From assembly GCA_964344755.1 (NCBI GenBank), contig CAYFOH010000002.1, positions 277 through 64,276 on the forward strand: a stretch of DNA of 64,000 nt. The letters are read 5' to 3'. This document shows, one piece after another, positions 1 through 64,000 of the stretch. This DNA is from an uncultured Methanosarcinales archaeon (lineage in GTDB: Archaea > Nanobdellota > Nanobdellia > Woesearchaeales > GW2011-AR9). The position numbers and the translations under genes were made by a program. The notes below the pieces were generated by a model. It saw only the letters and a list, made by a program, of their open reading frames with translations, was not told the DNA's origin and made no database searches. Position 1 is the first letter of the stretch. Each line of letters opens with the position of its first letter.

Positions 1-387
1 ACCAAAATCAATTAATTTTAAACCAGATTCGGCTTTGATAACGTTAGAAGTAGTTAAATCACCATGAATGATATTAGCTTGATGTAAAAGACCAATTTTC
101 TTCCCCAAACTATGAGCTAATTGGTTGTTCAAAACGTCTTTTAACTTTTCGCCTGGAATGAAGTCCATAACGATAGACATCCTTTTGTCAGAAAAATCTT
201 GAAGTCTAGGTGCAGGAAAGTTCATCTCTTCTAGTTTTCTAAGAACCTTAGCTTCTCTTCTGGTACGAAATTTTCTTAAGGAATCGTCTAGTTGTGGCAA
301 ACGATATTCTTTACTTAACCTTTCTTTAATTACTTTCGTTTTGTCTCTAAAAAGAACAGCTTCTGCTCCTTGTGCCAATTTAATCAT
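1..387 (-). CDS. bud32: Bud32/KEOPS-complex small protein kinase; the C-terminus continues beyond the window edge
   Basis: Reverse-strand translation starting at the ATG complementary to 385..387 reads MIKLAQGAEAVLF...HGDLTTSNVI...LIDFG. These match the Gly-rich loop, the HGDLTTSN catalytic loop and the DFG motif of the Bud32/RIO-type kinase. The ORF runs off the window, so it is absent from the ORF track. Confidence 0.7.
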   Translation of the reverse strand, partial: MIKLAQGAEAVLFRDKTKVIKERLSKEYRLPQLDDSLRKFRTRREAKVLRKLEEMNFPAPRLQDFSDKRMSIVMDFIPGEKLKDVLNNQLAHSLGKKIGLLHQANIIHGDLTTSNVIKAESGLKLIDFG

Positions 388-423
388 TTTTATTTTAGAA
401 ATAAAGGAGACTTAAAAATTTTA

Positions 424-1347
424 CTAAAAATAAACTTCTGTTGGCTTACTTCTTTCTTGGCAATCATTACAGTTAGCTAAATGTTTAGTTGCTAATTCAG
501 TCTCCTGCGGGTGGCGGGCGTGACCCACCAACAGTTTGTGAATATTTCTATAATCAAAGTTACAACTCAAATTAGCAATACTTTCTTGGACTCTCCTGTA
601 AACAATGTTTAGATGAGAATCCTTAGAATAATCACGGGGAACGATAAAATGAACTAATCCAAATAGATCCTGTTTAGCCTTCTCAAAATCAGCCTCATCT
701 CCTTTCTTATAAACCCCAATTGACCAACCACCAACCTCCCTGATGAAGTTCATCTTACGACGATCAGATTGTCCATCTCCAAATACACACACATGATCAT
801 AATTAACATGGTATCCATTAACAGGAACGTTTTGGTGTAGATCCTGTCCCTTACAAATTTTTTTTATTTCATCTGTCTTATTACTCGGCTCAACAACCGA
901 ACCAATTCTCCATCCTTGTTGGTCTTTAACATACCTTCCTGCCCTAATAGAATGCAAGAAAGGAGCTAAAGGTGTGCCCCGAATTAAAGGTACGCAACCA
1001 GCACTAACAATATGATGTTCTAAGTCTAAACCTAAAGAATTTGCATCTGAAGTTGTTCTAGTAAACCAGTCAGGCAAACCAGGAGACAATTTGATTAAGT
1101 GACCATACCTTTCTAAACTTTCATTACTAAAGTCTGTAAAAATGTCCCTGTCACGCAATAATTGTTCTAAGGCGCCAACACCAACATCAACTTTTTCACC
1201 ACATAATTTAGAAAAATATTCCTCTGGTTTTACACCATGCTTTTTTAAGATTGCTTCAGCGTGATCCCTAAACAGAGGCATCTGCTGATACTCTTCGCTT
1301 AGTGTAAAATCAAAATCATAAATATTAGCAGAACGTCGACTAGCCAT
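424..1347 (-). CDS. HAD-superfamily hydrolase, 5'-nucleotidase-like (HAD-IG type)
   Basis: N-terminal IYDFDFTLS matches the DxDxT nucleophile motif. Later VCVFGDGQSD matches the GDGxxD motif IV of HAD hydrolases. The protein has a C-terminal Cys/His-rich tail. Confidence 0.55.
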   Translation of the reverse strand: MASRRSANIYDFDFTLSEEYQQMPLFRDHAEAILKKHGVKPEEYFSKLCGEKVDVGVGALEQLLRDRDIFTDFSNESLERYGHLIKLSPGLPDWFTRTTSDANSLGLDLEHHIVSAGCVPLIRGTPLAPFLHSIRAGRYVKDQQGWRIGSVVEPSNKTDEIKKICKGQDLHQNVPVNGYHVNYDHVCVFGDGQSDRRKMNFIREVGGWSIGVYKKGDEADFEKAKQDLFGLVHFIVPRDYSKDSHLNIVYRRVQESIANLSCNFDYRNIHKLLVGHARHPQETELATKHLANCNDCQERSKPTEVYF

Positions 1348-1391
1348 TAATTTTTTTGTAGGGTTTGGAAGTATATAAATTTTATAATACT

Positions 1392-1715
1392 CTAAACCTT
1401 ATTTAGAATCTCTTCTATTTTCTCTTTAAGAGCTGGCTTCTGATGATAACCGACAATTCTGTCAACTTCTTTGCCCTGTTTAAAGACAACAAGACAAGGA
1501 ATTCCTCTGATATTATTATCCTGCGCTATTTCAGGAAATTCTTCTGTTGAAATCTTAGCAAAATTTAGTTTATTGGTATAATCTTGGCTAATTTCTTCAA
1601 AAATAGGGGCCAACATTTTACAAGGGCCACACCATGAAGCCCAGAAATCTACAATCACTGGTTTATCAGATGAAATTAATTCCTTAAAAGTTTCTGCGTT
1701 TAGTTCTTTTACCAT
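1392..1715 (-). CDS. trxA: thioredoxin
   Basis: 107 aa with the canonical WCGPC active site and a thioredoxin-fold length. Confidence 0.9.
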
Positions 1716-1765
1716 GTTCGTAAGAGAAAAGAACTTCTACTTAAAGTTTACTCTTAATTTAAAAG

Positions 1766-1891
1766 GTATGTATTTAGTTAGATGGCCAAGAAGTTAATTA
1801 GATTCCTTCTTTTGCTTGCACAAAATTGATTTCCAGTTCTTACTTATTATTAGCTAGGACTGGTCTAATTAACGGCCAACTAAATACGTAC
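1766..1891. repeat. Palindromic intergenic repeat, copy 1. MITE-like family of about 126 bp with GTACGTATTTAGTT...AACTAAATACGTAC terminal inverted repeats
   Basis: Near-identical copies at 3778..3995, 42040..42165 and, reverse-complemented, 51283..51397. This copy lies between divergent trxA and a membrane-protein gene. Confidence 0.8.
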
Positions 1892-1951
1892 TTTAAAAGC
1901 AAACCTTTATAAAATGAAATAACGTTTCCTAATTATAAAAGAGGTTAAAAA

Positions 1952-3088
1952 TTGAAAAGAAAAGTATCTCTCTATGTTTTATTGGTTTTACTTATCGTAG
2001 CTTTACCAGTTGTTCTAGCTAGTGCTGAAGAAAATGATTGTTTGCTTTATTTCTATGGAAAAGATTGTAAAGATTGTGTAGATGCAAAAACCACTTTAAA
2101 TGATCTTAAAGTAAAATACCCAAATATTGAAATCAAGGAGAAAGAAGTTTATTATGACAGAAATAATTTCAGACTGTTACAGAAATATATGGAAGCCTTC
2201 AATGTGCCAGAAGATTCAAAAGGAGTTCCTATTGTTTTTTTAACCGACAGTTATTTTGTAGGAGAAGCCATTAACAATGTTTTAGAAGGAAGAATTTTAG
2301 AACATAAAGGCTCGTCCTGTGCATCTCACGAACAAGCTACAAAGGCTGTTGGTTTTGTAAGTAGTGGGAAATCTTATGATGTACAGGAAACTCTTAATTT
2401 TTTTATCGTTAATAAGAATGCCATCTTAGATAGCTTTCATTCGGAAGCTTTAGTAGCCCTACTTTTGCTGCTTTTCATTTTGATTCTAGTTAAAGAAAAG
2501 AAAAACGCACTAAAAAAGGGATTCTTGTTTATAGGTGGAAACTATGTTGTTTATTTTCTCTTTGGTCTGGGCCTTATACCCTGGTTAAATTACAGTTTAA
2601 TTAAAATTATTTTTGAAAAAATAGTGGCTGTTGCAGCTTTAATTTTTGGGTCCGTTCTTGTTTATAACTTTTTTAAAAAGTTAACTTGGCCAGCAGAAAT
2701 GAAAAAATATCAAAAATATAAAGAAATGATGTTATCTAACAAGGGCTTAACTTGTCTTGGCCTTTTGAGTGGTCTGTTAACCTTTAATTCGGAGAGTAAG
2801 ATATTTTATATCTTAAGAAATCTTATCCAAGAAGCGCCAGGGCGTCTAGGTGTTTTTATCTACATCATATATTACTGTTTAGCTTTTGTGGCTCTCATGT
2901 TAGTAGCCAATTTATTTATTTTTTATATAAGAAAGAAAATTGACGGGAAAGAAGAAGTTGAAAAAGGAACTGATGAAGAGAAAGTAGAAAAGAAGATAGA
3001 ACCGGAAAAGAAAAAAACAAACAAAAAAATGATCTTAAATATACCAAATGCTAGCCCACTCAGAAAGAAAAATGAAACAAAAAATTAG
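1952..3088 (+). CDS. Secreted thioredoxin-fold (CxxC) domain fused to a polytopic membrane domain; putative membrane thiol:disulfide oxidoreductase (DsbD/CcdA-like)
   Basis: Signal peptide, then YFYGKDCKDC (a CxxC in thioredoxin/glutaredoxin-like context), then five or more predicted TM helices with Cys in TM segments (LTCLG, YYCLAF). The C-terminal tail is K/E-rich. Confidence 0.4.
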   Translation: MKRKVSLYVLLVLLIVALPVVLASAEENDCLLYFYGKDCKDCVDAKTTLNDLKVKYPNIEIKEKEVYYDRNNFRLLQKYMEAFNVPEDSKGVPIVFLTDSYFVGEAINNVLEGRILEHKGSSCASHEQATKAVGFVSSGKSYDVQETLNFFIVNKNAILDSFHSEALVALLLLLFILILVKEKKNALKKGFLFIGGNYVVYFLFGLGLIPWLNYSLIKIIFEKIVAVAALIFGSVLVYNFFKKLTWPAEMKKYQKYKEMMLSNKGLTCLGLLSGLLTFNSESKIFYILRNLIQEAPGRLGVFIYIIYYCLAFVALMLVANLFIFYIRKKIDGKEEVEKGTDEEKVEKKIEPEKKKTNKKMILNIPNASPLRKKNETKN

Positions 3089-3168
3089 AGAACATTATTT
3101 GAGAGTACTAAGTTTTTCCTTAGGAATTAGTTTAATAATTCTGGGATTAATTTTGTTGTTTACCTAAA

Positions 3169-3789
3169 ATGAAAATTAAAAGAGTTTTTTCTATTCTAAA
3201 CAAACATCACCAACCAACAATGTTAGAGATGTTTAAAGATTATACGCCTTTCCAAATGGTAGTCATGACCCTGCTAAGTTCTAGAACTAAGGATACCACA
3301 ACAATACCTTTGGTTAAAAAATTATTTAAGAAGTTTCCAAGACCGCAAGATTTCGTAGCCACTCCTTTAGCTGACTTAGAGAAAGAATTGTATGGTATTG
3401 GGTTTTACAAAGTTAAAGCCAAACATGTTAAAGAACTGAGTAAAATCGTCCTAAAGAAAGACGTCCCAGATACTTTTGAAGAACTTATTAAACTTCCAGG
3501 AGTAGGTAGGAAAACAGCCAATTGTGTACTTGCCTATACTTTTAATAAACCAGCCATTGCTGTTGATATTCATGTCCATAGAATTGCTAATCGTTTAGGT
3601 TGGGTAAAAAGTGAAACCACTGAAGAGACTGAAGAACTTCTTAAGAAAAAGGTTCCTAAAGCAAATTGGATTGATGTCAACAAGCTACTGGTGGATCATG
3701 GCCAAAGGGTTTGTTTGCCAAGAAAACCAAAGTGTCCAGAATGCCCCATCATTAAATACTGTGTATACGGTCAGAGAGTACTTATTTAG
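3169..3789 (+). CDS. nth: endonuclease III (HhH-GPD DNA glycosylase/AP lyase) with a 4Fe-4S cluster loop
   Basis: HhH-GPD motif LPGVGRKTANCVLAYTF and a catalytic Asp. The C-terminal C-x6-C-x2-C-x5-C (CLPRKPKCPECPIIKYC) is typical of Nth. Confidence 0.85.
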   Translation: MKIKRVFSILNKHHQPTMLEMFKDYTPFQMVVMTLLSSRTKDTTTIPLVKKLFKKFPRPQDFVATPLADLEKELYGIGFYKVKAKHVKELSKIVLKKDVPDTFEELIKLPGVGRKTANCVLAYTFNKPAIAVDIHVHRIANRLGWVKSETTEETEELLKKKVPKANWIDVNKLLVDHGQRVCLPRKPKCPECPIIKYCVYGQRVLI

Positions 3790-3995
3790 TTAGATGGCCA
3801 AGAAATTAATTAGAAATCTTCTTTTGCTTGCACAAGTTTAATCTCCAGTTGCATACAATAATTAGCAAAAACTGGTCTATAATGAAGGCATTAATTCTTG
3901 ATATTTTACCTTGCCTGAGTTATATATGAAAGCGGAAATGTGAGGTACGAATATTTAGTGCTTTCAGTATAATTAATGACCAACTAAATACGTAC
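3778..3995. repeat. Palindromic intergenic repeat, copy 2 (composite, 218 bp). A full left arm and core are followed by a roughly 90-bp insert and a second minimal TIR-only unit
   Basis: Starts GTACTTATTTAGTTAGATGGCCAAG and ends CAACTAAATACGTAC. An internal gtacgaatatttagtg is a second left-TIR-like sequence. The element overlaps the stop codons of both convergent flanking genes (nth at 3787..3789, the minus-strand ORF ending at 3984). Confidence 0.75.
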
Positions 3996-4583
3996 AACAG
4001 AAACTGGTTTAAGTTCCCTCACCAAACTAACAAACTCTTTACCCAAAGACTTAATCAAAAGTTTCTGTTTTCTTGTAGTTTCTAATAAAGTTTTGAAATG
4101 TAAGTCAGCATTTAGTTCGGTAAACACTAAATTTTGCTCTAAATTCAGTTCAGATTGCAGGATTTCATTTATTTGATTGTAAGATGATTTAAGAGTTTTA
4201 ACTTCTTTTTCAAATTCAACAATTTCCTTTATTGTTTTGCTAATATTAAAAACTTCATCTTCAAGAAGATGTTTAGTGATGGTTTTGGCTTTACTTCTGT
4301 TATGATTAATCTTAGTCAACTTTAAATCTATAAGGTGTCTAGCATAAGATCTTAACTTATCATTCAAATATTGTTGGCGTTTTAGGTTAGAAAACTGTTT
4401 TTGTAATAATTTTAATTGTGGATTAATGGTTTCTCTAGTATTTTTGTTAAGGTTAGTAAGAAATGGTAAGTGGTGGTTTGTGGTTTCGGAGATGGGTTCT
4501 ACCCAACTAGACTGGAATTTATCTATGGTTTCCATAATGTTCGGCAAATCCTCTATCTCCTTTTTTAGTTCACGTAAACTCAT
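3984..4583 (-). CDS. hypothetical coiled-coil protein
   Basis: 199-aa ORF rich in heptad-like K/E/L segments. No recognisable catalytic motif. Confidence 0.35.
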   Translation of the reverse strand: MSLRELKKEIEDLPNIMETIDKFQSSWVEPISETTNHHLPFLTNLNKNTRETINPQLKLLQKQFSNLKRQQYLNDKLRSYARHLIDLKLTKINHNRSKAKTITKHLLEDEVFNISKTIKEIVEFEKEVKTLKSSYNQINEILQSELNLEQNLVFTELNADLHFKTLLETTRKQKLLIKSLGKEFVSLVRELKPVSVVRI

Positions 4584-4627
4584 AGCCGTTCTTAAGTGAG
4601 TGGGTTATATAAAGATTTTTATCTAAT

Positions 4628-5299
4628 TTAATTTATTCGATGACTTTTTAAAAGGGGTAAAATTTTAGATAAATCGTTAGAATCTACAACAAACGTGGCA
4701 AGTTTCTTTAATTCATTTGACTGAGAATTGAAAGCTATAGATAAACCCACCTCTTGGAAAGCCTCAATATCAGTGTCACTATCACCAACGTAAATAACAT
4801 CTTTAGTAGAGATACCTAAATCTGAACAGAGATGTCTAATTATTTCTGCCTTTTTATGTTTCCCTGCACCAATTGGCCAAATAAATTCACCAGCAACTTT
4901 TTCATTCCTAACAACCAACTCATTAGCAAAAATATGTTCAACACCATAGTCGTGTTGGACTCTCTTAGCCACATCAGAACTTGATGCACTTATTATAGCA
5001 GTAATTAGGTCTTGTTCATTAATATAATCAAAAACTTTTGAAACTCCTGGTAAATACTCAATAGAATTAACTAAATAAAAATATGGCTTAGCATCCTTTC
5101 CTTTCCATAATTTGGCTACCACTTCTTCAACTAATTTATCATAATTTGTATGTAAATATTTTTCGGTGAGATTAATTCCTTCTTTTAAAGTACCAAATTT
5201 TTTATGAAGTTCTATCCAAAAATTAATATCTTTAAATAAGACACCATCCATATCAAAACAGATTAATTTGTATGACATGGTATCTGTTAGATCTATCAC
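4628..5299 (-). CDS. HAD-superfamily phosphatase (phosphoserine-phosphatase-like, subfamily IB)
   Basis: CFDMDGVLF matches the DxDGT/V motif I. VGDSDTD matches motif IV. Size is about 220 aa. Confidence 0.7.
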   Translation of the reverse strand: MIDLTDTMSYKLICFDMDGVLFKDINFWIELHKKFGTLKEGINLTEKYLHTNYDKLVEEVVAKLWKGKDAKPYFYLVNSIEYLPGVSKVFDYINEQDLITAIISASSSDVAKRVQHDYGVEHIFANELVVRNEKVAGEFIWPIGAGKHKKAEIIRHLCSDLGISTKDVIYVGDSDTDIEAFQEVGLSIAFNSQSNELKKLATFVVDSNDLSKILPLLKSHRIN

Positions 5300-5375
5300 A
5301 ATTTATTAATTTTTCTTAATCTTGCTTTAAAAAAACCAAAATCTTAATAAAGAATTAATTAGAATCAAAGGTTAA

Positions 5376-5447
5376 GCGGTAGTAGTATAGTGGTTAGTAT
5401 GCGGCGTTGCCAACGCTGCGACCTGGGTTCAAGTCCCAGCTACCGCA
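5376..5447 (+). tRNA. tRNA-Gly(GCC)
   Basis: 72-nt cloverleaf. Acceptor stem GCGGTAG/CTACCGC, anticodon stem CGGCG/CGCTG, anticodon loop TTGCCAA, T-arm GGGTTCAAGTCCC. A TATA-like box (cttaataaag) lies about 25-30 nt upstream. Confidence 0.85.
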
Positions 5448-5496
5448 TTTATTCTTAGTTACCCAACTAGCGGTAGCTCTAGGAGGAAAAAGTAAA

Positions 5497-5961
5497 ATGA
5501 GATATTTAAAAAAACAAGGATCTGAGACTAAATATGTTGATTTGAAAAATAATAAAGGTTGCTTAACTAGTATTGTTGGAGGGGTAGTTCTAGCCTTAAG
5601 TCTTGGTTGTTGTACATCTGCAAATAGTTGGCATTATAGTTCTGGTGAAAGAGTTGGAGTTATAAACAAACTATCTAGGAAAGGAATGATTTGGGAAACT
5701 TATGAAGGCCAGATGGCTCTTGAAGGATTAGTTGGAGGACAACATAATACAACAGCAGCTAATGTCTGGAATTTTAGTATTGATGAAACTGCTGCTAATG
5801 GAGAAAATGTTGAAGAGCTCTCTGAACAACTCCGAGATGCAATGATTTCAGGAGATAAGGTTAAAGTAACCTACAAAGAAGTTCTATCTGGCTGGCCTTG
5901 GAGAGGGAGAACTGACCATTATATCCAATCAGTAAAACCTTTAAAAAATATTGGGAAATAA
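5497..5961 (+). CDS. hypothetical lipoprotein/secreted protein
   Basis: The ORF-track start at 5407 lies inside the tRNA. An ATG at 5497 is preceded by a GGAGG RBS and gives MRYLKKQGSE...LALSLGCC, a lipobox-like sequence. Confidence 0.45.
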   Translation: MRYLKKQGSETKYVDLKNNKGCLTSIVGGVVLALSLGCCTSANSWHYSSGERVGVINKLSRKGMIWETYEGQMALEGLVGGQHNTTAANVWNFSIDETAANGENVEELSEQLRDAMISGDKVKVTYKEVLSGWPWRGRTDHYIQSVKPLKNIGK

Positions 5962-6016
5962 TTTTTTTTATTTTTTTTCCAAATTATTTATATCTAAACT
6001 TACTTTTTATTAACAA

Positions 6017-6946
6017 ATGTTACCTAAATTTTCTAGTAAAGCGTTCCTAGCACCTATGGCCGGTGTGTCTGATCCGGCATTAAGGCTAGTGTGTAAAGAA
6101 CTGGGAGCTGGCTTGGTAGTGACGGAATTTACCAACGTACATGCTATTGTCGCAAAAGAAAAAGAAATCACTAAATTTGTCGAATTTTCACCCGAGGAAA
6201 GACCCTTATCGATACAACTTTTTGGATCTAATCTAAGGGCATTAAAAAAAGCAATCAAAATTGTTGAACCACACTTTGATATTATTGATTATAACATGGG
6301 GTGTCCAGCACCCCACATTACTAAACAGATGGCTTGTTCTGCTTTACTAAGGGAACCTAAACTTACCAGAAAAATCTTTCAAACAATGGTTAAAGCAACA
6401 AAAAAGCCAGTTACCGTAAAAATCAGAGCAGGAGTGACTAAACCAGATAAATGGCGAGAAATAGCTAGAATTGCTGAAGAGGAAGGGATACAAATGATTA
6501 CCTTCCATCCAAGAACTGTTAAACAAGGTTATTCTGGTAATGCAGACTGGAGATTGATCAAAGAACTAAAGGAATTAGTGAAAATACCCGTAGTTGGAAA
6601 CGGTGACATTAATACACCAGAAGATGCTCAAGAAATGCTGAAAGAGACTGGTTGCGATTATGTGATGATTGGGAGAGCAGCATGTAAAAATCCATTTCTA
6701 TTTACACAAATTAATCAATATCTGGAAAAAAGAAAATACCAAGAGGTTTCTTACAAAGAAAGAATAAAGTATTTTTTCCATTATCTTGATTACAGTAAAA
6801 ACTACCCCACCATTAAATTTGCCAATATTCGAATGCAGGCTATGAACTTCACTAAAGGTAAAATAGGTGGTAAAGATTTAAGATTAAAAATTATGAAAGT
6901 TAAGACTGTTAATGAATTAAAAGAGTGTTTAAAAAGATTTAAATAG
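6017..6946 (+). CDS. dus: tRNA-dihydrouridine synthase
   Basis: FLAPMAGVSDPALRLVCKELGAG...TEF and a TIM-barrel FMN-binding pattern typical of the Dus family. Length 309 aa. Confidence 0.85.
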   Translation: MLPKFSSKAFLAPMAGVSDPALRLVCKELGAGLVVTEFTNVHAIVAKEKEITKFVEFSPEERPLSIQLFGSNLRALKKAIKIVEPHFDIIDYNMGCPAPHITKQMACSALLREPKLTRKIFQTMVKATKKPVTVKIRAGVTKPDKWREIARIAEEEGIQMITFHPRTVKQGYSGNADWRLIKELKELVKIPVVGNGDINTPEDAQEMLKETGCDYVMIGRAACKNPFLFTQINQYLEKRKYQEVSYKERIKYFFHYLDYSKNYPTIKFANIRMQAMNFTKGKIGGKDLRLKIMKVKTVNELKECLKRFK

Positions 6947-6972
6947 ATATTTCTTTTGATGAAGGTTGATAG

Positions 6973-7560
6973 ATGACAAAAGAAATCGTTTTCTTATTTT
7001 TAATAATCTTAGTAGTAAGTTGTGCAGAACAAGTAGTAGAACAAAAGCTTCCTGAGATTGAAGAAATTCCCACTTTTCAAGAGGAAACGCCAATTTTAGG
7101 CGAAGCTATTCAAGATGTTGTAGAAGAAGAAGAAGAAGAAGAAGAAACGACATTAAAAACATGTCAAAGGAACAAAGACTGTGAAGAAGATTTAAAATGC
7201 ATTGACAATAGCTGTCAAGTTTTGGCTGATCTTTATGAAATTGGTTGTCAAGAAACATGTACAATAGCAGAAGTAACATTAACAACCAGTGATGAAGAAA
7301 CCTATAAATTAGCCAAAGGAAGAGGAAGTTATTCTTATGCTGGGGCTTTGGAGTGGAGAATAAAAAGTACACCTAATTATTGTCAGGGAGAAGAGCCACT
7401 AGTCCCAATTGAATTAATAAAGAAAAATTATGGGGAGATTCTAGAAAGACAAATAATTACTTTAAATGAAGGGGAAACAAGTGATTTAATCACACACCCA
7501 ACAAGTACTCGCGTGCAATTCACAACAACTATTGAAAGTATTCAAGAGGTCTGCTCCTAA
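6973..7560 (+). CDS. secreted Cys-rich protein with poly-Glu tract and a conserved C-terminal domain shared with the 49727..51223 protein
   Basis: Signal peptide, an EEEEEEEE run, a CxxxxDCxxxxxCxxxxC cluster, then GSYSYAGALEWRIK...ITHP...CS. This is about 40% identical to the C-terminus of the 498-aa protein at 49727..51223. Confidence 0.5.
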   Translation: MTKEIVFLFLIILVVSCAEQVVEQKLPEIEEIPTFQEETPILGEAIQDVVEEEEEEEETTLKTCQRNKDCEEDLKCIDNSCQVLADLYEIGCQETCTIAEVTLTTSDEETYKLAKGRGSYSYAGALEWRIKSTPNYCQGEEPLVPIELIKKNYGEILERQIITLNEGETSDLITHPTSTRVQFTTTIESIQEVCS

Positions 7561-8391
7561 ATGAAAAAGCTAAATAAAATCAAAGAATTAAAAAAAATGG
7601 CTAATACTATAAGGAAAGATATTATTATCTCCCTTTTAGAAGCTAAATCTGGTCATTCAGCTGGACCCTTAGGAATGGCCGACATTTTTACCGCCCTTTA
7701 CTTTAACGTTTTGAAACACAATCCCAAAAAACCAAAGTGGGAAGATAGAGACAGGCTTGTTCTATCTAATGGTCATATTTGTCCTGGACTTTATGCTACG
7801 ATGGCCAATAGAGGTTATTTTCCTAAGAAAGAACTGCTAACCTTAAGAAAACTGGGTTCAAGATTACAAGGTCACCCCCATAGAGAGGCTCTTCCCGGTC
7901 TAGAAACCACGTCAGGCCCATTAGGCAGCGGTCTTGCTCAAGCTTCTGGAATGGCTTTGGGTTTGAAAAGAGGTAAGAAAAAAAATCTAGTTTTTTGTTT
8001 GTGCAGTGACGGAGAGCAAAACGAAGGAAACCATTGGGAAGCTGTTTTATTTGCAGCGAAATACAAGTTACAAAATTTAATCGCCATAACTGATAGAAAT
8101 CTGATTCAAATAGACGGGAACACAGAAGATATTATGCCGTTAAATCCCTTAGAAAAAAAATATCAATCTTTTAATTGGAACACTGTTGTTATTGACGGCA
8201 ACAATATGCAACAAGTTCTAAACACGTTACAAAAATCCAGGAAGAATAAAAACAAACCATTAATGATTATCGCTAATGTTGTTCCTGGAAAGGGTGTTTC
8301 TTTTATGGAAAACGATTATAGGTGGCACGGTAAACCACCAAAAGAGGATGAAGCAAAAAAAGCGTTGGAGGAATTAGAAAAATGTATCTAA
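7561..8391 (+). CDS. tkt: transketolase, N-terminal (TPP-binding) subunit
   Basis: The gene is split as in many archaea. It carries the GHS/GPLG thiamine-diphosphate-binding motifs (SGHSAGPLGMAD). The ATG directly follows the upstream stop codon. Confidence 0.9.
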   Translation: MKKLNKIKELKKMANTIRKDIIISLLEAKSGHSAGPLGMADIFTALYFNVLKHNPKKPKWEDRDRLVLSNGHICPGLYATMANRGYFPKKELLTLRKLGSRLQGHPHREALPGLETTSGPLGSGLAQASGMALGLKRGKKKNLVFCLCSDGEQNEGNHWEAVLFAAKYKLQNLIAITDRNLIQIDGNTEDIMPLNPLEKKYQSFNWNTVVIDGNNMQQVLNTLQKSRKNKNKPLMIIANVVPGKGVSFMENDYRWHGKPPKEDEAKKALEELEKCI

Positions 8392-9329
8392 ATTTTTCAC
8401 GCAAGCCAATACCAACTAGAAACGGTTTTGGAGACGCTTTGTTACAGTTAGGTAAAAATAATAAAATTTTTGCTTTGTGCGCTGATTTAACAGAATCCAT
8501 TAGGATTCATAAATTTAAAGAAAAATACCCCGAACAATACGTAGAGATGGGGGTCGCTGAACAAAATCTTGTAACTGTGGCTTCCGGTTTAGCAGCCATT
8601 GGAAAGATTCCTTTTGCTGCATCATATGCTGCTTTCTGTCCTGGCCGATGTTGGGAACAGATTAGAACAACTATTTGTTATAATAATCAAAATGTTAAAC
8701 TTGTAGGGGCCCATGCTGGAATAACAGTGGGACCTGACGGAGCTACTCACCAGGCCTTAGAAGATATTGCTACCATGAGATCACTTCCAAATATGGTAGT
8801 TGTTTTACCTTGCGATTATGAACAAGCTATCAAAGCCACAAAAGCCCTTGCTAAATTTAAAGGACCGACATATCTAAGACTAACCAGACCAAAAACAGCA
8901 CAAATGACTACAAAGAAAACGCCCTTTGTTTTAGGCAAGGCACAGGTTTTTAGATCAGGTACGGACATTGCCTTGATTGGAGCAGGTCCTCTAGTTTATG
9001 AATGTCTTGAGGTCGCTAAACTTTTAGAAAAAAAAGGTTTAAAAGCTATGGTTATTAACTGCCATACCATCAAACCATTAGACAAAAAAACAGTTTTAGC
9101 TGCTGCTAAAAAATGTAAAAAAATAGTCACAGTAGAAGAAGCACAGATTAACGGGGGATTAGGGGGGGCAGTGGCTGAATTCTTAAGTGAAACATATCCA
9201 ACAAAGATGTTAAGGGTTGGAATTCTTGATGAGTACGGAGAATCAGGAGAACCACAAGAACTTTTAGAAAGGTTTGGTTTAAGTACCCAGAAAATTTATC
9301 AAAAAGTGTGGAGATGGGTTAAAAGATGA
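8382..9329 (+). CDS. tkt: transketolase, C-terminal (pyrimidine-binding) subunit
   Basis: Overlaps the N-terminal subunit gene by 10 nt. The translation shows a transketolase pyrimidine-binding and C-terminal domain pattern. Confidence 0.9.
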   Translation: MYLNFSRKPIPTRNGFGDALLQLGKNNKIFALCADLTESIRIHKFKEKYPEQYVEMGVAEQNLVTVASGLAAIGKIPFAASYAAFCPGRCWEQIRTTICYNNQNVKLVGAHAGITVGPDGATHQALEDIATMRSLPNMVVVLPCDYEQAIKATKALAKFKGPTYLRLTRPKTAQMTTKKTPFVLGKAQVFRSGTDIALIGAGPLVYECLEVAKLLEKKGLKAMVINCHTIKPLDKKTVLAAAKKCKKIVTVEEAQINGGLGGAVAEFLSETYPTKMLRVGILDEYGESGEPQELLERFGLSTQKIYQKVWRWVKR

Positions 9330-9799
9330 GAGATATTATTGAGAGATTAGAAGAAAAGGTTGCAGAGTATAACAGGGAATTAAAAGAAAATTCTAAGTCG
9401 GAAGACCAATTAACAGTTAAGGTTGAATGTTTCGTTAAAGGACCCGTAACGGTTAAAACTAGTTATATTAGACAAGTAGATCCAAACCACGATTTACTTG
9501 AAGGAAGATTTCAAAGAACTTATCCGCTTGGCCAGATAACCACAACAACTGTTCCTATTTCACATCGGCAAATAAAAGAATTAGTTTATCCAGGTCTTCT
9601 TCCTTTACAAGAAGGTGATCAGTTAATGGCCTATGTCCTTAAAGGGGAAGAAAAAAGAGAGAAAATAAGCCCTTTTGAAGAAAAGAGATGGCCTATATAC
9701 TTGGTTGAAAGAGAATTTAAGGAAAGTGAGTTGGTTAGAAAAATAGAAAAAGTCAAGTTTGGAAAAATAGTTGCAATGTACGAATGTGAAGATAAATGA
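9326..9799 (+). CDS. hypothetical protein
   Basis: 157-aa ORF translationally coupled (ATGA overlaps) to both neighbours in the transketolase operon. No recognised motif. Confidence 0.4.
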   Translation: MRDIIERLEEKVAEYNRELKENSKSEDQLTVKVECFVKGPVTVKTSYIRQVDPNHDLLEGRFQRTYPLGQITTTTVPISHRQIKELVYPGLLPLQEGDQLMAYVLKGEEKREKISPFEEKRWPIYLVEREFKESELVRKIEKVKFGKIVAMYECEDK

Positions 9800-10368
9800 A
9801 TATAACAGTACTTTATGGATCTGTAAGAGAAAGTAGACAAGGAATTAAAGCAGCTAAGTTTATAGTAAAACAATTGCAAGCAAGAAAGCACAAAGTTACT
9901 TTAATAGATCCTTTACAAGAGAAATTGCCTTTACTAAAAAAAATGTATAAGGAATATCCAAAAGGAAAAGCTCCTAAAAACTTAGAAAGGTTAGCAATAC
10001 TCTATAAGAAAACTGATGCTTTTGTCATAGTTAGTGGGGAATATAATCACAGTATTCCACCGGCTTTATCTAATTTAATTGATCATTTTTTAGAAGAATA
10101 TTTTTGGAGACCGTCAGCCATTGTTTGTTATTCTGCAGGTAGATTCGGCGGAGTTAGAGCAGCCATGCAATTAAGGGCCATGTTATGTGAAGTTGGAATG
10201 CCAAGTATACCTTCTTTATTTCCAATTGGTAAAGTTCAGGATTCTTTTGATCAAGAAGGAAATTCTTTAGTTGAACATTACAATAAAGCAATTGATAAAT
10301 TCTTAGATGAATTAGAATGGTATGCTAAAGCTCTTAAGGAACAACGTAAAAAAGGAGTTCCTTATTAA
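9796..10368 (+). CDS. NAD(P)H-dependent FMN reductase (flavodoxin-like fold)
   Basis: MNITVLYGSVRESRQG... matches the N-terminus of the NADPH-dependent FMN reductase / ArsH-SsuE-like family. Confidence 0.65.
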   Translation: MNITVLYGSVRESRQGIKAAKFIVKQLQARKHKVTLIDPLQEKLPLLKKMYKEYPKGKAPKNLERLAILYKKTDAFVIVSGEYNHSIPPALSNLIDHFLEEYFWRPSAIVCYSAGRFGGVRAAMQLRAMLCEVGMPSIPSLFPIGKVQDSFDQEGNSLVEHYNKAIDKFLDELEWYAKALKEQRKKGVPY

Positions 10369-10372
10369 AAGA

Positions 10373-10548
10373 TGGGCCTGGAGGGACTTTCCTAAACATC
10401 ACTATTCTTGGGATGAACGGATGTGAATCCCTTCGCCTCTCAAGTGGCGTGACACTTGTTTGAACCCCCGAGCTCCAGCTCTCTCAAGCGTTGAGTAGAA
10501 CGTAGCCATATAAGACTGGCGCTCTAAACCAGACTGAGCTACAGGCCC
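10373..10548 (-). tRNA. tRNA gene with two predicted introns, tentatively tRNA-Ile(UAU). Anticodon-loop intron of about 28 nt at 37/38 and a roughly 72-nt intron in the T-loop region
   Basis: Minus strand reads GGGCCUG-UA-GCUCAGUCUGGUUUAGAGC-G-CCAGU-CUUAUA[intron]A-GCUGG-AGCUC-GGGGG-UUCAAAC[intron]CCCUC-CAGGCCC-A. The 7-bp acceptor stem is perfect, the D-arm is canonical, and the spliced T-arm is GGGGG/CCCUC with a UUCAAAC loop. The discriminator A is followed by an oligo-U run. A TATA-like box (cttttaaag) lies about 27 nt upstream. The mature length would be 76 nt. Confidence 0.55.
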
Positions 10549-10653
10549 AAAATACTAGGAAACAAGTCACTTTAAAAGATTTTCGACAATAGAGCTTCAC
10601 TTTGGAGTTACTACAAACATATTTAAATCTAGAAAAAAGAGTTTTTAGCCTAG

Positions 10654-11526
10654 ATGAACCTAAACCATGTTAAAAAATTAATGGACCGTAAGAAGGGCTC
10701 GCATAAAGGTGAGAACGGATCTGCCCTGATCATTGGGGGATCCGAAGAATATGTTGGGGCCGTTGTTCTAGCTGGTTTAGCTGCTTTAAGAGCAAGTTGT
10801 GATTCTGTCACGATTGCAGCACCAGACAAAGTTGCTTGGGCGGTTCATATACATACACCTGATCTGATCACTTACAAAATAGGTGGTAAGAAATTTAGTA
10901 TCAGACATGCTAAAAAACTGATTAAACTTTCCCAGAAATATGACGCTGTTTTGTTAGGAAATGGGATAACAAGAAAAGCAGACAAATTCTGCCAACATTT
11001 TGTTAGAAAAGCAACACTGCCAAAAGTAGTTGATGCAGATGGATTGAAATCTTTATCATTTAAAGACTTTAACAATTCAATTGTTACACCCCATTACAAA
11101 GAACTTGAATTGATGTTAATTAACAGCAAAAAAGAATTTCTATTACCTAAACTTAGAGAATCACACATCAAAGAACAAGCTGACATTCTGCAAGGAAATT
11201 TAAGATACTTCTTGCAAAACAATAATGTGCTTCTACTAAAAGGACCTACAGATGTAATCATTTCTAGGAACAAAATTGCCTTTAACAGAAGTGGTAACCA
11301 AGGTATGACTAAAGCTGGAACGGGAGACGTTTTAGCTGGTTTAGCTGTTGGATTTCTAGCAAAAAGTAAGGACCTCTTCAAAAGTGCTTTGGCCGCTGCT
11401 TACCTTAATGGTCTTGTTGGTGATGCTTTACTAAACAAAAAGAAAGGGTACAGTTTTATTGCTTCTGATATCGTCGCAGATCTTGAAAATATTAATGAAG
11501 TGGCTAAGAAAGCAAAAAAAAGATAA
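10654..11526 (+). CDS. nnrD: ADP-dependent (S)-NAD(P)H-hydrate dehydratase (YjeF C-terminal domain)
   Basis: GENGSALIIGGSEEYVGAVVLAGLAALRASCD is the hallmark of the YjeF_C carbohydrate-kinase-like domain. A separate YjeF_N gene lies at 55151..55774. Confidence 0.8.
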   Translation: MNLNHVKKLMDRKKGSHKGENGSALIIGGSEEYVGAVVLAGLAALRASCDSVTIAAPDKVAWAVHIHTPDLITYKIGGKKFSIRHAKKLIKLSQKYDAVLLGNGITRKADKFCQHFVRKATLPKVVDADGLKSLSFKDFNNSIVTPHYKELELMLINSKKEFLLPKLRESHIKEQADILQGNLRYFLQNNNVLLLKGPTDVIISRNKIAFNRSGNQGMTKAGTGDVLAGLAVGFLAKSKDLFKSALAAAYLNGLVGDALLNKKKGYSFIASDIVADLENINEVAKKAKKR

Positions 11527-11530
11527 AATT

Positions 11531-13570
11531 TTAATCCTTTGTTCCAACAACAAAAATATACTGCCAAAACAAACTTCTTTCTCTAAAAACGTTAACAGAA
11601 AATCCTGCTTTCTTAAACAAAGATTTTATTTGTCCATCATTTTCAACCCAACTTATATTTGGAAAGAAGTAAAAAAATTTATCAAAATCAACAAAAACAA
11701 TTTCTCCACCTTGTTTTACTTGGTTTGATAATTTTGTTAAAATTTTTAAAGGATTTTGCATATAAGATAACATCCCCACAGAAACAATTCCATCGACGGG
11801 TTCTTCAAAAGAAAGCTTAAAATCATCTAAATAAGGATGATGATAAACGTTAACATGGGGAAGATGTTTTAGTTTTTTAGCCACAGCATTTACTTTTTTT
11901 AAAGACAAGTCAACAGCGTGAACCCTACCCTTAACACTAACTAACTCAGCTAATTTCTCAGTTAAACTTCCACCTGAACAGCCAAATTCTAGAATGTGTT
12001 TTCCATTGACATCAACAATATCTCGTAAAACTCTTTTTCTAACGCTAACCGGAAAAAGTAATTTTTCACCCAAAAGAAAAATAGAAGAAAATCTTTCATT
12101 TACACTTTTAATAGCTTGTGGATTGTAAAACATCTCTACAGAAAAATAAAAAGGCAAACCAACGGCTAAAAAAGAGAGAGCTAATTGGATTATAGATTGT
12201 GCAACACCACCCTCCAGCCTTATCCAATTAAAAACTAAACCAAAAATTCCCAAAACAATAATGATTGGCCCAAAGGTAGCCAACGGAGCTTTGAAAGGTC
12301 TTTCCAGCAGAGGTTCTTTTCTTCTTAAAATAGGTACAGTAAGAAGAATCAAAGATAAAACAATAAGGCTTAGAAGTACATAAACTAAATAGATTGTTCG
12401 ATAAGGGTTGGACCATTTAACTAAATAGCCACGGAAAATGAACCAAGAAAATAAAGCCACCATAATAGTCTGGAAATAAACAGCTCGATGTGGAGACCTA
12501 TACTTCTGGTGTAAAGAAGCAAACTGTTTTAAGAACAGCTTGTCTTTAGACATTGCCCTAATAAGCCTAGAACCAGTAATTGGCCAAGCTGCTGCTGCTC
12601 CTAAAATAACCAAATACATACCAAAAACAACAATATTCTGACCTACTTGACCCATTGTATTAAAAGCTTGAACTGCAAAAGGTCGGGCGTTGGTAACATA
12701 ATCTCTATATCCTACTGTACCTAAAGAACTAAAAATGTATAAAACCATTATTAAGCCACAAATAACCATCCCTTTTAACAAAACTTTATGCAATTTCTTA
12801 GGTTCTGCAGCCTCGTTAGCCATATAACTAATAACTTCAAAACCTAAAAATGCTTCACTAATTAAAAGAACTGACAAACCTAAAAAAGCCAATATTCCCG
12901 AACCCTCATGACGGAAAAAAGGCTTAAACAGTTCTAAATCAAAGGGGCTAGTTAATTTACCTGCAAATAAATTAGGAATATCAATAAAGGAAGGCAAGAT
13001 CATCCCAGCAACAACAACTGTAGCAATGAAACCAAAAATAACTAACATAGTAGAACCAGCATCAATGCCACGAAAAGCCATGAAATTTAAAACGATTACC
13101 CAAAGTAAAGCAAAGCCTATCCGCAAATAAAGAGCTGCTTGTGTTTGTTCAGGTATAAAATATTCTGCTGCAGCAACTAAATTCAAAGCCATACCAAAAT
13201 TACCAGCGATCCAAATTAACCAACCAGCCATGAACGAACCAAGTCTTCCGTAAGCTTTCTTACAAAAATAGTAAGTACCACCTGAGGTAGGAAGCATAGT
13301 TACTAATTCTCCCATATATAACATAACAAATGTCGCAACAATAAAAACAAAAGCCCAAGCCAAAATAGAAGCTGCCCCTGAACTGATAACTCCTAAACCA
13401 GGCAAATAGAACAAAGAGCTGCCAAGTATGGAATTTATTAAAATAAATAAAAGTAAACCAGAGGTTAACTTACGCTTTCCAGTAGATTCGTGTATACCTT
13501 CTCCTGCAGGTAAGTCTGGTTGTGTCGGTTGGCTTCCACTGAACCAAGACCAAAATTCTTTAAATCCCAT
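11531..13570 (-). CDS. APC-family amino acid permease fused to a C-terminal class I SAM-dependent methyltransferase domain
   Basis: About 480 aa of 12-TM APC-type permease. The cytoplasmic C-terminus then carries ILEFGCSGGSLTEKL (MTase motif I), AVDLS (post-I) and PVDGIVSVGML (motif II). Confidence 0.7.
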   Translation of the reverse strand: MGFKEFWSWFSGSQPTQPDLPAGEGIHESTGKRKLTSGLLLFILINSILGSSLFYLPGLGVISSGAASILAWAFVFIVATFVMLYMGELVTMLPTSGGTYYFCKKAYGRLGSFMAGWLIWIAGNFGMALNLVAAAEYFIPEQTQAALYLRIGFALLWVIVLNFMAFRGIDAGSTMLVIFGFIATVVVAGMILPSFIDIPNLFAGKLTSPFDLELFKPFFRHEGSGILAFLGLSVLLISEAFLGFEVISYMANEAAEPKKLHKVLLKGMVICGLIMVLYIFSSLGTVGYRDYVTNARPFAVQAFNTMGQVGQNIVVFGMYLVILGAAAAWPITGSRLIRAMSKDKLFLKQFASLHQKYRSPHRAVYFQTIMVALFSWFIFRGYLVKWSNPYRTIYLVYVLLSLIVLSLILLTVPILRRKEPLLERPFKAPLATFGPIIIVLGIFGLVFNWIRLEGGVAQSIIQLALSFLAVGLPFYFSVEMFYNPQAIKSVNERFSSIFLLGEKLLFPVSVRKRVLRDIVDVNGKHILEFGCSGGSLTEKLAELVSVKGRVHAVDLSLKKVNAVAKKLKHLPHVNVYHHPYLDDFKLSFEEPVDGIVSVGMLSYMQNPLKILTKLSNQVKQGGEIVFVDFDKFFYFFPNISWVENDGQIKSLFKKAGFSVNVFRERSLFWQYIFVVGTKD

Positions 13571-13651
13571 CTTTTTCTTTTAAATAAGGTAAAGTTTGTT
13601 TATAAAAGTGTTGACGTAAAGAATAAATAATAAGACATTTTAATATTATTT

Positions 13652-13861
13652 ATGACGCTTACAGAAATGATCTTACAACAACCGTCTCTAGCTTTTTTTG
13701 GAATTGTCTTAGCTTCAATCTGGAGTATTGTCTGGAAAGGTATAGCTTTATGGCATGCTTCCAAAAATGAGCAGAAAAGTTGGTATGTTGTAATTTTAAT
13801 ATTGAACACGCTAGGGTTATTGCCTATTATTTACCTGATCTGGTTTAAACCTAAAACTTAA
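13652..13861 (+). CDS. small two-TM membrane protein (hypothetical)
   Basis: 69-aa ORF with two clear hydrophobic helices. The overlapping minus-strand ORF (13600..13809) has a low-complexity translation. Confidence 0.35.
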   Translation: MTLTEMILQQPSLAFFGIVLASIWSIVWKGIALWHASKNEQKSWYVVILILNTLGLLPIIYLIWFKPKT

Positions 13862-14936
13862 CTTCCTCGACTTCAATACGTCCTTTACGTGCCCTAATCA
13901 CGTATTCTTTGAGGTTACTAAGTTTAGACATTTTAGTTACAAATTCAGGTAACAAAACCCTTTCCCCTCTAAATTGTAAATTAGTTATTATTTCCTGGAC
14001 TGGGTTGTTAGGCCGAGCCAGAGATATTTCTTTCATTAAATCTGCTGCATCACGCCTACCTTTTTTATTTAAAACCTCACTTGTCTTACGGTAAAGAAAT
14101 TTAGCAATTTCGTCAGCAATATTTAAAGTTGAAACGGCTTGAATTCCTTGGAGACCTGGGGACAAATTTGCTTCAATAACAACACTCCCCTTAGGACCTT
14201 CTAAAATATCTACGCCACAAATGTCTGCCTTTAAAGCTCTAGCAGTATCAACAGCCAATTTACTATCTTCGCGGCTTAATAAAACTGCTTCACCATTACC
14301 ACCAGCATGAATATTAGCCCTCTTCTCTTCCTTCTTAGCTCTTCTTTTCATAGCAGCTACCACTTTTTCTCCTACAACTAAAGCACGAATATCTGTCCCT
14401 CCTGTTTCTACGTACTCCTGGACTATAAACGGTTGATTCAAGGCCCCCAATGCATCTAATAAAGAAGAAGCAGAACTTAAAGAGTCAGCAAACATCACAC
14501 CTTTCCCTTGTGTACCCTCAGGAAACTTCATTACAATTGGATAATTGACTGTTTTTAACAAGTCTTTAGCTGCTTCTACTGTAGAAGAAACATAAGTTTT
14601 GGGCATAGGAATATTATGTTGTTGCAGAGCCAAGTGAGTTAACAACTTGTTATGAACAATAGTAAACGACTGATCAACTAAAGGAATGTAGGGTACTTTA
14701 CCTTGCAACATAGCAGCAATTGAACGCAATAAGTGGGCGTACCTAAAAGAACCTTTAATATAAACACAATCATACTCTTTAAATGGTTGACCTTCGTAGT
14801 AAACTCCAGCTTCGTCACCAAGCTTGACTTCGATCTTTTTAAGCTGAACCATATCCACTTCATCAAAATATTTTTCCATGGCCTCTGCAGTCATAATAGA
14901 ACTTTTACTCCCCAGTGAGATTAAAGCCGCCTTCAT
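13851..14936 (-). CDS. rimK: RimK-like ATP-grasp ligase (alpha-L-glutamate ligase family) with C-terminal extension
   Basis: ATP-grasp layout with a RimK-type N-terminus (MKAALISLGSKSS...). It is co-oriented and overlapping with the retropepsin-like partner gene, a known RimK-associated pairing. Confidence 0.7.
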   Translation of the reverse strand: MKAALISLGSKSSIMTAEAMEKYFDEVDMVQLKKIEVKLGDEAGVYYEGQPFKEYDCVYIKGSFRYAHLLRSIAAMLQGKVPYIPLVDQSFTIVHNKLLTHLALQQHNIPMPKTYVSSTVEAAKDLLKTVNYPIVMKFPEGTQGKGVMFADSLSSASSLLDALGALNQPFIVQEYVETGGTDIRALVVGEKVVAAMKRRAKKEEKRANIHAGGNGEAVLLSREDSKLAVDTARALKADICGVDILEGPKGSVVIEANLSPGLQGIQAVSTLNIADEIAKFLYRKTSEVLNKKGRRDAADLMKEISLARPNNPVQEIITNLQFRGERVLLPEFVTKMSKLSNLKEYVIRARKGRIEVEEVKF

Positions 14937-15277
14937 TTTTCGATCTCCTTGTTAGGGTCAATTAAGAAATTCCCTCTTTTCAAAATGTTTTGACCAATAA
15001 GAATTGTGTAAGTCATATGACTACGTTCAGCCAAAGTAAATTCTTCTTCAAGTAAAAGATCTTTTATTTTAAGTTTAATTTTAACTAAGTGTCTTTTATT
15101 TATCCCTAAAGCTGATTTAACAACTTTTGATTTCTCTAAAGGCGTATAACCCAATTTTTCAGCTAAGCTAGCATCAATAGAAGATGATGTTGCTCCTGTA
15201 TCTATTCTAGCCATTGCTGTATAATCATTAGGAAATAAAGTGACTTTTTCAACAAGGCTAAGAACCTTTCTTTCCAT
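14933..15277 (-). CDS. RimK-associated retropepsin-like aspartic protease (COG4067 family)
   Basis: ARIDTGATSS carries the D-T/S-G-A aspartyl-protease motif. Length 114 aa. Overlaps the rimK start by 4 nt. Confidence 0.65.
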   Translation of the reverse strand: MERKVLSLVEKVTLFPNDYTAMARIDTGATSSSIDASLAEKLGYTPLEKSKVVKSALGINKRHLVKIKLKIKDLLLEEEFTLAERSHMTYTILIGQNILKRGNFLIDPNKEIEK

Positions 15278-15365
15278 TAAGGATCTTCAAAGATAAGGAT
15301 ATATAAGGTTTTTGCTCAACTTAATACAAAACTTTTTAAATGGTTTGAGAATTTTGGTAGAATAA

Positions 15366-15440
15366 GCCCCTGTGGTGTAGTCCGGACTATCATTCTGCCC
15401 TTTCGAGGCAGCGACTCGGGTTCAAATCCCGGCGGGGGCG
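15366..15440 (+). tRNA. tRNA-Glu(UUC)
   Basis: 75-nt cloverleaf. Acceptor stem GCCCCTG/CGGGGGC with one G-U pair. Anticodon stem CTGCC/GGCAG with loop CTTTCGA. T-arm CGGGTTCAAATCCCG. A TATA-like ctttttaaatgg lies about 26-36 nt upstream. Confidence 0.85.
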
Positions 15441-15453
15441 TTTTACCTTACAG

Positions 15454-15483
15454 GCGTGTTGCCCATATTCAATATGGACACGC
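15454..15483 (+). terminator. two-tier hairpin followed by a T-rich tract downstream of tRNA-Glu
   Basis: GCGTGT/ACACGC outer stem enclosing the CCATAT-tca-ATATGG inner palindrome, then tttactttatattt. Confidence 0.3.
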
Positions 15484-15535
15484 TTTACTTTATATTTAAT
15501 GTTTTAAAAGGGCTTATTCTTACTGAAATTTAAAC

Positions 15536-16393
15536 ATGGACGTAGTAAGGACAAATAGTAAACAATGGCCAAGAAATGTATTAAAAGAATTAGAAACGGC
15601 ACCCCTTAGTAAAGTTAACAAAAATCTTCTTAGAGATTTCAAAAGCTATCTTTTTAGTACTGGTTCAGGAGAAGCAAGAGTTGCCAAAGTGTTAAGTCAG
15701 AGAGTTCGGGAAGCTGCTTGGGATTTTTATATAGAACCGTTTAATTTAGATATACAAAGAGAGTTTATGGATGTTTGTTTGGAAATTCAGAGAACGGTTC
15801 CAGGTAAGGACTCTAGGTCTTTTGGTATAGGGCGAAGAGTTTCTAACACAAGTAAATCTAACCCCCCTAGAAATATTAAAGTGTATACTAAAAGAGGGAT
15901 ATTAGGTTTGAAACAAATTAGCGTTCATGGAAGAGAATTATTAAGAACTGAGAAATATAGTTCAATTATCTGGCATGGATGGCCATTATCCAAGGGTTAT
16001 GTTCTTTTTGCTGGAGGTTCGTTGGATGAATTTGGACATGGCTATGATCTGAGAGACCCACCTCTTAAATCTAAAGAAATTGATTACTACAGTGAGGTGT
16101 TAAAATTAGTAGATAAAGAACCAAGTTACGACAATGCTATTAACCTCTTTAAATCTCTAAAACCACACACTTACAGTTTACCAATGGGGGATTCATATGC
16201 ATCCGCTGATAGAAGGAGTAGGATAAGGATCGTAAGGGAGTTTAGTCAACTTGGTATAGTAGCGAAAATTGATGGACAATTTTACAAAGTACTGATGGAT
16301 TATGCTGAGAGAGATAATCTAAAAAAACTATCTTGCAGAGGGCCTTCTGGAAGTTATGAAGTTAATTTCAAAGAAGGAAAGATACAAACATGA
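15536..16393 (+). CDS. hypothetical protein, paralog A of a tandem pair
   Basis: 285 aa. N-terminal YIEPFNLDIQREFMDVCLEI and C-terminal AKIDGQFYKVLM blocks are shared with the next ORF. Confidence 0.5.
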   Translation: MDVVRTNSKQWPRNVLKELETAPLSKVNKNLLRDFKSYLFSTGSGEARVAKVLSQRVREAAWDFYIEPFNLDIQREFMDVCLEIQRTVPGKDSRSFGIGRRVSNTSKSNPPRNIKVYTKRGILGLKQISVHGRELLRTEKYSSIIWHGWPLSKGYVLFAGGSLDEFGHGYDLRDPPLKSKEIDYYSEVLKLVDKEPSYDNAINLFKSLKPHTYSLPMGDSYASADRRSRIRIVREFSQLGIVAKIDGQFYKVLMDYAERDNLKKLSCRGPSGSYEVNFKEGKIQT

Positions 16394-17103
16394 CTGACTT
16401 AGTAACACGAATCAAAGAAGCCAGTAGAGCTTTGTACTTTGAACCATTTAATAGAGATTGTAGAAAAGAGTTTGTAGCTGTTTGTGAAGAAGCGACTGCT
16501 AATTATCTTTTTACAGATTTTGACGGGTGGATTAGAAGACGTTTTAGGTATGGCCCAAACACAATAATTTCAGTAGAGATTAACAAAAGAATATTTAGAG
16601 AACCGGAGATAAGTTTACTGAAGATAAACAACAAGAACCATTTTCTAGGTGAGATTCAATATAATTTATCTGACCATAAGGATCGATACATTAATTTTAA
16701 CGGTATAGAACGAACAGAAGAAGAGATCAACCATTATAAAAGAGTATTAAAAAACGCAGCGACATCTTGGCGCAGCCCTGATGAAGGTCAACAGTTTCTT
16801 GCAGAACAACTTCTTGCAGCCACTAGTAAATATTTCTTACCAAAAGAAAGTAAGGGTGGAACTGCTAATTACAAAGACAGGCGATGTACGTTGTTTGTTA
16901 GTGAAAGAGAAGTCCCGACAAATAGTTCAATAGAAGAAGCCAACGTAGAAATTGCTATTGATGCAAAGGTTGATGGTGAACATTATCAGGTAGTAATCAC
17001 TGGTAAAGCTTGTGATAAGAAGCCAATCCTAAAAAGTAATAAATTTGAAATTAAAAAAATAGAAGTCACAAGTCCTTTGCCAAAAATAGAAGTCTATTTA
17101 TAA
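16390..17103 (+). CDS. hypothetical protein, paralog B of a tandem pair
   Basis: 237 aa with YFEPFNRDCRKEFVAVCEEA and AKVDGEHYQVVI blocks. Its start overlaps the TGA stop of paralog A (ATGA). Confidence 0.5.
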   Translation: MTDLVTRIKEASRALYFEPFNRDCRKEFVAVCEEATANYLFTDFDGWIRRRFRYGPNTIISVEINKRIFREPEISLLKINNKNHFLGEIQYNLSDHKDRYINFNGIERTEEEINHYKRVLKNAATSWRSPDEGQQFLAEQLLAATSKYFLPKESKGGTANYKDRRCTLFVSEREVPTNSSIEEANVEIAIDAKVDGEHYQVVITGKACDKKPILKSNKFEIKKIEVTSPLPKIEVYL

Positions 17104-17110
17104 ATAAAAA

Positions 17111-25648: not shown

Positions 25649-26740
25649 TTACTCGTATGATTTCAAAAGGTCACTTGCATATTTTCTCATAATTGTTAAT
25701 AGGTTGTTTTCTTCAAAAGGAAGATAAACTAATCTTGTTTCTCTGTCACCAATAAATCTTAATGGTTTTAGAAGTAATTCATCAAGTTCTATAATAAGTG
25801 CTCCGTCACGAGCACTCTTAATTTTTTGGGTAACCTGCTTAGTGGTTGAATAAACACCACCAGGAACAACAACTTCCCTACCATTGCTATCATAGACTAG
25901 AGTAAGACCAAAAATAGAAGGGTCACCCAACCCCTGTTTATTTTTTACTGCACCAACAAGGCCATCGCCTTTAACAGATAGTAAAGATAATCCCTTCTCT
26001 TCACGAAAGGCCTTGGGGAAATGTTGTTCTACAAAAGCACATCTACCAACACCAGAAGAAGTACGACGTAGAAACTTTATTCTTTCAGATTTAATTCCTT
26101 TGCCTTGTGAATCTAAATAGGGATCAACTTCTTTTTGTAAACATTCTGGAAGATTGTCCCTCCCTATTACTGAAAGAAGAGGTAAAAGTTCATTTTGACG
26201 AACGATTAATTGATTTATTTGATTATTTAATGACGCCTCCAGTTTATTGCTAGAAATCTTATCAAAATATAATGCCAGATAATAACCTGCCGCACTTTCA
26301 GCCCCTTGGATTTGGGCTTCCAAAAATTGTGAACGAGATTCCACAGTTAGTTCTGATGCCCAAAAGGAATAATTTTGAAGACTGCCACGAAAGCCAATCC
26401 TTCTCCCTTCTGGTGAAAGAGAAGGATCACATCCAGTTAATACATTAAATAAACTTTTAATATCAACAGAAAAGTTTGCTTCTTTTAATACTCCAGGAAG
26501 ATAGGTTAAAATTTTATTTGGATTTATTGCACCATTTTTTAATCTGTTTTCTAATTCCTCTTGGTTTCTAACACCATCCAAAAGTTTTTGACCCCATCTA
26601 TAAGAGTCAGCAACGTTGGCCATAGCCTCTTCTTTAGTAAAACCATCTTCCATAAGGTTTCTTAGAAAATTGTTAAAGTCATCTTTTTTAGACATAAAAA
26701 TAGTTAGGTTTAAGTCTAATATTAAAAGTTTATGTCCCAA
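25649..26740 (-). CDS. hypothetical protein
   Basis: 363-aa ORF; the true start may be the internal Met (MSKKDD, complement of 26693..26695). No recognised motif. Confidence 0.4.
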   Translation of the reverse strand: MGHKLLILDLNLTIFMSKKDDFNNFLRNLMEDGFTKEEAMANVADSYRWGQKLLDGVRNQEELENRLKNGAINPNKILTYLPGVLKEANFSVDIKSLFNVLTGCDPSLSPEGRRIGFRGSLQNYSFWASELTVESRSQFLEAQIQGAESAAGYYLALYFDKISSNKLEASLNNQINQLIVRQNELLPLLSVIGRDNLPECLQKEVDPYLDSQGKGIKSERIKFLRRTSSGVGRCAFVEQHFPKAFREEKGLSLLSVKGDGLVGAVKNKQGLGDPSIFGLTLVYDSNGREVVVPGGVYSTTKQVTQKIKSARDGALIIELDELLLKPLRFIGDRETRLVYLPFEENNLLTIMRKYASDLLKSYE

Positions 26741-26779
26741 TAGTTCTGTTCGTAAGGATAGAAGATTGGTAAAAGTGCG

Positions 26780-27295
26780 TTAAATTTTGTTCTTATTTAT
26801 CTTAAGAAGATAACCTAAATAATTTGTAGCTATGTGTAAGATCGGACTAAGGATAAAGAGAACAATAACTATTTCAATTGGAGGGATGTAAACAAAAGAA
26901 GCGAGAACAAAGGCTCCTATCACAAAATCTAACTGGTCCCAAAAAAGCCACGGCTTACCTGGCTTAATCCCCCTCTTCCTTTTGTAATAACTTTCTACTA
27001 AATCACCCAATATAGCGCCCAAACCTAAGAATAACCCCAATATTAGGGAGAAATCCCTATACTCAATCAGTGACAAAAGTTTAAAACCATGTTGATGCAG
27101 AATTTTTTGTATTAAAAAAATTATAACACCTGCCAGAGTCCCACCCAGAAGACCTCTCCATGTTTTATTCTGTCCAAACAGTTTCTTATTAATCGGTTTA
27201 TTTGCTAAATTTACTTTTTTTAATAGAACAGGAGTCATATTTGCAATATAAGCTGGTAGAAAAAAATAGGCAGCTTTTAAAATAATTAAGGACAT
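26780..27295 (-). CDS. carS: CDP-archaeol synthase (CarS, DUF46 / CTP-transferase-like)
   Basis: Polytopic membrane protein with NKTWRG and the C-terminal GDLVESYYKRKRGIKPGKPWLFWDQLD block, which resembles the CdsA/CarS signature. The track ORF has an N-terminal extension that looks non-coding, so the start is moved to the Met at 27293..27295. Confidence 0.55.
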   Translation of the reverse strand: MSLIILKAAYFFLPAYIANMTPVLLKKVNLANKPINKKLFGQNKTWRGLLGGTLAGVIIFLIQKILHQHGFKLLSLIEYRDFSLILGLFLGLGAILGDLVESYYKRKRGIKPGKPWLFWDQLDFVIGAFVLASFVYIPPIEIVIVLFILSPILHIATNYLGYLLKINKNKI

Positions 27296-27414
27296 TTCTC
27301 TTGTAGTTATTTTAATATTTAAATAATTAACTAATACCCTTAAAATACATAACAAAAACACTAGTTCAGAATAGTAAAAAATATTTAAATAGGAAAGCTT
27401 CTTTCCAAAAACAA

Positions 27415-27460
27415 ACACTAGATGTGTGAAAGATAGATGTTTTATTCCCACATCTAGTGT
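27415..27460 (+). promoter_or_regulatory. pair of inverted NrdR-box-like operators (ACACTAGATGTG / CACATCTAGTGT) upstream of nrdR
   Basis: Two 12-bp units, exact reverse complements of each other, with centres 34 bp apart. They lie just upstream of the GGGGTGA RBS and the nrdR start. Confidence 0.5.
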
Positions 27461-27477
27461 TCAAAAGGGGTGAGAAG

Positions 27478-27903
27478 ATGTATTGTCCGTTCTGTTGTAA
27501 ATCAGAAACTAAGGTGTTAGAGAGTAGAGTTTCTGAAGAAAATGTAAGAAGAAGAAGAGAATGTTTAGACTGTACTAATCGTTTCACTACTTATGAAAAA
27601 GTTCATTTTAACTTCAATGTAGCTAAAAAAAATGGCCAACTACAAGCATTCGATGAAAATAAGCTTAGTAGGAGTGTGAAACTGGCCTGTGCCAAATTAG
27701 AAAATGAAGCATTAATTCAAAAGATTAAACAAAAAATTATTAGTAAAAAAATTAACCCTATCCCTTCAAAAGAAATTGGAAAAATAGTGTTAAAAGAGTT
27801 AAAAAAAATAGACAAAATGGCTTACTTAAGGTTTGCTTCTGTTTATAAGGAGATTGATAATCCTGAAAGTCTAAAAAAAGAGCTTAAAACAATAATAAGT
27901 TAA
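27478..27903 (+). CDS. nrdR: transcriptional repressor NrdR (zinc ribbon + ATP-cone)
   Basis: MYCPFC...RRRRECLDCTNRFTTYE zinc ribbon, then an ATP-cone, collinear with E. coli NrdR. Confidence 0.85.
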   Translation: MYCPFCCKSETKVLESRVSEENVRRRRECLDCTNRFTTYEKVHFNFNVAKKNGQLQAFDENKLSRSVKLACAKLENEALIQKIKQKIISKKINPIPSKEIGKIVLKELKKIDKMAYLRFASVYKEIDNPESLKKELKTIIS

Positions 27904-27929
27904 CCATTGGAAAATGAGGTGAACATAAG

Positions 27930-29939
27930 ATGCAAGAAGAGAATAATGAGATGTTTGTGGAAAAACAAAAAGAAATTTTAGAAGGTAAGACAACCAACTT
28001 ACCTTTTAGTTTGAATGCTTTACAGGTAATTGCCAAACGTTATTTAGTTAAAGACGTTGAAGGCAAAATCACCGAATCACCAGAGGAGATGTTTGAAAGA
28101 GTAGCAAGATCCTTGGCACAAGTAGAAAACCAATACGGAAAATCTGCAGAAGAGATTGAAAAAATCCGTCAAGATTTCTTAAGGGTCCTAATCAACAGAG
28201 AATTCACTCCAGCCGGAAGAACTTTAGCTAATGCTGGAGGTCCTACAAGACTAGTTTCAAATTGTATTGTCCTGCATATTGAAGACAGCATGCAGGGAAT
28301 TTTTAAAACTCTACAAGAAGCTTCTTTGTTACAACAAGCTGGTTCCGGCTTAGGCTTCCCACTACATTTGATGAGGCCAGCAGGTTTTTCAACAATTAAA
28401 TCCAGAGGAGAAGCCTCAGGCCCTGTCAGTTTCCTAAAAGTGTATAACACTGCGTTTGGTGTCATCAAACAACAAAATAGACACGGAGCTAATATGGCTG
28501 TTATGAGAGTTGATCATCCAGACATTCTCGAGTTTGTTCATTGCAAGGAACAAGAGGGAGCTATTAAAAATTTTAACGTGTCAGTTGGTCTTACTAATGA
28601 GTTTATGGAACAAGTTAAAAGAGATTCCCCTGAACCTTGGATGTGTGAATGGAATGGCCAAAAAATGAAGCCAAGAAGGATTTATCGTAACCAAAATTTT
28701 AGTGTGACTAAAGTAGAAGAAGTAAACATGACTGCTCGACAGTTGTTTGAAGAAATTATTACTTGTGCTTGGAATAACGGAGAGCCAGGTTGTGTGTTTT
28801 TAGATACTGTAAACGATACTAACCCTGTACCTGGTTTAGGTAGAATTGAAGCATGTAATCCTTGCGGCGAACAGTTCCTTCACGACGGCGATGTGTGTAA
28901 CTTAGGTTCAATCATTCTAGAAAATTTTGTTACCAAAGATCGACAAATCGACTATAATAGATTAAGAGAAGTTACTAGAACAGCTGTAAGAATGTTAGAC
29001 AACGTCGTGGACTTATCAGACTTTCCAGTGGATAAGGTGAATAACACTTTTAGAGGCAATCGAAGGCTTGGTCTTGGAATCATGGGTTTTGCTGACATGC
29101 TTTACAAGTTAAGAATTCCTTATAACTCTGCCGAAGGATTTGATACTGCGGAAAGAGTCATGGGTTGTATTCAAAGATCCGCTAAGGAGATGTCAAGAGA
29201 ATTAGCTGAAGAGAAAGGTGTATTTCCTAACTGGGAAAAAAGTGTTTATTATCAGAAAGGTATCAAGATTAGGAATGCTGCTTTGACTAACATTGCTCCA
29301 ACTGGAACAATCAGTATGGTCTTTGATGTTTCTGGAGGAGTAGAACCTTACTTTGCTCTTGCTTACCATTATAAAGGTATTTTAGGTGGCGACGTAGAAC
29401 TTTACTATGTTAACAAACATCTTAGGTCTGAATTGGAAAAAAAAGGCTTGCACACACAAGAAATAATGGAAAAAATTTGTAAAGAAGGTACCTTACAAAA
29501 CATTCCAGAGATCCCGGAAGAAACTAAAAGGGTCTTTGTGACATCCATGGATATCTCTCCTGAGGATCATACTAGAATGCAAGCTGCTTTCCAAAGACAT
29601 ATTGATAATGCAATCTCTAAAACAATTAACTTCCCAAACGGTGCAACAAAGGAAGATGTTTTACAAGGCTATCTTCTAGCTTGGGAGTTAGGTTGTAAGG
29701 GATGCACTGTTTACAGGGATGGAAGTAGGGAACTACAGGTATTGAATTTAAATAAAGACAAAGAACAGAACAAGGAAAAAGAAACTAAAGAACAAGTAAT
29801 GGTGCAAACAACCACTGATAGAATCAATAAACATCAGATCATGCGTTCTGGAGAGTGTCCAGAATGTTCTGGTCAGATCAGAGTTTCTGAGGGTTGTTAC
29901 ACCTGTTTAGACTGCGGTCATTCAGCTTGTAGTCTTTAA
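27930..29939 (+). CDS. nrdJ: class II (adenosylcobalamin-dependent) ribonucleotide reductase with C-terminal zinc ribbon
   Basis: 669 aa in NrdJ/RNR class II layout. Carries the class II active-site motifs CNPCGEQ and VSNCIVL, and the C-terminal CPECSG...CYTCLDCGHSAC. Confidence 0.9.
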   Translation: MQEENNEMFVEKQKEILEGKTTNLPFSLNALQVIAKRYLVKDVEGKITESPEEMFERVARSLAQVENQYGKSAEEIEKIRQDFLRVLINREFTPAGRTLANAGGPTRLVSNCIVLHIEDSMQGIFKTLQEASLLQQAGSGLGFPLHLMRPAGFSTIKSRGEASGPVSFLKVYNTAFGVIKQQNRHGANMAVMRVDHPDILEFVHCKEQEGAIKNFNVSVGLTNEFMEQVKRDSPEPWMCEWNGQKMKPRRIYRNQNFSVTKVEEVNMTARQLFEEIITCAWNNGEPGCVFLDTVNDTNPVPGLGRIEACNPCGEQFLHDGDVCNLGSIILENFVTKDRQIDYNRLREVTRTAVRMLDNVVDLSDFPVDKVNNTFRGNRRLGLGIMGFADMLYKLRIPYNSAEGFDTAERVMGCIQRSAKEMSRELAEEKGVFPNWEKSVYYQKGIKIRNAALTNIAPTGTISMVFDVSGGVEPYFALAYHYKGILGGDVELYYVNKHLRSELEKKGLHTQEIMEKICKEGTLQNIPEIPEETKRVFVTSMDISPEDHTRMQAAFQRHIDNAISKTINFPNGATKEDVLQGYLLAWELGCKGCTVYRDGSRELQVLNLNKDKEQNKEKETKEQVMVQTTTDRINKHQIMRSGECPECSGQIRVSEGCYTCLDCGHSACSL

Positions 29940-29947
29940 AAAAACAA

Positions 29948-31978
29948 ATGGCTTTAAAGAAAGTAATTAAAAGAGACAAAAGGGTTGTTCCTTTTGATCT
30001 AAATAGAATAAGTGATGCTATCTTTAGAGCCGCAATCACAGTCGGTGGGAAAGACAAAGATCTGGCTTTTTCTTTGGCCGAAGAAATTGCTCAAATCTTG
30101 GAATTAAAGTTTGAAAGTGAAGTGCCAACAGTTGAAAACGTACAAGACGTGGTAGAAAAAACTCTTATTAAGAGAGGACATGCTAAAACTGCTAAAGCTT
30201 ATATTTTACACCGACATCTTAAAGACGAAGAAAGAAGAAAAAGAACCCTTATCCTAGGAGTTGATCAACCAGAAGAAAACTTAAACTTTTCTAATCAAGC
30301 TCTTAAAATATTAGAAAGAAGATATTTGCTTCGGGATGACCAAGGAAAGGTTGTGGAAACGCCTAAAGGCATGTTGAGAAGGGTAGCCAAAAATATTGCC
30401 AAGGCTGACCTAAAATATGGGAAAGAAGATGTCAAAGAGATTGTTGAAGAATTTTTTGAAGTCATGGCTGAGTTGAAGTTTTTACCTAATTCGCCCACCC
30501 TAATGAACGCTGGAACAAAGACTCAGCAACTAAGCTCTTGTTTTGTTCTTCCCATTGAAGACAACATGGAAGGAATTTTTGGAACACTTAAAGATTCGGC
30601 AGTTATCCATCAAAGAGGGAGCGGAACTGGCTTTTCTTTCTCTCGTCTGCGTCCAAAAGGAGATCGTGTTAGAAGAAACCTAGGCGTAGCAGCTGGCCCA
30701 ATAGCTTTCCTAACAATCTATGATAAAAGTTTAGAGGCCATTAAGCAAGGAGGTATTCGTCCTGGCGCCAACATGGCTGTAATGAGGGTAGATCATCCAG
30801 ACATCATCCGTTTCATTGAATCAAAAAGAGATAAAAACAAACTTAAAAATTTTAACATATCTGTAGCCGTGACTGATCGTTTCATGCAGGCAGTTGAAAA
30901 TGATAGGGAATACTACATTACTAATCCACGAACCAACAAATATTCAGGGAGATTAAGAGCAAGAGATGTTTTTGCGTTAATAACACAAAACGCTTGGAAG
31001 ACTGGTGACCCTGGTTTGATTTTCCTTGATGAAATCAATCGTAAACATCCTGCCAAGCATTTAGGACTTATTGAAACAACTAATCAGTGCGGGGAAGCTC
31101 CATTACTTCCCTACGAAGGATGTGCTTTGGGTTCTATAAATCTTAACAAATTTTTTAAAGAAGGAAAGGTCGATTGGAAAGATTTAAAAAAAACTGTTCA
31201 AACGGCAGTACATTTTCTAGACAATGTTATTGATATGAATTCTTATCCTAAAAAAACAATTGAAGAAGCCACCAAAAGAACAAGAAAGTTTGGGTTAGGG
31301 ATGATGGGTTTTGCAGATCTCCTCTGTAAACTTGATCTTTCCTACGGCTCTAAAGAAAGCCTAGAATTTGCTGAAGAGTTAATCTCTTTTATTAAAAAAA
31401 TTGCTTACGAGTCTTCAATGAAACTAGCTGAAGAAAGGGGTGTTTGTCCTGCCTGGGAAGGTTCAGACCACCAAAAACAAGGAAGAAAAATGAGGAACAT
31501 GACTTGTCTTTCTATTTCTCCCACCGGAACAATAAGCATTTTGGCTGATGCCTCTTCTGGTTGTGAACCTTTATTTGCTATTTCCTATCAGAAGATGGTT
31601 TTTGGTGACACAGATTTGGTTTATTTAAATCAAGATTTTAAAAAGTTAGCCGTTGAAAAAGAATTTTATTCACCAGAACTTGTAAGAAAAATATCTCTCA
31701 GTGGAACCATCCAACATCTTAAAGAAATTCCAAAACATGTAAGAGACATATTCGTTACAGCACAGGACATTAGCCCCGAAGAACATATTAAAATGCAAGC
31801 AGTGCTACAAAAAGAAGTTGACAATTCCATCTCTAAAACAATTAATTTTGAAAAAACAGCTTCCATTAAGGACGTAGAAAATGCCTATCTGTTAGCCTGG
31901 AAGAACAAATGTAAGGGAATCACCATTTACAGAGATGGAAGCTACGAAGACCAAGTTATAACTTTGGGGGAGGGATAA
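29948..31978 (+). CDS. nrdJ: class II ribonucleotide reductase paralog with N-terminal ATP-cone, no C-terminal zinc ribbon
   Basis: N-terminal VIKRDKRVVPFDLNRISDAI is an ATP-cone. The rest is collinear with the upstream NrdJ, with the matching motifs TNQCGEAP and SSCFVLPIED. Confidence 0.85.
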   Translation: MALKKVIKRDKRVVPFDLNRISDAIFRAAITVGGKDKDLAFSLAEEIAQILELKFESEVPTVENVQDVVEKTLIKRGHAKTAKAYILHRHLKDEERRKRTLILGVDQPEENLNFSNQALKILERRYLLRDDQGKVVETPKGMLRRVAKNIAKADLKYGKEDVKEIVEEFFEVMAELKFLPNSPTLMNAGTKTQQLSSCFVLPIEDNMEGIFGTLKDSAVIHQRGSGTGFSFSRLRPKGDRVRRNLGVAAGPIAFLTIYDKSLEAIKQGGIRPGANMAVMRVDHPDIIRFIESKRDKNKLKNFNISVAVTDRFMQAVENDREYYITNPRTNKYSGRLRARDVFALITQNAWKTGDPGLIFLDEINRKHPAKHLGLIETTNQCGEAPLLPYEGCALGSINLNKFFKEGKVDWKDLKKTVQTAVHFLDNVIDMNSYPKKTIEEATKRTRKFGLGMMGFADLLCKLDLSYGSKESLEFAEELISFIKKIAYESSMKLAEERGVCPAWEGSDHQKQGRKMRNMTCLSISPTGTISILADASSGCEPLFAISYQKMVFGDTDLVYLNQDFKKLAVEKEFYSPELVRKISLSGTIQHLKEIPKHVRDIFVTAQDISPEEHIKMQAVLQKEVDNSISKTINFEKTASIKDVENAYLLAWKNKCKGITIYRDGSYEDQVITLGEG

Positions 31979-31980
31979 AA

Positions 31981-32544
31981 ATTAAAATTTATACTAAGGT
32001 TGGAGATAAAGGACAGACATCTTTTTTTGGATGCGGCATGATTCAGAAAGACGATCCTCGAATAGAAGCCGTGGGTTCTTTAGATGAATTAAATTCTACA
32101 ATTGGTTTAGCCCTTTGCTTCGTGCAAAAGGAAGAGTTAAGAAAAAAGTTAGTTAAAATTCAAAACGATTTGTTTACTGTTGGAGCCGACCTTGCAGGGA
32201 GTGCTTTACCTTTAGAAAAAACTCCCAGAATAACTGACGCACATATTACGGAAGTTGAGGAAATAATTGATATTTTAGAAGAGAAGTTAGGTATGCCTAA
32301 AAAGTTTATCTTGCCTGGAGGTACTTTAACCAGTTCTTTATTGCATTTGTGTAGATCTGTTGCTAGAAGAGCAGAAAGAAATTTGGTGCAAGCCTCAGGG
32401 AAAGTTAATTTAAATCCTGCTTTGTTAAGGTATGTTAATCGTCTAAGCGATTTTCTTTATGTTTTGGCTAGAGATGCTAACCACGAAGAAAGTTTGCAGG
32501 AACAACATCCTTTGTATAAGTATATTAAGGATGGGGACTGTTAG
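31981..32544 (+). CDS. pduO: PduO-type ATP:cob(I)alamin adenosyltransferase; probable non-ATG (ATT) start
   Basis: The frame is open upstream of the first ATG (32038) and encodes KIYTKVGDKGQTSFFGCG, the canonical MKIYTKTGDKGxTSL N-terminal ATP-binding motif of PduO-type ATR. There is no in-frame ATG, GTG or TTG upstream. Confidence 0.65.
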   Translation: MKIYTKVGDKGQTSFFGCGMIQKDDPRIEAVGSLDELNSTIGLALCFVQKEELRKKLVKIQNDLFTVGADLAGSALPLEKTPRITDAHITEVEEIIDILEEKLGMPKKFILPGGTLTSSLLHLCRSVARRAERNLVQASGKVNLNPALLRYVNRLSDFLYVLARDANHEESLQEQHPLYKYIKDGDC

Positions 32545-32600
32545 AAAATAAACATTCCACGACAACATTATTTATTTAACACCTACTTCTTTCCAATAAT

Positions 32601-33236
32601 ATGGTGTTAGAAATAGAGGTGTTAAAACCAGGTACGTTGCACGTAATAACGGGGGGTATGAAAGCCAAAAAAACTATGAGGTTTCTTTCACCTTTTATTG
32701 ATCTGGAACAAACTACAATTAGAGCTCAATTACTCAAGCCCCATTGCGATTTTAGAAAAGAACTACATGATCAGTTTAATTTAGGCAGGGAATACATAGT
32801 TTCTCGTGACGGATTTCATCTTCCTGCAACACCCGTAGACGATACAAACCCAGAAGACTTTGTAAATAAACTAGATCCATATGCTCAAATCTATGGTGTT
32901 TCTGAGATTCAATTATTTGAAGGATCTAATGTTATTGTAAAAACAATTCTTGGCCTACTAAATGATGGAAAATCTGTCGTTGTTGAAGGGTTGGACAAAA
33001 ACTTTAGAGGAGAACCTTATCATCCGCTTCCAGAATTAATGGCTTACGCAACCTCAGTACAAAAGTTTTACGGACGCTGCGACCTGAAAGAATGTAACGA
33101 GAAAGGAGAATACCCACAAAGAATTATTGATGGAGTACCCGCAGATTATAATTCTCCAGTTAAATTAGTTGGCGCTTCGGAAGCTTATGAAATTCGTTGT
33201 TTGAAACACCACCAGGTACCTAACAAACCCAAATGA
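32601..33236 (+). CDS. tdk: thymidine kinase
   Basis: P-loop-like VITGGMKAKKT, SEIQLFEG at the DE(A/G)QFF position, and a C-terminal Cys cluster (RCDLKEC...C) resembling the TK zinc lasso. Confidence 0.6.
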   Translation: MVLEIEVLKPGTLHVITGGMKAKKTMRFLSPFIDLEQTTIRAQLLKPHCDFRKELHDQFNLGREYIVSRDGFHLPATPVDDTNPEDFVNKLDPYAQIYGVSEIQLFEGSNVIVKTILGLLNDGKSVVVEGLDKNFRGEPYHPLPELMAYATSVQKFYGRCDLKECNEKGEYPQRIIDGVPADYNSPVKLVGASEAYEIRCLKHHQVPNKPK

Positions 33237-35629
33237 TTCTTAAAAAAATAAAATTAGAGAATATCCGATCTTATCAACAAGAAACCGTTAATTTTCCTTC
33301 TGGATCTGTTGTTTTGGCAGGAGATATTGGATCTGGAAAATCTTCTTTGCTATTAGCTATAGAATTTGCTTTGTTTGGTTCTTCAAGACCGGATTTGCCA
33401 GCAGAATCTCTGTTAAGGAAAGGTTCCAACCTTGGATCAGTAGAACTGACACTACAATTAAATGGACAAGAAATGATAATTAAAAGAGTTCTTAAGAAAG
33501 ATAAAAATGCAATTAGACAGATGCCAGGTTATCTCATTGTTAACGGACTAAAAAAAGAGTTAACTCCTGTTGAACTGAAAGCAGAGATAATTCGGCTTTT
33601 AGGTTATCCGGAAGAGTTTGCCAGTAAAAATAAGAATTACATCTTCCGCTACACAGTGTACACACCACAAGAAGATATGAAAAGTATTCTTTTTGAGAAT
33701 TCTGAACTAAGATTAGACTCATTAAGGAAAATTTTTAACATTGACAAGTACATTAACATTAGAAACAATCTGCAAAATTATCTCAGAGATCTTAGAAAAC
33801 AGATAGCCATTTTAAAAACGAAAACAGAAGATCTGCCTGAAAAAAAACAAGAGCTGAATTCTTTTTTAGAAGAGAAAAATAAAGTGGAAGAAGAGCTAGC
33901 CAGCTTAGAAAAAGAGTTACAACAGAAGAAGGAAAAATTAGAAAAACAAAGAACTTGTTTAACTGAACTAAAGGAACAAAAAAGGAAATTTGACGAATAT
34001 AAAAATAAAAAAGAAAAAGTTGAACTTCTTCTAAAAGAAAAAAAGGAACAGCTTCTGTTAGGACAAGAAAAAGAGAAAGAATTATCTGAAATTTTTATTA
34101 ACAGTTCCCATAATCTCGGCAACAAAGAAGAAATTGAAACAAAATTAAAAAATCTCGAAGAAGAAAAACAGTTATTTCTTAATAAAAGAAATTTGTTGAA
34201 AGAAAGAATTACAAGAACTCAACAGTTCTTATTAGAGATTAAAAATGAACTATCTTCTCTAGAAAAAGAAGTTTCTATTTTAGAACAAAAAGAGACTAAA
34301 AAGCAAGAATTAGAAGCTATTAATAATAAAGAAGACATCAAAATTAACATAGTTAATTTAGAACATTCCTTAAAACAGATTTACGAGAAGATTTCAGAAA
34401 AAGAAACTGTTCTTAAACAATCCCTTAAATTAAAAAACAAAATAGTTGACCTAGATAATTGCCCCACTTGTTTACAAGAAGTATCAGACGACCACAGAGG
34501 AAGAATAGTTAACCAAGAAAGTCAAAAAATAAATGTCTTAGAAGAAGAGGTCTTTCAAGCAACTAAAGAAAAAAAAATTATTGTTGAAAGGTTGGAACTA
34601 GCAAAAAAAGACTTAGAAGAAAAAAACAGAAAAGAACGCGAATTGGCTGTTTTAAATGTGGAAATCTCAAAATTGAAAGAACAAAAACAAAACATTGTTC
34701 AAAAAAGAGAACAGTTTAGCTCCCTTGTAAAAGAAAACAATTCTTTAATTGAAGAATTTGCAGATCTTAACAAAAAATACCAAGAAGAAAAACTGTTAGA
34801 AGAAATCGATTCACTAAAAGAGAAACTTAGAAAGTGTATAGAAGTGGAAAATCTTAATGTCAGGTTAAAAGAAAAAAGAGAAGAACTTGAAAGAATAAAA
34901 CAGCAACTATCGGATTTATTAGGAGAACAAGAACTAATTTTGAAACATGAGATAAGTAATCCTCATCAATTGATAGTAGAACAAGAAGAAAAAGTAAATA
35001 AAAGCTTGGAAGAAGAAAAAAACCTGTCTGTTAATCAAGCAAGACTCCAAAACAGCAAAGAACATCTCCGCCTACAAATAGAAAAATCTGAAGAAAAAAT
35101 TAAACTCCTCCTAGAACATAAAAACAAATTGGTAAAACTTAAAGAAAATTACTATTGGTTAGACAAATATTTCCTAAAACTGACTTATACCATAGAAAAA
35201 CAAGTAATGTTAAAGATCCACCAGCTTTTCGATCAACTGTTCCAAGAATGGTTCTCCATTTTAATGGAAGACGAAAACATTTCTGCTAGAATTGATGATT
35301 CTTTTACCCCTATTATTGAACAAAACGGGTATGATGTTGCTTTCAACTATCTTAGTGGGGGAGAAAAGACCTCTGCTGCCCTAGCATACAGACTTGCTTT
35401 AAATAAAGTGATAAATGATGTTATTCACCAAATAAATACTAAAAATTTAATTATCCTTGATGAACCAACTGATGGTTTCAGCTCTGAACAATTAGATAAA
35501 GTAAGAGACGTCCTAGAACGGCTAAAATTACAACAAATTCTAATAGTTTCTCATGAATCAAAAATTGAAAGTTTTGTTGAAAATGTGATTAGGATAGAAA
35601 AAAGAGGGCACGTGAGTACTATCGGATAA
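33233..35629 (+). CDS. rad50: Rad50/SbcC-family SMC-like ATPase with zinc hook
   Basis: Walker A AGDIGSGKSS. Long coiled coils with a central CPTC zinc hook. ABC signature LSGGEKTSAALA and Walker B LIILDEPTDG. Its start overlaps the tdk stop. Confidence 0.8.
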   Translation: MILKKIKLENIRSYQQETVNFPSGSVVLAGDIGSGKSSLLLAIEFALFGSSRPDLPAESLLRKGSNLGSVELTLQLNGQEMIIKRVLKKDKNAIRQMPGYLIVNGLKKELTPVELKAEIIRLLGYPEEFASKNKNYIFRYTVYTPQEDMKSILFENSELRLDSLRKIFNIDKYINIRNNLQNYLRDLRKQIAILKTKTEDLPEKKQELNSFLEEKNKVEEELASLEKELQQKKEKLEKQRTCLTELKEQKRKFDEYKNKKEKVELLLKEKKEQLLLGQEKEKELSEIFINSSHNLGNKEEIETKLKNLEEEKQLFLNKRNLLKERITRTQQFLLEIKNELSSLEKEVSILEQKETKKQELEAINNKEDIKINIVNLEHSLKQIYEKISEKETVLKQSLKLKNKIVDLDNCPTCLQEVSDDHRGRIVNQESQKINVLEEEVFQATKEKKIIVERLELAKKDLEEKNRKERELAVLNVEISKLKEQKQNIVQKREQFSSLVKENNSLIEEFADLNKKYQEEKLLEEIDSLKEKLRKCIEVENLNVRLKEKREELERIKQQLSDLLGEQELILKHEISNPHQLIVEQEEKVNKSLEEEKNLSVNQARLQNSKEHLRLQIEKSEEKIKLLLEHKNKLVKLKENYYWLDKYFLKLTYTIEKQVMLKIHQLFDQLFQEWFSILMEDENISARIDDSFTPIIEQNGYDVAFNYLSGGEKTSAALAYRLALNKVINDVIHQINTKNLIILDEPTDGFSSEQLDKVRDVLERLKLQQILIVSHESKIESFVENVIRIEKRGHVSTIG

Positions 35630-35675
35630 TAAAATTACAAAAAACTTATATAAAGGAATAATATATATAGATAAC

Positions 35676-36821
35676 ATGGATCAAAACCGTTATGCAAGAA
35701 TAGCAGATCCAGATGATGATGAGTTTAGAAGTTTAGTAAAGAAAGACCTTAAACTTCTTATGAATAAAAAGACTCTTTCTTTAAAACAAGAAGATTATTT
35801 GCCTTTAATTATTGATTCTGTGTGGGGACATGCAACAAATGGCCATGCTGGATTTGAAGGTGTAATTTATCCTGGTGCAACTAGAGAAGACATTGCTCTT
35901 GCAGCAGACCTAAGAATAGATAACATTAAAGGATACAGGAGAAGAAATATTGAAGATTACCGTGAATGGCTAGAACTTGTTAAAAAGGATGCCACTGGCT
36001 GTTTCGAGTTTAAAGGGAGACCTTTGTTTGGAGTTAAATTTCTTAAAAAATATCCTGTTACATCACCGGAAGCTGTTCTTAGAGCAACCATTAGTAACGG
36101 GCTTATGGACAACTATGGATGGAGAAAAAGAACCCAGGAGAAATATTCTGGACAGGAACCTAATGAACGAGAGTTTAAAATAGGGGGAGGAGAAAGTTAT
36201 ATATTTGACTACGACAAATTAATTGAATGGAATTTTTTGGCCATTGATTATTTGGCCAACAACGCTATTAGTGAAGAAGAAATTAAAGAATTACAAGAAC
36301 TCTTAGCGGACGATAATACTAAAGACCCCAGATCCGTTTATGTAAGAAGAAAAATAGGTTTAGGGACCTCAGATGATTGTTCTTTTATCATTGCTGGTGT
36401 TATGAATCAAGAAGGAGGATCTGAGGATTCTATTACTGCTGCCTTATCTGGCTTCTTGATTGATGCTGTAGACAGTTATCACCAATTTGTTAGTGAACCT
36501 AAACCAAATGGAGACGATGAAGAAATAGCGTTAGAATTAAGAAAAGAATATCCAGACTTAGTGTCTGACGACGAAATTATGACACTTATTTGTCTATCTG
36601 CAAAAACTAATGGAGAAAAAGAGCTCATTAGCTCTTCCCACAGAAGACTAATTGAAGTTGTTGATAGAGTAGATCCCAAACAAACAACCATGGAACATCA
36701 TCTAAAGTTTCTAGAAACCGGAAAATTTCCCCGCTTTAGAATTGGCTTTGAAAGAATGTCTAGCCTTGATTTTTATCCAGAAGTTCAAAGACGTATAGAA
36801 TTATACAAAAAGTTAATCTAA
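35676..36821 (+). CDS. hypothetical protein (no Mre11 phosphoesterase motifs)
   Basis: 381-aa acidic ORF 46 nt downstream of rad50. The calcineurin-like DxH/GNHD motifs are absent. Confidence 0.4.
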   Translation: MDQNRYARIADPDDDEFRSLVKKDLKLLMNKKTLSLKQEDYLPLIIDSVWGHATNGHAGFEGVIYPGATREDIALAADLRIDNIKGYRRRNIEDYREWLELVKKDATGCFEFKGRPLFGVKFLKKYPVTSPEAVLRATISNGLMDNYGWRKRTQEKYSGQEPNEREFKIGGGESYIFDYDKLIEWNFLAIDYLANNAISEEEIKELQELLADDNTKDPRSVYVRRKIGLGTSDDCSFIIAGVMNQEGGSEDSITAALSGFLIDAVDSYHQFVSEPKPNGDDEEIALELRKEYPDLVSDDEIMTLICLSAKTNGEKELISSSHRRLIEVVDRVDPKQTTMEHHLKFLETGKFPRFRIGFERMSSLDFYPEVQRRIELYKKLI

Positions 36822-37640
36822 AACAGCTTTCAAGGAAGCAATACCTACCTCTATCTGTTGGTCATTAGGTTCTTTGGTTGTTAGTCTCTGTAGCCATAAC
36901 CCTGGAGCAATTAAGATTTTAACCAAAGAATTCTTACTATATCTGCCACTTAACTTTATCAGTTCATAACCGATCCCAGCAATTACAGGTAAAAGAAGGA
37001 TTCTACCCACTAACTTAATCCACCAAGGACCAGAAACTAATGAGAAGATGATAATGGATAAAACTAAAACTATGAAAATAAAAGAAGTTCCACATCTTGG
37101 GTGAAAACGAGAAAATTTTTTCACATTTTCTACAGTTAGCTCTTGCTTAGCTTCATAACAAGCAATTGATTTATGTTCTGCACCATGGTACCGGAAAAGC
37201 GTTTTTACATCTTGCATAAAGGAGATTGCTGTTAAGTAACCTAAAAATAAAATAATCCTGATTAAGCCGTCAACGATATCAAATAAAAAACCTTGAAATT
37301 TTAACAATTTTGCAGAAAAAAAAGGAAGGCCGACGAAAAAAGCAATAGCAAAAACGAAGGATAAAGCAATTGTACCAAAGATTTCTTTCTTAGTCATTTG
37401 CTCTTCTTCTGTGCCCAAGCTTTGGTTGCCACTCCAAATCAGAGCTCGAACACCATCATAAAGCATGTAGAAGAGACCAATAACCCCTCTAACAAAGAAA
37501 AAATTGAAGATTTTAGGAAAATTGTTGGCTTTTTCTTTCTTTACTTTAATTTTACCATCCGGTAATCTCACAGCCACAGCGTAAGTTTCCTTGTTACGCA
37601 TCATGACTCCTTCAATTACAGCCTGTCCTCCAACGTCCAT
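36813..37640 (-). CDS. DUF1385-family membrane protein
   Basis: N-terminal MDVGGQAVIEGVMMR is the signature start of PF07136-type proteins. Several TM helices follow. Confidence 0.55.
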   Translation of the reverse strand: MDVGGQAVIEGVMMRNKETYAVAVRLPDGKIKVKKEKANNFPKIFNFFFVRGVIGLFYMLYDGVRALIWSGNQSLGTEEEQMTKKEIFGTIALSFVFAIAFFVGLPFFSAKLLKFQGFLFDIVDGLIRIILFLGYLTAISFMQDVKTLFRYHGAEHKSIACYEAKQELTVENVKKFSRFHPRCGTSFIFIVLVLSIIIFSLVSGPWWIKLVGRILLLPVIAGIGYELIKLSGRYSKNSLVKILIAPGLWLQRLTTKEPNDQQIEVGIASLKAVLD

Positions 37641-37714
37641 ATTATGGCAAGAAGCTGCTTTTATATAAAGGTTTTTCCATAAGATATAATAATTAACTCT
37701 AATCTTCTTAATAA

Positions 37715-38170
37715 ATGTTTGAAGAAATAATAACTAAAAGAAGAGTTAGAAACCTGATTAAAATTGCTAAAGCGAGCGCCCATGATGCTATCCATGGCTT
37801 ACCCAGACGTATTTACGACAGATTAGAAACAAAAGTATCCAAATTAAGAGCCAAATCGTGGCCCGAAAAAGAGTTTACACCAGCCATAGAACCCCTTTAT
37901 CAAGTTAGTATTATTTATAGTAGTCTTTACACTAATAAAACTACCACAGAACTTGCCGAATTAGCAAGAGAAGAAGGTCTAAGCTTTGTAGCTTATGGAA
38001 ATCATCTTAAATTTAAAGGTGCCTGGTTTGATTTTTTAATGAAAGAATCTGCAAAAAGCTTTGCTAATAAAGTTAAAGACTTAGATTCTATTGCTTTAAC
38101 AAGTTATAAAAAATCACCTTATAGATCTAGTTGTGTCTATCAAGAAGAGTTGTTAAAAGAACTTCCCTAA
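37715..38170 (+). CDS. hypothetical protein
   Basis: 151-aa ORF with no recognised motifs. Confidence 0.3.
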   Translation: MFEEIITKRRVRNLIKIAKASAHDAIHGLPRRIYDRLETKVSKLRAKSWPEKEFTPAIEPLYQVSIIYSSLYTNKTTTELAELAREEGLSFVAYGNHLKFKGAWFDFLMKESAKSFANKVKDLDSIALTSYKKSPYRSSCVYQEELLKELP

Positions 38171-40528
38171 CCCCACCTGACTACTTCTACCCAAAATCTT
38201 GTCTTCGTCATAACCGACAACTTCTAGGATGGAAACAACTGCTGGCAAAACTTGTTTGTCAACATAATAGTTAGCATCATAATCTTTTGCTTCTAGGTAA
38301 GGTACAGCGCGTTCTCTTACAATACCTTGACCTTTTCCAATTATGTACTTAACAAGATAACCGGGTGTAATCTGTTCTCCTTGACTTTGTAATTTCTTAG
38401 CAACCTGAATATGGGGCCCAATAGAACTGTAACTTTCAAGATCACGAGTAATTTGCGTTTTTAACACTAGTTTATCTAAACCAATTAAGCCACTTTTTAT
38501 TTGACTAATGATTTCTCTTACATAAGCTAGAGCTTCTTCCTTCTTATCAGATAAAACAAGTTGTAAAACTTTTTCTTGAACTTCTTTAGCTAGTAAAGAC
38601 CAATTTCTTCTAACAGCTTCGAAACCCACTATTTTTAAAGTTCCTTCTTTTCTCATTAAGGCATACTTTTTTTTGGCTCCTTTGTTTGAATCTTTAGTAG
38701 CTACAAAAACTCCACTAGTAAAATGCCCTTCGAACTCTAATTCCATTTGACCAGGGAGAGAAGAATTAATTTCCTGCATAAAACCAGTAGCTTCATCTAA
38801 AGTTTTCTCTTCTAAAAGTAAAAAACAAGAATCGGTATCGGCATAACAAACTTTAAAGCCGTCTTTTTGAGCTACTTCGATTGTGTTCTGGATATAGTCT
38901 CTTGCATAAGCAGTAGTCGAAGCTGCAGCTTCTAAACAGTACCATTTTGCTCCAAAAAAGGCCAAGTAGCCATAAAAGGAATTAGCCAGAATTTTTAGTG
39001 CATAAGAACGAGATTCCAAGATGCTTGATGCACCTTGTTCCTTTATCTCCTTTTTTATTGCCGTTCTTTTGTTTATTAAATCATCGAGTACTGTTGGCAA
39101 GAAAGCTTTTCTTTTCTTACAAAACCAATAATTATCTTTACCAGGAACTTTATCCCCACAACAAGTACAACGAAAAGAGCTTGGTCCAATGTTATGAGCT
39201 GTAATAATCGTTGGATACAAAGATTTAAAATCAAAAATAGCTAAATTTTTGTAAAGACCTGGTTTTGGTTCATAAACAAACCCTCCTTGGATAGACTGTC
39301 TTCTTCTATTTTCTACCTCATAACCAACAGCCCTATTAGGAGCTATCACAGAAAACTCTCGAGCTCTTTTTAAAATGTAGTTCTCAACTAGTTTGCTAAA
39401 AGGCATCCTAATTACGTTAAATAAAGGAACACCTACGATCTTACTAAACTCCACCATGTCTGAAAATAAGGAACTACACAATTGCCAAGTTAATCTAGAG
39501 TCATGAAGGTTATAAGCACAATATTTTTTTAACTCAGGTGAATTATTGTCCCAGTCTGTGGATAATTGACCGAGGTTTACTTCATGTTTTTGGTGCCCCA
39601 ACAATTCTTTAGCTACAGAATCTAAAGAATACGAATCAGTTTTAAGATTCTTACCAAAAACATATTTAATGAACTTAAAAACATCAGCGTGTAAATATTT
39701 ACTAAAAACTGCTTCTGTACCCCTATTGCCCAAACCACTTCTTATGTTAAGCCCTAAGGAATCTTTAAGACTATTTTTTTTTGTTCTTGCTTCTAAGTAA
39801 GGAAAATCAAAGCCGTCAGTGAAATAACCAGTGATGATATCTGGATCATATTCTAAAATTATATTTTGAAAACGTTCCAACATCTCCTTCTCTGAACCAA
39901 CTGTCTCTAAATAATCTAAGTCGTGCGGGAACTTTTTCCAAGTGATGACCTTCTCAAAAGGTTGATTATTTCTCATGCCATAAAAAGAGACCATTAAAAT
40001 TGGATTTTGGGTAGGATTAATCTCTTTCTTTTTTGCATAGGTTTCAATATCAACAGCTAAAATGTTCCAATTTGTTTGCTCATCTTCGTGACTTTTAATT
40101 ACCTCTTTTATTTGATAATTATCGTTCACCTCTACTTCCAACAAAGCCATAGGGTGGATGTTGTTGTCTCTTAAATAAAGATAAACAAAAAGAATGTCCT
40201 TTTCGTAACAATTCATGTTAAGGTCTTCTAACTTTTTGGCTATAACTGGAACTGCTTTAGGGAAGTTTACGTAAACCCTCCAAAACTCTTTTTCTCTACC
40301 TAAGAATTGTCTGGTTACTTTTTCTACCTTAACTACTTTCTCTTGCCCCAGGTCTAGGTTTTTGATGGTCTCAAGAAAATTTTCTTTATGTTCTGCATAG
40401 AAGTAAGGTAAGTGTTCATGAGTTAAGACTATTTTTTGATTATTTTTTAACTTGGCATAAATTCTAATAAAAACTTTTCCTTCTTTAATTAAATAGTCAA
40501 AATTGTAAGGATAACATTGAATTTGCAT
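38153..40528 (-). CDS. polB: family B DNA polymerase
   Basis: Exo I ILAVDIETY. Pol motif A DFKSLYPTIITAHNIGP. Motif C CYADTDSCF (YxDTDS). 791 aa. Confidence 0.9.
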   Translation of the reverse strand: MQIQCYPYNFDYLIKEGKVFIRIYAKLKNNQKIVLTHEHLPYFYAEHKENFLETIKNLDLGQEKVVKVEKVTRQFLGREKEFWRVYVNFPKAVPVIAKKLEDLNMNCYEKDILFVYLYLRDNNIHPMALLEVEVNDNYQIKEVIKSHEDEQTNWNILAVDIETYAKKKEINPTQNPILMVSFYGMRNNQPFEKVITWKKFPHDLDYLETVGSEKEMLERFQNIILEYDPDIITGYFTDGFDFPYLEARTKKNSLKDSLGLNIRSGLGNRGTEAVFSKYLHADVFKFIKYVFGKNLKTDSYSLDSVAKELLGHQKHEVNLGQLSTDWDNNSPELKKYCAYNLHDSRLTWQLCSSLFSDMVEFSKIVGVPLFNVIRMPFSKLVENYILKRAREFSVIAPNRAVGYEVENRRRQSIQGGFVYEPKPGLYKNLAIFDFKSLYPTIITAHNIGPSSFRCTCCGDKVPGKDNYWFCKKRKAFLPTVLDDLINKRTAIKKEIKEQGASSILESRSYALKILANSFYGYLAFFGAKWYCLEAAASTTAYARDYIQNTIEVAQKDGFKVCYADTDSCFLLLEEKTLDEATGFMQEINSSLPGQMELEFEGHFTSGVFVATKDSNKGAKKKYALMRKEGTLKIVGFEAVRRNWSLLAKEVQEKVLQLVLSDKKEEALAYVREIISQIKSGLIGLDKLVLKTQITRDLESYSSIGPHIQVAKKLQSQGEQITPGYLVKYIIGKGQGIVRERAVPYLEAKDYDANYYVDKQVLPAVVSILEVVGYDEDKILGRSSQVGLGKFF

Positions 40529-40565
40529 AGAAATTTTGGGGTTGGTTGTTATATAAATCTTGTTG

Positions 40566-41057
40566 TTAAGGAATTCGTCTTAACGACTTAAGCAAATAAT
40601 TATCCTCATCTCTCTTAGGCGCTTCTTCTTTAGCACTTTCTACCTTAACTTCCCCTTTGGATTCTAAACCTTTCTTTAAAACATCTAAAGTCATGGCCAA
40701 GTCGTCTTCAGTTAGGTGTTTAGGCTGCCACTGAAAATTTAAACCATCTTCTTGCCTTCTGGGAATCACTTCTATACTAAAGTGAGGCACCTTCTGTCCT
40801 GCTCCGGTACCATTCTGCACCAAGATGTTTGTTCCTTCACTTCCTAAAGAATCAAAAACAGCTACACTCACTTTGTTGGCCATCTTAGCACACGCAGCCA
40901 AAATTTCTTCTGGAACCTGTTCCATTATTGTGAAATGTTCTTTAGGGAAAACTGTTATTTGGCCAGGAGTGAAAACTTTGTCCTTAACCGCTACAACCAA
41001 AGTCTCGTTCTGAAACAAGATTTCAAGGTTAGATAATTCACAGTGTTCACAAGTCAT
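40566..41057 (-). CDS. HIT-like protein with degenerate histidine triad
   Basis: CEHC...VFPKEH HIT-fold N-terminus, but the triad position reads HFSIEVIP rather than HxHxHxx. It is a tandem paralog of the next gene. Confidence 0.5.
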   Translation of the reverse strand: MTCEHCELSNLEILFQNETLVVAVKDKVFTPGQITVFPKEHFTIMEQVPEEILAACAKMANKVSVAVFDSLGSEGTNILVQNGTGAGQKVPHFSIEVIPRRQEDGLNFQWQPKHLTEDDLAMTLDVLKKGLESKGEVKVESAKEEAPKRDEDNYLLKSLRRIP

Positions 41058-41683
41058 TTGAACAGTTCAGCAATCTCATCTAAACTGAGATCTTCCTCCT
41101 CTTTTTTAACTGGTTCTTGCTTTTTTTGGGGCTCAGATGGTTTTTTATCTTTTGTTTTCTCTAATTTTTTGACACCTAAAAGTTCATTTAACTTATCTTC
41201 TACGGCAACTTTAACGTTAGCTTGAATTTTTTTATCAATCAATTTTTCTTCAACATCTAAAATCGGGTCGCCATCTTTTCTCGGAATTAAATGTAAGATA
41301 ACGTGCTGTGCCTTCTGGCCAGCTGCCGGACCATTAGCAATGAATAAATTAGTTCCAGTAACCTTAAGAGATTTAAGTAAAACTTTAGAAAGTTTCTTTG
41401 CTACCGCAAACATCTTGCCTAGAATTTCTTCTGGCATCTGAGGAAGAATAGCATAATGTTCTTTCGGTAAAATTAGGAGATGTCCTTTAGTGGCTGGATT
41501 TATGTCTAGAACTGCTAAAAAATGGTCATCGTCATAGAGTTTTTGTGAGGATATTTTTCCCGAAATTATCTGACAAAAAATGCACTGTTGCTGCTGTAAT
41601 TGCTGTAATTCTTCAGGAGACATGTTCTTAATCTTTTCTTGCAATTCTTTCTTCTGGTCATCAGTTAATTGAGAAAGGTCCAT
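41054..41683 (-). CDS. HIT-family hydrolase with K/E-rich C-terminal tail
   Basis: CIFCQIISGK...ILPKEHY and HVILHLIPRK in the HIT-family layout. Confidence 0.65.
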   Translation of the reverse strand: MDLSQLTDDQKKELQEKIKNMSPEELQQLQQQQCIFCQIISGKISSQKLYDDDHFLAVLDINPATKGHLLILPKEHYAILPQMPEEILGKMFAVAKKLSKVLLKSLKVTGTNLFIANGPAAGQKAQHVILHLIPRKDGDPILDVEEKLIDKKIQANVKVAVEDKLNELLGVKKLEKTKDKKPSEPQKKQEPVKKEEEDLSLDEIAELFK

Positions 41684-41714
41684 GTCTTATTGGTAAAAGT
41701 AGAGGTATATAAAA

Positions 41715-41996
41715 TTATGGATTAAAAACAATATCGTCTAAAGAAGCTACGGAACCCCTCAACTGCCCAGGTGATTTAAATGGATCTGAACCCAAATTTT
41801 GATCATTTCTTGTTAAATACAAAGTTACTTCAAAACTAGGTGCTTCTGTAATTGATAAGCCATATTTTTTCATAAAATCTGTAGCAACGTCACCTCTGAT
41901 AATAACAGTAGCGTAAGGTTCACTGATGGGCACTTCATAATGGGTATGTTTGTCAATTACCTGTTTTCCGCGAATAGTAATTTGGCGTTCTATCAT
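41715..41996 (-). CDS. hypothetical small protein
   Basis: 93-aa ORF with no recognised motif. Confidence 0.3.
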   Translation of the reverse strand: MIERQITIRGKQVIDKHTHYEVPISEPYATVIIRGDVATDFMKKYGLSITEAPSFEVTLYLTRNDQNLGSDPFKSPGQLRGSVASLDDIVFNP

Positions 41997-42039
41997 ATTA
42001 TGTTAAAACTATGATTCTTTATAAAATTATTCTAAAATA

Positions 42040-42165
42040 GTACGTATTTAGTTAGATGGCCAAGAAGTTAATTAGAATTCTTCTTTTGCTTGCACAAAGT
42101 TGATCTCCAGTTTCAAAATATAATTAGCAAAAACTGGGCTAATTAACGGCCAACTAAACACGTAC
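42040..42165. repeat. palindromic intergenic repeat, copy 3
   Basis: GTACGTATTTAGTTAGATGGCCAAGAAGTTAATTAG...CTAATTAACGGCCAACTAAACACGTAC, 126 bp, between two minus-strand genes. Confidence 0.8.
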
Positions 42166-42204
42166 CTAAAATATCTAACTTTTTTAGGATGTTCAAAGTT
42201 TTAC

Positions 42205-43005
42205 TTAAAGGAACTCTTGCACATTCCTAAAATCAACCTTGACAAATTTCTTAAAATTTAAACCCTTTTCCTTAGCTTGTTGTAAAGCTTTCTTAACATG
42301 GGTACTGCCTTTAGGTAATTTAAAACCAGCTAGCTCACTAAGATAGTCCATTTGTGCAAGAGCTTCTGCCCTAGCCAAAACAGAAGCTGCAGCCACTTCC
42401 AAATATTTACTTTCAGCTTTGGTTTCTTTTATATCCCCAACCTTACAGCCAGGATAAAGATCAACCACATGCTTACCAGGCAAAAGAAATTTAGCACACT
42501 TAAGATGCAGCTTGTTTAGCAACTCCGTAACTTTACCGCTTTTATTGTACTCTTCTGGTAAAATACTAATCACTTTACAAGTGTTTTTCTTCTTAACTTC
42601 AATAGCCATCTTTAAAATTTCTTGGTCATTTAACTTTTTACTGTCAGCAACTCCTATCTTTAACAATTCTTTCCTACCTTTGTCATCAGCTTTTACAGCC
42701 GCCACCACCAAGCCACCAAAGGTGTCACCTTTTAAAGATTCATCACTGCCAATGATCCAACCTTCTTCTTTTCTGAAAGAAATCTTCTTCTGTTTTTTTC
42801 CTATACAAAATTTATCTAAATCTTCTTCAACATCTCCAGTGTCTTTACCTTGTACCAATAACTTTCCCGTAGTATAATGAACCAAATTAATGTTGTCCTT
42901 CTTCAAACGTAAATCTTCATGAACGGTTTTAGGAGTAATTAATTTGTAACCCTTTTTAATTAATTTCTCTACGTCTTCTTTACTTACATCCTTGTAAACA
43001 GTCAT
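42205..43005 (-). CDS. rnhC: RNase HIII-like ribonuclease (N-terminal auxiliary domain + RNase H fold)
   Basis: IIGSDESLKGDTFGGLVVAAV matches the RNase HIII catalytic DESGKGDYFGPLVV block. VADSKKL and KYLEVAAASVLA match the downstream DSK and AASI motifs. Confidence 0.55.
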   Translation of the reverse strand: MTVYKDVSKEDVEKLIKKGYKLITPKTVHEDLRLKKDNINLVHYTTGKLLVQGKDTGDVEEDLDKFCIGKKQKKISFRKEEGWIIGSDESLKGDTFGGLVVAAVKADDKGRKELLKIGVADSKKLNDQEILKMAIEVKKKNTCKVISILPEEYNKSGKVTELLNKLHLKCAKFLLPGKHVVDLYPGCKVGDIKETKAESKYLEVAAASVLARAEALAQMDYLSELAGFKLPKGSTHVKKALQQAKEKGLNFKKFVKVDFRNVQEFL

Positions 43006-43043
43006 TTTAATTTAAAAATGAAAAAAACATATTAAAACTTTCG

Positions 43044-43700
43044 TTAGAAATCAGCCAAACTTCTCTGTAAATTCTTTTCTCTAACCTTCTTAAAAGATTG
43101 CCAACTTTTCCTAAAAAGGTCTGAATGTTCTTCATAATAATTCTCTAAAAAAAGCTGTGTTTTAGGATCCGACATATAACCTGACCCAAAATCAAGACCT
43201 AACTCTTTTTTTAGTTTCTCTATTTGTTTATCTCTTATCACTTTAGCAACAACCGAAGCAGCAGCCACAACAACGTGGTTTAAATCAGCCTTGTGTTCCA
43301 TTAAAAGTTCTACTTCTTTTTTCTTTAATTTCGATAAAAAATAATTTTTATAAGATAAAATATTAACACTAGGACAATCAACAATAACTTTATCAGCATC
43401 CAACTCAGAAACCAGTCTGGCTGACGTATCTGCTTCCAAATAATTTAGGTTAGTACTAGGATCATTTAAAGCTAGATCAATCGCACCCGGCTCGATCACT
43501 TCAATTCTAAAATCATGGACAATGTCTCTTATTCTTTCGAACAAATCCTCTCTTGTTTGAGGGTCAAGAAGCTTACTGTCTTTAACACCAATCCATTCTA
43601 GCTTTCGTATATCTTCTTCTTTAAAGGATAAAGCTACCATTACTAAAGGTCCTATGATCGGCCCTCTACCTGCCTCATCGATACCAACAACTAATTTCAT
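43044..43700 (-). CDS. rnhB: ribonuclease HII
   Basis: VGIDEAGRGPIIGPLVMVAL (DEAGRG motif), DSKLL and AASVVAK motifs. Confidence 0.85.
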   Translation of the reverse strand: MKLVVGIDEAGRGPIIGPLVMVALSFKEEDIRKLEWIGVKDSKLLDPQTREDLFERIRDIVHDFRIEVIEPGAIDLALNDPSTNLNYLEADTSARLVSELDADKVIVDCPSVNILSYKNYFLSKLKKKEVELLMEHKADLNHVVVAAASVVAKVIRDKQIEKLKKELGLDFGSGYMSDPKTQLFLENYYEEHSDLFRKSWQSFKKVREKNLQRSLADF

Positions 43701-43709
43701 TGTAATAGA

Positions 43710-44000
43710 TTACAACCCAAAAGCGTCAGTAAATTCTCGCATCCTTCTAAATTCAGCTAAAAAACCTAAACCAGTTTCAGTTATAACCACTGTTTTAGTA
43801 CTCTTTTGCTTCTTTTTAGAAACCTCTTCCTCAATTCTAACCAAATTCTTCCCTACTAATTCTTCCAAGTAATTGTTTAACAATTTGTGGGAAAGATTAG
43901 ACTTATACATTAGATGGGTAGGTTTAATTTTTCCACCTTTGTTTTGGATTGCTAACAAAATGTCAAAAATTAGTTCTAAACGTGATCTTCTAGCTCCCAT
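43710..44000 (-). CDS. winged-helix DNA-binding protein (putative transcriptional regulator)
   Basis: 96-aa ORF with a helix-turn-helix-like LSHKLLNNYLEELVGKNLV segment. Confidence 0.45.
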   Translation of the reverse strand: MGARRSRLELIFDILLAIQNKGGKIKPTHLMYKSNLSHKLLNNYLEELVGKNLVRIEEEVSKKKQKSTKTVVITETGLGFLAEFRRMREFTDAFGL

Positions 44001-44704
44001 TATCTTTTCACCGCCTTTCTGTACACATATAGCAACAGCAAGAAGCCTAAAAAGACTAAAAATTCTCCTATCACATAAAGTTGGTTAAACAAGAAAACAA
44101 AGACAAAAGCAATATTTCCTAACATAATCAACAAGAACGATTTCATTACCAACAAAGCCTTACGGTTTCCAGTGTTAAGATAATTCTTGTAGTAATTTAA
44201 CAAGATTAAAGATAACAAAACAACGTTAGTTAAATAAAATACAAAGTATTTGAAATTGGCAACTATTGAGATCAAAGCTACTAAGTAAATGAATAAAGCA
44301 ATCTGGGTAACTTCATGCAATTTTCTTAATCTTGCTCTTGATTTCTGAGAGATAAAAAAGATCAATAACCACCCAGCTAACATAGGAGCCATCTGGAGTA
44401 AAAATCCGGCCCGATACCACAAATAAGAGTAAGATAAACCGTCACCAGCCACTGGCCTTAGAACATCAGCAGCAACGTCTCTTACAGGAGTAAAATAAAG
44501 AGTGCTACTTGTAAAAGTTTTAAAAATCAAACTTACAGCTACCAAAAGGAAAGCCAACGAAAAATAAGCGTACTTGTTTTCTTTATTAATTCTGTAAACA
44601 CGCCAACTATAAGCTGAGATTAACAAAGCAACTAATAAAACAATAAATTCAAAAACAATGTCGTAACCTTCAAACCAACCAGGGGTAAAAAATAAACGAT
44701 ACAT
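44000..44704 (-). CDS. polytopic membrane protein (hypothetical)
   Basis: Six or more hydrophobic helices. Confidence 0.45.
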   Translation of the reverse strand: MYRLFFTPGWFEGYDIVFEFIVLLVALLISAYSWRVYRINKENKYAYFSLAFLLVAVSLIFKTFTSSTLYFTPVRDVAADVLRPVAGDGLSYSYLWYRAGFLLQMAPMLAGWLLIFFISQKSRARLRKLHEVTQIALFIYLVALISIVANFKYFVFYLTNVVLLSLILLNYYKNYLNTGNRKALLVMKSFLLIMLGNIAFVFVFLFNQLYVIGEFLVFLGFLLLLYVYRKAVKR

Positions 44705-44962
44705 AAGGGCACCTCACTTTGATTATAAAACATCAAAAGATCTAACTTAAAAAGGTTATGATAAACCTTTCTTCACCCCTCTTCCTGAAAAAGATTTCTT
44801 TTTCTTTATATAGATATGTATACTCTAAAATAAAGAGGTGATTAAATATGTTACAGGATTTAAAAGATTTTGTTTCCAAATTAACCCCTGAAGAACTTGT
44901 TTATTTAATTTATAAAAGAAATATTTCTCAAACATCACAAAAGAAAAACACCTCCATTAAAC

Positions 44963-44980
44963 TCCGGGTTTAATTACCCG
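44963..44980. terminator. bidirectional hairpin terminator candidate (CCGGGT-ttaatt-ACCCGG) with flanking T/A-rich runs
   Basis: Lies between the 3' end of the 702-aa minus-strand gene and an unannotated 41-aa plus-strand ORF (44847..44972). Confidence 0.3.
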
Positions 44981-44990
44981 GTTTTAATCT

Positions 44991-47099
44991 TTATTCTAAA
45001 GGAACACCACTCCAAAGAGTCCAATCTTCTGACGGTGAGTAACCACCAAACGTGAAATAAGGCGGCTGGTTTTCACCAAAATGTCTGTAAACAACATTGC
45101 CCCAGCTTCGAGAACCAGTCCAGATTTTGTCTGTTCCGTAAATATTAGCACCAAAATGCTGCCAAGTTTTCAATAGGGTTTGGTGTCCAGAGGAATCTGT
45201 ATAAAAATCAGCTCCGGGTTCCGCCACAATATCTCCCTTAAATCCATATTTTTTAAAAAGTTTAAGAGCTTCGTCTATAGGAGCATTACCTTGCCCAGCT
45301 GCTAAGTGTTCATCTTCATAACCATAATTATCTACTATATGTAAATGGCCCACAATCTTCTTTTTGGCCATCTCTTCAACGCGAGAAAGCATCCATTTAT
45401 TGAACTCTTCCTTATTTTCTTTCATGGATTTCTTTTTGTCTCCCTTCCAATATTTCCACCACATATTACAATGTGCCGTATCAAAAGTTGCATATATATG
45501 TTGTTCTGCCCTTTTCTTGGCTTCTTTTTCGTCCATTTTCCTTTCTTTAACTAACCGTTTGGCCATAGCTTCTCGACTCTTTTCAATTAGGTTAATTAAT
45601 TCGTCAGGATGGCCACCATAACTTTCAGGAAACAAATTTTCCACGGCTATAGCAATTGGTCTTTTCAATTTTTTTTGTTTTTCCAGCTTATTACTTTCAT
45701 CCATAGCTTTTAAGCCAGCATCCGCATAAGCCTTGAAACTTTCTTCTAAGCCATATTTGTCAGCACTTCTAACGTACCTAATTGTCTCCAAAGCTTCTTC
45801 TGATTGGGCAAATTGAGAAGAAGAGGCTTCTTTAGCTTGTTTAATTTGCCTGTTATAAAAATCAAGCTCTCTGTCAATGATCTGTGTAGGGAACTTAGAA
45901 TCAGCTGGCACTAACCCACCAGCAATCTGTTCAACTTGTCTCTTTAACCGCCATTTTTCTTCCTCTGAAGTCGTCTCTTCAATTTTTTTATAGAATTCTT
46001 TAGCCTTCTTTAATTTTTTAATTCTTTCAATATGTTCATCAAATTGACCACCGTAATGTACTGCATAACCACGACTATTGGCTGCCTGTGTTTCTAATGT
46101 AGAAATAATATAAGCTTCTTCTGGTAAAACATGAATGTCTTTCTCGCTTTTCCCAGCTTCCATGGCTTCACTTACTCTTTCTCTCCAAATTGAATTTTTC
46201 TTCTCTTCCTCACTCATTTTATTCCAATTTCTAAAATGTCTTCTAGCTCTTTCAGTCATCCTAGAAGCTTCATCCTCTAACTCTTTCCAACCCATCTGTT
46301 GTGTAACAAACTTACCATCTTTATACAAAGGCACTCTTTCGTCAACATCAACAGGATTATTCCAATAGTCAACATAAGAACCTGGAGCTACTTTTTTGCC
46401 ATTTACTTCAAAAGGTTTCCCTTTATTTTGCTTCCAAAGTTCAGGAGTATGTTCCTGGCTATATGTTAACCAAACCGGCCTTGTAACTTTTCTATTTCTC
46501 CTAGCCTCTTGTATAACGTTCCCTGTTCTTTTATCAATAACCCTATGGCCCCCTCTTTCTTTCTCTTCTTCAAACATCTCAAATTTATCCTTCCATTTCC
46601 CTTTGTTGTTCCAATCTGCATCTGCCATGTGCCTAAAAAATTCTCCACTATGTACAACAATCGGGCCACCTTGAGCTACATCAGCAGCAAAGTCTATCGC
46701 TCTTTTAATTTCTCTAATAGAACGATCACGATTTTGTTTGGTAAAATTACCTTGTTGGTCCATCCCAGCCAAACCCATAACACCAACACTTGAATGGGTA
46801 GTAAAATCAAATTTGTTAGCTCTCTGTAACTCCCTTAAGGCTTGGCGTTGTTTTTTACCATAAGTTCCTGGGCTGTGAGCTTGACCACTTCCCTTTCCCA
46901 TCCCCATAAAAGTAATTTCCATTTTTTTTACCCCAGAGCGCATTTTAGCAGCTAAAGCAGGGATGTTAGGGACGGGACCTAGACCCATACTAAAACCAAT
47001 ATCTTTTACAGAAACACCAACATCATTAGTCGCATTTTGGATGGGGGTAATGTCATAAGCCCTGTCCATTGTATGATGATATTTGCCGAACTCTACCAT
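44991..47099 (-). CDS. xylose-isomerase-like TIM-barrel (sugar phosphate isomerase/epimerase, AP endonuclease 2 family) protein with a large charged insertion
   Basis: N-terminal ...GGPIVVHSGEF and C-terminal IVGHLHIVDNYGYEDEHLAAGQGNAPIDEA match the conserved His/Asp metal-site blocks of this TIM-barrel family. The central roughly 350 aa is K/E-rich. Confidence 0.5.
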   Translation of the reverse strand: MVEFGKYHHTMDRAYDITPIQNATNDVGVSVKDIGFSMGLGPVPNIPALAAKMRSGVKKMEITFMGMGKGSGQAHSPGTYGKKQRQALRELQRANKFDFTTHSSVGVMGLAGMDQQGNFTKQNRDRSIREIKRAIDFAADVAQGGPIVVHSGEFFRHMADADWNNKGKWKDKFEMFEEEKERGGHRVIDKRTGNVIQEARRNRKVTRPVWLTYSQEHTPELWKQNKGKPFEVNGKKVAPGSYVDYWNNPVDVDERVPLYKDGKFVTQQMGWKELEDEASRMTERARRHFRNWNKMSEEEKKNSIWRERVSEAMEAGKSEKDIHVLPEEAYIISTLETQAANSRGYAVHYGGQFDEHIERIKKLKKAKEFYKKIEETTSEEEKWRLKRQVEQIAGGLVPADSKFPTQIIDRELDFYNRQIKQAKEASSSQFAQSEEALETIRYVRSADKYGLEESFKAYADAGLKAMDESNKLEKQKKLKRPIAIAVENLFPESYGGHPDELINLIEKSREAMAKRLVKERKMDEKEAKKRAEQHIYATFDTAHCNMWWKYWKGDKKKSMKENKEEFNKWMLSRVEEMAKKKIVGHLHIVDNYGYEDEHLAAGQGNAPIDEALKLFKKYGFKGDIVAEPGADFYTDSSGHQTLLKTWQHFGANIYGTDKIWTGSRSWGNVVYRHFGENQPPYFTFGGYSPSEDWTLWSGVPLE

Positions 47100-47143
47100 G
47101 TTTTTTAGTAATGGTTTTAAGTATATAAAATTAATCTAAGAAG

Positions 47144-47429
47144 TGGCTTCATCCGGAATAGAGTAAATATGTATACTAACACACCCTACTCCATTTTTGT
47201 TTTCTTAACCGTCGCCGCCATTATTACTACATTTTACGCTAGTAATAATGTAGTGGCGCGATGGAACTGATTATGTATCTATACGAAGTATAGAGTTATA
47301 GTCAGTGAAATAGGGTAAGAAAACAAAAACTACGTCTGGCCATGCAGTGATATGCATAGCATATCCCAGCATATCACGGCACAGACGGTTGTGTTAATAT
47401 ACATTATTGTGTTATTCCGGATGTGGCCA
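47144..47429. repeat. structured non-coding element flanked by 18-bp imperfect inverted repeats (GTGGCTTCATCCGGAATA ... TATTCCGGATGTGGCCA)
   Basis: A 286-bp GC-richer segment with no ORF. It contains several internal hairpins: CGCCATTATTACTACATT/AATGTAGTGGCG, CTATAC-gaa-GTATAG and GTGATATGC...GCATATCAC. Confidence 0.5.
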
Positions 47430-47477
47430 TCAGGGCAGAAAAATTTATAAACCTTTTTTGGTTAACATTAACCAAAA

Positions 47478-48056
47478 ATGGATAAATTACTAAAAATTAT
47501 CTATACATTAGGTAAAAATCTTTCTAATGAAATAACTATACGTCAGCTTTCAATAGATGCAAATGTATCATATACAACTACATATCGTTTAATTAAGCAA
47601 AAAAAAGCTCTTTTTTCTATAAATCAAAAAGGGAATATAAAACTATGTTCACTAAATAGGGAAGATTCTATTGTCAAAAATTATCTGATCCTAGCTGAAA
47701 GAGATCAAGCAAACGATTTTTTGAAAAAAAATAAAGTTTTCAAAATTCTAAGATCAGAATTGCCAAAGGGAGATTATTCTCTTCTTTTATTTGGTTCAAG
47801 AGCAGAAGGGACACATAGAGAAAAAAGTGATGCCGATATTTGTATTATTAACAAGGATGGAAAAAAATTCATTAACTTCTCAAAGTTTGAGTTAATTCAT
47901 AAAATAGAAATCAACACAATGTCCTTCACTAAAAAGGAATTTACACTAATGTTAAAAGAAAAAGAACATAATGTCGGGAAAGAGATATTAAAGAAACATA
48001 TTATTTTATATGGAGAAGAACATTTTTGGAACCTTGTATGGAAAAAAGGCATTTGA
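47478..48056 (+). CDS. minimal nucleotidyltransferase (MNT, Pol-beta superfamily) with N-terminal HTH
   Basis: LLLFGSRAEGTHREKSDADICII matches GSx9-13DxD. An N-terminal wHTH-like segment precedes it. Confidence 0.7.
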   Translation: MDKLLKIIYTLGKNLSNEITIRQLSIDANVSYTTTYRLIKQKKALFSINQKGNIKLCSLNREDSIVKNYLILAERDQANDFLKKNKVFKILRSELPKGDYSLLLFGSRAEGTHREKSDADICIINKDGKKFINFSKFELIHKIEINTMSFTKKEFTLMLKEKEHNVGKEILKKHIILYGEEHFWNLVWKKGI

Positions 48057-48567
48057 TAAAATAAGATATAAAGAAGAATTTGAAAAATTAGTTGCAGATA
48101 AAGGTAATAAAAAATTTTTTATCAAGAAAAGCAATGCCTCTTTCAAAATAAAGAAATTTATTAAGAAAGGCAGAGATAGTCTTGCGTTAGCTAATTGCAT
48201 AAGAAAATTTAATGAAAACGCTAAGGATTATTGGATTATCACGATTTGTTATTACTCCATGTTATATTTAGCTAAAGCTGCTGTTTTGACAAAAGGCTAT
48301 GAAACTGATGATCACTATGCTACACAAATTGCTTTAGGATATTTGCTTGTACCCAATGAAATAGAAAAAAAAGATCTGGAATTATTAGAACAAACTCATA
48401 AAATATTTGAGGATGACTATGTTGACTATTTTGAAGATGCAAGAAAGGAGAGTAGCACCAGCAGATATAGTGCAACTAAAGTTTATGCTCAAAGAAGAGT
48501 GAAAGAAGTTTTTGATAACGCCACTGAATTTATAGAAAAACTGAGTCTTATGTTAGAGGAAGAATAA
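48010..48567 (+). CDS. HEPN-domain protein (partner of MNT)
   Basis: All-alpha roughly 185-aa protein with the ICYYSMLYLAKAAVLTKGYETDDHYATQ core typical of HEPN. Overlaps the MNT gene by 47 nt. Confidence 0.55.
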   Translation: MEKNIFGTLYGKKAFDKIRYKEEFEKLVADKGNKKFFIKKSNASFKIKKFIKKGRDSLALANCIRKFNENAKDYWIITICYYSMLYLAKAAVLTKGYETDDHYATQIALGYLLVPNEIEKKDLELLEQTHKIFEDDYVDYFEDARKESSTSRYSATKVYAQRRVKEVFDNATEFIEKLSLMLEEE

Positions 48568-48735
48568 AGGATAAAGCCAGAGGGTCACTAAAGATATACC
48601 TAGTAGTATTCCTACTTGGTTTTGTAAGAATTTTTGACAAATTAACCTTACTTCCTCCTACATTATCTTAACAGAAGCAGAGCTAATTAAAACTTACTTG
48701 TTGCTTGAGATTTTACCCAGAATTGTTTTCTTTAC

Positions 48736-49650
48736 TTATAATGCTTTCTCTAAGTAACATCCATTATCTTCTGTAATTCCTGCTTTTCTTATAACTGGTT
48801 CATAGTTAGCTAAAAAGCCATTATGTTCTTCAATAAACATTGGATGTTCTTGCGGTTTGATAACTTTAATTTTTTTATACCCATTATCTTTCCCAAAATT
48901 GGCAACTTGCTCCAAGATGAATCTTCGTGGTCCCCTCCCAAGAACATTTCCTATCCTGCTATATTCTCTTTCCGCTTCAAGTCGCTTCGCCTTTCCACTA
49001 GGATGAATAGCTCTTACAGGATCATTAGAACCAAATCTTCTTCCTTGTAAGGTCATAACATAGATATCGTTATTTGTTTCATCAACAAAAAAACTTGCTT
49101 TTGTAATATAGCCAGTAGCACTAGAAATTAATGTTTTATCTTGTTTAGCTAACAAATAAGCAACCCCAAAATAATCATCTGTTAATCCATGAGCCATGAT
49201 TAATTGAAGTCCATCATCAAGTCTTGTAATTCCATGCTCAGCCATAATTCTTCTTCTATTATCAAGAGTTTCGTGGATTATGCGAGAATTACTTTCAATT
49301 TTCTCTATAACACCATCAATATTTGGTTGAACTAAACCATGAAATAAAAAATGAGGATAACATAAATTATCTGTGTCAGGAAATGGTTCTGCAAAATTCT
49401 GAACTGCTTGAGCAACGTTATGAGAAAAATCAAGTTTATCATCACCAGGACTCAAATAAAATGCCCTTCCTAAAAGATACATTACCAACTCAGTATTGTG
49501 ACCAAATGTTATTCCTTTTCTCCCACCAAAGCTTGATTCAGGATCAACAAGATTTAGAGTATCAACTACTGCTTCTTGGCTAAAGGTTTCTGGAAAGTCT
49601 AAATAATCCCTTAATCTATCTGCAAATCCAGTTACATTAATATTGACCAT
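48736..49650 (-). CDS. hypothetical protein (GC-richer than surroundings)
   Basis: 304-aa ORF. Its nucleotide composition looks GC-richer by eye than the local roughly 33%. No recognised motif. Confidence 0.4.
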   Translation of the reverse strand: MVNINVTGFADRLRDYLDFPETFSQEAVVDTLNLVDPESSFGGRKGITFGHNTELVMYLLGRAFYLSPGDDKLDFSHNVAQAVQNFAEPFPDTDNLCYPHFLFHGLVQPNIDGVIEKIESNSRIIHETLDNRRRIMAEHGITRLDDGLQLIMAHGLTDDYFGVAYLLAKQDKTLISSATGYITKASFFVDETNNDIYVMTLQGRRFGSNDPVRAIHPSGKAKRLEAEREYSRIGNVLGRGPRRFILEQVANFGKDNGYKKIKVIKPQEHPMFIEEHNGFLANYEPVIRKAGITEDNGCYLEKAL

Positions 49651-49726
49651 TATTGTTTGGACAATAATTATTTTTTAAAAAACTATTGGCCATTAAAGAG
49701 GTTTTAGTAAAAAACACTTTAAAACT

Positions 49727-51223
49727 CTAAGAACAAGTTTCAAAAATCTTCCCCATTCTAATGCTGAAAGACACTTGAGGAAAGTTAGGATGAGTAATCA
49801 CAGCACTTTCTTGGTTTTCTCTTAGTGTTATGACAGCTTCGTTAATAATACGACCAGTGTCTTTTTTGATGATGCTAATAGGAACAACAGCATCTTCTCC
49901 TATGCAATGATCTGGAGCCTGTTTAATCTTCCATTCCAAAGCACCGGCTGCTGTGTAGCTGCCAGATCCTGGCTGAACACGGTAAACTTCCCCATCACTA
50001 GTTGAAAGATTTAGAGAATGATAATTACACATTCTTGCACAATTATCTGATCCCTGATACAAACCAGCTAACGTCCCGCACGTTCCACCAATACAATATT
50101 CATTAGAACCACACTGTAAGTTGTCTGTACAATCCTCCCCTTGGCCCACTTGTTCCAAACCTTGAGATCTTGCTTCAGTTACATCACAAATACCGTTAGT
50201 ATTCTCATCTAAACAACAGCTATCACCTTCAGGTGTTGGAATATGGGGAGATGTACATTCCACCGAATAACTAACTCTCTTACTTTCATTATCAATATGA
50301 AGGTCCGTGAAAATAGCTTTACCCACGACACCACTAAGAATAAAAAAGACGCCTAAAATTAAAAGTATAGAAACACCTGCAATTGCCAAGATCTTATTTC
50401 TATCATAATTTTTAGTTGTCTGTTTTGTTTTAGTTTGGGGTTGGCCTCTTTTTTTAAGATATTTTTTATAGTTTTTTTCCGTCACTTCTTGATAAACTTT
50501 GTCCACGTCCTGTTTTGACCAGCCAGCATTTAACAAATTTTGTTTAATTTGAGCCTCCTTTAAACCACCTTTGATTTGATTGTTGACATAAGAGTGGACA
50601 TTTGAAACCTTACTTCTGCTACCCATCCCTTTCCTGTTTAAGTAATGAAATACAATACTACCGGCTCCAAGAACAAAGATTATAAAGAAAATAATTGAAA
50701 GTTTACGATTTGAAGCCTGTTTCTTTAAAGTTTCTTGGATTTGATTTAAACTTGATTCAGTAATGTTCAGATTTTCCTCCAAACCAGAAATACCTAAAGC
50801 AACTATATTAAGCTCAGAATCAAGCCTCGTTTCAACTTCATCAACATTTCTTTGTAAAGTACTTATACTATTCTTTAGACGATTAACATCTGTTTTAACA
50901 CTAGAAATATCTGATTTCAAAGAAATAATCTCCTCTCTGGCCTTAGAGACATCCTCTTCTAACAACAAAATCTCTTCCTCTAAGGGCGTGAGTTCTAAGA
51001 AATTATCCGTTTCATTGTTACTTACAACAGTTTGTTCTTCTGTTACTAAAAAACAAGTACCTTCAACAATGTCACAATACATCTCTTCCCCTTCGAAAGC
51101 TTGAGCCAGACACTCTTGGTCGGATTGACAAACTATTTGAGTATCATAATCAGCAATTGTAGAGAAAGTTGAAACTAATAATAACAAAACAAGAACTATC
51201 AAAAGATTGTTTTTACCCATCAT
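49727..51223 (-). CDS. secreted/membrane-anchored Cys-rich coiled-coil protein with conserved C-terminal domain (paralog of 6973..7560)
   Basis: Signal peptide, a Cys-rich segment, a coiled coil, two TM helices, a second Cys-rich segment, then GSYTAAGALEWKIK...ITHPNFPQVSF...ETCS. This is homologous to the C-terminus of the 6973 protein. Confidence 0.5.
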   Translation of the reverse strand: MMGKNNLLIVLVLLLLVSTFSTIADYDTQIVCQSDQECLAQAFEGEEMYCDIVEGTCFLVTEEQTVVSNNETDNFLELTPLEEEILLLEEDVSKAREEIISLKSDISSVKTDVNRLKNSISTLQRNVDEVETRLDSELNIVALGISGLEENLNITESSLNQIQETLKKQASNRKLSIIFFIIFVLGAGSIVFHYLNRKGMGSRSKVSNVHSYVNNQIKGGLKEAQIKQNLLNAGWSKQDVDKVYQEVTEKNYKKYLKKRGQPQTKTKQTTKNYDRNKILAIAGVSILLILGVFFILSGVVGKAIFTDLHIDNESKRVSYSVECTSPHIPTPEGDSCCLDENTNGICDVTEARSQGLEQVGQGEDCTDNLQCGSNEYCIGGTCGTLAGLYQGSDNCARMCNYHSLNLSTSDGEVYRVQPGSGSYTAAGALEWKIKQAPDHCIGEDAVVPISIIKKDTGRIINEAVITLRENQESAVITHPNFPQVSFSIRMGKIFETCS

Positions 51224-51282
51224 TCCTCTTTTAAACTAAGACTAAGGAGATTTTTTAGCTTTATATAATTTTGGTTTTATCG

Positions 51283-51397
51283 AACGTATTTAGTTGGCCG
51301 TTAATTATACCAGTTTTTGTTAATTATAGTTTAAAACTGGAGATTAACTTTGTGCAAGCAAAAGAAGGAATTTAATTAACTTCTTGGCCATCTAACT
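51283..51397. repeat. palindromic intergenic repeat, copy 4 (reverse orientation, 115 bp)
   Basis: The reverse complement reads GTACGTATTTAGTTAGATGGCCAAGAAGTTAATTAAATTCC...ATAATTAACGGCCAACTAAATACGTTC. It lies between a divergent gene pair. Confidence 0.8.
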
Positions 51398-51454
51398 AAA
51401 TACGTACATTTTACTGAAGTAAAATTTATATAACCAATCAGACTTAAAGGGAAA

Positions 51455-52750
51455 ATGTTAGACATTAATTTACTAAGAGAAAAACCAGAAATTGTTAAAG
51501 CCTCTGAAGAAAAAAGAGGCAAGGACCCAAAAAATGTTGATAAAGTCCTTTCTTTAGATAATAGATGGAAAAAACAATTAAAAGAAGTAGAAAAACTTAA
51601 ACACAAACGTAATGTTGTTTCTGAAGAAATAAACAAAGCTAAAAAAGCTAAGGATGAAAAAACAGCAGTCAAAAAAATTAAAGAAATGAAGGCTGTTGCT
51701 GAAGAGATTAAAAAACAGGACGAAAATACAAACAGCATTCTTGAAAAAAGAAACAATTTGCTTAAACAAATAGGCAATATTTTACATCAATCAGTACCAA
51801 TAGGTAAGGACGATTCAGAAAATGTAGAAATAAAAAAGGTTGGAAAAATTCCTTCTTTTAATTTTCCAATTAAAGATCATATTGAACTTGCTCTAGATCT
51901 TGATTTAATAGAACTAGATACCGCAGCTAAAACAACAGGTTCAAGATTCTATTATCTTAAAAATGAAGCAGTATTACTTAGCCAAGCTTTACAAAGATTT
52001 GCTCTGGATAGAATGATTAAAAAAGGGTATACCTTAGTTCAACCTCCTTTTATGTTGAATAAGTCCACTCTTGAAGGTGGTGTTAATCTTTCTGAATTTG
52101 AAGACACTATTTACAAGATTGAAGACGAAGATCTTTACTTGATTGCCACTTCAGAACATCCTCTGATAGCCTTAAAGAAGAACGAAATAATTGAAGAAAA
52201 GGATTTGCCTCTAAAAATATGTGGTATAAGTGCCTGTTTTAGAAAAGAGCTAGGAACTCACGGAAGGGATGACAAAGGGATTTTTAGGGTACACCATTTT
52301 AATAAAGTTGAACAAATTGTTTATTGTAAACCAGAAAACTCATATAAATATTTTGAAGAATTACAAAAAAATGCAGAAGAATTATTTAAGGAACTAGAAA
52401 TACCATTTAGAGTAGTTCAAATTTGTACAGGAGATATTGGAAATAAACAGGCTTTACAGTATGACATTGAAGCCTGGATGCCTGGACAAAATGATAAAAA
52501 AGGAAATTACAGAGAAGTTACTTCATGTAGTAACTGTTTGGACTACCAAGCTGTAACCCTAAAAACAAAACTCTTACGTAAAGACGGTCAAACCAAAGAG
52601 TTTGTCCACATTTTAAATAATACCGCTCTAACAGACACAAGACCAATTATTGCCATTATAGAAAATTTTCAGACTAAAAAAGGAACTGTTAAAATCCCTA
52701 AAGCCTTGTGGCCCTATATGCATGGAATCAAAGAGATAGGTAAAAAGTAA
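51455..52750 (+). CDS. serS: seryl-tRNA synthetase
   Basis: N-terminal coiled-coil arm, then class II aaRS motifs (FRKE, GTHGRDDKGIFRVHHFNKVEQ). Confidence 0.9.
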   Translation: MLDINLLREKPEIVKASEEKRGKDPKNVDKVLSLDNRWKKQLKEVEKLKHKRNVVSEEINKAKKAKDEKTAVKKIKEMKAVAEEIKKQDENTNSILEKRNNLLKQIGNILHQSVPIGKDDSENVEIKKVGKIPSFNFPIKDHIELALDLDLIELDTAAKTTGSRFYYLKNEAVLLSQALQRFALDRMIKKGYTLVQPPFMLNKSTLEGGVNLSEFEDTIYKIEDEDLYLIATSEHPLIALKKNEIIEEKDLPLKICGISACFRKELGTHGRDDKGIFRVHHFNKVEQIVYCKPENSYKYFEELQKNAEELFKELEIPFRVVQICTGDIGNKQALQYDIEAWMPGQNDKKGNYREVTSCSNCLDYQAVTLKTKLLRKDGQTKEFVHILNNTALTDTRPIIAIIENFQTKKGTVKIPKALWPYMHGIKEIGKK

Positions 52751-52757
52751 TTCTAAA

Positions 52758-53360
52758 ATGCAACAAGCAAAATTTAGTGTAGGAGATCCAGACGGTTTTT
52801 GGAAAGAAATATCAGTAAAATATCCCCAGCTTTCTTTCAAAGTTAAAAACTGGTTAAACCTTGATAAAAAGACAACTTGTTTTTTAACTATTTCTGGAGA
52901 TAAAACTGAAGAATTTCTTAAGGATCTTAAAAAAAAGTTCAAAGACTTAGAGATTTTACAATCTTCTGGGAATAAAGCCTATGTAAAATATAATATTTCT
53001 AACCAAAAAACTATCACTCGTCAAGTGATCAAAAATGCTTGCTTTTTTTTAGAACCAATGGAAATTAAAAAAGGTAAGCTTGTCTTTCTAGTTGGAGCTA
53101 CGGAAAGAGAGGCTTTTAGTGGTTTATATAATGACTTACAGCCTTTAGGAATTGTTAAAATAATTTATATTAAAGAAAGCGAAATTAAAACTCCATTAAC
53201 AGTTAAACAAGAACAGATATTACAAATGGCAAGGGAACTAGGATATTACGAATGGCCAAGAAAAATATCCGTTCAAGAGTTAGCCAAAAGACTAAATCTT
53301 AGTAAAAGCACTTTTATAGAACACCTTAGGAAAGCGGAGAGTAAAATATTGCAAGGGTAA
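52758..53360 (+). CDS. HTH_10-family (Bat-like) transcriptional regulator
   Basis: C-terminal LTVKQEQILQMARELGYYEWPRKISVQELAKRLNLSKSTFIEHLRKAESKIL matches the bacterio-opsin-activator-type HTH. Confidence 0.6.
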   Translation: MQQAKFSVGDPDGFWKEISVKYPQLSFKVKNWLNLDKKTTCFLTISGDKTEEFLKDLKKKFKDLEILQSSGNKAYVKYNISNQKTITRQVIKNACFFLEPMEIKKGKLVFLVGATEREAFSGLYNDLQPLGIVKIIYIKESEIKTPLTVKQEQILQMARELGYYEWPRKISVQELAKRLNLSKSTFIEHLRKAESKILQG

Positions 53361-53405
53361 CATGTGCGGTAGAAAAAATATATCTTTTTCTTAACTACTT
53401 TCTTT

Positions 53406-53648
53406 ATGGAAGGAATTGTTTTAAAATTGGACTTGGTTGGTAATTGTGGTTATGCCACCGGTATAGATCAAAAAACCTTACTTGGTAAGGCAGATGGAAA
53501 TATCACCCTTGATTATCAAGGTAGAATTATTGAAGCTTCCGTGGATAGTAATAGGTGTCTTGTGCGTTTCCCAAACGGTGAAGACAGTTTACATAGGGTT
53601 TTTGGACTAGAAGCTGATTTAGAAGAAGTTAGATTTCGTTACTTTTAG
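53406..53648 (+). CDS. hypothetical small protein
   Basis: 80-aa ORF; weak evidence. Confidence 0.3.
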   Translation: MEGIVLKLDLVGNCGYATGIDQKTLLGKADGNITLDYQGRIIEASVDSNRCLVRFPNGEDSLHRVFGLEADLEEVRFRYF

Positions 53649-53691
53649 TCATCCACAAAGTTAATATAATATTAAGCTAGAACCAATTCTT

Positions 53692-54759
53692 ATGTCGTTG
53701 TTTCGTAATATGCTTAAAAGTGATGAAACTCTTTTTAGGGACACTGTAGTTCTTGATTATGATTTTCAACCTAAAGTGTTAAGATATAGAGAAAACGAGC
53801 AAATGCGGTTTGCTACAGCCATCAAACCATTATTACAAGGCCACAATGGAAGAAACTTATTTGTTTACGGAGCCCCCGGAATAGGTAAAACTACAGCTTG
53901 CAAGCATGTACTTAGAGAACTTGAAGAAGAAGCAGAAGAGATTTATACCTTCTACGTTAACTGTTGGAAAGAAAATACAACCTACAAAATATTTTATAAG
54001 ATATGTGAGGATCTAGGCTACAAATTTATTCAAAACAAAAGAACTAACGAACTTCTAACATTATTAAAAAACAAACTAAATAAAACAAGTGCTGTATTCG
54101 TTTTTGATGAAATAGATAAATTAGAAGATACGGATTTTCTTTATACCATCCTAGAAGATATTTACCGCAAAAGCGTTATTTTGATTACCAATTATAGGGA
54201 CAGTTATTCCAAACTTGATGAAAGGATCAGAAGCAGGTTAGGACCAGAATTTTTATTTTTTAGGGCTTACAGTGAGAGAGAAATTGCTGGGATTCTAGAA
54301 CAAAGAAGAAATTATGCTTTTAGCAAAGATTGCTGGGAAGAAGATTCTTTTAAAGAAATCATTGAAAAATGTACGGAAACAAGAGATGTTAGAATTGGGC
54401 TTTATCTAATGAAAGAAGCTGGCAACATTGCTGAAGAGAAAAATTCACGTAAAGTTCTTTTAGAACATGTAGCAGAAGCAATCAAAAAAGTCAATGATTT
54501 TCACATTAAGCCACAAGAAAATTTGGATGAGGACCTACAAATTGTTCTTAATATAATTAAAGACAAAAGTGGGAGCAAAAGTGGAGATATGTACCAGGCT
54601 TATTTAGATCAAGGAGGAGAGCTAAGCTACAAAAGTTTTCAAAGAAGAATTTCTAAATTAGATGAAGGTAAATTTATAACTACAGAGAAAGTTTCAGGCA
54701 AAGAAGGAAATACAACCCTAATTCATTATGCTTCTAATAAGAAATTAACTGAGTTTTAA
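53692..54759 (+). CDS. orc1: Orc1/Cdc6 replication initiator
   Basis: Walker A GAPGIGKTT, Walker B VFVFDEIDKL, and a C-terminal winged helix. Confidence 0.85.
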   Translation: MSLFRNMLKSDETLFRDTVVLDYDFQPKVLRYRENEQMRFATAIKPLLQGHNGRNLFVYGAPGIGKTTACKHVLRELEEEAEEIYTFYVNCWKENTTYKIFYKICEDLGYKFIQNKRTNELLTLLKNKLNKTSAVFVFDEIDKLEDTDFLYTILEDIYRKSVILITNYRDSYSKLDERIRSRLGPEFLFFRAYSEREIAGILEQRRNYAFSKDCWEEDSFKEIIEKCTETRDVRIGLYLMKEAGNIAEEKNSRKVLLEHVAEAIKKVNDFHIKPQENLDEDLQIVLNIIKDKSGSKSGDMYQAYLDQGGELSYKSFQRRISKLDEGKFITTEKVSGKEGNTTLIHYASNKKLTEF

Positions 54760-54807
54760 TTAAAAATAGAAAGAATTAAATCTTTAGCTTTTTATCTTAG
54801 GGTGTAA

Positions 54808-64000: not shown

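What the first reader, a model, noticed from the sequence alone, without database searches (positions are those of the whole stretch)
1766..1891. Family of about 125-bp palindromic MITE-like elements with 14-bp perfect terminal inverted repeats; four intergenic copies in 64 kb
Copies at 1766..1891, 3778..3995, 42040..42165 and 51283..51397 (reversed) share more than 85% identity. All begin GTACGTATTTAGTT(AGATGGCCAAGAAGTTAATTAG) and end (CTAATTAACGGCCAACT)AAATACGTAC. The two arms can pair over about 35 bp with one bulge, so a transcript would fold into a long hairpin. Every copy is intergenic: two sit in divergent promoter regions, one between convergent 3' ends, one between co-directional genes. 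This density points to a mobile non-autonomous element, a REP/BIME-like structural repeat, or a repeated small-RNA gene.
Basis: seen in the sequence. Interest (0 to 1): 0.6.

Follow-up and report, generated by a model that had tools for sequence, protein, structure and literature searches.

The report
Promoter-targeting miniature transposon in DPANN archaea
The four repeats are copies of a small non-coding "jumping" DNA element of Woesearchaeota-type archaea, and across many environmental genomes it lands with single-base precision just upstream of gene promoters, a targeting habit I found no report of for archaeal transposons.

Summary
The window has four copies of a 126-bp element (one is 218 bp) with 14-bp terminal inverted repeats, GTACGTATTTAGTT.

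It is a genuine mobile MITE, not an RNA gene or a REP-like repeat. A metagenome scan found 77 loci holding 48 distinct elements of 47-327 bp. Their ends are the same and their interiors are unrelated. Of 47 non-redundant insertions, 28 carry perfect 8-bp target-site duplications and 11 more match at 7 of 8. Copies 97-99% identical sit at unrelated sites. Three orthologous empty sites were recovered, one of them for window copy c4.

The host is a Woesearchaeota/Nanoarchaeia-type DPANN archaeon. No autonomous transposase partner was found.

The new result is target choice. In 33 of 44 independent sites an archaeal TATA box starts exactly 14 nt from an element end, that is the 8-bp duplication plus a 6-nt spacer. 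The neighbouring gene reads away from the element. Every other offset is at background (P about 1e-30). The element therefore inserts at the upstream edge of the BRE/TATA core promoter and leaves it intact. Three of the four window copies follow this rule.

Whether the transposase reads the DNA motif or the bound TBP/TFB complex is unknown.

The parts
1766..1891 (+). MITE copy c1, 126 bp. The long arm (TIR-AGAT-GGCC-AAGAA-GTTAATTAG) is at the left end.
1758..1765 (.). Left copy of c1's 8-bp target-site duplication, TTTAAAAG
   Evidence: read directly from the sequence
1892..1899 (.). Right copy of c1's 8-bp target-site duplication, TTTAAAAG (perfect match)
1900..1913 (+). BRE-sized spacer CAAACC (1900-1905) plus TATA box TTTATAAA (1906-1913). 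This is the promoter of gene 1952..3088, which reads away from c1.
3778..3995 (+). MITE copy c2, 218 bp. It is the 126-bp element plus a 92-nt extra block at about 3880-3971. There is no TATA box at offset 14. The duplication is degenerate (GTCAGAGA / AACAGAAA, 5 of 8). Its TIRs supply the stop codons of both convergent genes.
42040..42165 (+). MITE copy c3, 126 bp
42032..42039 (.). Left copy of c3's target-site duplication, CTAAAATA. The right copy is at 42166-42173 and matches perfectly.
42018..42031 (-). TATA box TTTATAAA (42018-42025) plus 6-nt spacer (42026-42031). This is the promoter of the leaderless gene 41715..41996 (-), which reads away from c3.
51282..51407 (-). MITE copy c4, 126 bp, reversed orientation. 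The duplication is degenerate (GTTTTATC at 51274-51281 / ATTTTACT at 51408-51415, 5 of 8).
51260..51273 (-). TATA box (51260-51267) plus 6-nt spacer (51268-51273). This is the promoter of gene 49727..51223 (-), which reads away from c4.
51425..51432 (+). Second, divergent TATA box, for the seryl-tRNA synthetase gene 51455..52750. It lies 17 nt from the other end of c4. The two TATA boxes would be 23 nt apart without the element, and are 24 nt apart at the empty orthologous site in L136.

Best explanation

Anatomy (shown). Each element is a non-coding cassette bounded by GTACGTATTTAGTT[0-4 nt]GGCC ends, followed by a subfamily-specific inner 10-mer.

Mobilisation. The element is moved in trans by a transposase that has not been found (inferred). 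That enzyme cuts the target with an 8-bp stagger, which produces the 8-bp target-site duplications (the duplications are shown; a DDE-type enzyme is inferred).

Target choice (shown statistically). Integration is not random. The 8-bp target lies 6 nt upstream of an archaeal TATA box, so the element end sits 14 nt from the box. The last duplicated base is the first base of the BRE. Because the target is duplicated, the BRE/TATA core promoter stays intact, and its gene reads away from the element.

Consequence (inferred). In gene-dense genomes this is a harmless landing site. The element multiplies without destroying genes, and everything upstream of the BRE is displaced by 120-330 bp.

Target recognition (inferred, unresolved). 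Either the transposase reads the BRE/TATA sequence and cuts at a fixed distance, as Tn7 TnsD does at attTn7, or it docks onto the TBP/TFB-bound, bent promoter DNA.
For: Reality and structure of the repeats:
- Four copies are present, far above chance.
- They fold as hairpins.

Host:
- aIF2-gamma, Rad50 and PolB are encoded in the window.
- The closest seryl-tRNA synthetases, at 78% identity, are named Woesearchaeota/Nanoarchaeia.

Spread of the family:
- 77 metagenome loci were recovered.
- They hold 48 distinct elements of 47-327 bp with conserved ends and unrelated interiors.

Mobility:
- 28 of 47 insertions have perfect 8-bp duplications and 11 more match at 7 of 8. No other duplication length fits.
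- Copies 97-99% identical sit at unrelated sites.
- Filled versus empty orthologous sites were found: L069 vs L138 has one CAATCCTG at the empty site and two flanking the 270-bp element. L116 vs L140 is a second pair. Window c4 vs L136 is a third.

Targeting:
- A TATA-like octamer starts at offset 14 in 23 of 94 flanks. Every other offset from 0 to 51 scores 0-3.
- Of 44 independent sites, 22 have at most 1 mismatch and 33 at most 2. Background rates are 1.2% and 6.8%, giving binomial P about 1e-30.
- The logo of reconstructed empty sites reads C-n-n-A-A-n-n then TATA, which fits the archaeal BRE consensus cRnaAnt as I recall it from the literature; this was not checked against a paper here.
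- On the TATA side the first gene reads away and starts at offset 43-48. All 10 such starts that were tested are exact gene calls in the protein collection.
- In the window's own genes the same octamer peaks 29-31 nt before start codons, so it is the genome's promoter element.
- Orthologous promoters in distant genomes carry different subfamilies at the same offset.
Against: - No autonomous element and no transposase was found: not in the window, not in the 77 metagenome loci, and not in viral contigs. The enzyme class is therefore inferred from the 8-bp duplication alone.
- About a quarter of the sites, including window copy c2, have no TATA box at offset 14.
- In roughly half of the TATA-linked sites, ORFs reach the target on the far side. 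Purifying selection could have sharpened the distribution there.
- All insertions are survivors seen in assemblies. No new insertion events were observed.
- The TATA octamer is nearly palindromic, so promoter polarity rests on the BRE logo and on gene positions, not on mapped transcription starts.
Confidence: 0.85

Rival explanations
1. It is a MITE that inserts more or less at random into AT-rich DNA. The apparent promoter targeting is survivorship: in very compact genomes only insertions between an upstream gene and the BRE are tolerated.
For: Intergenic space is tiny. In 14-15 of 31 TATA-linked sites, ORFs of 100 aa or more reach the target on the side away from the TATA box. At L138 the promoter lies inside the 3' end of the upstream gene. 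Only fixed insertions were sampled.
Against: Selection cannot produce single-nucleotide precision. The peak is 23 flanks at offset 14 against 0-3 at offsets 12, 13, 15, 16 and beyond. Sixteen of the 31 TATA-linked sites have 13 to 1005 nt of spare non-coding DNA further upstream and are still at offset 14. Some insertions truncate a neighbouring gene (c2, L069), so gene ends are not fully protected.
Confidence: 0.1
2. The repeats are copies of a structured small-RNA gene, or a cis-acting RNA or DNA hairpin such as a terminator, insulator or operator. On this view the host maintains them for that function and they are not selfish mobile DNA.
For: Hairpin folding is strong on both strands, z -4.4 to -6.8. 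The inner 10-mer of the two arms is kept identical within subfamilies but differs between them: 30 of 48 elements match at 9 of 10 or better, with 22 different inner 10-mers. Window copies share an invariant 18-nt interior block. Position at about -45 is where archaeal regulators often bind (general knowledge).
Against: There is no Rfam match at gathering threshold or at E up to 1. Interiors are unrelated between subfamilies while only the ends are conserved. Both orientations occur relative to the promoter, 16 versus 9, P = 0.23. Arm mismatches in the window copies are T.G, T.C, A.C and T.T, not strand-consistent wobble pairs (sequence). Duplications and empty sites show insertion. A secondary, acquired function is not excluded.
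Confidence: 0.04
3. It is a REP/BIME-like extragenic palindrome spread by a RAYT (IS200/IS605-type tyrosine) transposase.
For: The elements are palindromic, mostly extragenic and multi-copy.
Against: REP elements are 20-40 nt and produce no target duplication. These elements are 47-327 bp with 8-bp duplications. No Y1 or other transposase was seen among 30 larger window ORFs.
Confidence: 0.01

Closest known systems
Prokaryotic MITEs, for example Sulfolobus SM1-SM4, Haloquadratum MITEs and Neisseria Correia/NEMIS elements
   Same: [quoted passage not shown] Mostly between genes. They fold as hairpins and depend on a transposase supplied in trans. A large survey already noted high MITE density, 105 per Mb, in a Woesearchaea genome (PMC11602168).
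   Different: These elements have an 8-bp duplication, whereas Correia elements duplicate TA. One pair of ends is shared by many unrelated interiors across hosts of 32-44% GC. Above all, the insertion point has a fixed 6-nt spacing from the TATA box. I found no report of that for any archaeal or bacterial MITE in seven literature searches.
Tn7 with TnsD at attTn7, and other transposons that use a target selector
   Same: A recognised DNA feature lies beside the insertion point, not at it. Integration occurs at a fixed distance from that feature and leaves it intact. This gives a safe landing site.
   Different: Tn7 has one site per genome, defined by a gene's 3' end, and makes a 5-bp duplication. 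Here the cue is a generic promoter element present at hundreds of sites per genome. No selector protein is known. This comparison rests on general knowledge and was not tested here.
Eukaryotic promoter-tethered retroelements: Ty3 (TFIIIB/TBP-Brf1 at Pol III starts), Dictyostelium TRE5-A and S. pombe Tf1
   Same: Insertion occurs at a near-fixed distance from a core promoter bound by TBP and a TFIIB-family factor, in compact genomes, which avoids damage to genes.
   Different: Those are retrotransposons that use integrases or target-primed reverse transcription. This is a DNA element in an archaeon. Tethering to TBP/TFB is only a hypothesis here.
IS elements that target structured repeats, such as IS1397 and ISKpn1 in REP/BIME loops
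   Same: Strict choice of a short, recurring extragenic motif as the target.
   Different: The target here is the transcription promoter rather than another repeat, and the insertion lies beside the motif, not inside it.

Membership tests
MITE (non-autonomous class II element) | Small size without coding capacity | tested here: met
   Elements are 47-327 bp. Window copies are 126 and 218 bp. There are stop codons in the arms, and no ORF of 50 aa or more lies within them.
MITE (non-autonomous class II element) | Terminal inverted repeats | tested here: met
   A 14-bp TIR, GTACGTATTTAGTT, plus GGCC plus an inner 10-mer on both arms.
MITE (non-autonomous class II element) | Target-site duplication of fixed length | tested here: met
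   The duplication is 8 bp. It is perfect in 28 of 47 insertions and matches at 7 of 8 in 11 more. No other length fits.
MITE (non-autonomous class II element) | Multiple dispersed copies and presence/absence at orthologous sites | tested here: met
   Four copies in 64 kb. 44 independent sites in metagenomes, with 97-99% identical copies at unrelated sites. Empty sites in L138, L140 and L136.
MITE (non-autonomous class II element) | A related autonomous element with the same TIRs that encodes the transposase | tested here: inconclusive
   None was found in the window, in 77 metagenome loci or in viral contigs. The collection scans needed exact 18-base matches, so a partner with slightly different ends would be missed.
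Named IS family with 8-bp duplications (IS6, ISL3, IS66/ISBst12, IS256, IS1595, ISH6 and others) | Transposase homology and family-typical TIR ends | not testable with these tools
   No transposase is in hand and there is no ISfinder access. The GTAC... terminus was not matched to any family. The resemblance to the IS66 'GTAA' end is from memory only.
REP/BIME | Palindrome of 20-40 nt, no target duplication, linked RAYT gene | tested here: not met
   Sizes are 47-327 bp with 8-bp duplications. No transposase-like Pfam hit among 30 window ORFs.
Curated RNA families (Rfam 15) | Match to a covariance model | tested here: not met
   The window at gathering threshold gives only two tRNAs. Eight metagenome loci give none. 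Window 1700-4100 at E up to 1 gives none.
Archaeal bulge-helix-bulge (splicing endonuclease) substrate | Two 3-nt bulges on opposite strands separated by a 4-bp helix | tested here: not met
   The two bulges, AGAT and AAGAA, flank a 4-bp GGCC helix but lie on the same strand.

The most novel reading that the evidence does not exclude
The unknown transposase is guided by the archaeal pre-initiation complex. It docks on TBP/TFB-bound, bent promoter DNA and integrates at the upstream edge of the TFB-BRE contact. That would be a DNA-transposon counterpart in archaea of Ty3/TFIIIB-directed integration, and the first promoter-complex-tethered transposition known outside eukaryotes. A weaker form is more likely (about 0.85): integration is mechanistically site-directed at a fixed distance from BRE/TATA, by whatever means the site is read.
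Probability: 0.3. Interest if true: 0.85.

Novelty: new variant of a known kind. Interest (0 to 1): 0.68.

Why it matters
MITEs are known, and high MITE density in a Woesearchaea genome has been reported. A transposon that lands with single-base precision 6 nt upstream of the TATA box at many different promoters is a distinct behaviour.

If the precision is mechanistic, several things follow:
1. It shows how selfish DNA can multiply in the extremely gene-dense genomes of DPANN archaea without killing genes.
2. It gives a natural probe of archaeal promoter architecture. The insertion marks the BRE edge in uncultivated lineages that have no transcription-start maps.
3. It makes a concrete hypothesis testable: that a transposase reads TBP/TFB-bound DNA. 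Such targeting is otherwise known only for eukaryotic retroelements.
4. It points to an enzyme that could be used for promoter-proximal insertion.

There is also a practical point. These repeats break short-read assemblies of such genomes and supply stop codons to neighbouring genes (c2, L069).

Tried and rejected
- Genome-collection scan with the window-specific core CTTCTTTTGCTTGCACAA. It gave 46 hits, all apparently single chance matches in unrelated organisms. The two Micrarchaeota hits, the only ones inspected, lie in coding sequence. The window's subfamily and genome are therefore not among the GTDB representatives.
- Viral contigs, phage records and plasmid records gave no match.
- Rfam at gathering and at relaxed thresholds gave nothing for the elements.
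- Search for an autonomous partner. No TIR pair lies 0.4-4 kb apart, and unpaired arms were contig ends, indel-bearing MITEs or chance hits in GC-rich DNA. No multi-copy ORF appears among 271 ORFs from the loci. No transposase Pfam or NCBIfam hit appears in 30 larger window ORFs.
- The idea that the TATA box drives transcription into the element, making it an RNA gene with its own promoter. I rejected it because the BRE logo and the genes lie on the far side, and because spacings on the element-inward reading are inconsistent across the four window copies.
- A bulge-helix-bulge reading of the arm was rejected because both bulges lie on one strand.
- The sigma-70 promoter and intrinsic-terminator scan is uninformative for an archaeon.
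- Relatives with 77-78% identical seryl-tRNA synthetase (L130-L137) carry no copy. The family is patchy, and only one window site (c4) could be compared with an empty orthologue.
- Seven literature searches found no description of this family or of TATA-anchored insertion.

Full report
**1. The observation**

The four copies are real.

| Copy | Coordinates | Strand | Size |
|---|---|---|---|
| c1 | 1766-1891 | + | 126 bp |
| c2 | 3778-3995 | + | 218 bp |
| c3 | 42040-42165 | + | 126 bp |
| c4 | 51282-51407 | - | 126 bp |

An invariant interior 18-mer occurs exactly four times against 0.19 expected by chance. The 14-mer GTACGTATTTAGTT with up to 2 mismatches occurs nine times against 0.7 expected. 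Eight of these are the element ends, and the ninth lies inside a transporter gene and is chance.

Copies are 83-91% identical. c2 is the same element with a 92-nt extra block at about 3880-3971.

All copies fold into a long hairpin on either strand, z -4.4 to -6.8 as RNA and -4.5 to -6.0 as DNA.

The anatomy is asymmetric:
- Long arm: TIR14-AGAT-GGCC-AAGAA-GTTAATTAG.
- Short arm: TIR14-GGCC-GTTAATTAG.

This gives about 28 paired bases with two bulges on one strand.

**2. Host and context**

The window encodes aIF2-gamma (598 bits), Rad50 and a family-B DNA polymerase. GC content is 33%.

The closest seryl-tRNA synthetases are 78% identical, and their sources name them Candidatus Woesearchaeota / Nanoarchaeia. 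The host is therefore a DPANN archaeon.

The same contig arrangement recurs in assemblies of project PRJEB17505. Short-read contigs there break at the element, as expected for a repeat.

In the window's own genes a TATA-like octamer (TTTATAAA, TTTATATA or TATATAAA, up to 1 mismatch) peaks 29-31 nt before start codons. Twenty-two of 66 genes fall in that peak (sites listed). Promoters here are of the archaeal type and mostly leaderless.

**3. It is mobile DNA**

The genome-collection scan with the window-specific core gave what look like chance hits only.

A metagenome scan with GTACGTATTTAGTTN{0,4}GGCC returned 77 loci. From these I extracted 53 paired elements, 48 of them distinct, at 117-327 bp, plus a 47-bp minimal copy. 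They fall into discrete length classes: 121/122, 126 (window only), 130/131, 144/145, 149/150, 153/154, 170-183, 201-217, 270 and 327 bp.

The outer 18 bases of both ends are conserved across all classes. The interiors are unrelated or modular. Host GC ranges from 32 to 44.5%.

Target-site duplications:
- Of 47 non-redundant insertions, 28 have perfect 8-bp direct repeats immediately outside the TIRs.
- Another 11 match at 7 of 8.
- No other length fits.
- In the window, c1 has TTTAAAAG on both sides and c3 has CTAAAATA on both sides. c2 and c4 are degenerate at 5 of 8.

Full-length copies 97-99% identical lie at sites with unrelated flanks.

Three filled/empty comparisons were recovered:

| Filled | Empty | What is seen |
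|---|---|---|
| L069 | L138 (orthologue in the same 90%-identity protein cluster) | CAATCCTG[270-bp element]TAATCCTG-CAAAAC-TTTATATA against a single CAATCCTG-CAAAAC-TTTATATA |
| L116 | L140 | Second filled/empty pair |
| Window c4 | L136/L137 (seryl-tRNA synthetase 77% identical, syntenic divergent neighbour, E 9e-22) | Two TATA boxes 24 nt apart with no element. In the window they would be 23 nt apart once the element and one duplication are removed |

**4. Not an RNA family, REP element or known record**

- Rfam gives nothing for the elements at gathering threshold or at E up to 1.
- Phage, plasmid and viral collections give no match.
- The arm bulges do not form a bulge-helix-bulge motif.
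- Arm mismatches in the window copies (T.G, T.C, A.C, T.T) show no strand-consistent wobble pattern.

**5. The unexpected part: target choice**

Read outward from each element end, a TATA-like octamer (up to 1 mismatch) begins exactly 14 nt away in 23 of 94 flanks. Every other offset from 0 to 51 scores 0-3.

After clustering sites by flank homology, 44 independent sites remain. Twenty-two have at most 1 mismatch and 33 at most 2 mismatches at offset 14 on one side. Background rates are 1.2% and 6.8%, giving binomial P about 1e-30.

Fourteen nt is the 8-bp duplication plus 6 nt. A logo of the reconstructed empty sites shows information only at the last duplicated base and the following 14 positions. 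That base is C in 20 of 35 sites and never T. The pattern reads C-n-n-A-A-n-n-TTTATAAA. This fits the archaeal BRE consensus (cRnaAnt, as I recall it from the literature; not checked against a paper here) lying directly upstream of the TATA box.

On the TATA side, the first gene reads away from the element and starts at offset 43-48, which is 21-26 nt after the TATA box. All ten such starts that I tested are exact gene calls in the protein collection.

The element therefore inserts at about -45 relative to the transcription start, at the upstream edge of the BRE. Because the target is duplicated, the core promoter stays intact.

Either element orientation occurs, 16 versus 9, P = 0.23.

Window copies follow the rule as listed below.

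| Copy | TATA box | Gene driven |
|---|---|---|
| c1 | 1906-1913 | 1952..3088 (+) |
| c3 | 42018-42025 | 41715..41996 (-) |
| c4 | 51260-51267 | 49727..51223 (-) |

c4 also has the divergent seryl-tRNA synthetase TATA box 17 nt from its other end.

c2 is the exception. It has no TATA box and lies between convergent genes. Both of their stop codons lie inside its TIRs, and gene calls in L124 end 12 nt into each arm.

Two orthologous promoters in genomes only about 50% identical at the protein level carry different subfamilies at the same offset. This fits repeated independent hits on the same target.

**6. Selection or mechanism?**

Intergenic space is very small. In about half of the TATA-linked sites, long ORFs reach the target on the far side. 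At L138 the promoter lies within the 3' end of the upstream gene. Selection must therefore shape what survives.

Selection does not explain single-nucleotide precision, however. Offsets 15-40 are as harmless as 14 wherever room exists, and 16 of 31 sites have 13 to 1005 spare nt, yet those offsets are empty. I conclude that site choice is mechanistic, with probability about 0.85.

How the site is read is not resolved. One option is direct readout of BRE/TATA with cleavage at a fixed distance, following Tn7/TnsD logic. The other is docking on TBP/TFB-bent DNA, following Ty3/TFIIIB logic.

**7. What is missing**

No autonomous partner or transposase was found:
- No TIR pair lies 0.4-4 kb apart in the window or in any locus.
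- No multi-copy ORF appears among 271 ORFs from the loci.
- No transposase family appears among 30 larger window ORFs.

A DDE-type enzyme is inferred only from the TIRs and the fixed 8-bp duplication. The IS family cannot be assigned.

**8. Arm evolution**

Within a subfamily the inner 10-mers of the two arms are identical or nearly so: 30 of 48 elements match at 9 of 10 or better. Across subfamilies 22 different inner 10-mers occur. Examples are GTTCGTCTCG versus GTTCATCTCG, changed on both arms, and c2's G-to-A change on both arms.

This fits a two-part transposase-binding end that must match at both ends. It also fits selection for a hairpin or cruciform. The data do not separate the two.

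Closely related sites (L058 and L077) share a 153-type core but have gained different double-hairpin modules of about 59 nt at different places. The interiors therefore grow by secondary insertions.

**9. Comparison and novelty**

By all testable criteria this is a MITE. MITEs are known in archaea, and high MITE density in a Woesearchaea genome has been noted (PMC11602168).

I found no report of this family, or of any archaeal or bacterial transposable element anchored at a fixed distance from the TATA box. The library is incomplete, so this is absence of evidence.

I class it as a new variant of a known kind. Interest is 0.68. It is ordinary as a MITE and remarkable for its promoter-anchored integration.

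Noticed in passing
window 47140-47432: An intergenic 293-nt stretch closed by 43-nt inverted arms (47144-47186 / 47387-47429). It folds at -122.9 kcal/mol, z = -11.1 against shuffles. There is no credible Rfam match: at E up to 1 only three weak miRNA-model hits appear (E 0.17-0.53, far below their gathering scores). It is single-copy in the window. It could be an unrecognised structured RNA or another foldback element.
   Followed up: partly
window 3880-3971 (inside copy c2): A 92-nt extra block inside the MITE. It is unique in the window, is weakly hairpin-forming, and contains a TIR-like GGTACGAATATTTAGTG. Its origin is unresolved: nested insertion or partial duplication.
   Followed up: partly
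window 3787-3789 and 3984-3986: The stop codons of the convergent HhH-GPD glycosylase gene (3169..3789) and of ORF 3984..4583 (-) both lie inside the TIRs of c2. The last three residues of the glycosylase (V-L-I) are encoded by the element. Independent gene calls agree.
   Followed up: yes
L054:7-189, L103:1048-1263, L143:710-892; single ends at L092:4540, L055:2295, L094:2540: A sister family with TIR GTACGTATTAAGTT (one base different) and no GGCC. It also has an 8-bp duplication (TTAAAAAA at L103). It is often found next to a copy of the main family.
   Followed up: partly
L058:4470-4681 vs L077:5065-5276; also L069, L072, L073, L083, L113: Double-hairpin modules of about 59 nt (...hairpin-GCACAA-hairpin-TTTGTG) are inserted at different positions within the same 153-type MITE core at an orthologous site. 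This suggests a second layer of tiny mobile or slippage-generated modules.
   Followed up: partly
L106:840-886 and L096:829-877: Minimal copies of 47-49 nt that consist almost only of the two arms. L106 still sits 14 nt from a TATATAAA box.
   Followed up: no
L138:1440-1500 (empty site) and window promoters generally: The BRE/TATA of a leaderless gene lies inside the 3' coding end of the upstream gene, with only 6 nt between the stop and the next start codon. In the window, TATA boxes peak 29-31 nt before start codons, so most genes appear leaderless.
   Followed up: partly
window 24382-24667: Four to five tandem 54-nt repeats, 82-85% identical, inside ORF 24377..24949 (-). A second internal 70-nt repeat pair is at 24727/24850. 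This looks like a repeat-containing protein.
   Followed up: no
window 27930-31978 and 42205-43700: Two tandem paralogue pairs. One is two class II (B12-dependent) ribonucleotide reductase genes (27930..29939, 29948..31978). The other is two RNase HII genes (42205..43005, 43044..43700).
   Followed up: no
L125, L126, L129 (Logan contigs of ERR2281800/ERR2281803): Short-read contigs of the same population end 29-34 nt from a MITE end. The element breaks assemblies, which implies many more copies in the genome than the four seen here.
   Followed up: partly

What the first reader, a model, noticed from the sequence alone, without database searches (positions are those of the whole stretch)
10373..10548. 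tRNA gene with two predicted introns, one at a non-canonical T-loop position; anticodon reads UAU (tRNA-Ile decoding AUA)
The minus strand begins with a textbook acceptor stem and D-arm (GGGCCUGUAGCUCAGUCUGGUUUAGAGCG) and ends CAGGCCC-A-UCUUUU. A cloverleaf only closes if a roughly 28-nt intron is removed after anticodon-loop position 37 (CCAGU-CUUAUA^...^A-GCUGG) and a roughly 72-nt intron from the T-loop region (GGGGG-UUCAAAC^...^CCCUC). Non-canonical intron positions are known from Thermoproteales, but a T-loop intron this long is unusual. A genomically encoded UAU-anticodon tRNA-Ile is itself rare in archaea; most use agmatidine-modified CAU. The long second intron contains a GUGAUGU C-box-like motif, which could host a C/D sRNA.
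Basis: partly seen in the sequence, partly recalled or inferred. Interest (0 to 1): 0.55.

Follow-up and report, generated by a model that had tools for sequence, protein, structure and literature searches.

The report
Two-intron archaeal isoleucine tRNA gene
This is a real archaeal gene for the isoleucine tRNA that reads AUA codons, interrupted by two introns, and it is an ordinary example of something already described in DPANN archaea.

Summary
Window 10548..10373 (minus strand, 176 nt) is a tRNA-Ile(UAU) gene with two endonuclease-type introns. Intron 1 is 28 nt at the canonical 37/38 site, in a strict 3-4-3 bulge-helix-bulge motif. Intron 2 is 72 nt in the T-loop.

ARAGORN and Rfam miss the gene as it stands. 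ARAGORN calls tRNA-Ile(tat) once the T-loop intron is removed. The spliced 76-mer aligns without rearrangement (88% identity) with an intron-less homologue.

About 45 further genes carry an intron at the same T-loop site (13-143 nt among clean parses), with covarying stems. Of 36 syntenic relatives, 31 have this intron and 8 have a third intron in the D-arm.

The rarity claims fail for this lineage. UAU anticodons and 59/60 introns were both reported for ARMAN archaea in 2011.

The C/D-box idea is not supported. There is no D box, and GUGAUGU is not conserved in homologous introns.

Verdict: a new member of a known kind. Two side observations, a conserved intron core and an alternative exon-intron helix, are unexplained.

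The parts
10570..10585 (-). Archaeal BRE/TATA-like promoter element CGAAAATCTTTTAAAG. The TATA part TTTTAAA lies at -29..-23 from tRNA position 1.
   Evidence: Read directly. The motif GAAAAYCTTTTAAA sits at the same distance upstream of the orthologous gene in most of the 36 relatives. Function as a promoter is inferred.
10509..10548 (-). Exon 1: tRNA positions 1-37 (acceptor 5' strand, D-arm, anticodon stem 5' strand, loop C32-A37). The anticodon U34-A35-U36 is at window 10512..10510.
10481..10508 (-). Intron 1: 28 nt at the canonical 37/38 site (UGGCUACGUUCUACUCAACGCUUGAGAG). It forms a strict hBHBh' motif: h = the 5-bp anticodon stem, H = CUUA/UGAG (4 bp), bulges UA|U and AG|A, h' = GGC/GCU.
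   Evidence: Exhaustive BHB scan. ARAGORN places the intron here. Rfam's tRNA model places a 29-nt insertion after CUUAUA.
10459..10480 (-). Exon 2: tRNA positions 38-59 (A38, anticodon stem 3' strand GCUGG, variable loop AGCUC, T stem 5' strand GGGGG, U54-A59 UUCAAA).
10387..10458 (-). Intron 2: 72 nt at non-canonical position 59/60 in the T-loop, in a relaxed BHB motif.
- h = the 5-bp T stem.
- The 3' bulge is AG|U.
- H = U54-A, U55-A, C56-G plus an A57xG mismatch.
- The 5' splice site AA|C lies in a 3x1 loop.
- h' (helix P1) = AAGUGUCAC (10457-10449) with GUGAUGUUU (10402-10394).
- A core conserved in relatives spans 10458-10405. It includes hairpin HP1: 10458-10454 paired with 10445-10441, with loop GUCACGCC.
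10373..10386 (-). Exon 3: tRNA positions 60-73 (U60, T stem 3' strand CCCUC, acceptor 3' strand CAGGCCC, discriminator A73). No CCA is encoded.
10367..10372 (-). Oligo-T tract (UCUUUU) directly after A73, the likely transcription stop.
   Evidence: T-rich tracts follow A73 in nearly all relatives. Function is inferred.

Best explanation
Window 10548..10373 (minus strand) is a functional gene for tRNA-Ile(UAU), the decoder of the AUA codon, in an uncultivated, probably DPANN, archaeon.

Inferred pathway:
1. The gene is transcribed from a BRE/TATA promoter about 26 nt upstream and stops at the oligo-T after A73.
2. The 176-nt precursor carries two protein-spliced introns. Each presents its splice sites in a bulge-helix-bulge motif to the archaeal tRNA splicing endonuclease (EndA).
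3. The 28-nt intron at 37/38 sits in a strict 3-4-3 motif. The 72-nt intron at 59/60 sits in a relaxed motif, built from the T stem, a 3-nt bulge AG|U, a U54-A57 helix and a closing helix made from the intron's two ends.
4. The three exons are then joined, presumably by RtcB, and CCA is added. The product is a 76-nt tRNA with T-loop UUCAAAU.

Shown here: the sequence anatomy, the cloverleaf after in-silico splicing, both motifs, and conservation with covariation in many homologues.

Inferred, not shown: transcription, cleavage, ligation, aminoacylation, and that this is the cell's only AUA decoder.
For: - Splicing in silico. Removing nt 91-162 lets ARAGORN call tRNA-Ile(tat) with a 28-nt canonical intron. 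Removing both introns gives a 76-nt cloverleaf.
- Colinearity. The spliced sequence aligns without rearrangement, 67/76 identical, with the intron-less tRNA-Ile(UAU) gene of L045, contiguous across both junctions.
- Intron 1. It is one of six strict hBHBh' solutions in an exhaustive scan of the precursor, and it lies at the canonical 37/38 site with the full 5-bp anticodon stem as h (H 4 bp, h 5, h' 3).
- Intron 2 junction. Of the possible T-loop junctions, only 59/60 gives both a BHB-like geometry and a normal 7-nt loop.
- T-loop BHB in homologues. Across 42 homologous genes, 94.2% of cells in the T stem plus H helix pair, against 80.6% in shuffles and 25-66% when the register is slid. Four of five T-stem pairs show compensatory changes. 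H includes UUCG/CGAA alongside UUCA/UGAA. The fourth H pair is unpaired in 12 of 42, so the window's A57xG is a common variant.
- Intron-free relatives. Five syntenic relatives lack the T-loop intron; L126, L136, L172 and L187 read UUCAAAU contiguously and L181 reads UUCAACU.
- Closing helix. A helix between the intron's two ends is general: median z = -2.57, and 21 of 33 introns have z < -2.
- Synteny. The gene sits divergently upstream of the same kinase gene in relatives whose kinase is 65-77% identical. The BRE/TATA and oligo-T are conserved there too.
- Demand for the tRNA. AUA is 25% of Ile codons in the window's ORFs, 18 per 1000 codons.
- Literature. ARMAN (DPANN) archaea have tRNA-Ile(UAU) and lack both tRNA-Ile(CAU) and TiaS. 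ARMAN-2 EndA cuts a canonical pre-tRNA-Ile(UAU) intron and a 59/60 relaxed-BHB intron in vitro (PMC3239211).
Against: - The T-loop motif is relaxed. The fourth pair of the central helix is an A-G mismatch. One extra nucleotide (A, window 10393) lies between h' and H. The closing helix is rich in G-U pairs and weak (-5.7 kcal/mol, z = -1.15).
- A strictly specific EndA would not cut it. No EndA, RtcB or TiaS was found among the 40 larger window ORFs scanned against Pfam. About 26 smaller ORFs were not scanned, and the rest of the genome is unavailable.
- The unconstrained MFE of the precursor does not form the D-arm or the anticodon stem/BHB. It forms an alternative exon-intron helix instead.
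- There are no expression data.
Confidence: 0.9

Rival explanations
1. The gene is the same, but the T-loop intron is spliced at 60/61 as the first reader drew it (mature loop UUCAAAC), or at 56/57-58/59 (loop UUCAAGU).
For: All of these also give ARAGORN-valid cloverleaves of 76 nt. A register with the 3' cut one base earlier (AA|G) gives a geometrically cleaner motif with H 3 bp, h 5 and h' 9.
Against: - 60/61 and 56/57-58/59 give at most one or two H pairs by hand analysis of the pair table.
- The AA|G register would leave an 8-nt T-loop or an extra base between the T and acceptor stems.
- Homologues conserve YGAA-AG|U or YGAA-AA|U next to the T stem.
- Four of the five intron-free relatives read UUCAAAU.
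Confidence: 0.06
2. The locus is a decaying or non-functional tRNA pseudogene that has picked up insertions. It is not a spliced gene.
For: Standard tRNA finders reject it. The T-loop motif is imperfect. The predicted MFE is not a cloverleaf.
Against: - The same two-intron architecture, with intact stems and compensatory changes, recurs in about 45 genes from different lineages.
- The promoter and terminator are conserved.
- All five independent assemblies of this population are identical across both introns.
- AUA codons are frequent.
Confidence: 0.04
3. The long T-loop intron hosts a box C/D sRNA, as the tRNA-Trp intron does in Haloferax. GUGAUGU would be its C box.
For: GUGAUGU matches six of the seven positions of RUGAUGA (window 10402-10396).
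Against: - There is no CUGA anywhere in the precursor, and no C'/D' boxes.
- The motif lies at the 3' end of the intron, whereas a C box lies at the 5' end of the sRNA.
- Rfam gives no snoRNA or sRNA hit on this strand, even at E <= 10, and none in five related loci.
- The homologous introns read GUUACAC (L135) and CGUGACA (L128) at this place. Those changes keep pairing with the intron's 5' end, which shows that the segment is a helix strand.
Confidence: 0.03
4. The introns are not passive. This reading is compatible with the best explanation.
- The T-loop intron core (10458-10405) would be a selected RNA element with two mutually exclusive folds, HP1 and P1.
- The 5' part of intron 1 would form a selected alternative helix with exon nt 20b-32.
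- Together they would order or gate maturation, or present U34 for an intron-dependent modification.
For: - The core is 52/54 identical between the window and L135, while the mature tRNAs are 75% identical and intron 1 is 50% identical.
- HP1 has compensatory changes in 4 of 5 pairs.
- P1 is kept by quite different sequences in seven introns.
- The alternative exon-intron helix is 83.3% paired in 32 unselected relatives, against 34-51% when the register is slid. It has 28 double-change cells against 10.2 +/- 2.9 in shuffles. It is also the predicted MFE in relatives.
Against: - With L128 the core is no better conserved than the exons (77% vs 78%). Many relatives manage with 13-30-nt T-loop introns that lack the core.
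- nhmmer finds the core nowhere else.
- The alternative helix reaches 7 bp or more at that register in only about 15% of the wider DPANN set. A crude control with other intron-containing tRNAs gave a similar fraction.
- Relatedness inflates the shuffle statistics.
Confidence: 0.2

Closest known systems
ARMAN-2 (Ca. [quoted passage not shown] 2011, PMC3239211)
   Same: - A DPANN archaeon.
- tRNA-Ile(UAU) with a canonical intron of about 25 nt in a strict hBHBh' motif.
- A 59/60 T-loop intron in a relaxed hBH/BHL motif.
- Both were cut by the organism's own EndA in vitro.
- UAU replaces the tRNA-Ile(CAU)/TiaS system.
   Different: - Here both intron types sit in the same tRNA-Ile gene.
- The 59/60 intron is 72 nt, against 13 nt in ARMAN-2, and it has a closing helix and a conserved core.
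- The EndA type of this organism is unknown.
Multi-intron tRNA genes of Thermoproteales/Crenarchaeota, up to three introns per gene (as summarised in PMC3239211)
   Same: - Several BHB introns in one gene, at canonical and non-canonical sites.
- Relaxed motifs.
- Relatives here reach three introns (D-arm, 37/38, 59/60).
   Different: - A different archaeal lineage: low G+C, DPANN-like.
- Crenarchaea rely on the (alpha-beta)2 EndA. DPANN were reported with epsilon2 EndA, or alpha4 EndA carrying the L3 loop (PMC5829648).
tRNA-Ile(UAU) of Nanoarchaeum equitans and Korarchaeum cryptofilum (PMC6000648)
   Same: A genomically encoded UAU anticodon for AUA in an archaeon. The K. cryptofilum gene also has an intron.
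   Different: Those were treated as isolated exceptions (2 of 167 genomes). Here the gene belongs to a very large DPANN-wide set.
Box C/D guide in the Haloferax volcanii tRNA-Trp intron (own knowledge: Clouet d'Orval et al. 2001)
   Same: A long archaeal tRNA intron that could carry a second function.
   Different: The defining boxes are absent here and the candidate C box is not conserved. This locus is not a member.
Eukaryotic tRNA-Ile(UAU), whose intron is needed for pseudouridine 34/36 formation (own knowledge: Szweykowska-Kulinska et al. 1994)
   Same: The same anticodon and a near-universal canonical intron. There is the same need to stop U34 reading AUG.
   Different: No evidence here for any intron-dependent modification. 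This is an analogy only.

Membership tests
tRNA (archaeal elongator tRNA-Ile) | Cloverleaf with a 7-bp acceptor stem, D-arm, anticodon arm and T-arm after intron removal | tested here: met
   ARAGORN calls tRNA-Ile(tat) on the spliced sequence.
tRNA (archaeal elongator tRNA-Ile) | Conserved tRNA nucleotides: U8, A14, G18-G19, U33, and T-loop U54-U55-C56-R57-A58 | tested here: met
   Read directly from the sequence.
tRNA (archaeal elongator tRNA-Ile) | Sequence homology to uninterrupted tRNA-Ile(UAU) genes | tested here: met
   67/76 identical and colinear with the intron-less gene of L045. The 5' exon matches more than 100 DPANN tRNA-Ile(UAU) genes.
tRNA (archaeal elongator tRNA-Ile) | Score above the Rfam RF00005 gathering threshold on the genomic sequence | tested here: not met
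   13.7 bits against a threshold of 29, on the 5' half only. This is expected with a 72-nt T-loop insertion. The tool cannot score a custom spliced sequence.
tRNA (archaeal elongator tRNA-Ile) | Aminoacylation with isoleucine and decoding of AUA | not testable with these tools
   The IleRS identity elements known from E. coli (A73, C4-G69, U12-A23) are present by direct reading. Charging itself is not tested.
BHB (EndA-spliced) intron, canonical 37/38 | Intron between positions 37 and 38, with splice sites in two 3-nt bulges separated by a 4-bp helix and flanked by helices (hBHBh') | tested here: met
   H = CUUA/UGAG (4 bp), bulges UA|U and AG|A, h = 5 bp, h' = 3 bp. Among 119 homologous canonical introns, H has 4 pairs in 66 and 3 pairs in 50.
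BHB intron, non-canonical 59/60 (relaxed BHB / hBH) | 3' splice site in a 3-nt bulge between an exon helix (h) and the central helix (H) | tested here: met
   The T stem (5 bp), then bulge AG|U, then H. RNAalifold recovers this arrangement on eight homologues.
BHB intron, non-canonical 59/60 (relaxed BHB / hBH) | Central helix of exactly 4 bp | tested here: inconclusive
   Three pairs plus an A57xG mismatch in the window. The same pair is unpaired in 12 of 42 homologues and is A-U, G-C or G-U in the other 30. This is acceptable only for an EndA with relaxed specificity.
BHB intron, non-canonical 59/60 (relaxed BHB / hBH) | 5' splice site in a 3-nt bulge followed by helix h' | tested here: inconclusive
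   AA|C followed by a 9-bp, G-U-rich helix, but with one extra A opposite, making a 3x1 loop. A competing local hairpin, HP1, would put the site in a junction instead.
BHB intron, non-canonical 59/60 (relaxed BHB / hBH) | A splicing endonuclease with broad specificity encoded in the genome | not testable with these tools
   No EndA among the 40 larger window ORFs scanned. About 26 smaller ORFs were not scanned. The rest of the genome is not available.
Box C/D sRNA | C box RUGAUGA near the 5' end and D box CUGA near the 3' end, forming a K-turn | tested here: not met
   Only GUGAUGU, at the intron's 3' end. No CUGA in the precursor.
Box C/D sRNA | Boxes conserved in homologues, or a match to an Rfam C/D family | tested here: not met
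   The motif reads GUUACAC in L135 and CGUGACA in L128. No Rfam hit on this strand.
Self-splicing group I / group II intron | Ribozyme core of hundreds of nucleotides, matching the Rfam models | tested here: not met
   The introns are 28 and 72 nt, with no Rfam match.

The most novel reading that the evidence does not exclude
In this DPANN clade the tRNA-Ile(UAU) introns would be functional RNA elements rather than inert spacers.
- The 5' part of the canonical intron would form a selected 11-12-bp alternative helix with exon nt 20b-32. That helix dissolves the D-arm and anticodon stem and displays U33-U34-A35-U36-A37 in a hairpin loop.
- The T-loop intron would carry a conserved core that toggles between a local hairpin (HP1) and the BHB-closing helix (P1).
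- Together they would order or gate splicing, or serve an intron-dependent modification of U34 that keeps UAU from reading AUG. That would parallel the eukaryotic tRNA-Ile(UAU) case.
Probability: 0.15. Interest if true: 0.6.

Novelty: new member of a known kind. Interest (0 to 1): 0.3.

Why it matters
- Annotation. Standard tRNA finders miss this gene, so the genome would appear to lack any decoder for AUA, which is a quarter of its isoleucine codons. ARAGORN with introns enabled also labels many sister genes tRNA-Ile only if it places the intron correctly; about 25 are called 'tRNA-Ser(tga)'. Kaneta et al. 2018 (PMC5829648) noted incomplete tRNA sets in some newly sequenced DPANN and Asgard genomes. 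Genes like this one are a concrete cause.
- Biology. The result confirms earlier reports. It extends the ARMAN findings of 2011 (UAU instead of TiaS, and 59/60 relaxed-BHB introns) to another DPANN-like clade. In that clade the two-intron, and sometimes three-intron, tRNA-Ile gene is the norm.
- Possible new biology. Only the side observations could lead to something new: an intron core better conserved than the exons, and competing helices.

Tried and rejected
- ARAGORN, default and with -i0,200, on the window and on the region found nothing at the locus.
- Rfam at gathering thresholds found only tRNA-Gly and tRNA-Glu. At E <= 10 on the region it gave a sub-threshold tRNA 5' half and two noise hits on the opposite strand, SNORD28-like and Afu_182.
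- An exact 33-nt 5'-exon scan of JGI metagenomes found nothing. I replaced it with a protein-anchored search on the neighbouring kinase.
- Alternative T-loop junctions (56/57 to 60/61, and a +1 register) were rejected on BHB geometry, loop length and homologues.
- The C/D sRNA idea was rejected.
- nhmmer with the intron-2 core against the window and all 200 loci found only the training introns. There is therefore no sign of copies in other genes. blastn-short gave the same answer.
- A scan of the window for further T-loop-interrupted tRNAs found none credible.
- A literature search for PRJEB17505 found nothing.
- I tested whether the alternative exon-intron helix is specific to tRNA-Ile by comparing other intron-containing tRNAs. 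The test was inconclusive because ARAGORN -i yields many false positives.
- I did not use the large protein-homology searches. Taxonomy beyond 'archaeon, DPANN-like' therefore rests on gene content and on the labels of related contigs.
Full report
**1. What is in the sequence**

The minus strand of window 10548..10373 reads as three exons and two insertions.
- Exon 1: GGGCCUG-UA-GCUC-AGUCUGGUUUA-GAGC-G-CCAGU-CUUAUA.
- A 28-nt insertion.
- Exon 2: A-GCUGG-AGCUC-GGGGG-UUCAAA.
- A 72-nt insertion.
- Exon 3: U-CCCUC-CAGGCCC-A, followed by UCUUUU.

The window has 33.7% G+C.

Standard tools miss the gene.
- ARAGORN finds only tRNA-Gly(GCC) and tRNA-Glu(UUC) in the window, even with introns allowed.
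- Rfam finds the same two at gathering thresholds.
- In permissive mode on the region, Rfam aligns only the 5' half of its tRNA model, across a 29-nt insertion after CUUAUA (13.7 bits, E = 5.4).

**2. Is it a tRNA?**

Deleting pre-tRNA nt 91-162 makes ARAGORN call tRNA-Ile(tat) with a 28-nt intron at the canonical site. Deleting both insertions gives a 76-nt cloverleaf. Deleting only the anticodon-loop insertion gives nothing.

The spliced sequence is GGGCCUGUAGCUCAGUCUGGUUUAGAGCGCCAGUCUUAUAAGCUGGAGCUCGGGGGUUCAAAUCCCUCCAGGCCCA. It aligns colinearly, 67/76 identical, with an intron-less tRNA-Ile(UAU) gene from a Micrarchaeia MAG (L045). That gene is contiguous across both proposed junctions.

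A deliberately loose scan of both strands of the window asked for an acceptor pair, a T stem and an interrupted T-loop. It returned AT-rich junk, the two known tRNAs and this locus only.

**3. The splice sites**

I used the archaeal bulge-helix-bulge rule: on each strand a 4-bp helix H, then a 3-nt bulge cut after its second base.

Intron 1 (window 10508-10481) is a strict hBHBh' motif.
- h is the 5-bp anticodon stem.
- H is C32-U33-U34-A35 paired with UGAG.
- The bulges are UA|U and AG|A.
- h' is GGC/GCU.
- The anticodon is therefore U34-A35-U36, with A37.

Intron 2 (window 10458-10387) has several junctions that restore a 7-nt T-loop. Only 59/60 also gives a BHB-like geometry.
- h is the T stem.
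- The 3' bulge is AG|U60.
- H is U54-A, U55-A, C56-G plus an A57xG mismatch.
- The 5' site is A58-A59|C.
- The closing helix is AAGUGUCAC/GUGAUGUUU, offset by one extra A.

The intron length is 72 nt either way. With 59/60 the mature loop is UUCAAAU.

**4. Homologues**

Nearly all hits are DPANN MAGs: Woese-, Pace-, Micr-, Iain-, Aenigm-, Nano- and Parvarchaeota. A few are CPR and other bacteria. Of the 108 I could parse:
- 68 have only the canonical intron;
- 24 have no intron;
- 15 have the canonical intron plus a T-loop intron;
- 1 doubtful parse has only a T-loop intron.

*Syntenic relatives.* A search anchored on the neighbouring Carb_kinase gene (window 10654-11526) returned 75 related metagenome loci at 65-77% amino-acid identity. 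Many carry the tRNA divergently upstream of the kinase, as in the window. Among the 36 distinct genes of this clade:
- 24 have two introns;
- 7 have three introns (a D-arm intron, 37/38 and 59/60);
- 4 have only the canonical intron;
- 1 has a D-arm intron plus the canonical intron.

Five genes lack the T-loop intron. L126, L136, L172 and L187 read UUCAAAU contiguously, which supports the 59/60 junction; L181 reads UUCAACU.

*Intron length.* Cleanly parsed T-loop introns at this site run from 13 to 143 nt. The pooled set of 47, which includes doubtful parses, has median 44 nt.

*Covariation at the T-loop motif.* I counted pairs on 42 genes.
- 94.2% of cells pair, against 80.6% in shuffles and 25-66% for slid registers.
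- Four of five T-stem pairs show compensatory changes.
- H pairs in 87.5% of cells and includes UUCG/CGAA alongside UUCA/UGAA.
- The fourth H pair is unpaired in 12 of 42 genes. The window's mismatch is therefore a common relaxed variant.

RNAalifold on eight homologous T-arm/intron sequences independently recovers the T stem, H and the 3-nt bulge. A helix between the two ends of the T-loop intron is general: median z = -2.57, with 21 of 33 below -2. In the window it is weak because of G-U pairs (-5.7 kcal/mol, z = -1.15).

**5. Expression signals**

CGAAAATCTTTTAAAG (window 10585-10570) puts a TATA-like TTTTAAA at -29..-23. GAAAAYCTTTTAAA lies at the same distance in most of the 36 relatives. 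Oligo-T follows A73 throughout, and no CCA is encoded.

AUA makes up 25% of Ile codons, 18 per 1000 codons, in the window's ORFs. An AUA decoder is therefore needed.

**6. Genomic context**

The window is archaeal. It encodes CDP-archaeol synthase, aIF2-gamma, Orc1/Cdc6, a family B DNA polymerase and an HTH_10 regulator, along with many ORFs that have no Pfam match.

No EndA, RtcB or TiaS appears among the 40 larger ORFs I scanned. About 26 smaller ORFs were not scanned.

The same population occurs in five assemblies of ENA project PRJEB17505, with identical introns.

The nearest species-representative contig I fetched is L046, whose aIF2-gamma is 83% identical. It is labelled 'uncultured Methanosarcinales archaeon'. 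I doubt that label, because L046 carries the same two-intron tRNA-Ile(UAU).

**7. Comparison with what is known**

- Fujishima et al. 2011 (PMC3239211) reported that ARMAN archaea have tRNA-Ile(UAU) and lack tRNA-Ile(CAU) and TiaS.
- The same paper showed that ARMAN-2 pre-tRNA-Ile(UAU) has a 25-nt canonical intron in a strict hBHBh' motif.
- It also showed that a 59/60 intron in pre-tRNA-Cys forms a relaxed hBH motif, and that the epsilon2 EndA cuts both in vitro.
- Kaneta et al. 2018 (PMC5829648) linked alpha4 EndAs carrying an L3 insert, in several DPANN lineages, to many disrupted tRNA genes. They also noted incomplete tRNA sets in some newly sequenced DPANN and Asgard genomes.
- Among 167 mostly cultivated archaeal genomes, only K. 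cryptofilum and N. equitans have tRNA-UAU (PMC6000648).

Every element of the finding has precedent. The combination of both intron types in one tRNA-Ile gene is new only as a member of a known kind.

**8. The C/D idea**

- GUGAUGU (window 10402-10396) lacks the final A of the C box and lies at the intron's 3' end.
- The precursor contains no CUGA.
- Rfam gives no C/D hit on this strand, here or in five related loci.
- The homologous introns read GUUACAC (L135) and CGUGACA (L128) at this place.
- Three of the L135 changes turn G-U or U-G pairs into G-C or U-A pairs with the unchanged 5' strand. The segment is therefore the 3' strand of the closing helix. I reject the C/D idea.

**9. Unexplained extras**

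(a) *A conserved intron core.* The first 54 nt of the T-loop intron are 52/54 identical to the intron of L135. Yet the mature tRNAs are 75% identical, intron 1 is 50% identical and the kinase is 73% identical. Recognisable relatives of this core occur in L128, L129, L161, L166/167 and L170, and nowhere else in the sequence held.

Within the core, a 5-bp hairpin with an 8-nt loop NUYWCGCC (HP1) shows compensatory changes in 4 of 5 pairs. HP1 shares its 5' strand with the closing helix, so the two folds exclude each other.

With L128 the core is no better conserved than the exons. Recent intron transfer between the window lineage and that of L135 is as good an explanation as selection.

(b) *An alternative exon-intron helix.* Intron 1 nt 2-13 (GGCU-A-CGUUCUA) are complementary to exon nt 29-32 and 20b-26.
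- In 32 unselected relatives, 83.3% of cells pair, against 34-51% for slid registers. There are 28 double-change cells against 10.2 +/- 2.9 in shuffles.
- This helix, not the D-arm and anticodon stem, is in the predicted MFE of the window precursor and of several relatives.
- In the wider DPANN set only about 15% of introns show it at that register. A crude control with other intron-containing tRNAs was not clearly different.

I record it and do not build on it.

**10. Verdict**

The junction needs moving by one base. The claims of unusual length and rarity, and the C/D suggestion, should be dropped. It is a new member of a known kind. Its value is mainly for annotation, with two modest leads for follow-up.

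Noticed in passing
window 10526-10515 (exon nt 20b-32) with 10507-10496 (intron 1 nt 2-13), minus strand: The 5' part of the canonical intron is complementary to the D-stem 3' strand, G26 and the anticodon-stem 5' strand. This gives an 11-12-bp alternative helix that excludes the D-arm and the BHB motif. It is kept with compensatory changes in syntenic relatives (83% of cells paired, against 34-51% when slid). It is also the predicted MFE. It was not shown to be specific to tRNA-Ile.
   Followed up: partly
window 10458-10405 (minus); L135 2131-2075: The core of the T-loop intron is 52/54 identical to that of a relative whose mature tRNA is only 75% identical and whose intron 1 is unrelated. 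This points to intron transfer or strong constraint. The core has two mutually exclusive folds, HP1 and the closing helix P1.
   Followed up: partly
L131, L134, L135, L148, L162, L171, L172, L178 (syntenic relatives): The orthologous tRNA-Ile(UAU) genes carry a third intron of about 22-85 nt in the D-loop/D-stem. Seven of the eight have three introns in all (D-arm, 37/38, 59/60), which is the known archaeal maximum. L172 has only the D-arm and canonical introns.
   Followed up: partly
L006-L125: ARAGORN -i labels about 25 tRNA-Ile(UAU) genes as 'tRNA-Ser(tga)', and single genes as Ala(tgc) or Thr(tgt), because it places the intron after U34. This is an annotation pitfall for DPANN genomes.
   Followed up: no
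L035, L046, L055, L064: These contigs are labelled 'uncultured Methanosarcinales archaeon' but carry the DPANN-style two-intron tRNA-Ile(UAU). L046 also shares an 83%-identical aIF2-gamma with the window. The taxonomic label is probably wrong.
   Followed up: no
window 20373-21056 (-): An S4-domain plus PseudoU_synth_2 (RsuA/RluB-like) pseudouridine synthase. I noted it only because U34 of a UAU anticodon may need modification. No link was tested.
   Followed up: no
window 27930-29939 and 29948-31978 (+); 42205-43005 and 43044-43700 (-): Two tandem ribonucleotide-reductase large-subunit genes, only the second with an ATP-cone, and two tandem RNase HII paralogues.
   Followed up: no
window 10654-11526 (+) and 55151-55774 (-): The two halves of the NAD(P)H-hydrate repair enzyme, Carb_kinase and YjeF_N, are encoded as separate genes 44 kb apart.
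   Followed up: no
window 11531-13570 (-): A 679-aa fusion of an amino-acid permease with a C-terminal SAM-methyltransferase domain, conserved at about 61% identity in relatives.
   Followed up: no
L183 and L136 (tRNA-Tyr genes): The canonical introns of tRNA-Tyr(GUA) in relatives also carry a stretch (CGUUUUG) complementary to their own D-stem 3' strand (UAGAACG). Intron/D-arm pairing may therefore not be limited to tRNA-Ile.
   Followed up: no

What the first reader, a model, noticed from the sequence alone, without database searches (positions are those of the whole stretch)
47144..49700. Small accessory islet: IR-flanked structured element, MNT/HEPN pair and a GC-richer orphan gene
A 286-bp ORF-free, GC-richer segment is bounded by 18-bp imperfect inverted repeats (GTGGCTTCATCCGGAATA / TATTCCGGATGTGGCCA) and is packed with internal hairpins. 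It is followed by an overlapping minimal-nucleotidyltransferase/HEPN gene pair, the classic toxin-antitoxin/abortive-infection architecture. Downstream, a convergent 304-aa orphan ORF appears GC-richer by eye than the local roughly 33% background. The whole block sits between a core TIM-barrel gene and a secreted-protein gene and looks horizontally acquired. The IR-flanked segment could be a second MITE family, a recombination site, or a structured ncRNA.
Basis: partly seen in the sequence, partly recalled or inferred. Interest (0 to 1): 0.5.

Follow-up and report, generated by a model that had tools for sequence, protein, structure and literature searches.

The report
Palindromic orphan element beside MNT–HEPN cassette
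A DPANN archaeon (Woesearchaeota-like) has a 2.6-kb accessory insert between two core genes, made of a mobile MNT–HEPN gene pair, a GNAT-fold gene and an extremely hairpin-rich 288-bp non-coding segment that matches no known RNA family and looks more like palindromic, possibly mobile DNA than a conserved RNA gene.

Summary
The described sequence is there. Element A (47143-47430) has only ORFs of 33 aa or fewer, is closed by an imperfect 18-nt inverted repeat that extends to 43-nt arms, and is the most structured stretch of the 64-kb window (RNA MFE -122.9 kcal/mol, z = -11.5).

Both strands fold almost equally well, as RNA and as DNA. 104 of 110 predicted pairs are Watson-Crick and GC is only 39%, against 57-64% for the window's tRNAs. 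It matches no Rfam family and no sequence in any searched collection, and it is absent upstream of every MNT homologue examined. A DNA-level palindromic or foldback element is therefore more likely than a conserved ncRNA, but this is unproven.

Contig-end arithmetic from two assemblers points to a graph branch at A's 3' edge, so A probably occurs in a second context.

The MNT/HEPN pair is real, but the HEPN lacks the Rx4-6H motif. It is a self-contained cassette with a conserved promoter and operator, and it is far better conserved than the flanking core gene. The "orphan" gene has average GC, belongs to a small Woesearchaeota family and has a GNAT fold.

Four of five relatives have the two flanking genes adjacent, which supports an insertion. 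Interest is modest.

The parts
47143..47430 (.). Element A: a 288-bp non-coding, palindrome-dense segment. A terminal 40-bp interrupted helix encloses a 14-17-bp stem carrying two hairpins, plus a third hairpin.
   Evidence: Fold z -11.5 (+) and -9.9 (-) as RNA, -11.3 and -10.7 as DNA. 110 pairs, of which 104 are Watson-Crick and 6 are G-U. No Rfam match. No second copy in the window.
47143..47186 (.). Left arm of the outer inverted repeat (5' strands of P1 and P1b).
   Evidence: the repeat finder I1: 43-nt arms, 77% complementary. Helix list.
47387..47430 (.). Right arm of the outer inverted repeat. Its end (47428-47430) coincides with an assembly-graph branch and with the left edge of MNT-cassette homology.
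   Evidence: Contig starts at 47302 (k127, two runs) and 47400 (k31). Cassette homology begins at 47429-47433.
47194..47329 (.). Inner domain. A 14-17-bp A/T-rich stem (47194-47210 / 47313-47329) encloses hairpin 47209-47264 (loop GCTA, with an alternative register) and hairpin 47266-47306 (loop C-GAA-G).
47334..47386 (.). Third hairpin, with two mutually exclusive registers caused by the direct repeat AGCATATCCC/AGCATATCAC. It contains a TGGCCA site at 47337-47342, where contigs of one sample end.
   Evidence: (D1, I5, I6).
47122..47129 (-). TATA box (TTTATATA on the - strand) of the TIM-barrel gene, 23 nt from its ATG. It is palindromic enough to serve a + strand transcript of A as well.
   Evidence: Read directly from the sequence. 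The spacing matches the 24-25 nt between the TATA-like boxes and the mature 5' ends of the two tRNA genes. This is an inference.
47433..47477 (+). Conserved promoter/operator of the MNT-HEPN cassette: TATA TTTATAAA at 47444-47451 and palindrome TGGTTAACATTAACCA at 47459-47474, abutting the ATG (a leaderless mRNA is inferred). The T6 run at 47454-47459 is unique to this window.
   Evidence: Alignments across up to eight other loci.
47478..48056 (+). 192-aa protein: an N-terminal putative wHTH (inferred) plus a minimal nucleotidyltransferase with GSX10DXD (GSRAEGTHREKSDAD).
   Evidence: PF01909 at 2e-11. NCBIfam MntA_antitoxin at 34 bits, below the 60-bit cut-off. More than 190 homologues at 60-84% identity, nearly all 187-202 aa and most exactly 192 aa.
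48010..48567 (+). 185-aa HEPN-domain protein lacking Rx4-6H. It has an invariant DARKESSTSRYSATKVY and DDHY. The ORF overlaps MNT by up to 47 nt.
   Evidence: PF05168 at 4e-6. Alignment with three homologues at 71-84% identity.
48736..49650 (-). 304-aa protein of a small, largely Woesearchaeota/Nanoarchaeota family: an N-terminal helical part plus a GNAT-fold domain. Its GC is average.
47135..47142 (.). Left copy of the 8-bp direct repeat TCTAAGAA, abutting element A.
   Evidence: (D4). A match of this length is within chance expectation (P about 0.27).
49726..49733 (.). Right copy of TCTAAGAA, overlapping the stop codon of the 498-aa secreted-protein gene.
   Evidence: Removing 47143-49733 leaves a 36-nt spacer, similar to the roughly 40 nt in relatives.

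Best explanation
The block from about 47143 to 49725 is a mosaic accessory insert in a core chromosomal region of a Woesearchaeota-type archaeon. It has three independent parts.

1. A self-contained MNT-HEPN cassette. It runs from about 45 nt upstream of the ATG to the HEPN stop codon. It carries its own TATA box and a palindromic operator that is probably bound by the N-terminal wHTH of the MNT protein. This cassette moves horizontally among Woesearchaeota.

2. A GNAT-fold gene that is also found at 87% nucleotide identity in an unrelated context.

3. Element A. I read A as a DNA-level palindromic (foldback) element: a recently formed or recently moved piece of non-coding DNA whose nested, near-perfect inverted repeats can extrude as hairpins or cruciforms on either strand. 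It sits exactly at the junction where the cassette was joined to the chromosome, and it occurs in at least one further sequence context in the source population.

Shown: the anatomy, the extreme strand-symmetric fold, the absence from relatives and databases, the insertion relative to relatives, and the horizontal mobility of the two gene modules.

Inferred: that A is repeated or mobile (from contig-end arithmetic), that it acts as DNA rather than RNA, and that it took part in the recombination that built the islet.
For: Element A:
- Fold z is -11.5 and -9.9 as RNA on the two strands, and -11.3 and -10.7 as DNA.
- 104 of 110 pairs are Watson-Crick, with 6 G-U on + against 5 on -, so there is no strand preference.
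- GC is 0.389, against 0.57-0.64 for the window's tRNAs.
- Hairpin loops are C-GAA-G and C-GCTA-G. From my own knowledge, GNA/GNNA loops closed by C-G are especially stable in DNA.
- There is no Rfam hit, even at E <= 10.
- It is absent upstream of MNT in L012, L015, L018, L029, L030, L031 and L039.

Junction and assembly evidence:
- Cassette homology starts at 47429-47433.
- The k127 contigs of two runs start at 47302 and the k31 contig of one of those runs starts at 47400. Both imply a branch at 47428-47430.
- Four independent short-read assemblies break inside A, yet assemble through the 85-92%-identical MITE copies elsewhere.

Insertion and mobility:
- The two flanking genes are adjacent in 4 of 5 relatives.
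- The core TIM protein reaches at most 59% identity, against 84% and 82% for the islet genes.
- The same genome carries an active-looking MITE family with 8-bp target-site duplications.
Against: - No second copy of A was actually seen. There is none in the 64-kb window, in phage or plasmid collections or in IMG/VR. The JGI pattern scan gave only unrelated hits.
- There is no target-site duplication around A, and no transposase, integrase or RT was found in the window among the ORFs that could be annotated.
- The branched three-hairpin architecture is unusual for MITEs.
- A is GC-richer than ordinary spacers and lies between TATA-like boxes. A T6 run, unique to this window, follows it. All of this also fits a transcribed RNA gene.
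- The contig-end argument is indirect.
- The flanking 8-bp direct repeat is not statistically significant.
Confidence: 0.5

Rival explanations
1. Element A is the gene for a lineage-specific, highly structured non-coding RNA of about 290 nt. It would be transcribed from the + strand, starting near 47146-47153, and terminate at the T6 run 47454-47459.
For: - The fold is extremely stable and well defined, and the + strand is 9 kcal/mol better than the - strand.
- GC is enriched relative to intergenic DNA.
- TATA-like boxes lie 21-31 nt upstream, comparable to the tRNA genes.
- The T6 run is present only in this window's version of the MNT promoter spacer.
Against: - No homologue exists, so there is no covariation to assess.
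- There is no Rfam family.
- The helices are almost all Watson-Crick and A/U-rich, and fold equally well on the opposite strand and as DNA.
- Hairpin loops are triloops or GCUA rather than GNRA/UNCG.
- GC is far below that of the genome's stable RNAs.
- It is not conserved at this locus or next to any related cassette.
Confidence: 0.22
2. A is a replication, transfer or attachment site of a small defunct integrated plasmid- or virus-like element of about 2.6 kb. It would sit next to the att core and function as single-stranded or cruciform DNA.
For: - A abuts the left junction of the insert, and an 8-bp direct repeat brackets the block.
- The structure is strand-symmetric as DNA.
- The loops are of the stable DNA minihairpin type.
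- A TA-like module is typical plasmid cargo (general knowledge).
Against: - The block contains no Rep, integrase or relaxase. Its only other gene has a GNAT fold.
- The direct repeat is at chance level.
- The two gene modules have independent histories, which argues against a single integrated replicon.
- There are no hits in plasmid or viral collections.
Confidence: 0.1
3. A is a type I toxin-like locus. It would be a heavily folded mRNA with 5'-3' fold-back pairing, encoding a 33-aa hydrophobic peptide (47169-47270, MYTNTPYSIFVFLTVAAIITTFYASNNVVARWN) whose start codon is buried in helix P1b.
For: - The ORF has a predicted transmembrane-like segment.
- The start codon lies inside a helix, and a terminal 5'-3' helix resembles the hok mRNA fold-back (plus general knowledge).
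- Two hairpins have alternative registers.
Against: - ORFs of 32-33 aa occur on both strands at about the rate expected by chance in AT-rich DNA (my estimate).
- There is no clear Shine-Dalgarno sequence.
- The peptide is not present in a 15-billion-protein collection.
- There are no homologues.
Confidence: 0.05
4. A is an invertible promoter switch (an inverton) between the divergent TIM and MNT genes, flipped by a recombinase encoded elsewhere. Mixed orientations would explain the assembly breaks.
For: - Its size, flanking inverted repeats and position between two divergent promoters fit known invertons (general knowledge).
- Assemblies break inside it.
Against: - The contig-end positions do not fit an inversion between the arms. 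The inferred left boundary is 45 nt inside A, while the right boundary is 0-2 nt inside.
- Both genes keep their own TATA boxes outside A.
- No recombinase was found in the window.
Confidence: 0.05
5. A is an assembly artefact (a chimeric hairpin join).
For: No short-read contig spans it.
Against: Independent contigs from three samples and two assemblers reproduce both halves with 100% identity and overlap by 13-36 nt in agreement with the window.
Confidence: 0.03

Closest known systems
MITEs / foldback palindromic repeats (including REP/BIME- or ERIC-like elements)
   Same: It is short, non-coding and intergenic, with terminal inverted repeats. It folds strongly on both strands, probably occurs in more than one context, and the host genome carries another MITE family.
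   Different: It has no target-site duplication and no observed second copy. Its ends do not resemble the resident MITE's TIR (GTACGTATTTAGTTGGCC). It has a branched three-hairpin interior rather than a simple rod. Its fold z-score (-11) is about twice that of the resident MITEs (-3 to -6).
Type VII toxin-antitoxin HepT/MntA (the MNT-HEPN module)
   Same: Adjacent, overlapping MNT and HEPN genes. The MNT has GSX10DXD. It gives weak hits to NCBIfam MntA and to the PADLOC candidate PDC-M05A/B.
   Different: The HEPN has no Rx4-6H RNase motif (an invariant RKESSTSRY sits there instead). The MNT carries an extra N-terminal DNA-binding-like domain. The operator palindrome is conserved. Sequence conservation across Woesearchaeota is unusually high. 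No toxicity has been tested.
hok/sok-type type I toxin mRNAs
   Same: A folded RNA of about 300 nt with 5'-3' end pairing and a small hydrophobic ORF whose start codon is sequestered.
   Different: The ORF is not statistically supported. No antisense RNA is defined, and there are no homologues. To my knowledge such systems have not been established in archaea.
Integron attC recombination sites
   Same: An imperfect palindrome that functions as folded single-stranded DNA at cassette boundaries, next to TA-type cargo.
   Different: There are no R''/R' (RYYYAAC/GTTRRRY) core sites. It is about twice the maximum attC length. It lies 5' of a promoter-bearing cassette rather than 3' of a promoterless one. 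There is no integrase.
GNAT acetyltransferases (for the 304-aa gene)
   Different: It gives no sequence-profile hit to any GNAT Pfam. It has an extra N-terminal helical domain and its own conserved motifs (CYPHFLLHG, NxRIIHET, EHPMxIExHxGF). Its substrate is unknown.

Membership tests
MITE | Terminal inverted repeats | tested here: met
   15 of 18 positions are complementary at the tips, and the arms extend to 43 nt at 77%.
MITE | Target-site duplication flanking the element | tested here: not met
   The flanks are ...TCTAAGAA|A|CAGGGCAG... with no direct repeat at A's two ends. The only TCTAAGAA partner lies 2.6 kb away and is at chance level.
MITE | Multiple copies in the genome | tested here: inconclusive
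   No copy was found in the 64-kb window or in any searchable collection. Contig-end arithmetic implies a second context in the source metagenome.
MITE | Related autonomous transposase/IS with matching ends | tested here: not met
   No transposase Pfam domain was found in the ORFs scanned or in the called genes of the contig loci that cover the flanks. Eleven of the scanned ORFs have no Pfam hit and about 14 further ORFs were never scanned, so the test is incomplete.
Any Rfam RNA family (including archaeal SRP RNA, RNase P RNA, riboswitches, ribozymes, large ncRNAs) | Covariance-model score at or above the gathering threshold | tested here: not met
   There are no hits at the gathering threshold in the window other than 2 tRNAs. 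At E <= 10 there are only spurious miRNA/snoRNA matches far below threshold.
Structured ncRNA (generic) | Helices supported by compensatory changes in homologues | not testable with these tools
   No homologue of A could be found, so no alignment exists.
Type VII TA HepT/MntA | MNT with the GSX10DXD catalytic motif | tested here: met
   GSRAEGTHREKSDAD is present in the 192-aa protein. PF01909 scores 2e-11.
Type VII TA HepT/MntA | HEPN toxin with the Rx4-6H RNase motif | tested here: not met
   No Arg is followed by His within 4-6 residues. The conserved segment is DARKESSTSRYSATKVY in all four aligned homologues.
Type VII TA HepT/MntA | Curated family-model score (NCBIfam MntA_antitoxin) | tested here: not met
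   34.3 bits against a cut-off of 60.
Type VII TA HepT/MntA | Toxicity of HEPN neutralised by MNT-dependent AMPylation | not testable with these tools
   This needs an experiment.
Integron attC | R''/L''...L'/R' core sites (RYYYAAC ... GTTRRRY), 55-150 nt | tested here: not met
   The ends are GTGGCTTC... and ...GTGGCCAT, and the length is 288 nt.
Retron ncRNA | Adjacent reverse transcriptase | tested here: not met
   No RT domain is present in the flanking genes or in the scanned ORFs of the window.
Inverton (invertible promoter) | Both orientations present in the population; recombinase | tested here: inconclusive
   No reads are available. The contig-end positions do not fit an arm-to-arm inversion. 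No recombinase was found in the window.
GNAT superfamily (304-aa protein) | GNAT alpha/beta fold | tested here: met
GNAT superfamily (304-aa protein) | Sequence-profile membership / acetyl-CoA binding motif | tested here: not met
   No Pfam or NCBIfam GNAT model hits. The profile search of PDB sequences is empty.

The most novel reading that the evidence does not exclude
Element A is the first seen member of an undescribed class of branched, hairpin-dense elements of DPANN archaea. It would be either a functional structured RNA of about 290 nt (possibly a fold-back-regulated small-toxin mRNA) or a hairpin-based mobile or recombination element that captures promoter-bearing gene cassettes such as MNT-HEPN at its 3' edge.
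Probability: 0.2. Interest if true: 0.6.

Novelty: new variant of a known kind. Interest (0 to 1): 0.3.

Why it matters
If A is a hairpin-based mobile or recombinogenic element, it would be a handle on how small gene cassettes are shuffled between DPANN genomes. These genomes carry few recognisable transposases or integrases. If A is instead an RNA, it would be a new large structured RNA from a poorly explored archaeal lineage.

Independently, the MNT-HEPN module here is an unusually conserved Woesearchaeota-wide cassette with an inferred wHTH domain and an operator, and its HEPN lacks the RNase motif. This cautions against labelling every MNT/HEPN pair a toxin-antitoxin system. As it stands, the evidence rests on one sequence, and most of the finding is ordinary accessory-gene mosaicism.

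Tried and rejected
- **Known RNA families.** I ran Rfam at gathering threshold on the whole window and at E <= 10 on 47050-47520. Nothing credible came up. By eye, the SRP helix-8 motifs and the RNase P CR-I/CR-V motifs are absent.
- **Other copies of A.**
  - Window, pattern search with 3 mismatches and blastn with word size 7: none.
  - Phage and plasmid BLAST: none.
  - Four IMG/VR pattern scans for A: none.
  - One JGI metagenome scan with both IR cores: 4 hits, all unrelated, being palindromic artefacts or coding DNA.
- **Synteny route.** The five GTDB relatives of the TIM gene carry no A, and no closer relative exists.
- **Association with MNT/HEPN.** Nine other cassette contexts were fetched and none carries A. 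The upstream region of the closest cassette, L012, is not significantly structured.
- **Association with the 304-aa gene.** In L025 and L028 the flanks are unrelated to the window.
- **Direct repeat as a target-site duplication.** The 8-bp and 9-bp matches are within chance (P 0.27 and 0.10).
- **Small ORFs in A.** None is present in the protein collection.
- **Inversion model for the assembly breaks.** The numbers do not fit (note).
- **Recombinase, transposase or RT in the window.** None was found among about 50 ORFs scanned or annotated.
- **Literature searches** on DPANN MITEs and ncRNAs gave nothing specific.
Full report
**Organism and setting.** The window has 33.7% GC. Its genes include archaeal eIF2-gamma, Orc1/Cdc6, PolB, RNR and a Rad50-like ATPase. 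The closest genomes are Woesearchaeota/Nanoarchaeota MAGs. The source is therefore a DPANN archaeon. Identical sequence occurs in ENA assemblies of PRJEB17505 and on an NCBI contig of 66,438 nt.

**Checking the observation.**
- The inverted repeat is real. GTGGCTTCATCCGGAATA at 47143-47160 pairs with 47413-47430 (3 mismatches in 18; 2 matches against 0.02 expected). It extends to 43-nt arms at 77% complementarity.
- Between the arms lie a 14-17-bp stem (47194-47210 / 47313-47329) enclosing two hairpins, and a third hairpin at 47334-47386.
- Only ORFs of 33 aa or fewer are present.
- The fold is extreme. As RNA it is -122.9 kcal/mol with z -11.5 on the + strand, and -113.5 with z -9.9 on the - strand. 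As DNA the z-scores are -11.3 and -10.7.
- It is the most structured 200-nt window of the 64 kb, 5.2 sd below the GC regression. Nothing in 98 kb of related Woesearchaeota loci comes close.
- The resident MITE copies score z -2.6 to -5.9 and the tRNAs score -1.5 to -2.6.
- Element GC is 0.389, above most intergenic spacers (0.21-0.31) but far below the tRNAs (0.57-0.64).
- MNT (PF01909) and HEPN (PF05168) are confirmed.
- The claim that the 304-aa ORF is GC-richer fails. Its GC is 0.337, rank 32 of 67 ORFs, and MNT is the most AT-rich ORF of the window.
- It is not an orphan either. It has 54 representative clusters in 1.84 billion proteins and homologues up to 82% identity.

**The islet.**
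- The TIM-barrel protein is a core Woesearchaeota gene. It has 334 homologues, but none above 59% identity apart from itself.
- In L007, L008, L010 and L011 a weak homologue of the 498-aa secreted protein lies directly upstream of TIM on the same strand. The spacer is 40 nt in L008 and L011. No MNT, HEPN or 304-aa homologue occurs in those loci.
- The block 47143-49725 is therefore an insertion relative to relatives. L009 has two other unknown genes at the same spot.
- An 8-bp direct repeat TCTAAGAA brackets the block, and excising it would restore a 36-nt spacer. However, matches of that length are expected by chance in this AT-rich DNA (P about 0.27). I do not count it as a target-site duplication.

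**The MNT-HEPN cassette.**
- The 192-aa protein has more than 190 homologues at 60-84% identity, nearly all 187-202 aa (most exactly 192) and all from DPANN archaea. The HEPN partner is 71-84% identical.
- At DNA level the homology with seven other loci (72-82% identity) starts at window position 47429-47440 and stops at the HEPN stop codon.
- The promoter region is conserved in every locus examined as TTTATAAACC-N6-GGTTAAYAYTAACCAAAWATGG. This comprises a TATA box and a perfect palindrome abutting the ATG. I infer a leaderless, autoregulated operon whose operator is bound by the N-terminal wHTH-like part of the MNT protein.
- The cassette sits in unrelated neighbourhoods.
- Together with the 84% versus 59% identity contrast, this indicates horizontal mobility.
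- The MNT has GSX10DXD. The HEPN has no Rx4-6H and carries an invariant DARKESSTSRYSATKVY instead. The NCBIfam MntA model scores below its cut-off.
- It therefore works like an MNT-HEPN pair in architecture, but it cannot be filed as a HepT/MntA toxin-antitoxin.

**The 304-aa gene.**
- A homologue at 87% nucleotide identity (L025-L027) has completely different flanks. This gene has also moved horizontally, independently of the cassette.

**What is element A?**
- It matches no Rfam family, even at E <= 10.
- It has no second copy in the window and no match in phages, plasmids, IMG/VR or, by a two-arm pattern, JGI metagenomes.
- It is not part of the MNT cassette. It is absent upstream of all nine other cassettes examined. 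The equivalent region of the closest one (L012) is not significantly structured (z -0.7 and -2.7).
- No close relative of the organism exists in the databases, so covariation cannot be tested.

The single-sequence evidence leans towards DNA rather than RNA:
- 104 of 110 pairs are Watson-Crick, with 6 G-U on + and 5 on -.
- Both strands fold almost equally well, as RNA or as DNA.
- The helices are A/T-rich, and GC is far below that of the genome's stable RNAs.
- Two of the three loops are C-GAA-G and C-GCTA-G. From my own knowledge these are hallmark stable DNA minihairpin loops.
- By contrast, a structured stretch in L007 (5400-5650) is strongly strand-specific (z -5.3 against -1.4).

**Assembly behaviour.** All four short-read assemblies that carry this locus break inside A, although they run for 6-17 kb on either side. 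They also pass through three MITE copies that are 85-92% identical to one another.
- In run ERR2281800 the megahit k127 contig starts at 47302 and the Logan k31 contig starts at 47400. Adding k-1 to each start gives 47302+126 = 47428 and 47400+30 = 47430.
- A second run also starts at 47302.
- A coverage gap cannot explain this. The k127 contig proves that reads span 47302-47428, yet the k31 contig stops at 47400.
- The simplest reading is a de Bruijn graph branch whose first context-specific base is 47428-47430. That is the 3' edge of A and the left edge of cassette homology.
- At least 126 nt of A therefore appear to occur in a second context in the source community.
- The same contig runs uninterrupted through the right edge of the islet, so this is not a presence/absence polymorphism of the whole block.
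- The left-hand contig ends (47314 and 47337) do not fit a simple arm-to-arm inversion.
- This is indirect evidence, and I mark it as inference (note).

**Verdict on mechanism.**
- Most likely (about 0.5): A is a palindromic foldback DNA element, recently formed or mobile. It lies at the recombination junction where the MNT-HEPN cassette was joined.
- It fails the MITE membership test on target-site duplication and on demonstrable copy number, so I do not file it as a MITE.
- A lineage-specific structured RNA remains a serious rival (about 0.2). In its favour are the GC enrichment, the plausible TATA spacing compared with the tRNA genes, and a T6 run that is unique to this window.
- The minor rivals are an origin or att site of a defunct plasmid-like element, a type I toxin-like mRNA with a 33-aa hydrophobic ORF, an inverton and an assembly artefact. 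Each is discussed with its refuting test in the rivals section.

**Novelty and interest.** The islet and its genes are ordinary accessory mosaicism, with one twist: an HEPN without the RNase motif and a conserved operator. A is unusual in degree (z about -11, branched), but it is a single orphan instance without comparative support. Interest is 0.3.

Noticed in passing
window 1757-1913, 42012-42163, 51284-51413: A MITE family of about 127 nt in three copies (85-92% identical). Its TIR is GTACGTATTTAGTTGGCC and it has 8-bp AT-rich target-site duplications (CTTTTAAA, TATTTTAG). It has no sequence relation to element A.
   Followed up: partly
window, 31 sites including 47337-47342, 47424-47429, 49687-49692 and inside the MITE TIRs: The palindrome TGGCCA occurs 31 times against 8.4 +/- 2.7 expected. 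Contigs of sample ERZ930068 end on the two outer bases of the site at 47337-47342. The inferred graph branch at 47428-47430 lies in the site at 47424-47429.
   Followed up: partly
L012 5636-5966, L030 1-190, L025 150-482: A GC-richer non-coding "element B" with core GACTACGNAGTGGGAGNTACGAGG. It lies upstream of MNT in two other lineages, and a related piece lies upstream of the 304-aa homologue in L025. There, parts of it recur inverted downstream of the gene (perfect 17- and 16-nt inverted repeats). Contigs often break in it. It is not in the window or in IMG/VR.
   Followed up: partly
L033-L037 (contexts of MNT homologue P0006): Five distinct contig sets from different samples start 220-264 nt upstream of the MNT ATG. 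For k141 this places a graph branch at the stop codon of the upstream core gene (DUF655). It suggests a presence/absence polymorphism of the MNT-HEPN cassette in those populations.
   Followed up: no
window 48010-48567 and homologues: The HEPN partner lacks the Rx4-6H motif in all four sequences aligned. DDHY and RKESSTSRY are invariant. In relatives the start codon corresponds to window codon 13, so the true overlap with MNT may be shorter than 47 nt.
   Followed up: partly
window 10369-10653: A 285-nt intergenic spacer with the highest GC of any spacer (0.43) and above-average predicted structure. It has no Rfam match at E <= 1.
   Followed up: partly
L007 5400-5650: A strongly strand-specific structured stretch (z -5.3 on +, -1.4 on -) in a related Woesearchaeota MAG. 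It is a candidate ncRNA.
   Followed up: no
L012 7088-7360: The region downstream of HEPN in the closest cassette (which includes a 43-aa ORF) folds with z -5.5 on the + strand. The contig ends there.
   Followed up: no
window 27930-31978: Two tandem class-II-like ribonucleotide reductase large-subunit genes (669 and 676 aa). Only the second has an ATP-cone domain.
   Followed up: no
L021 2765-3036 and L023 3-287 (JGI contigs): The pattern scan picked up long perfect foldback palindromes in unrelated metagenome contigs. These are probably assembly hairpin chimeras.
   Followed up: no
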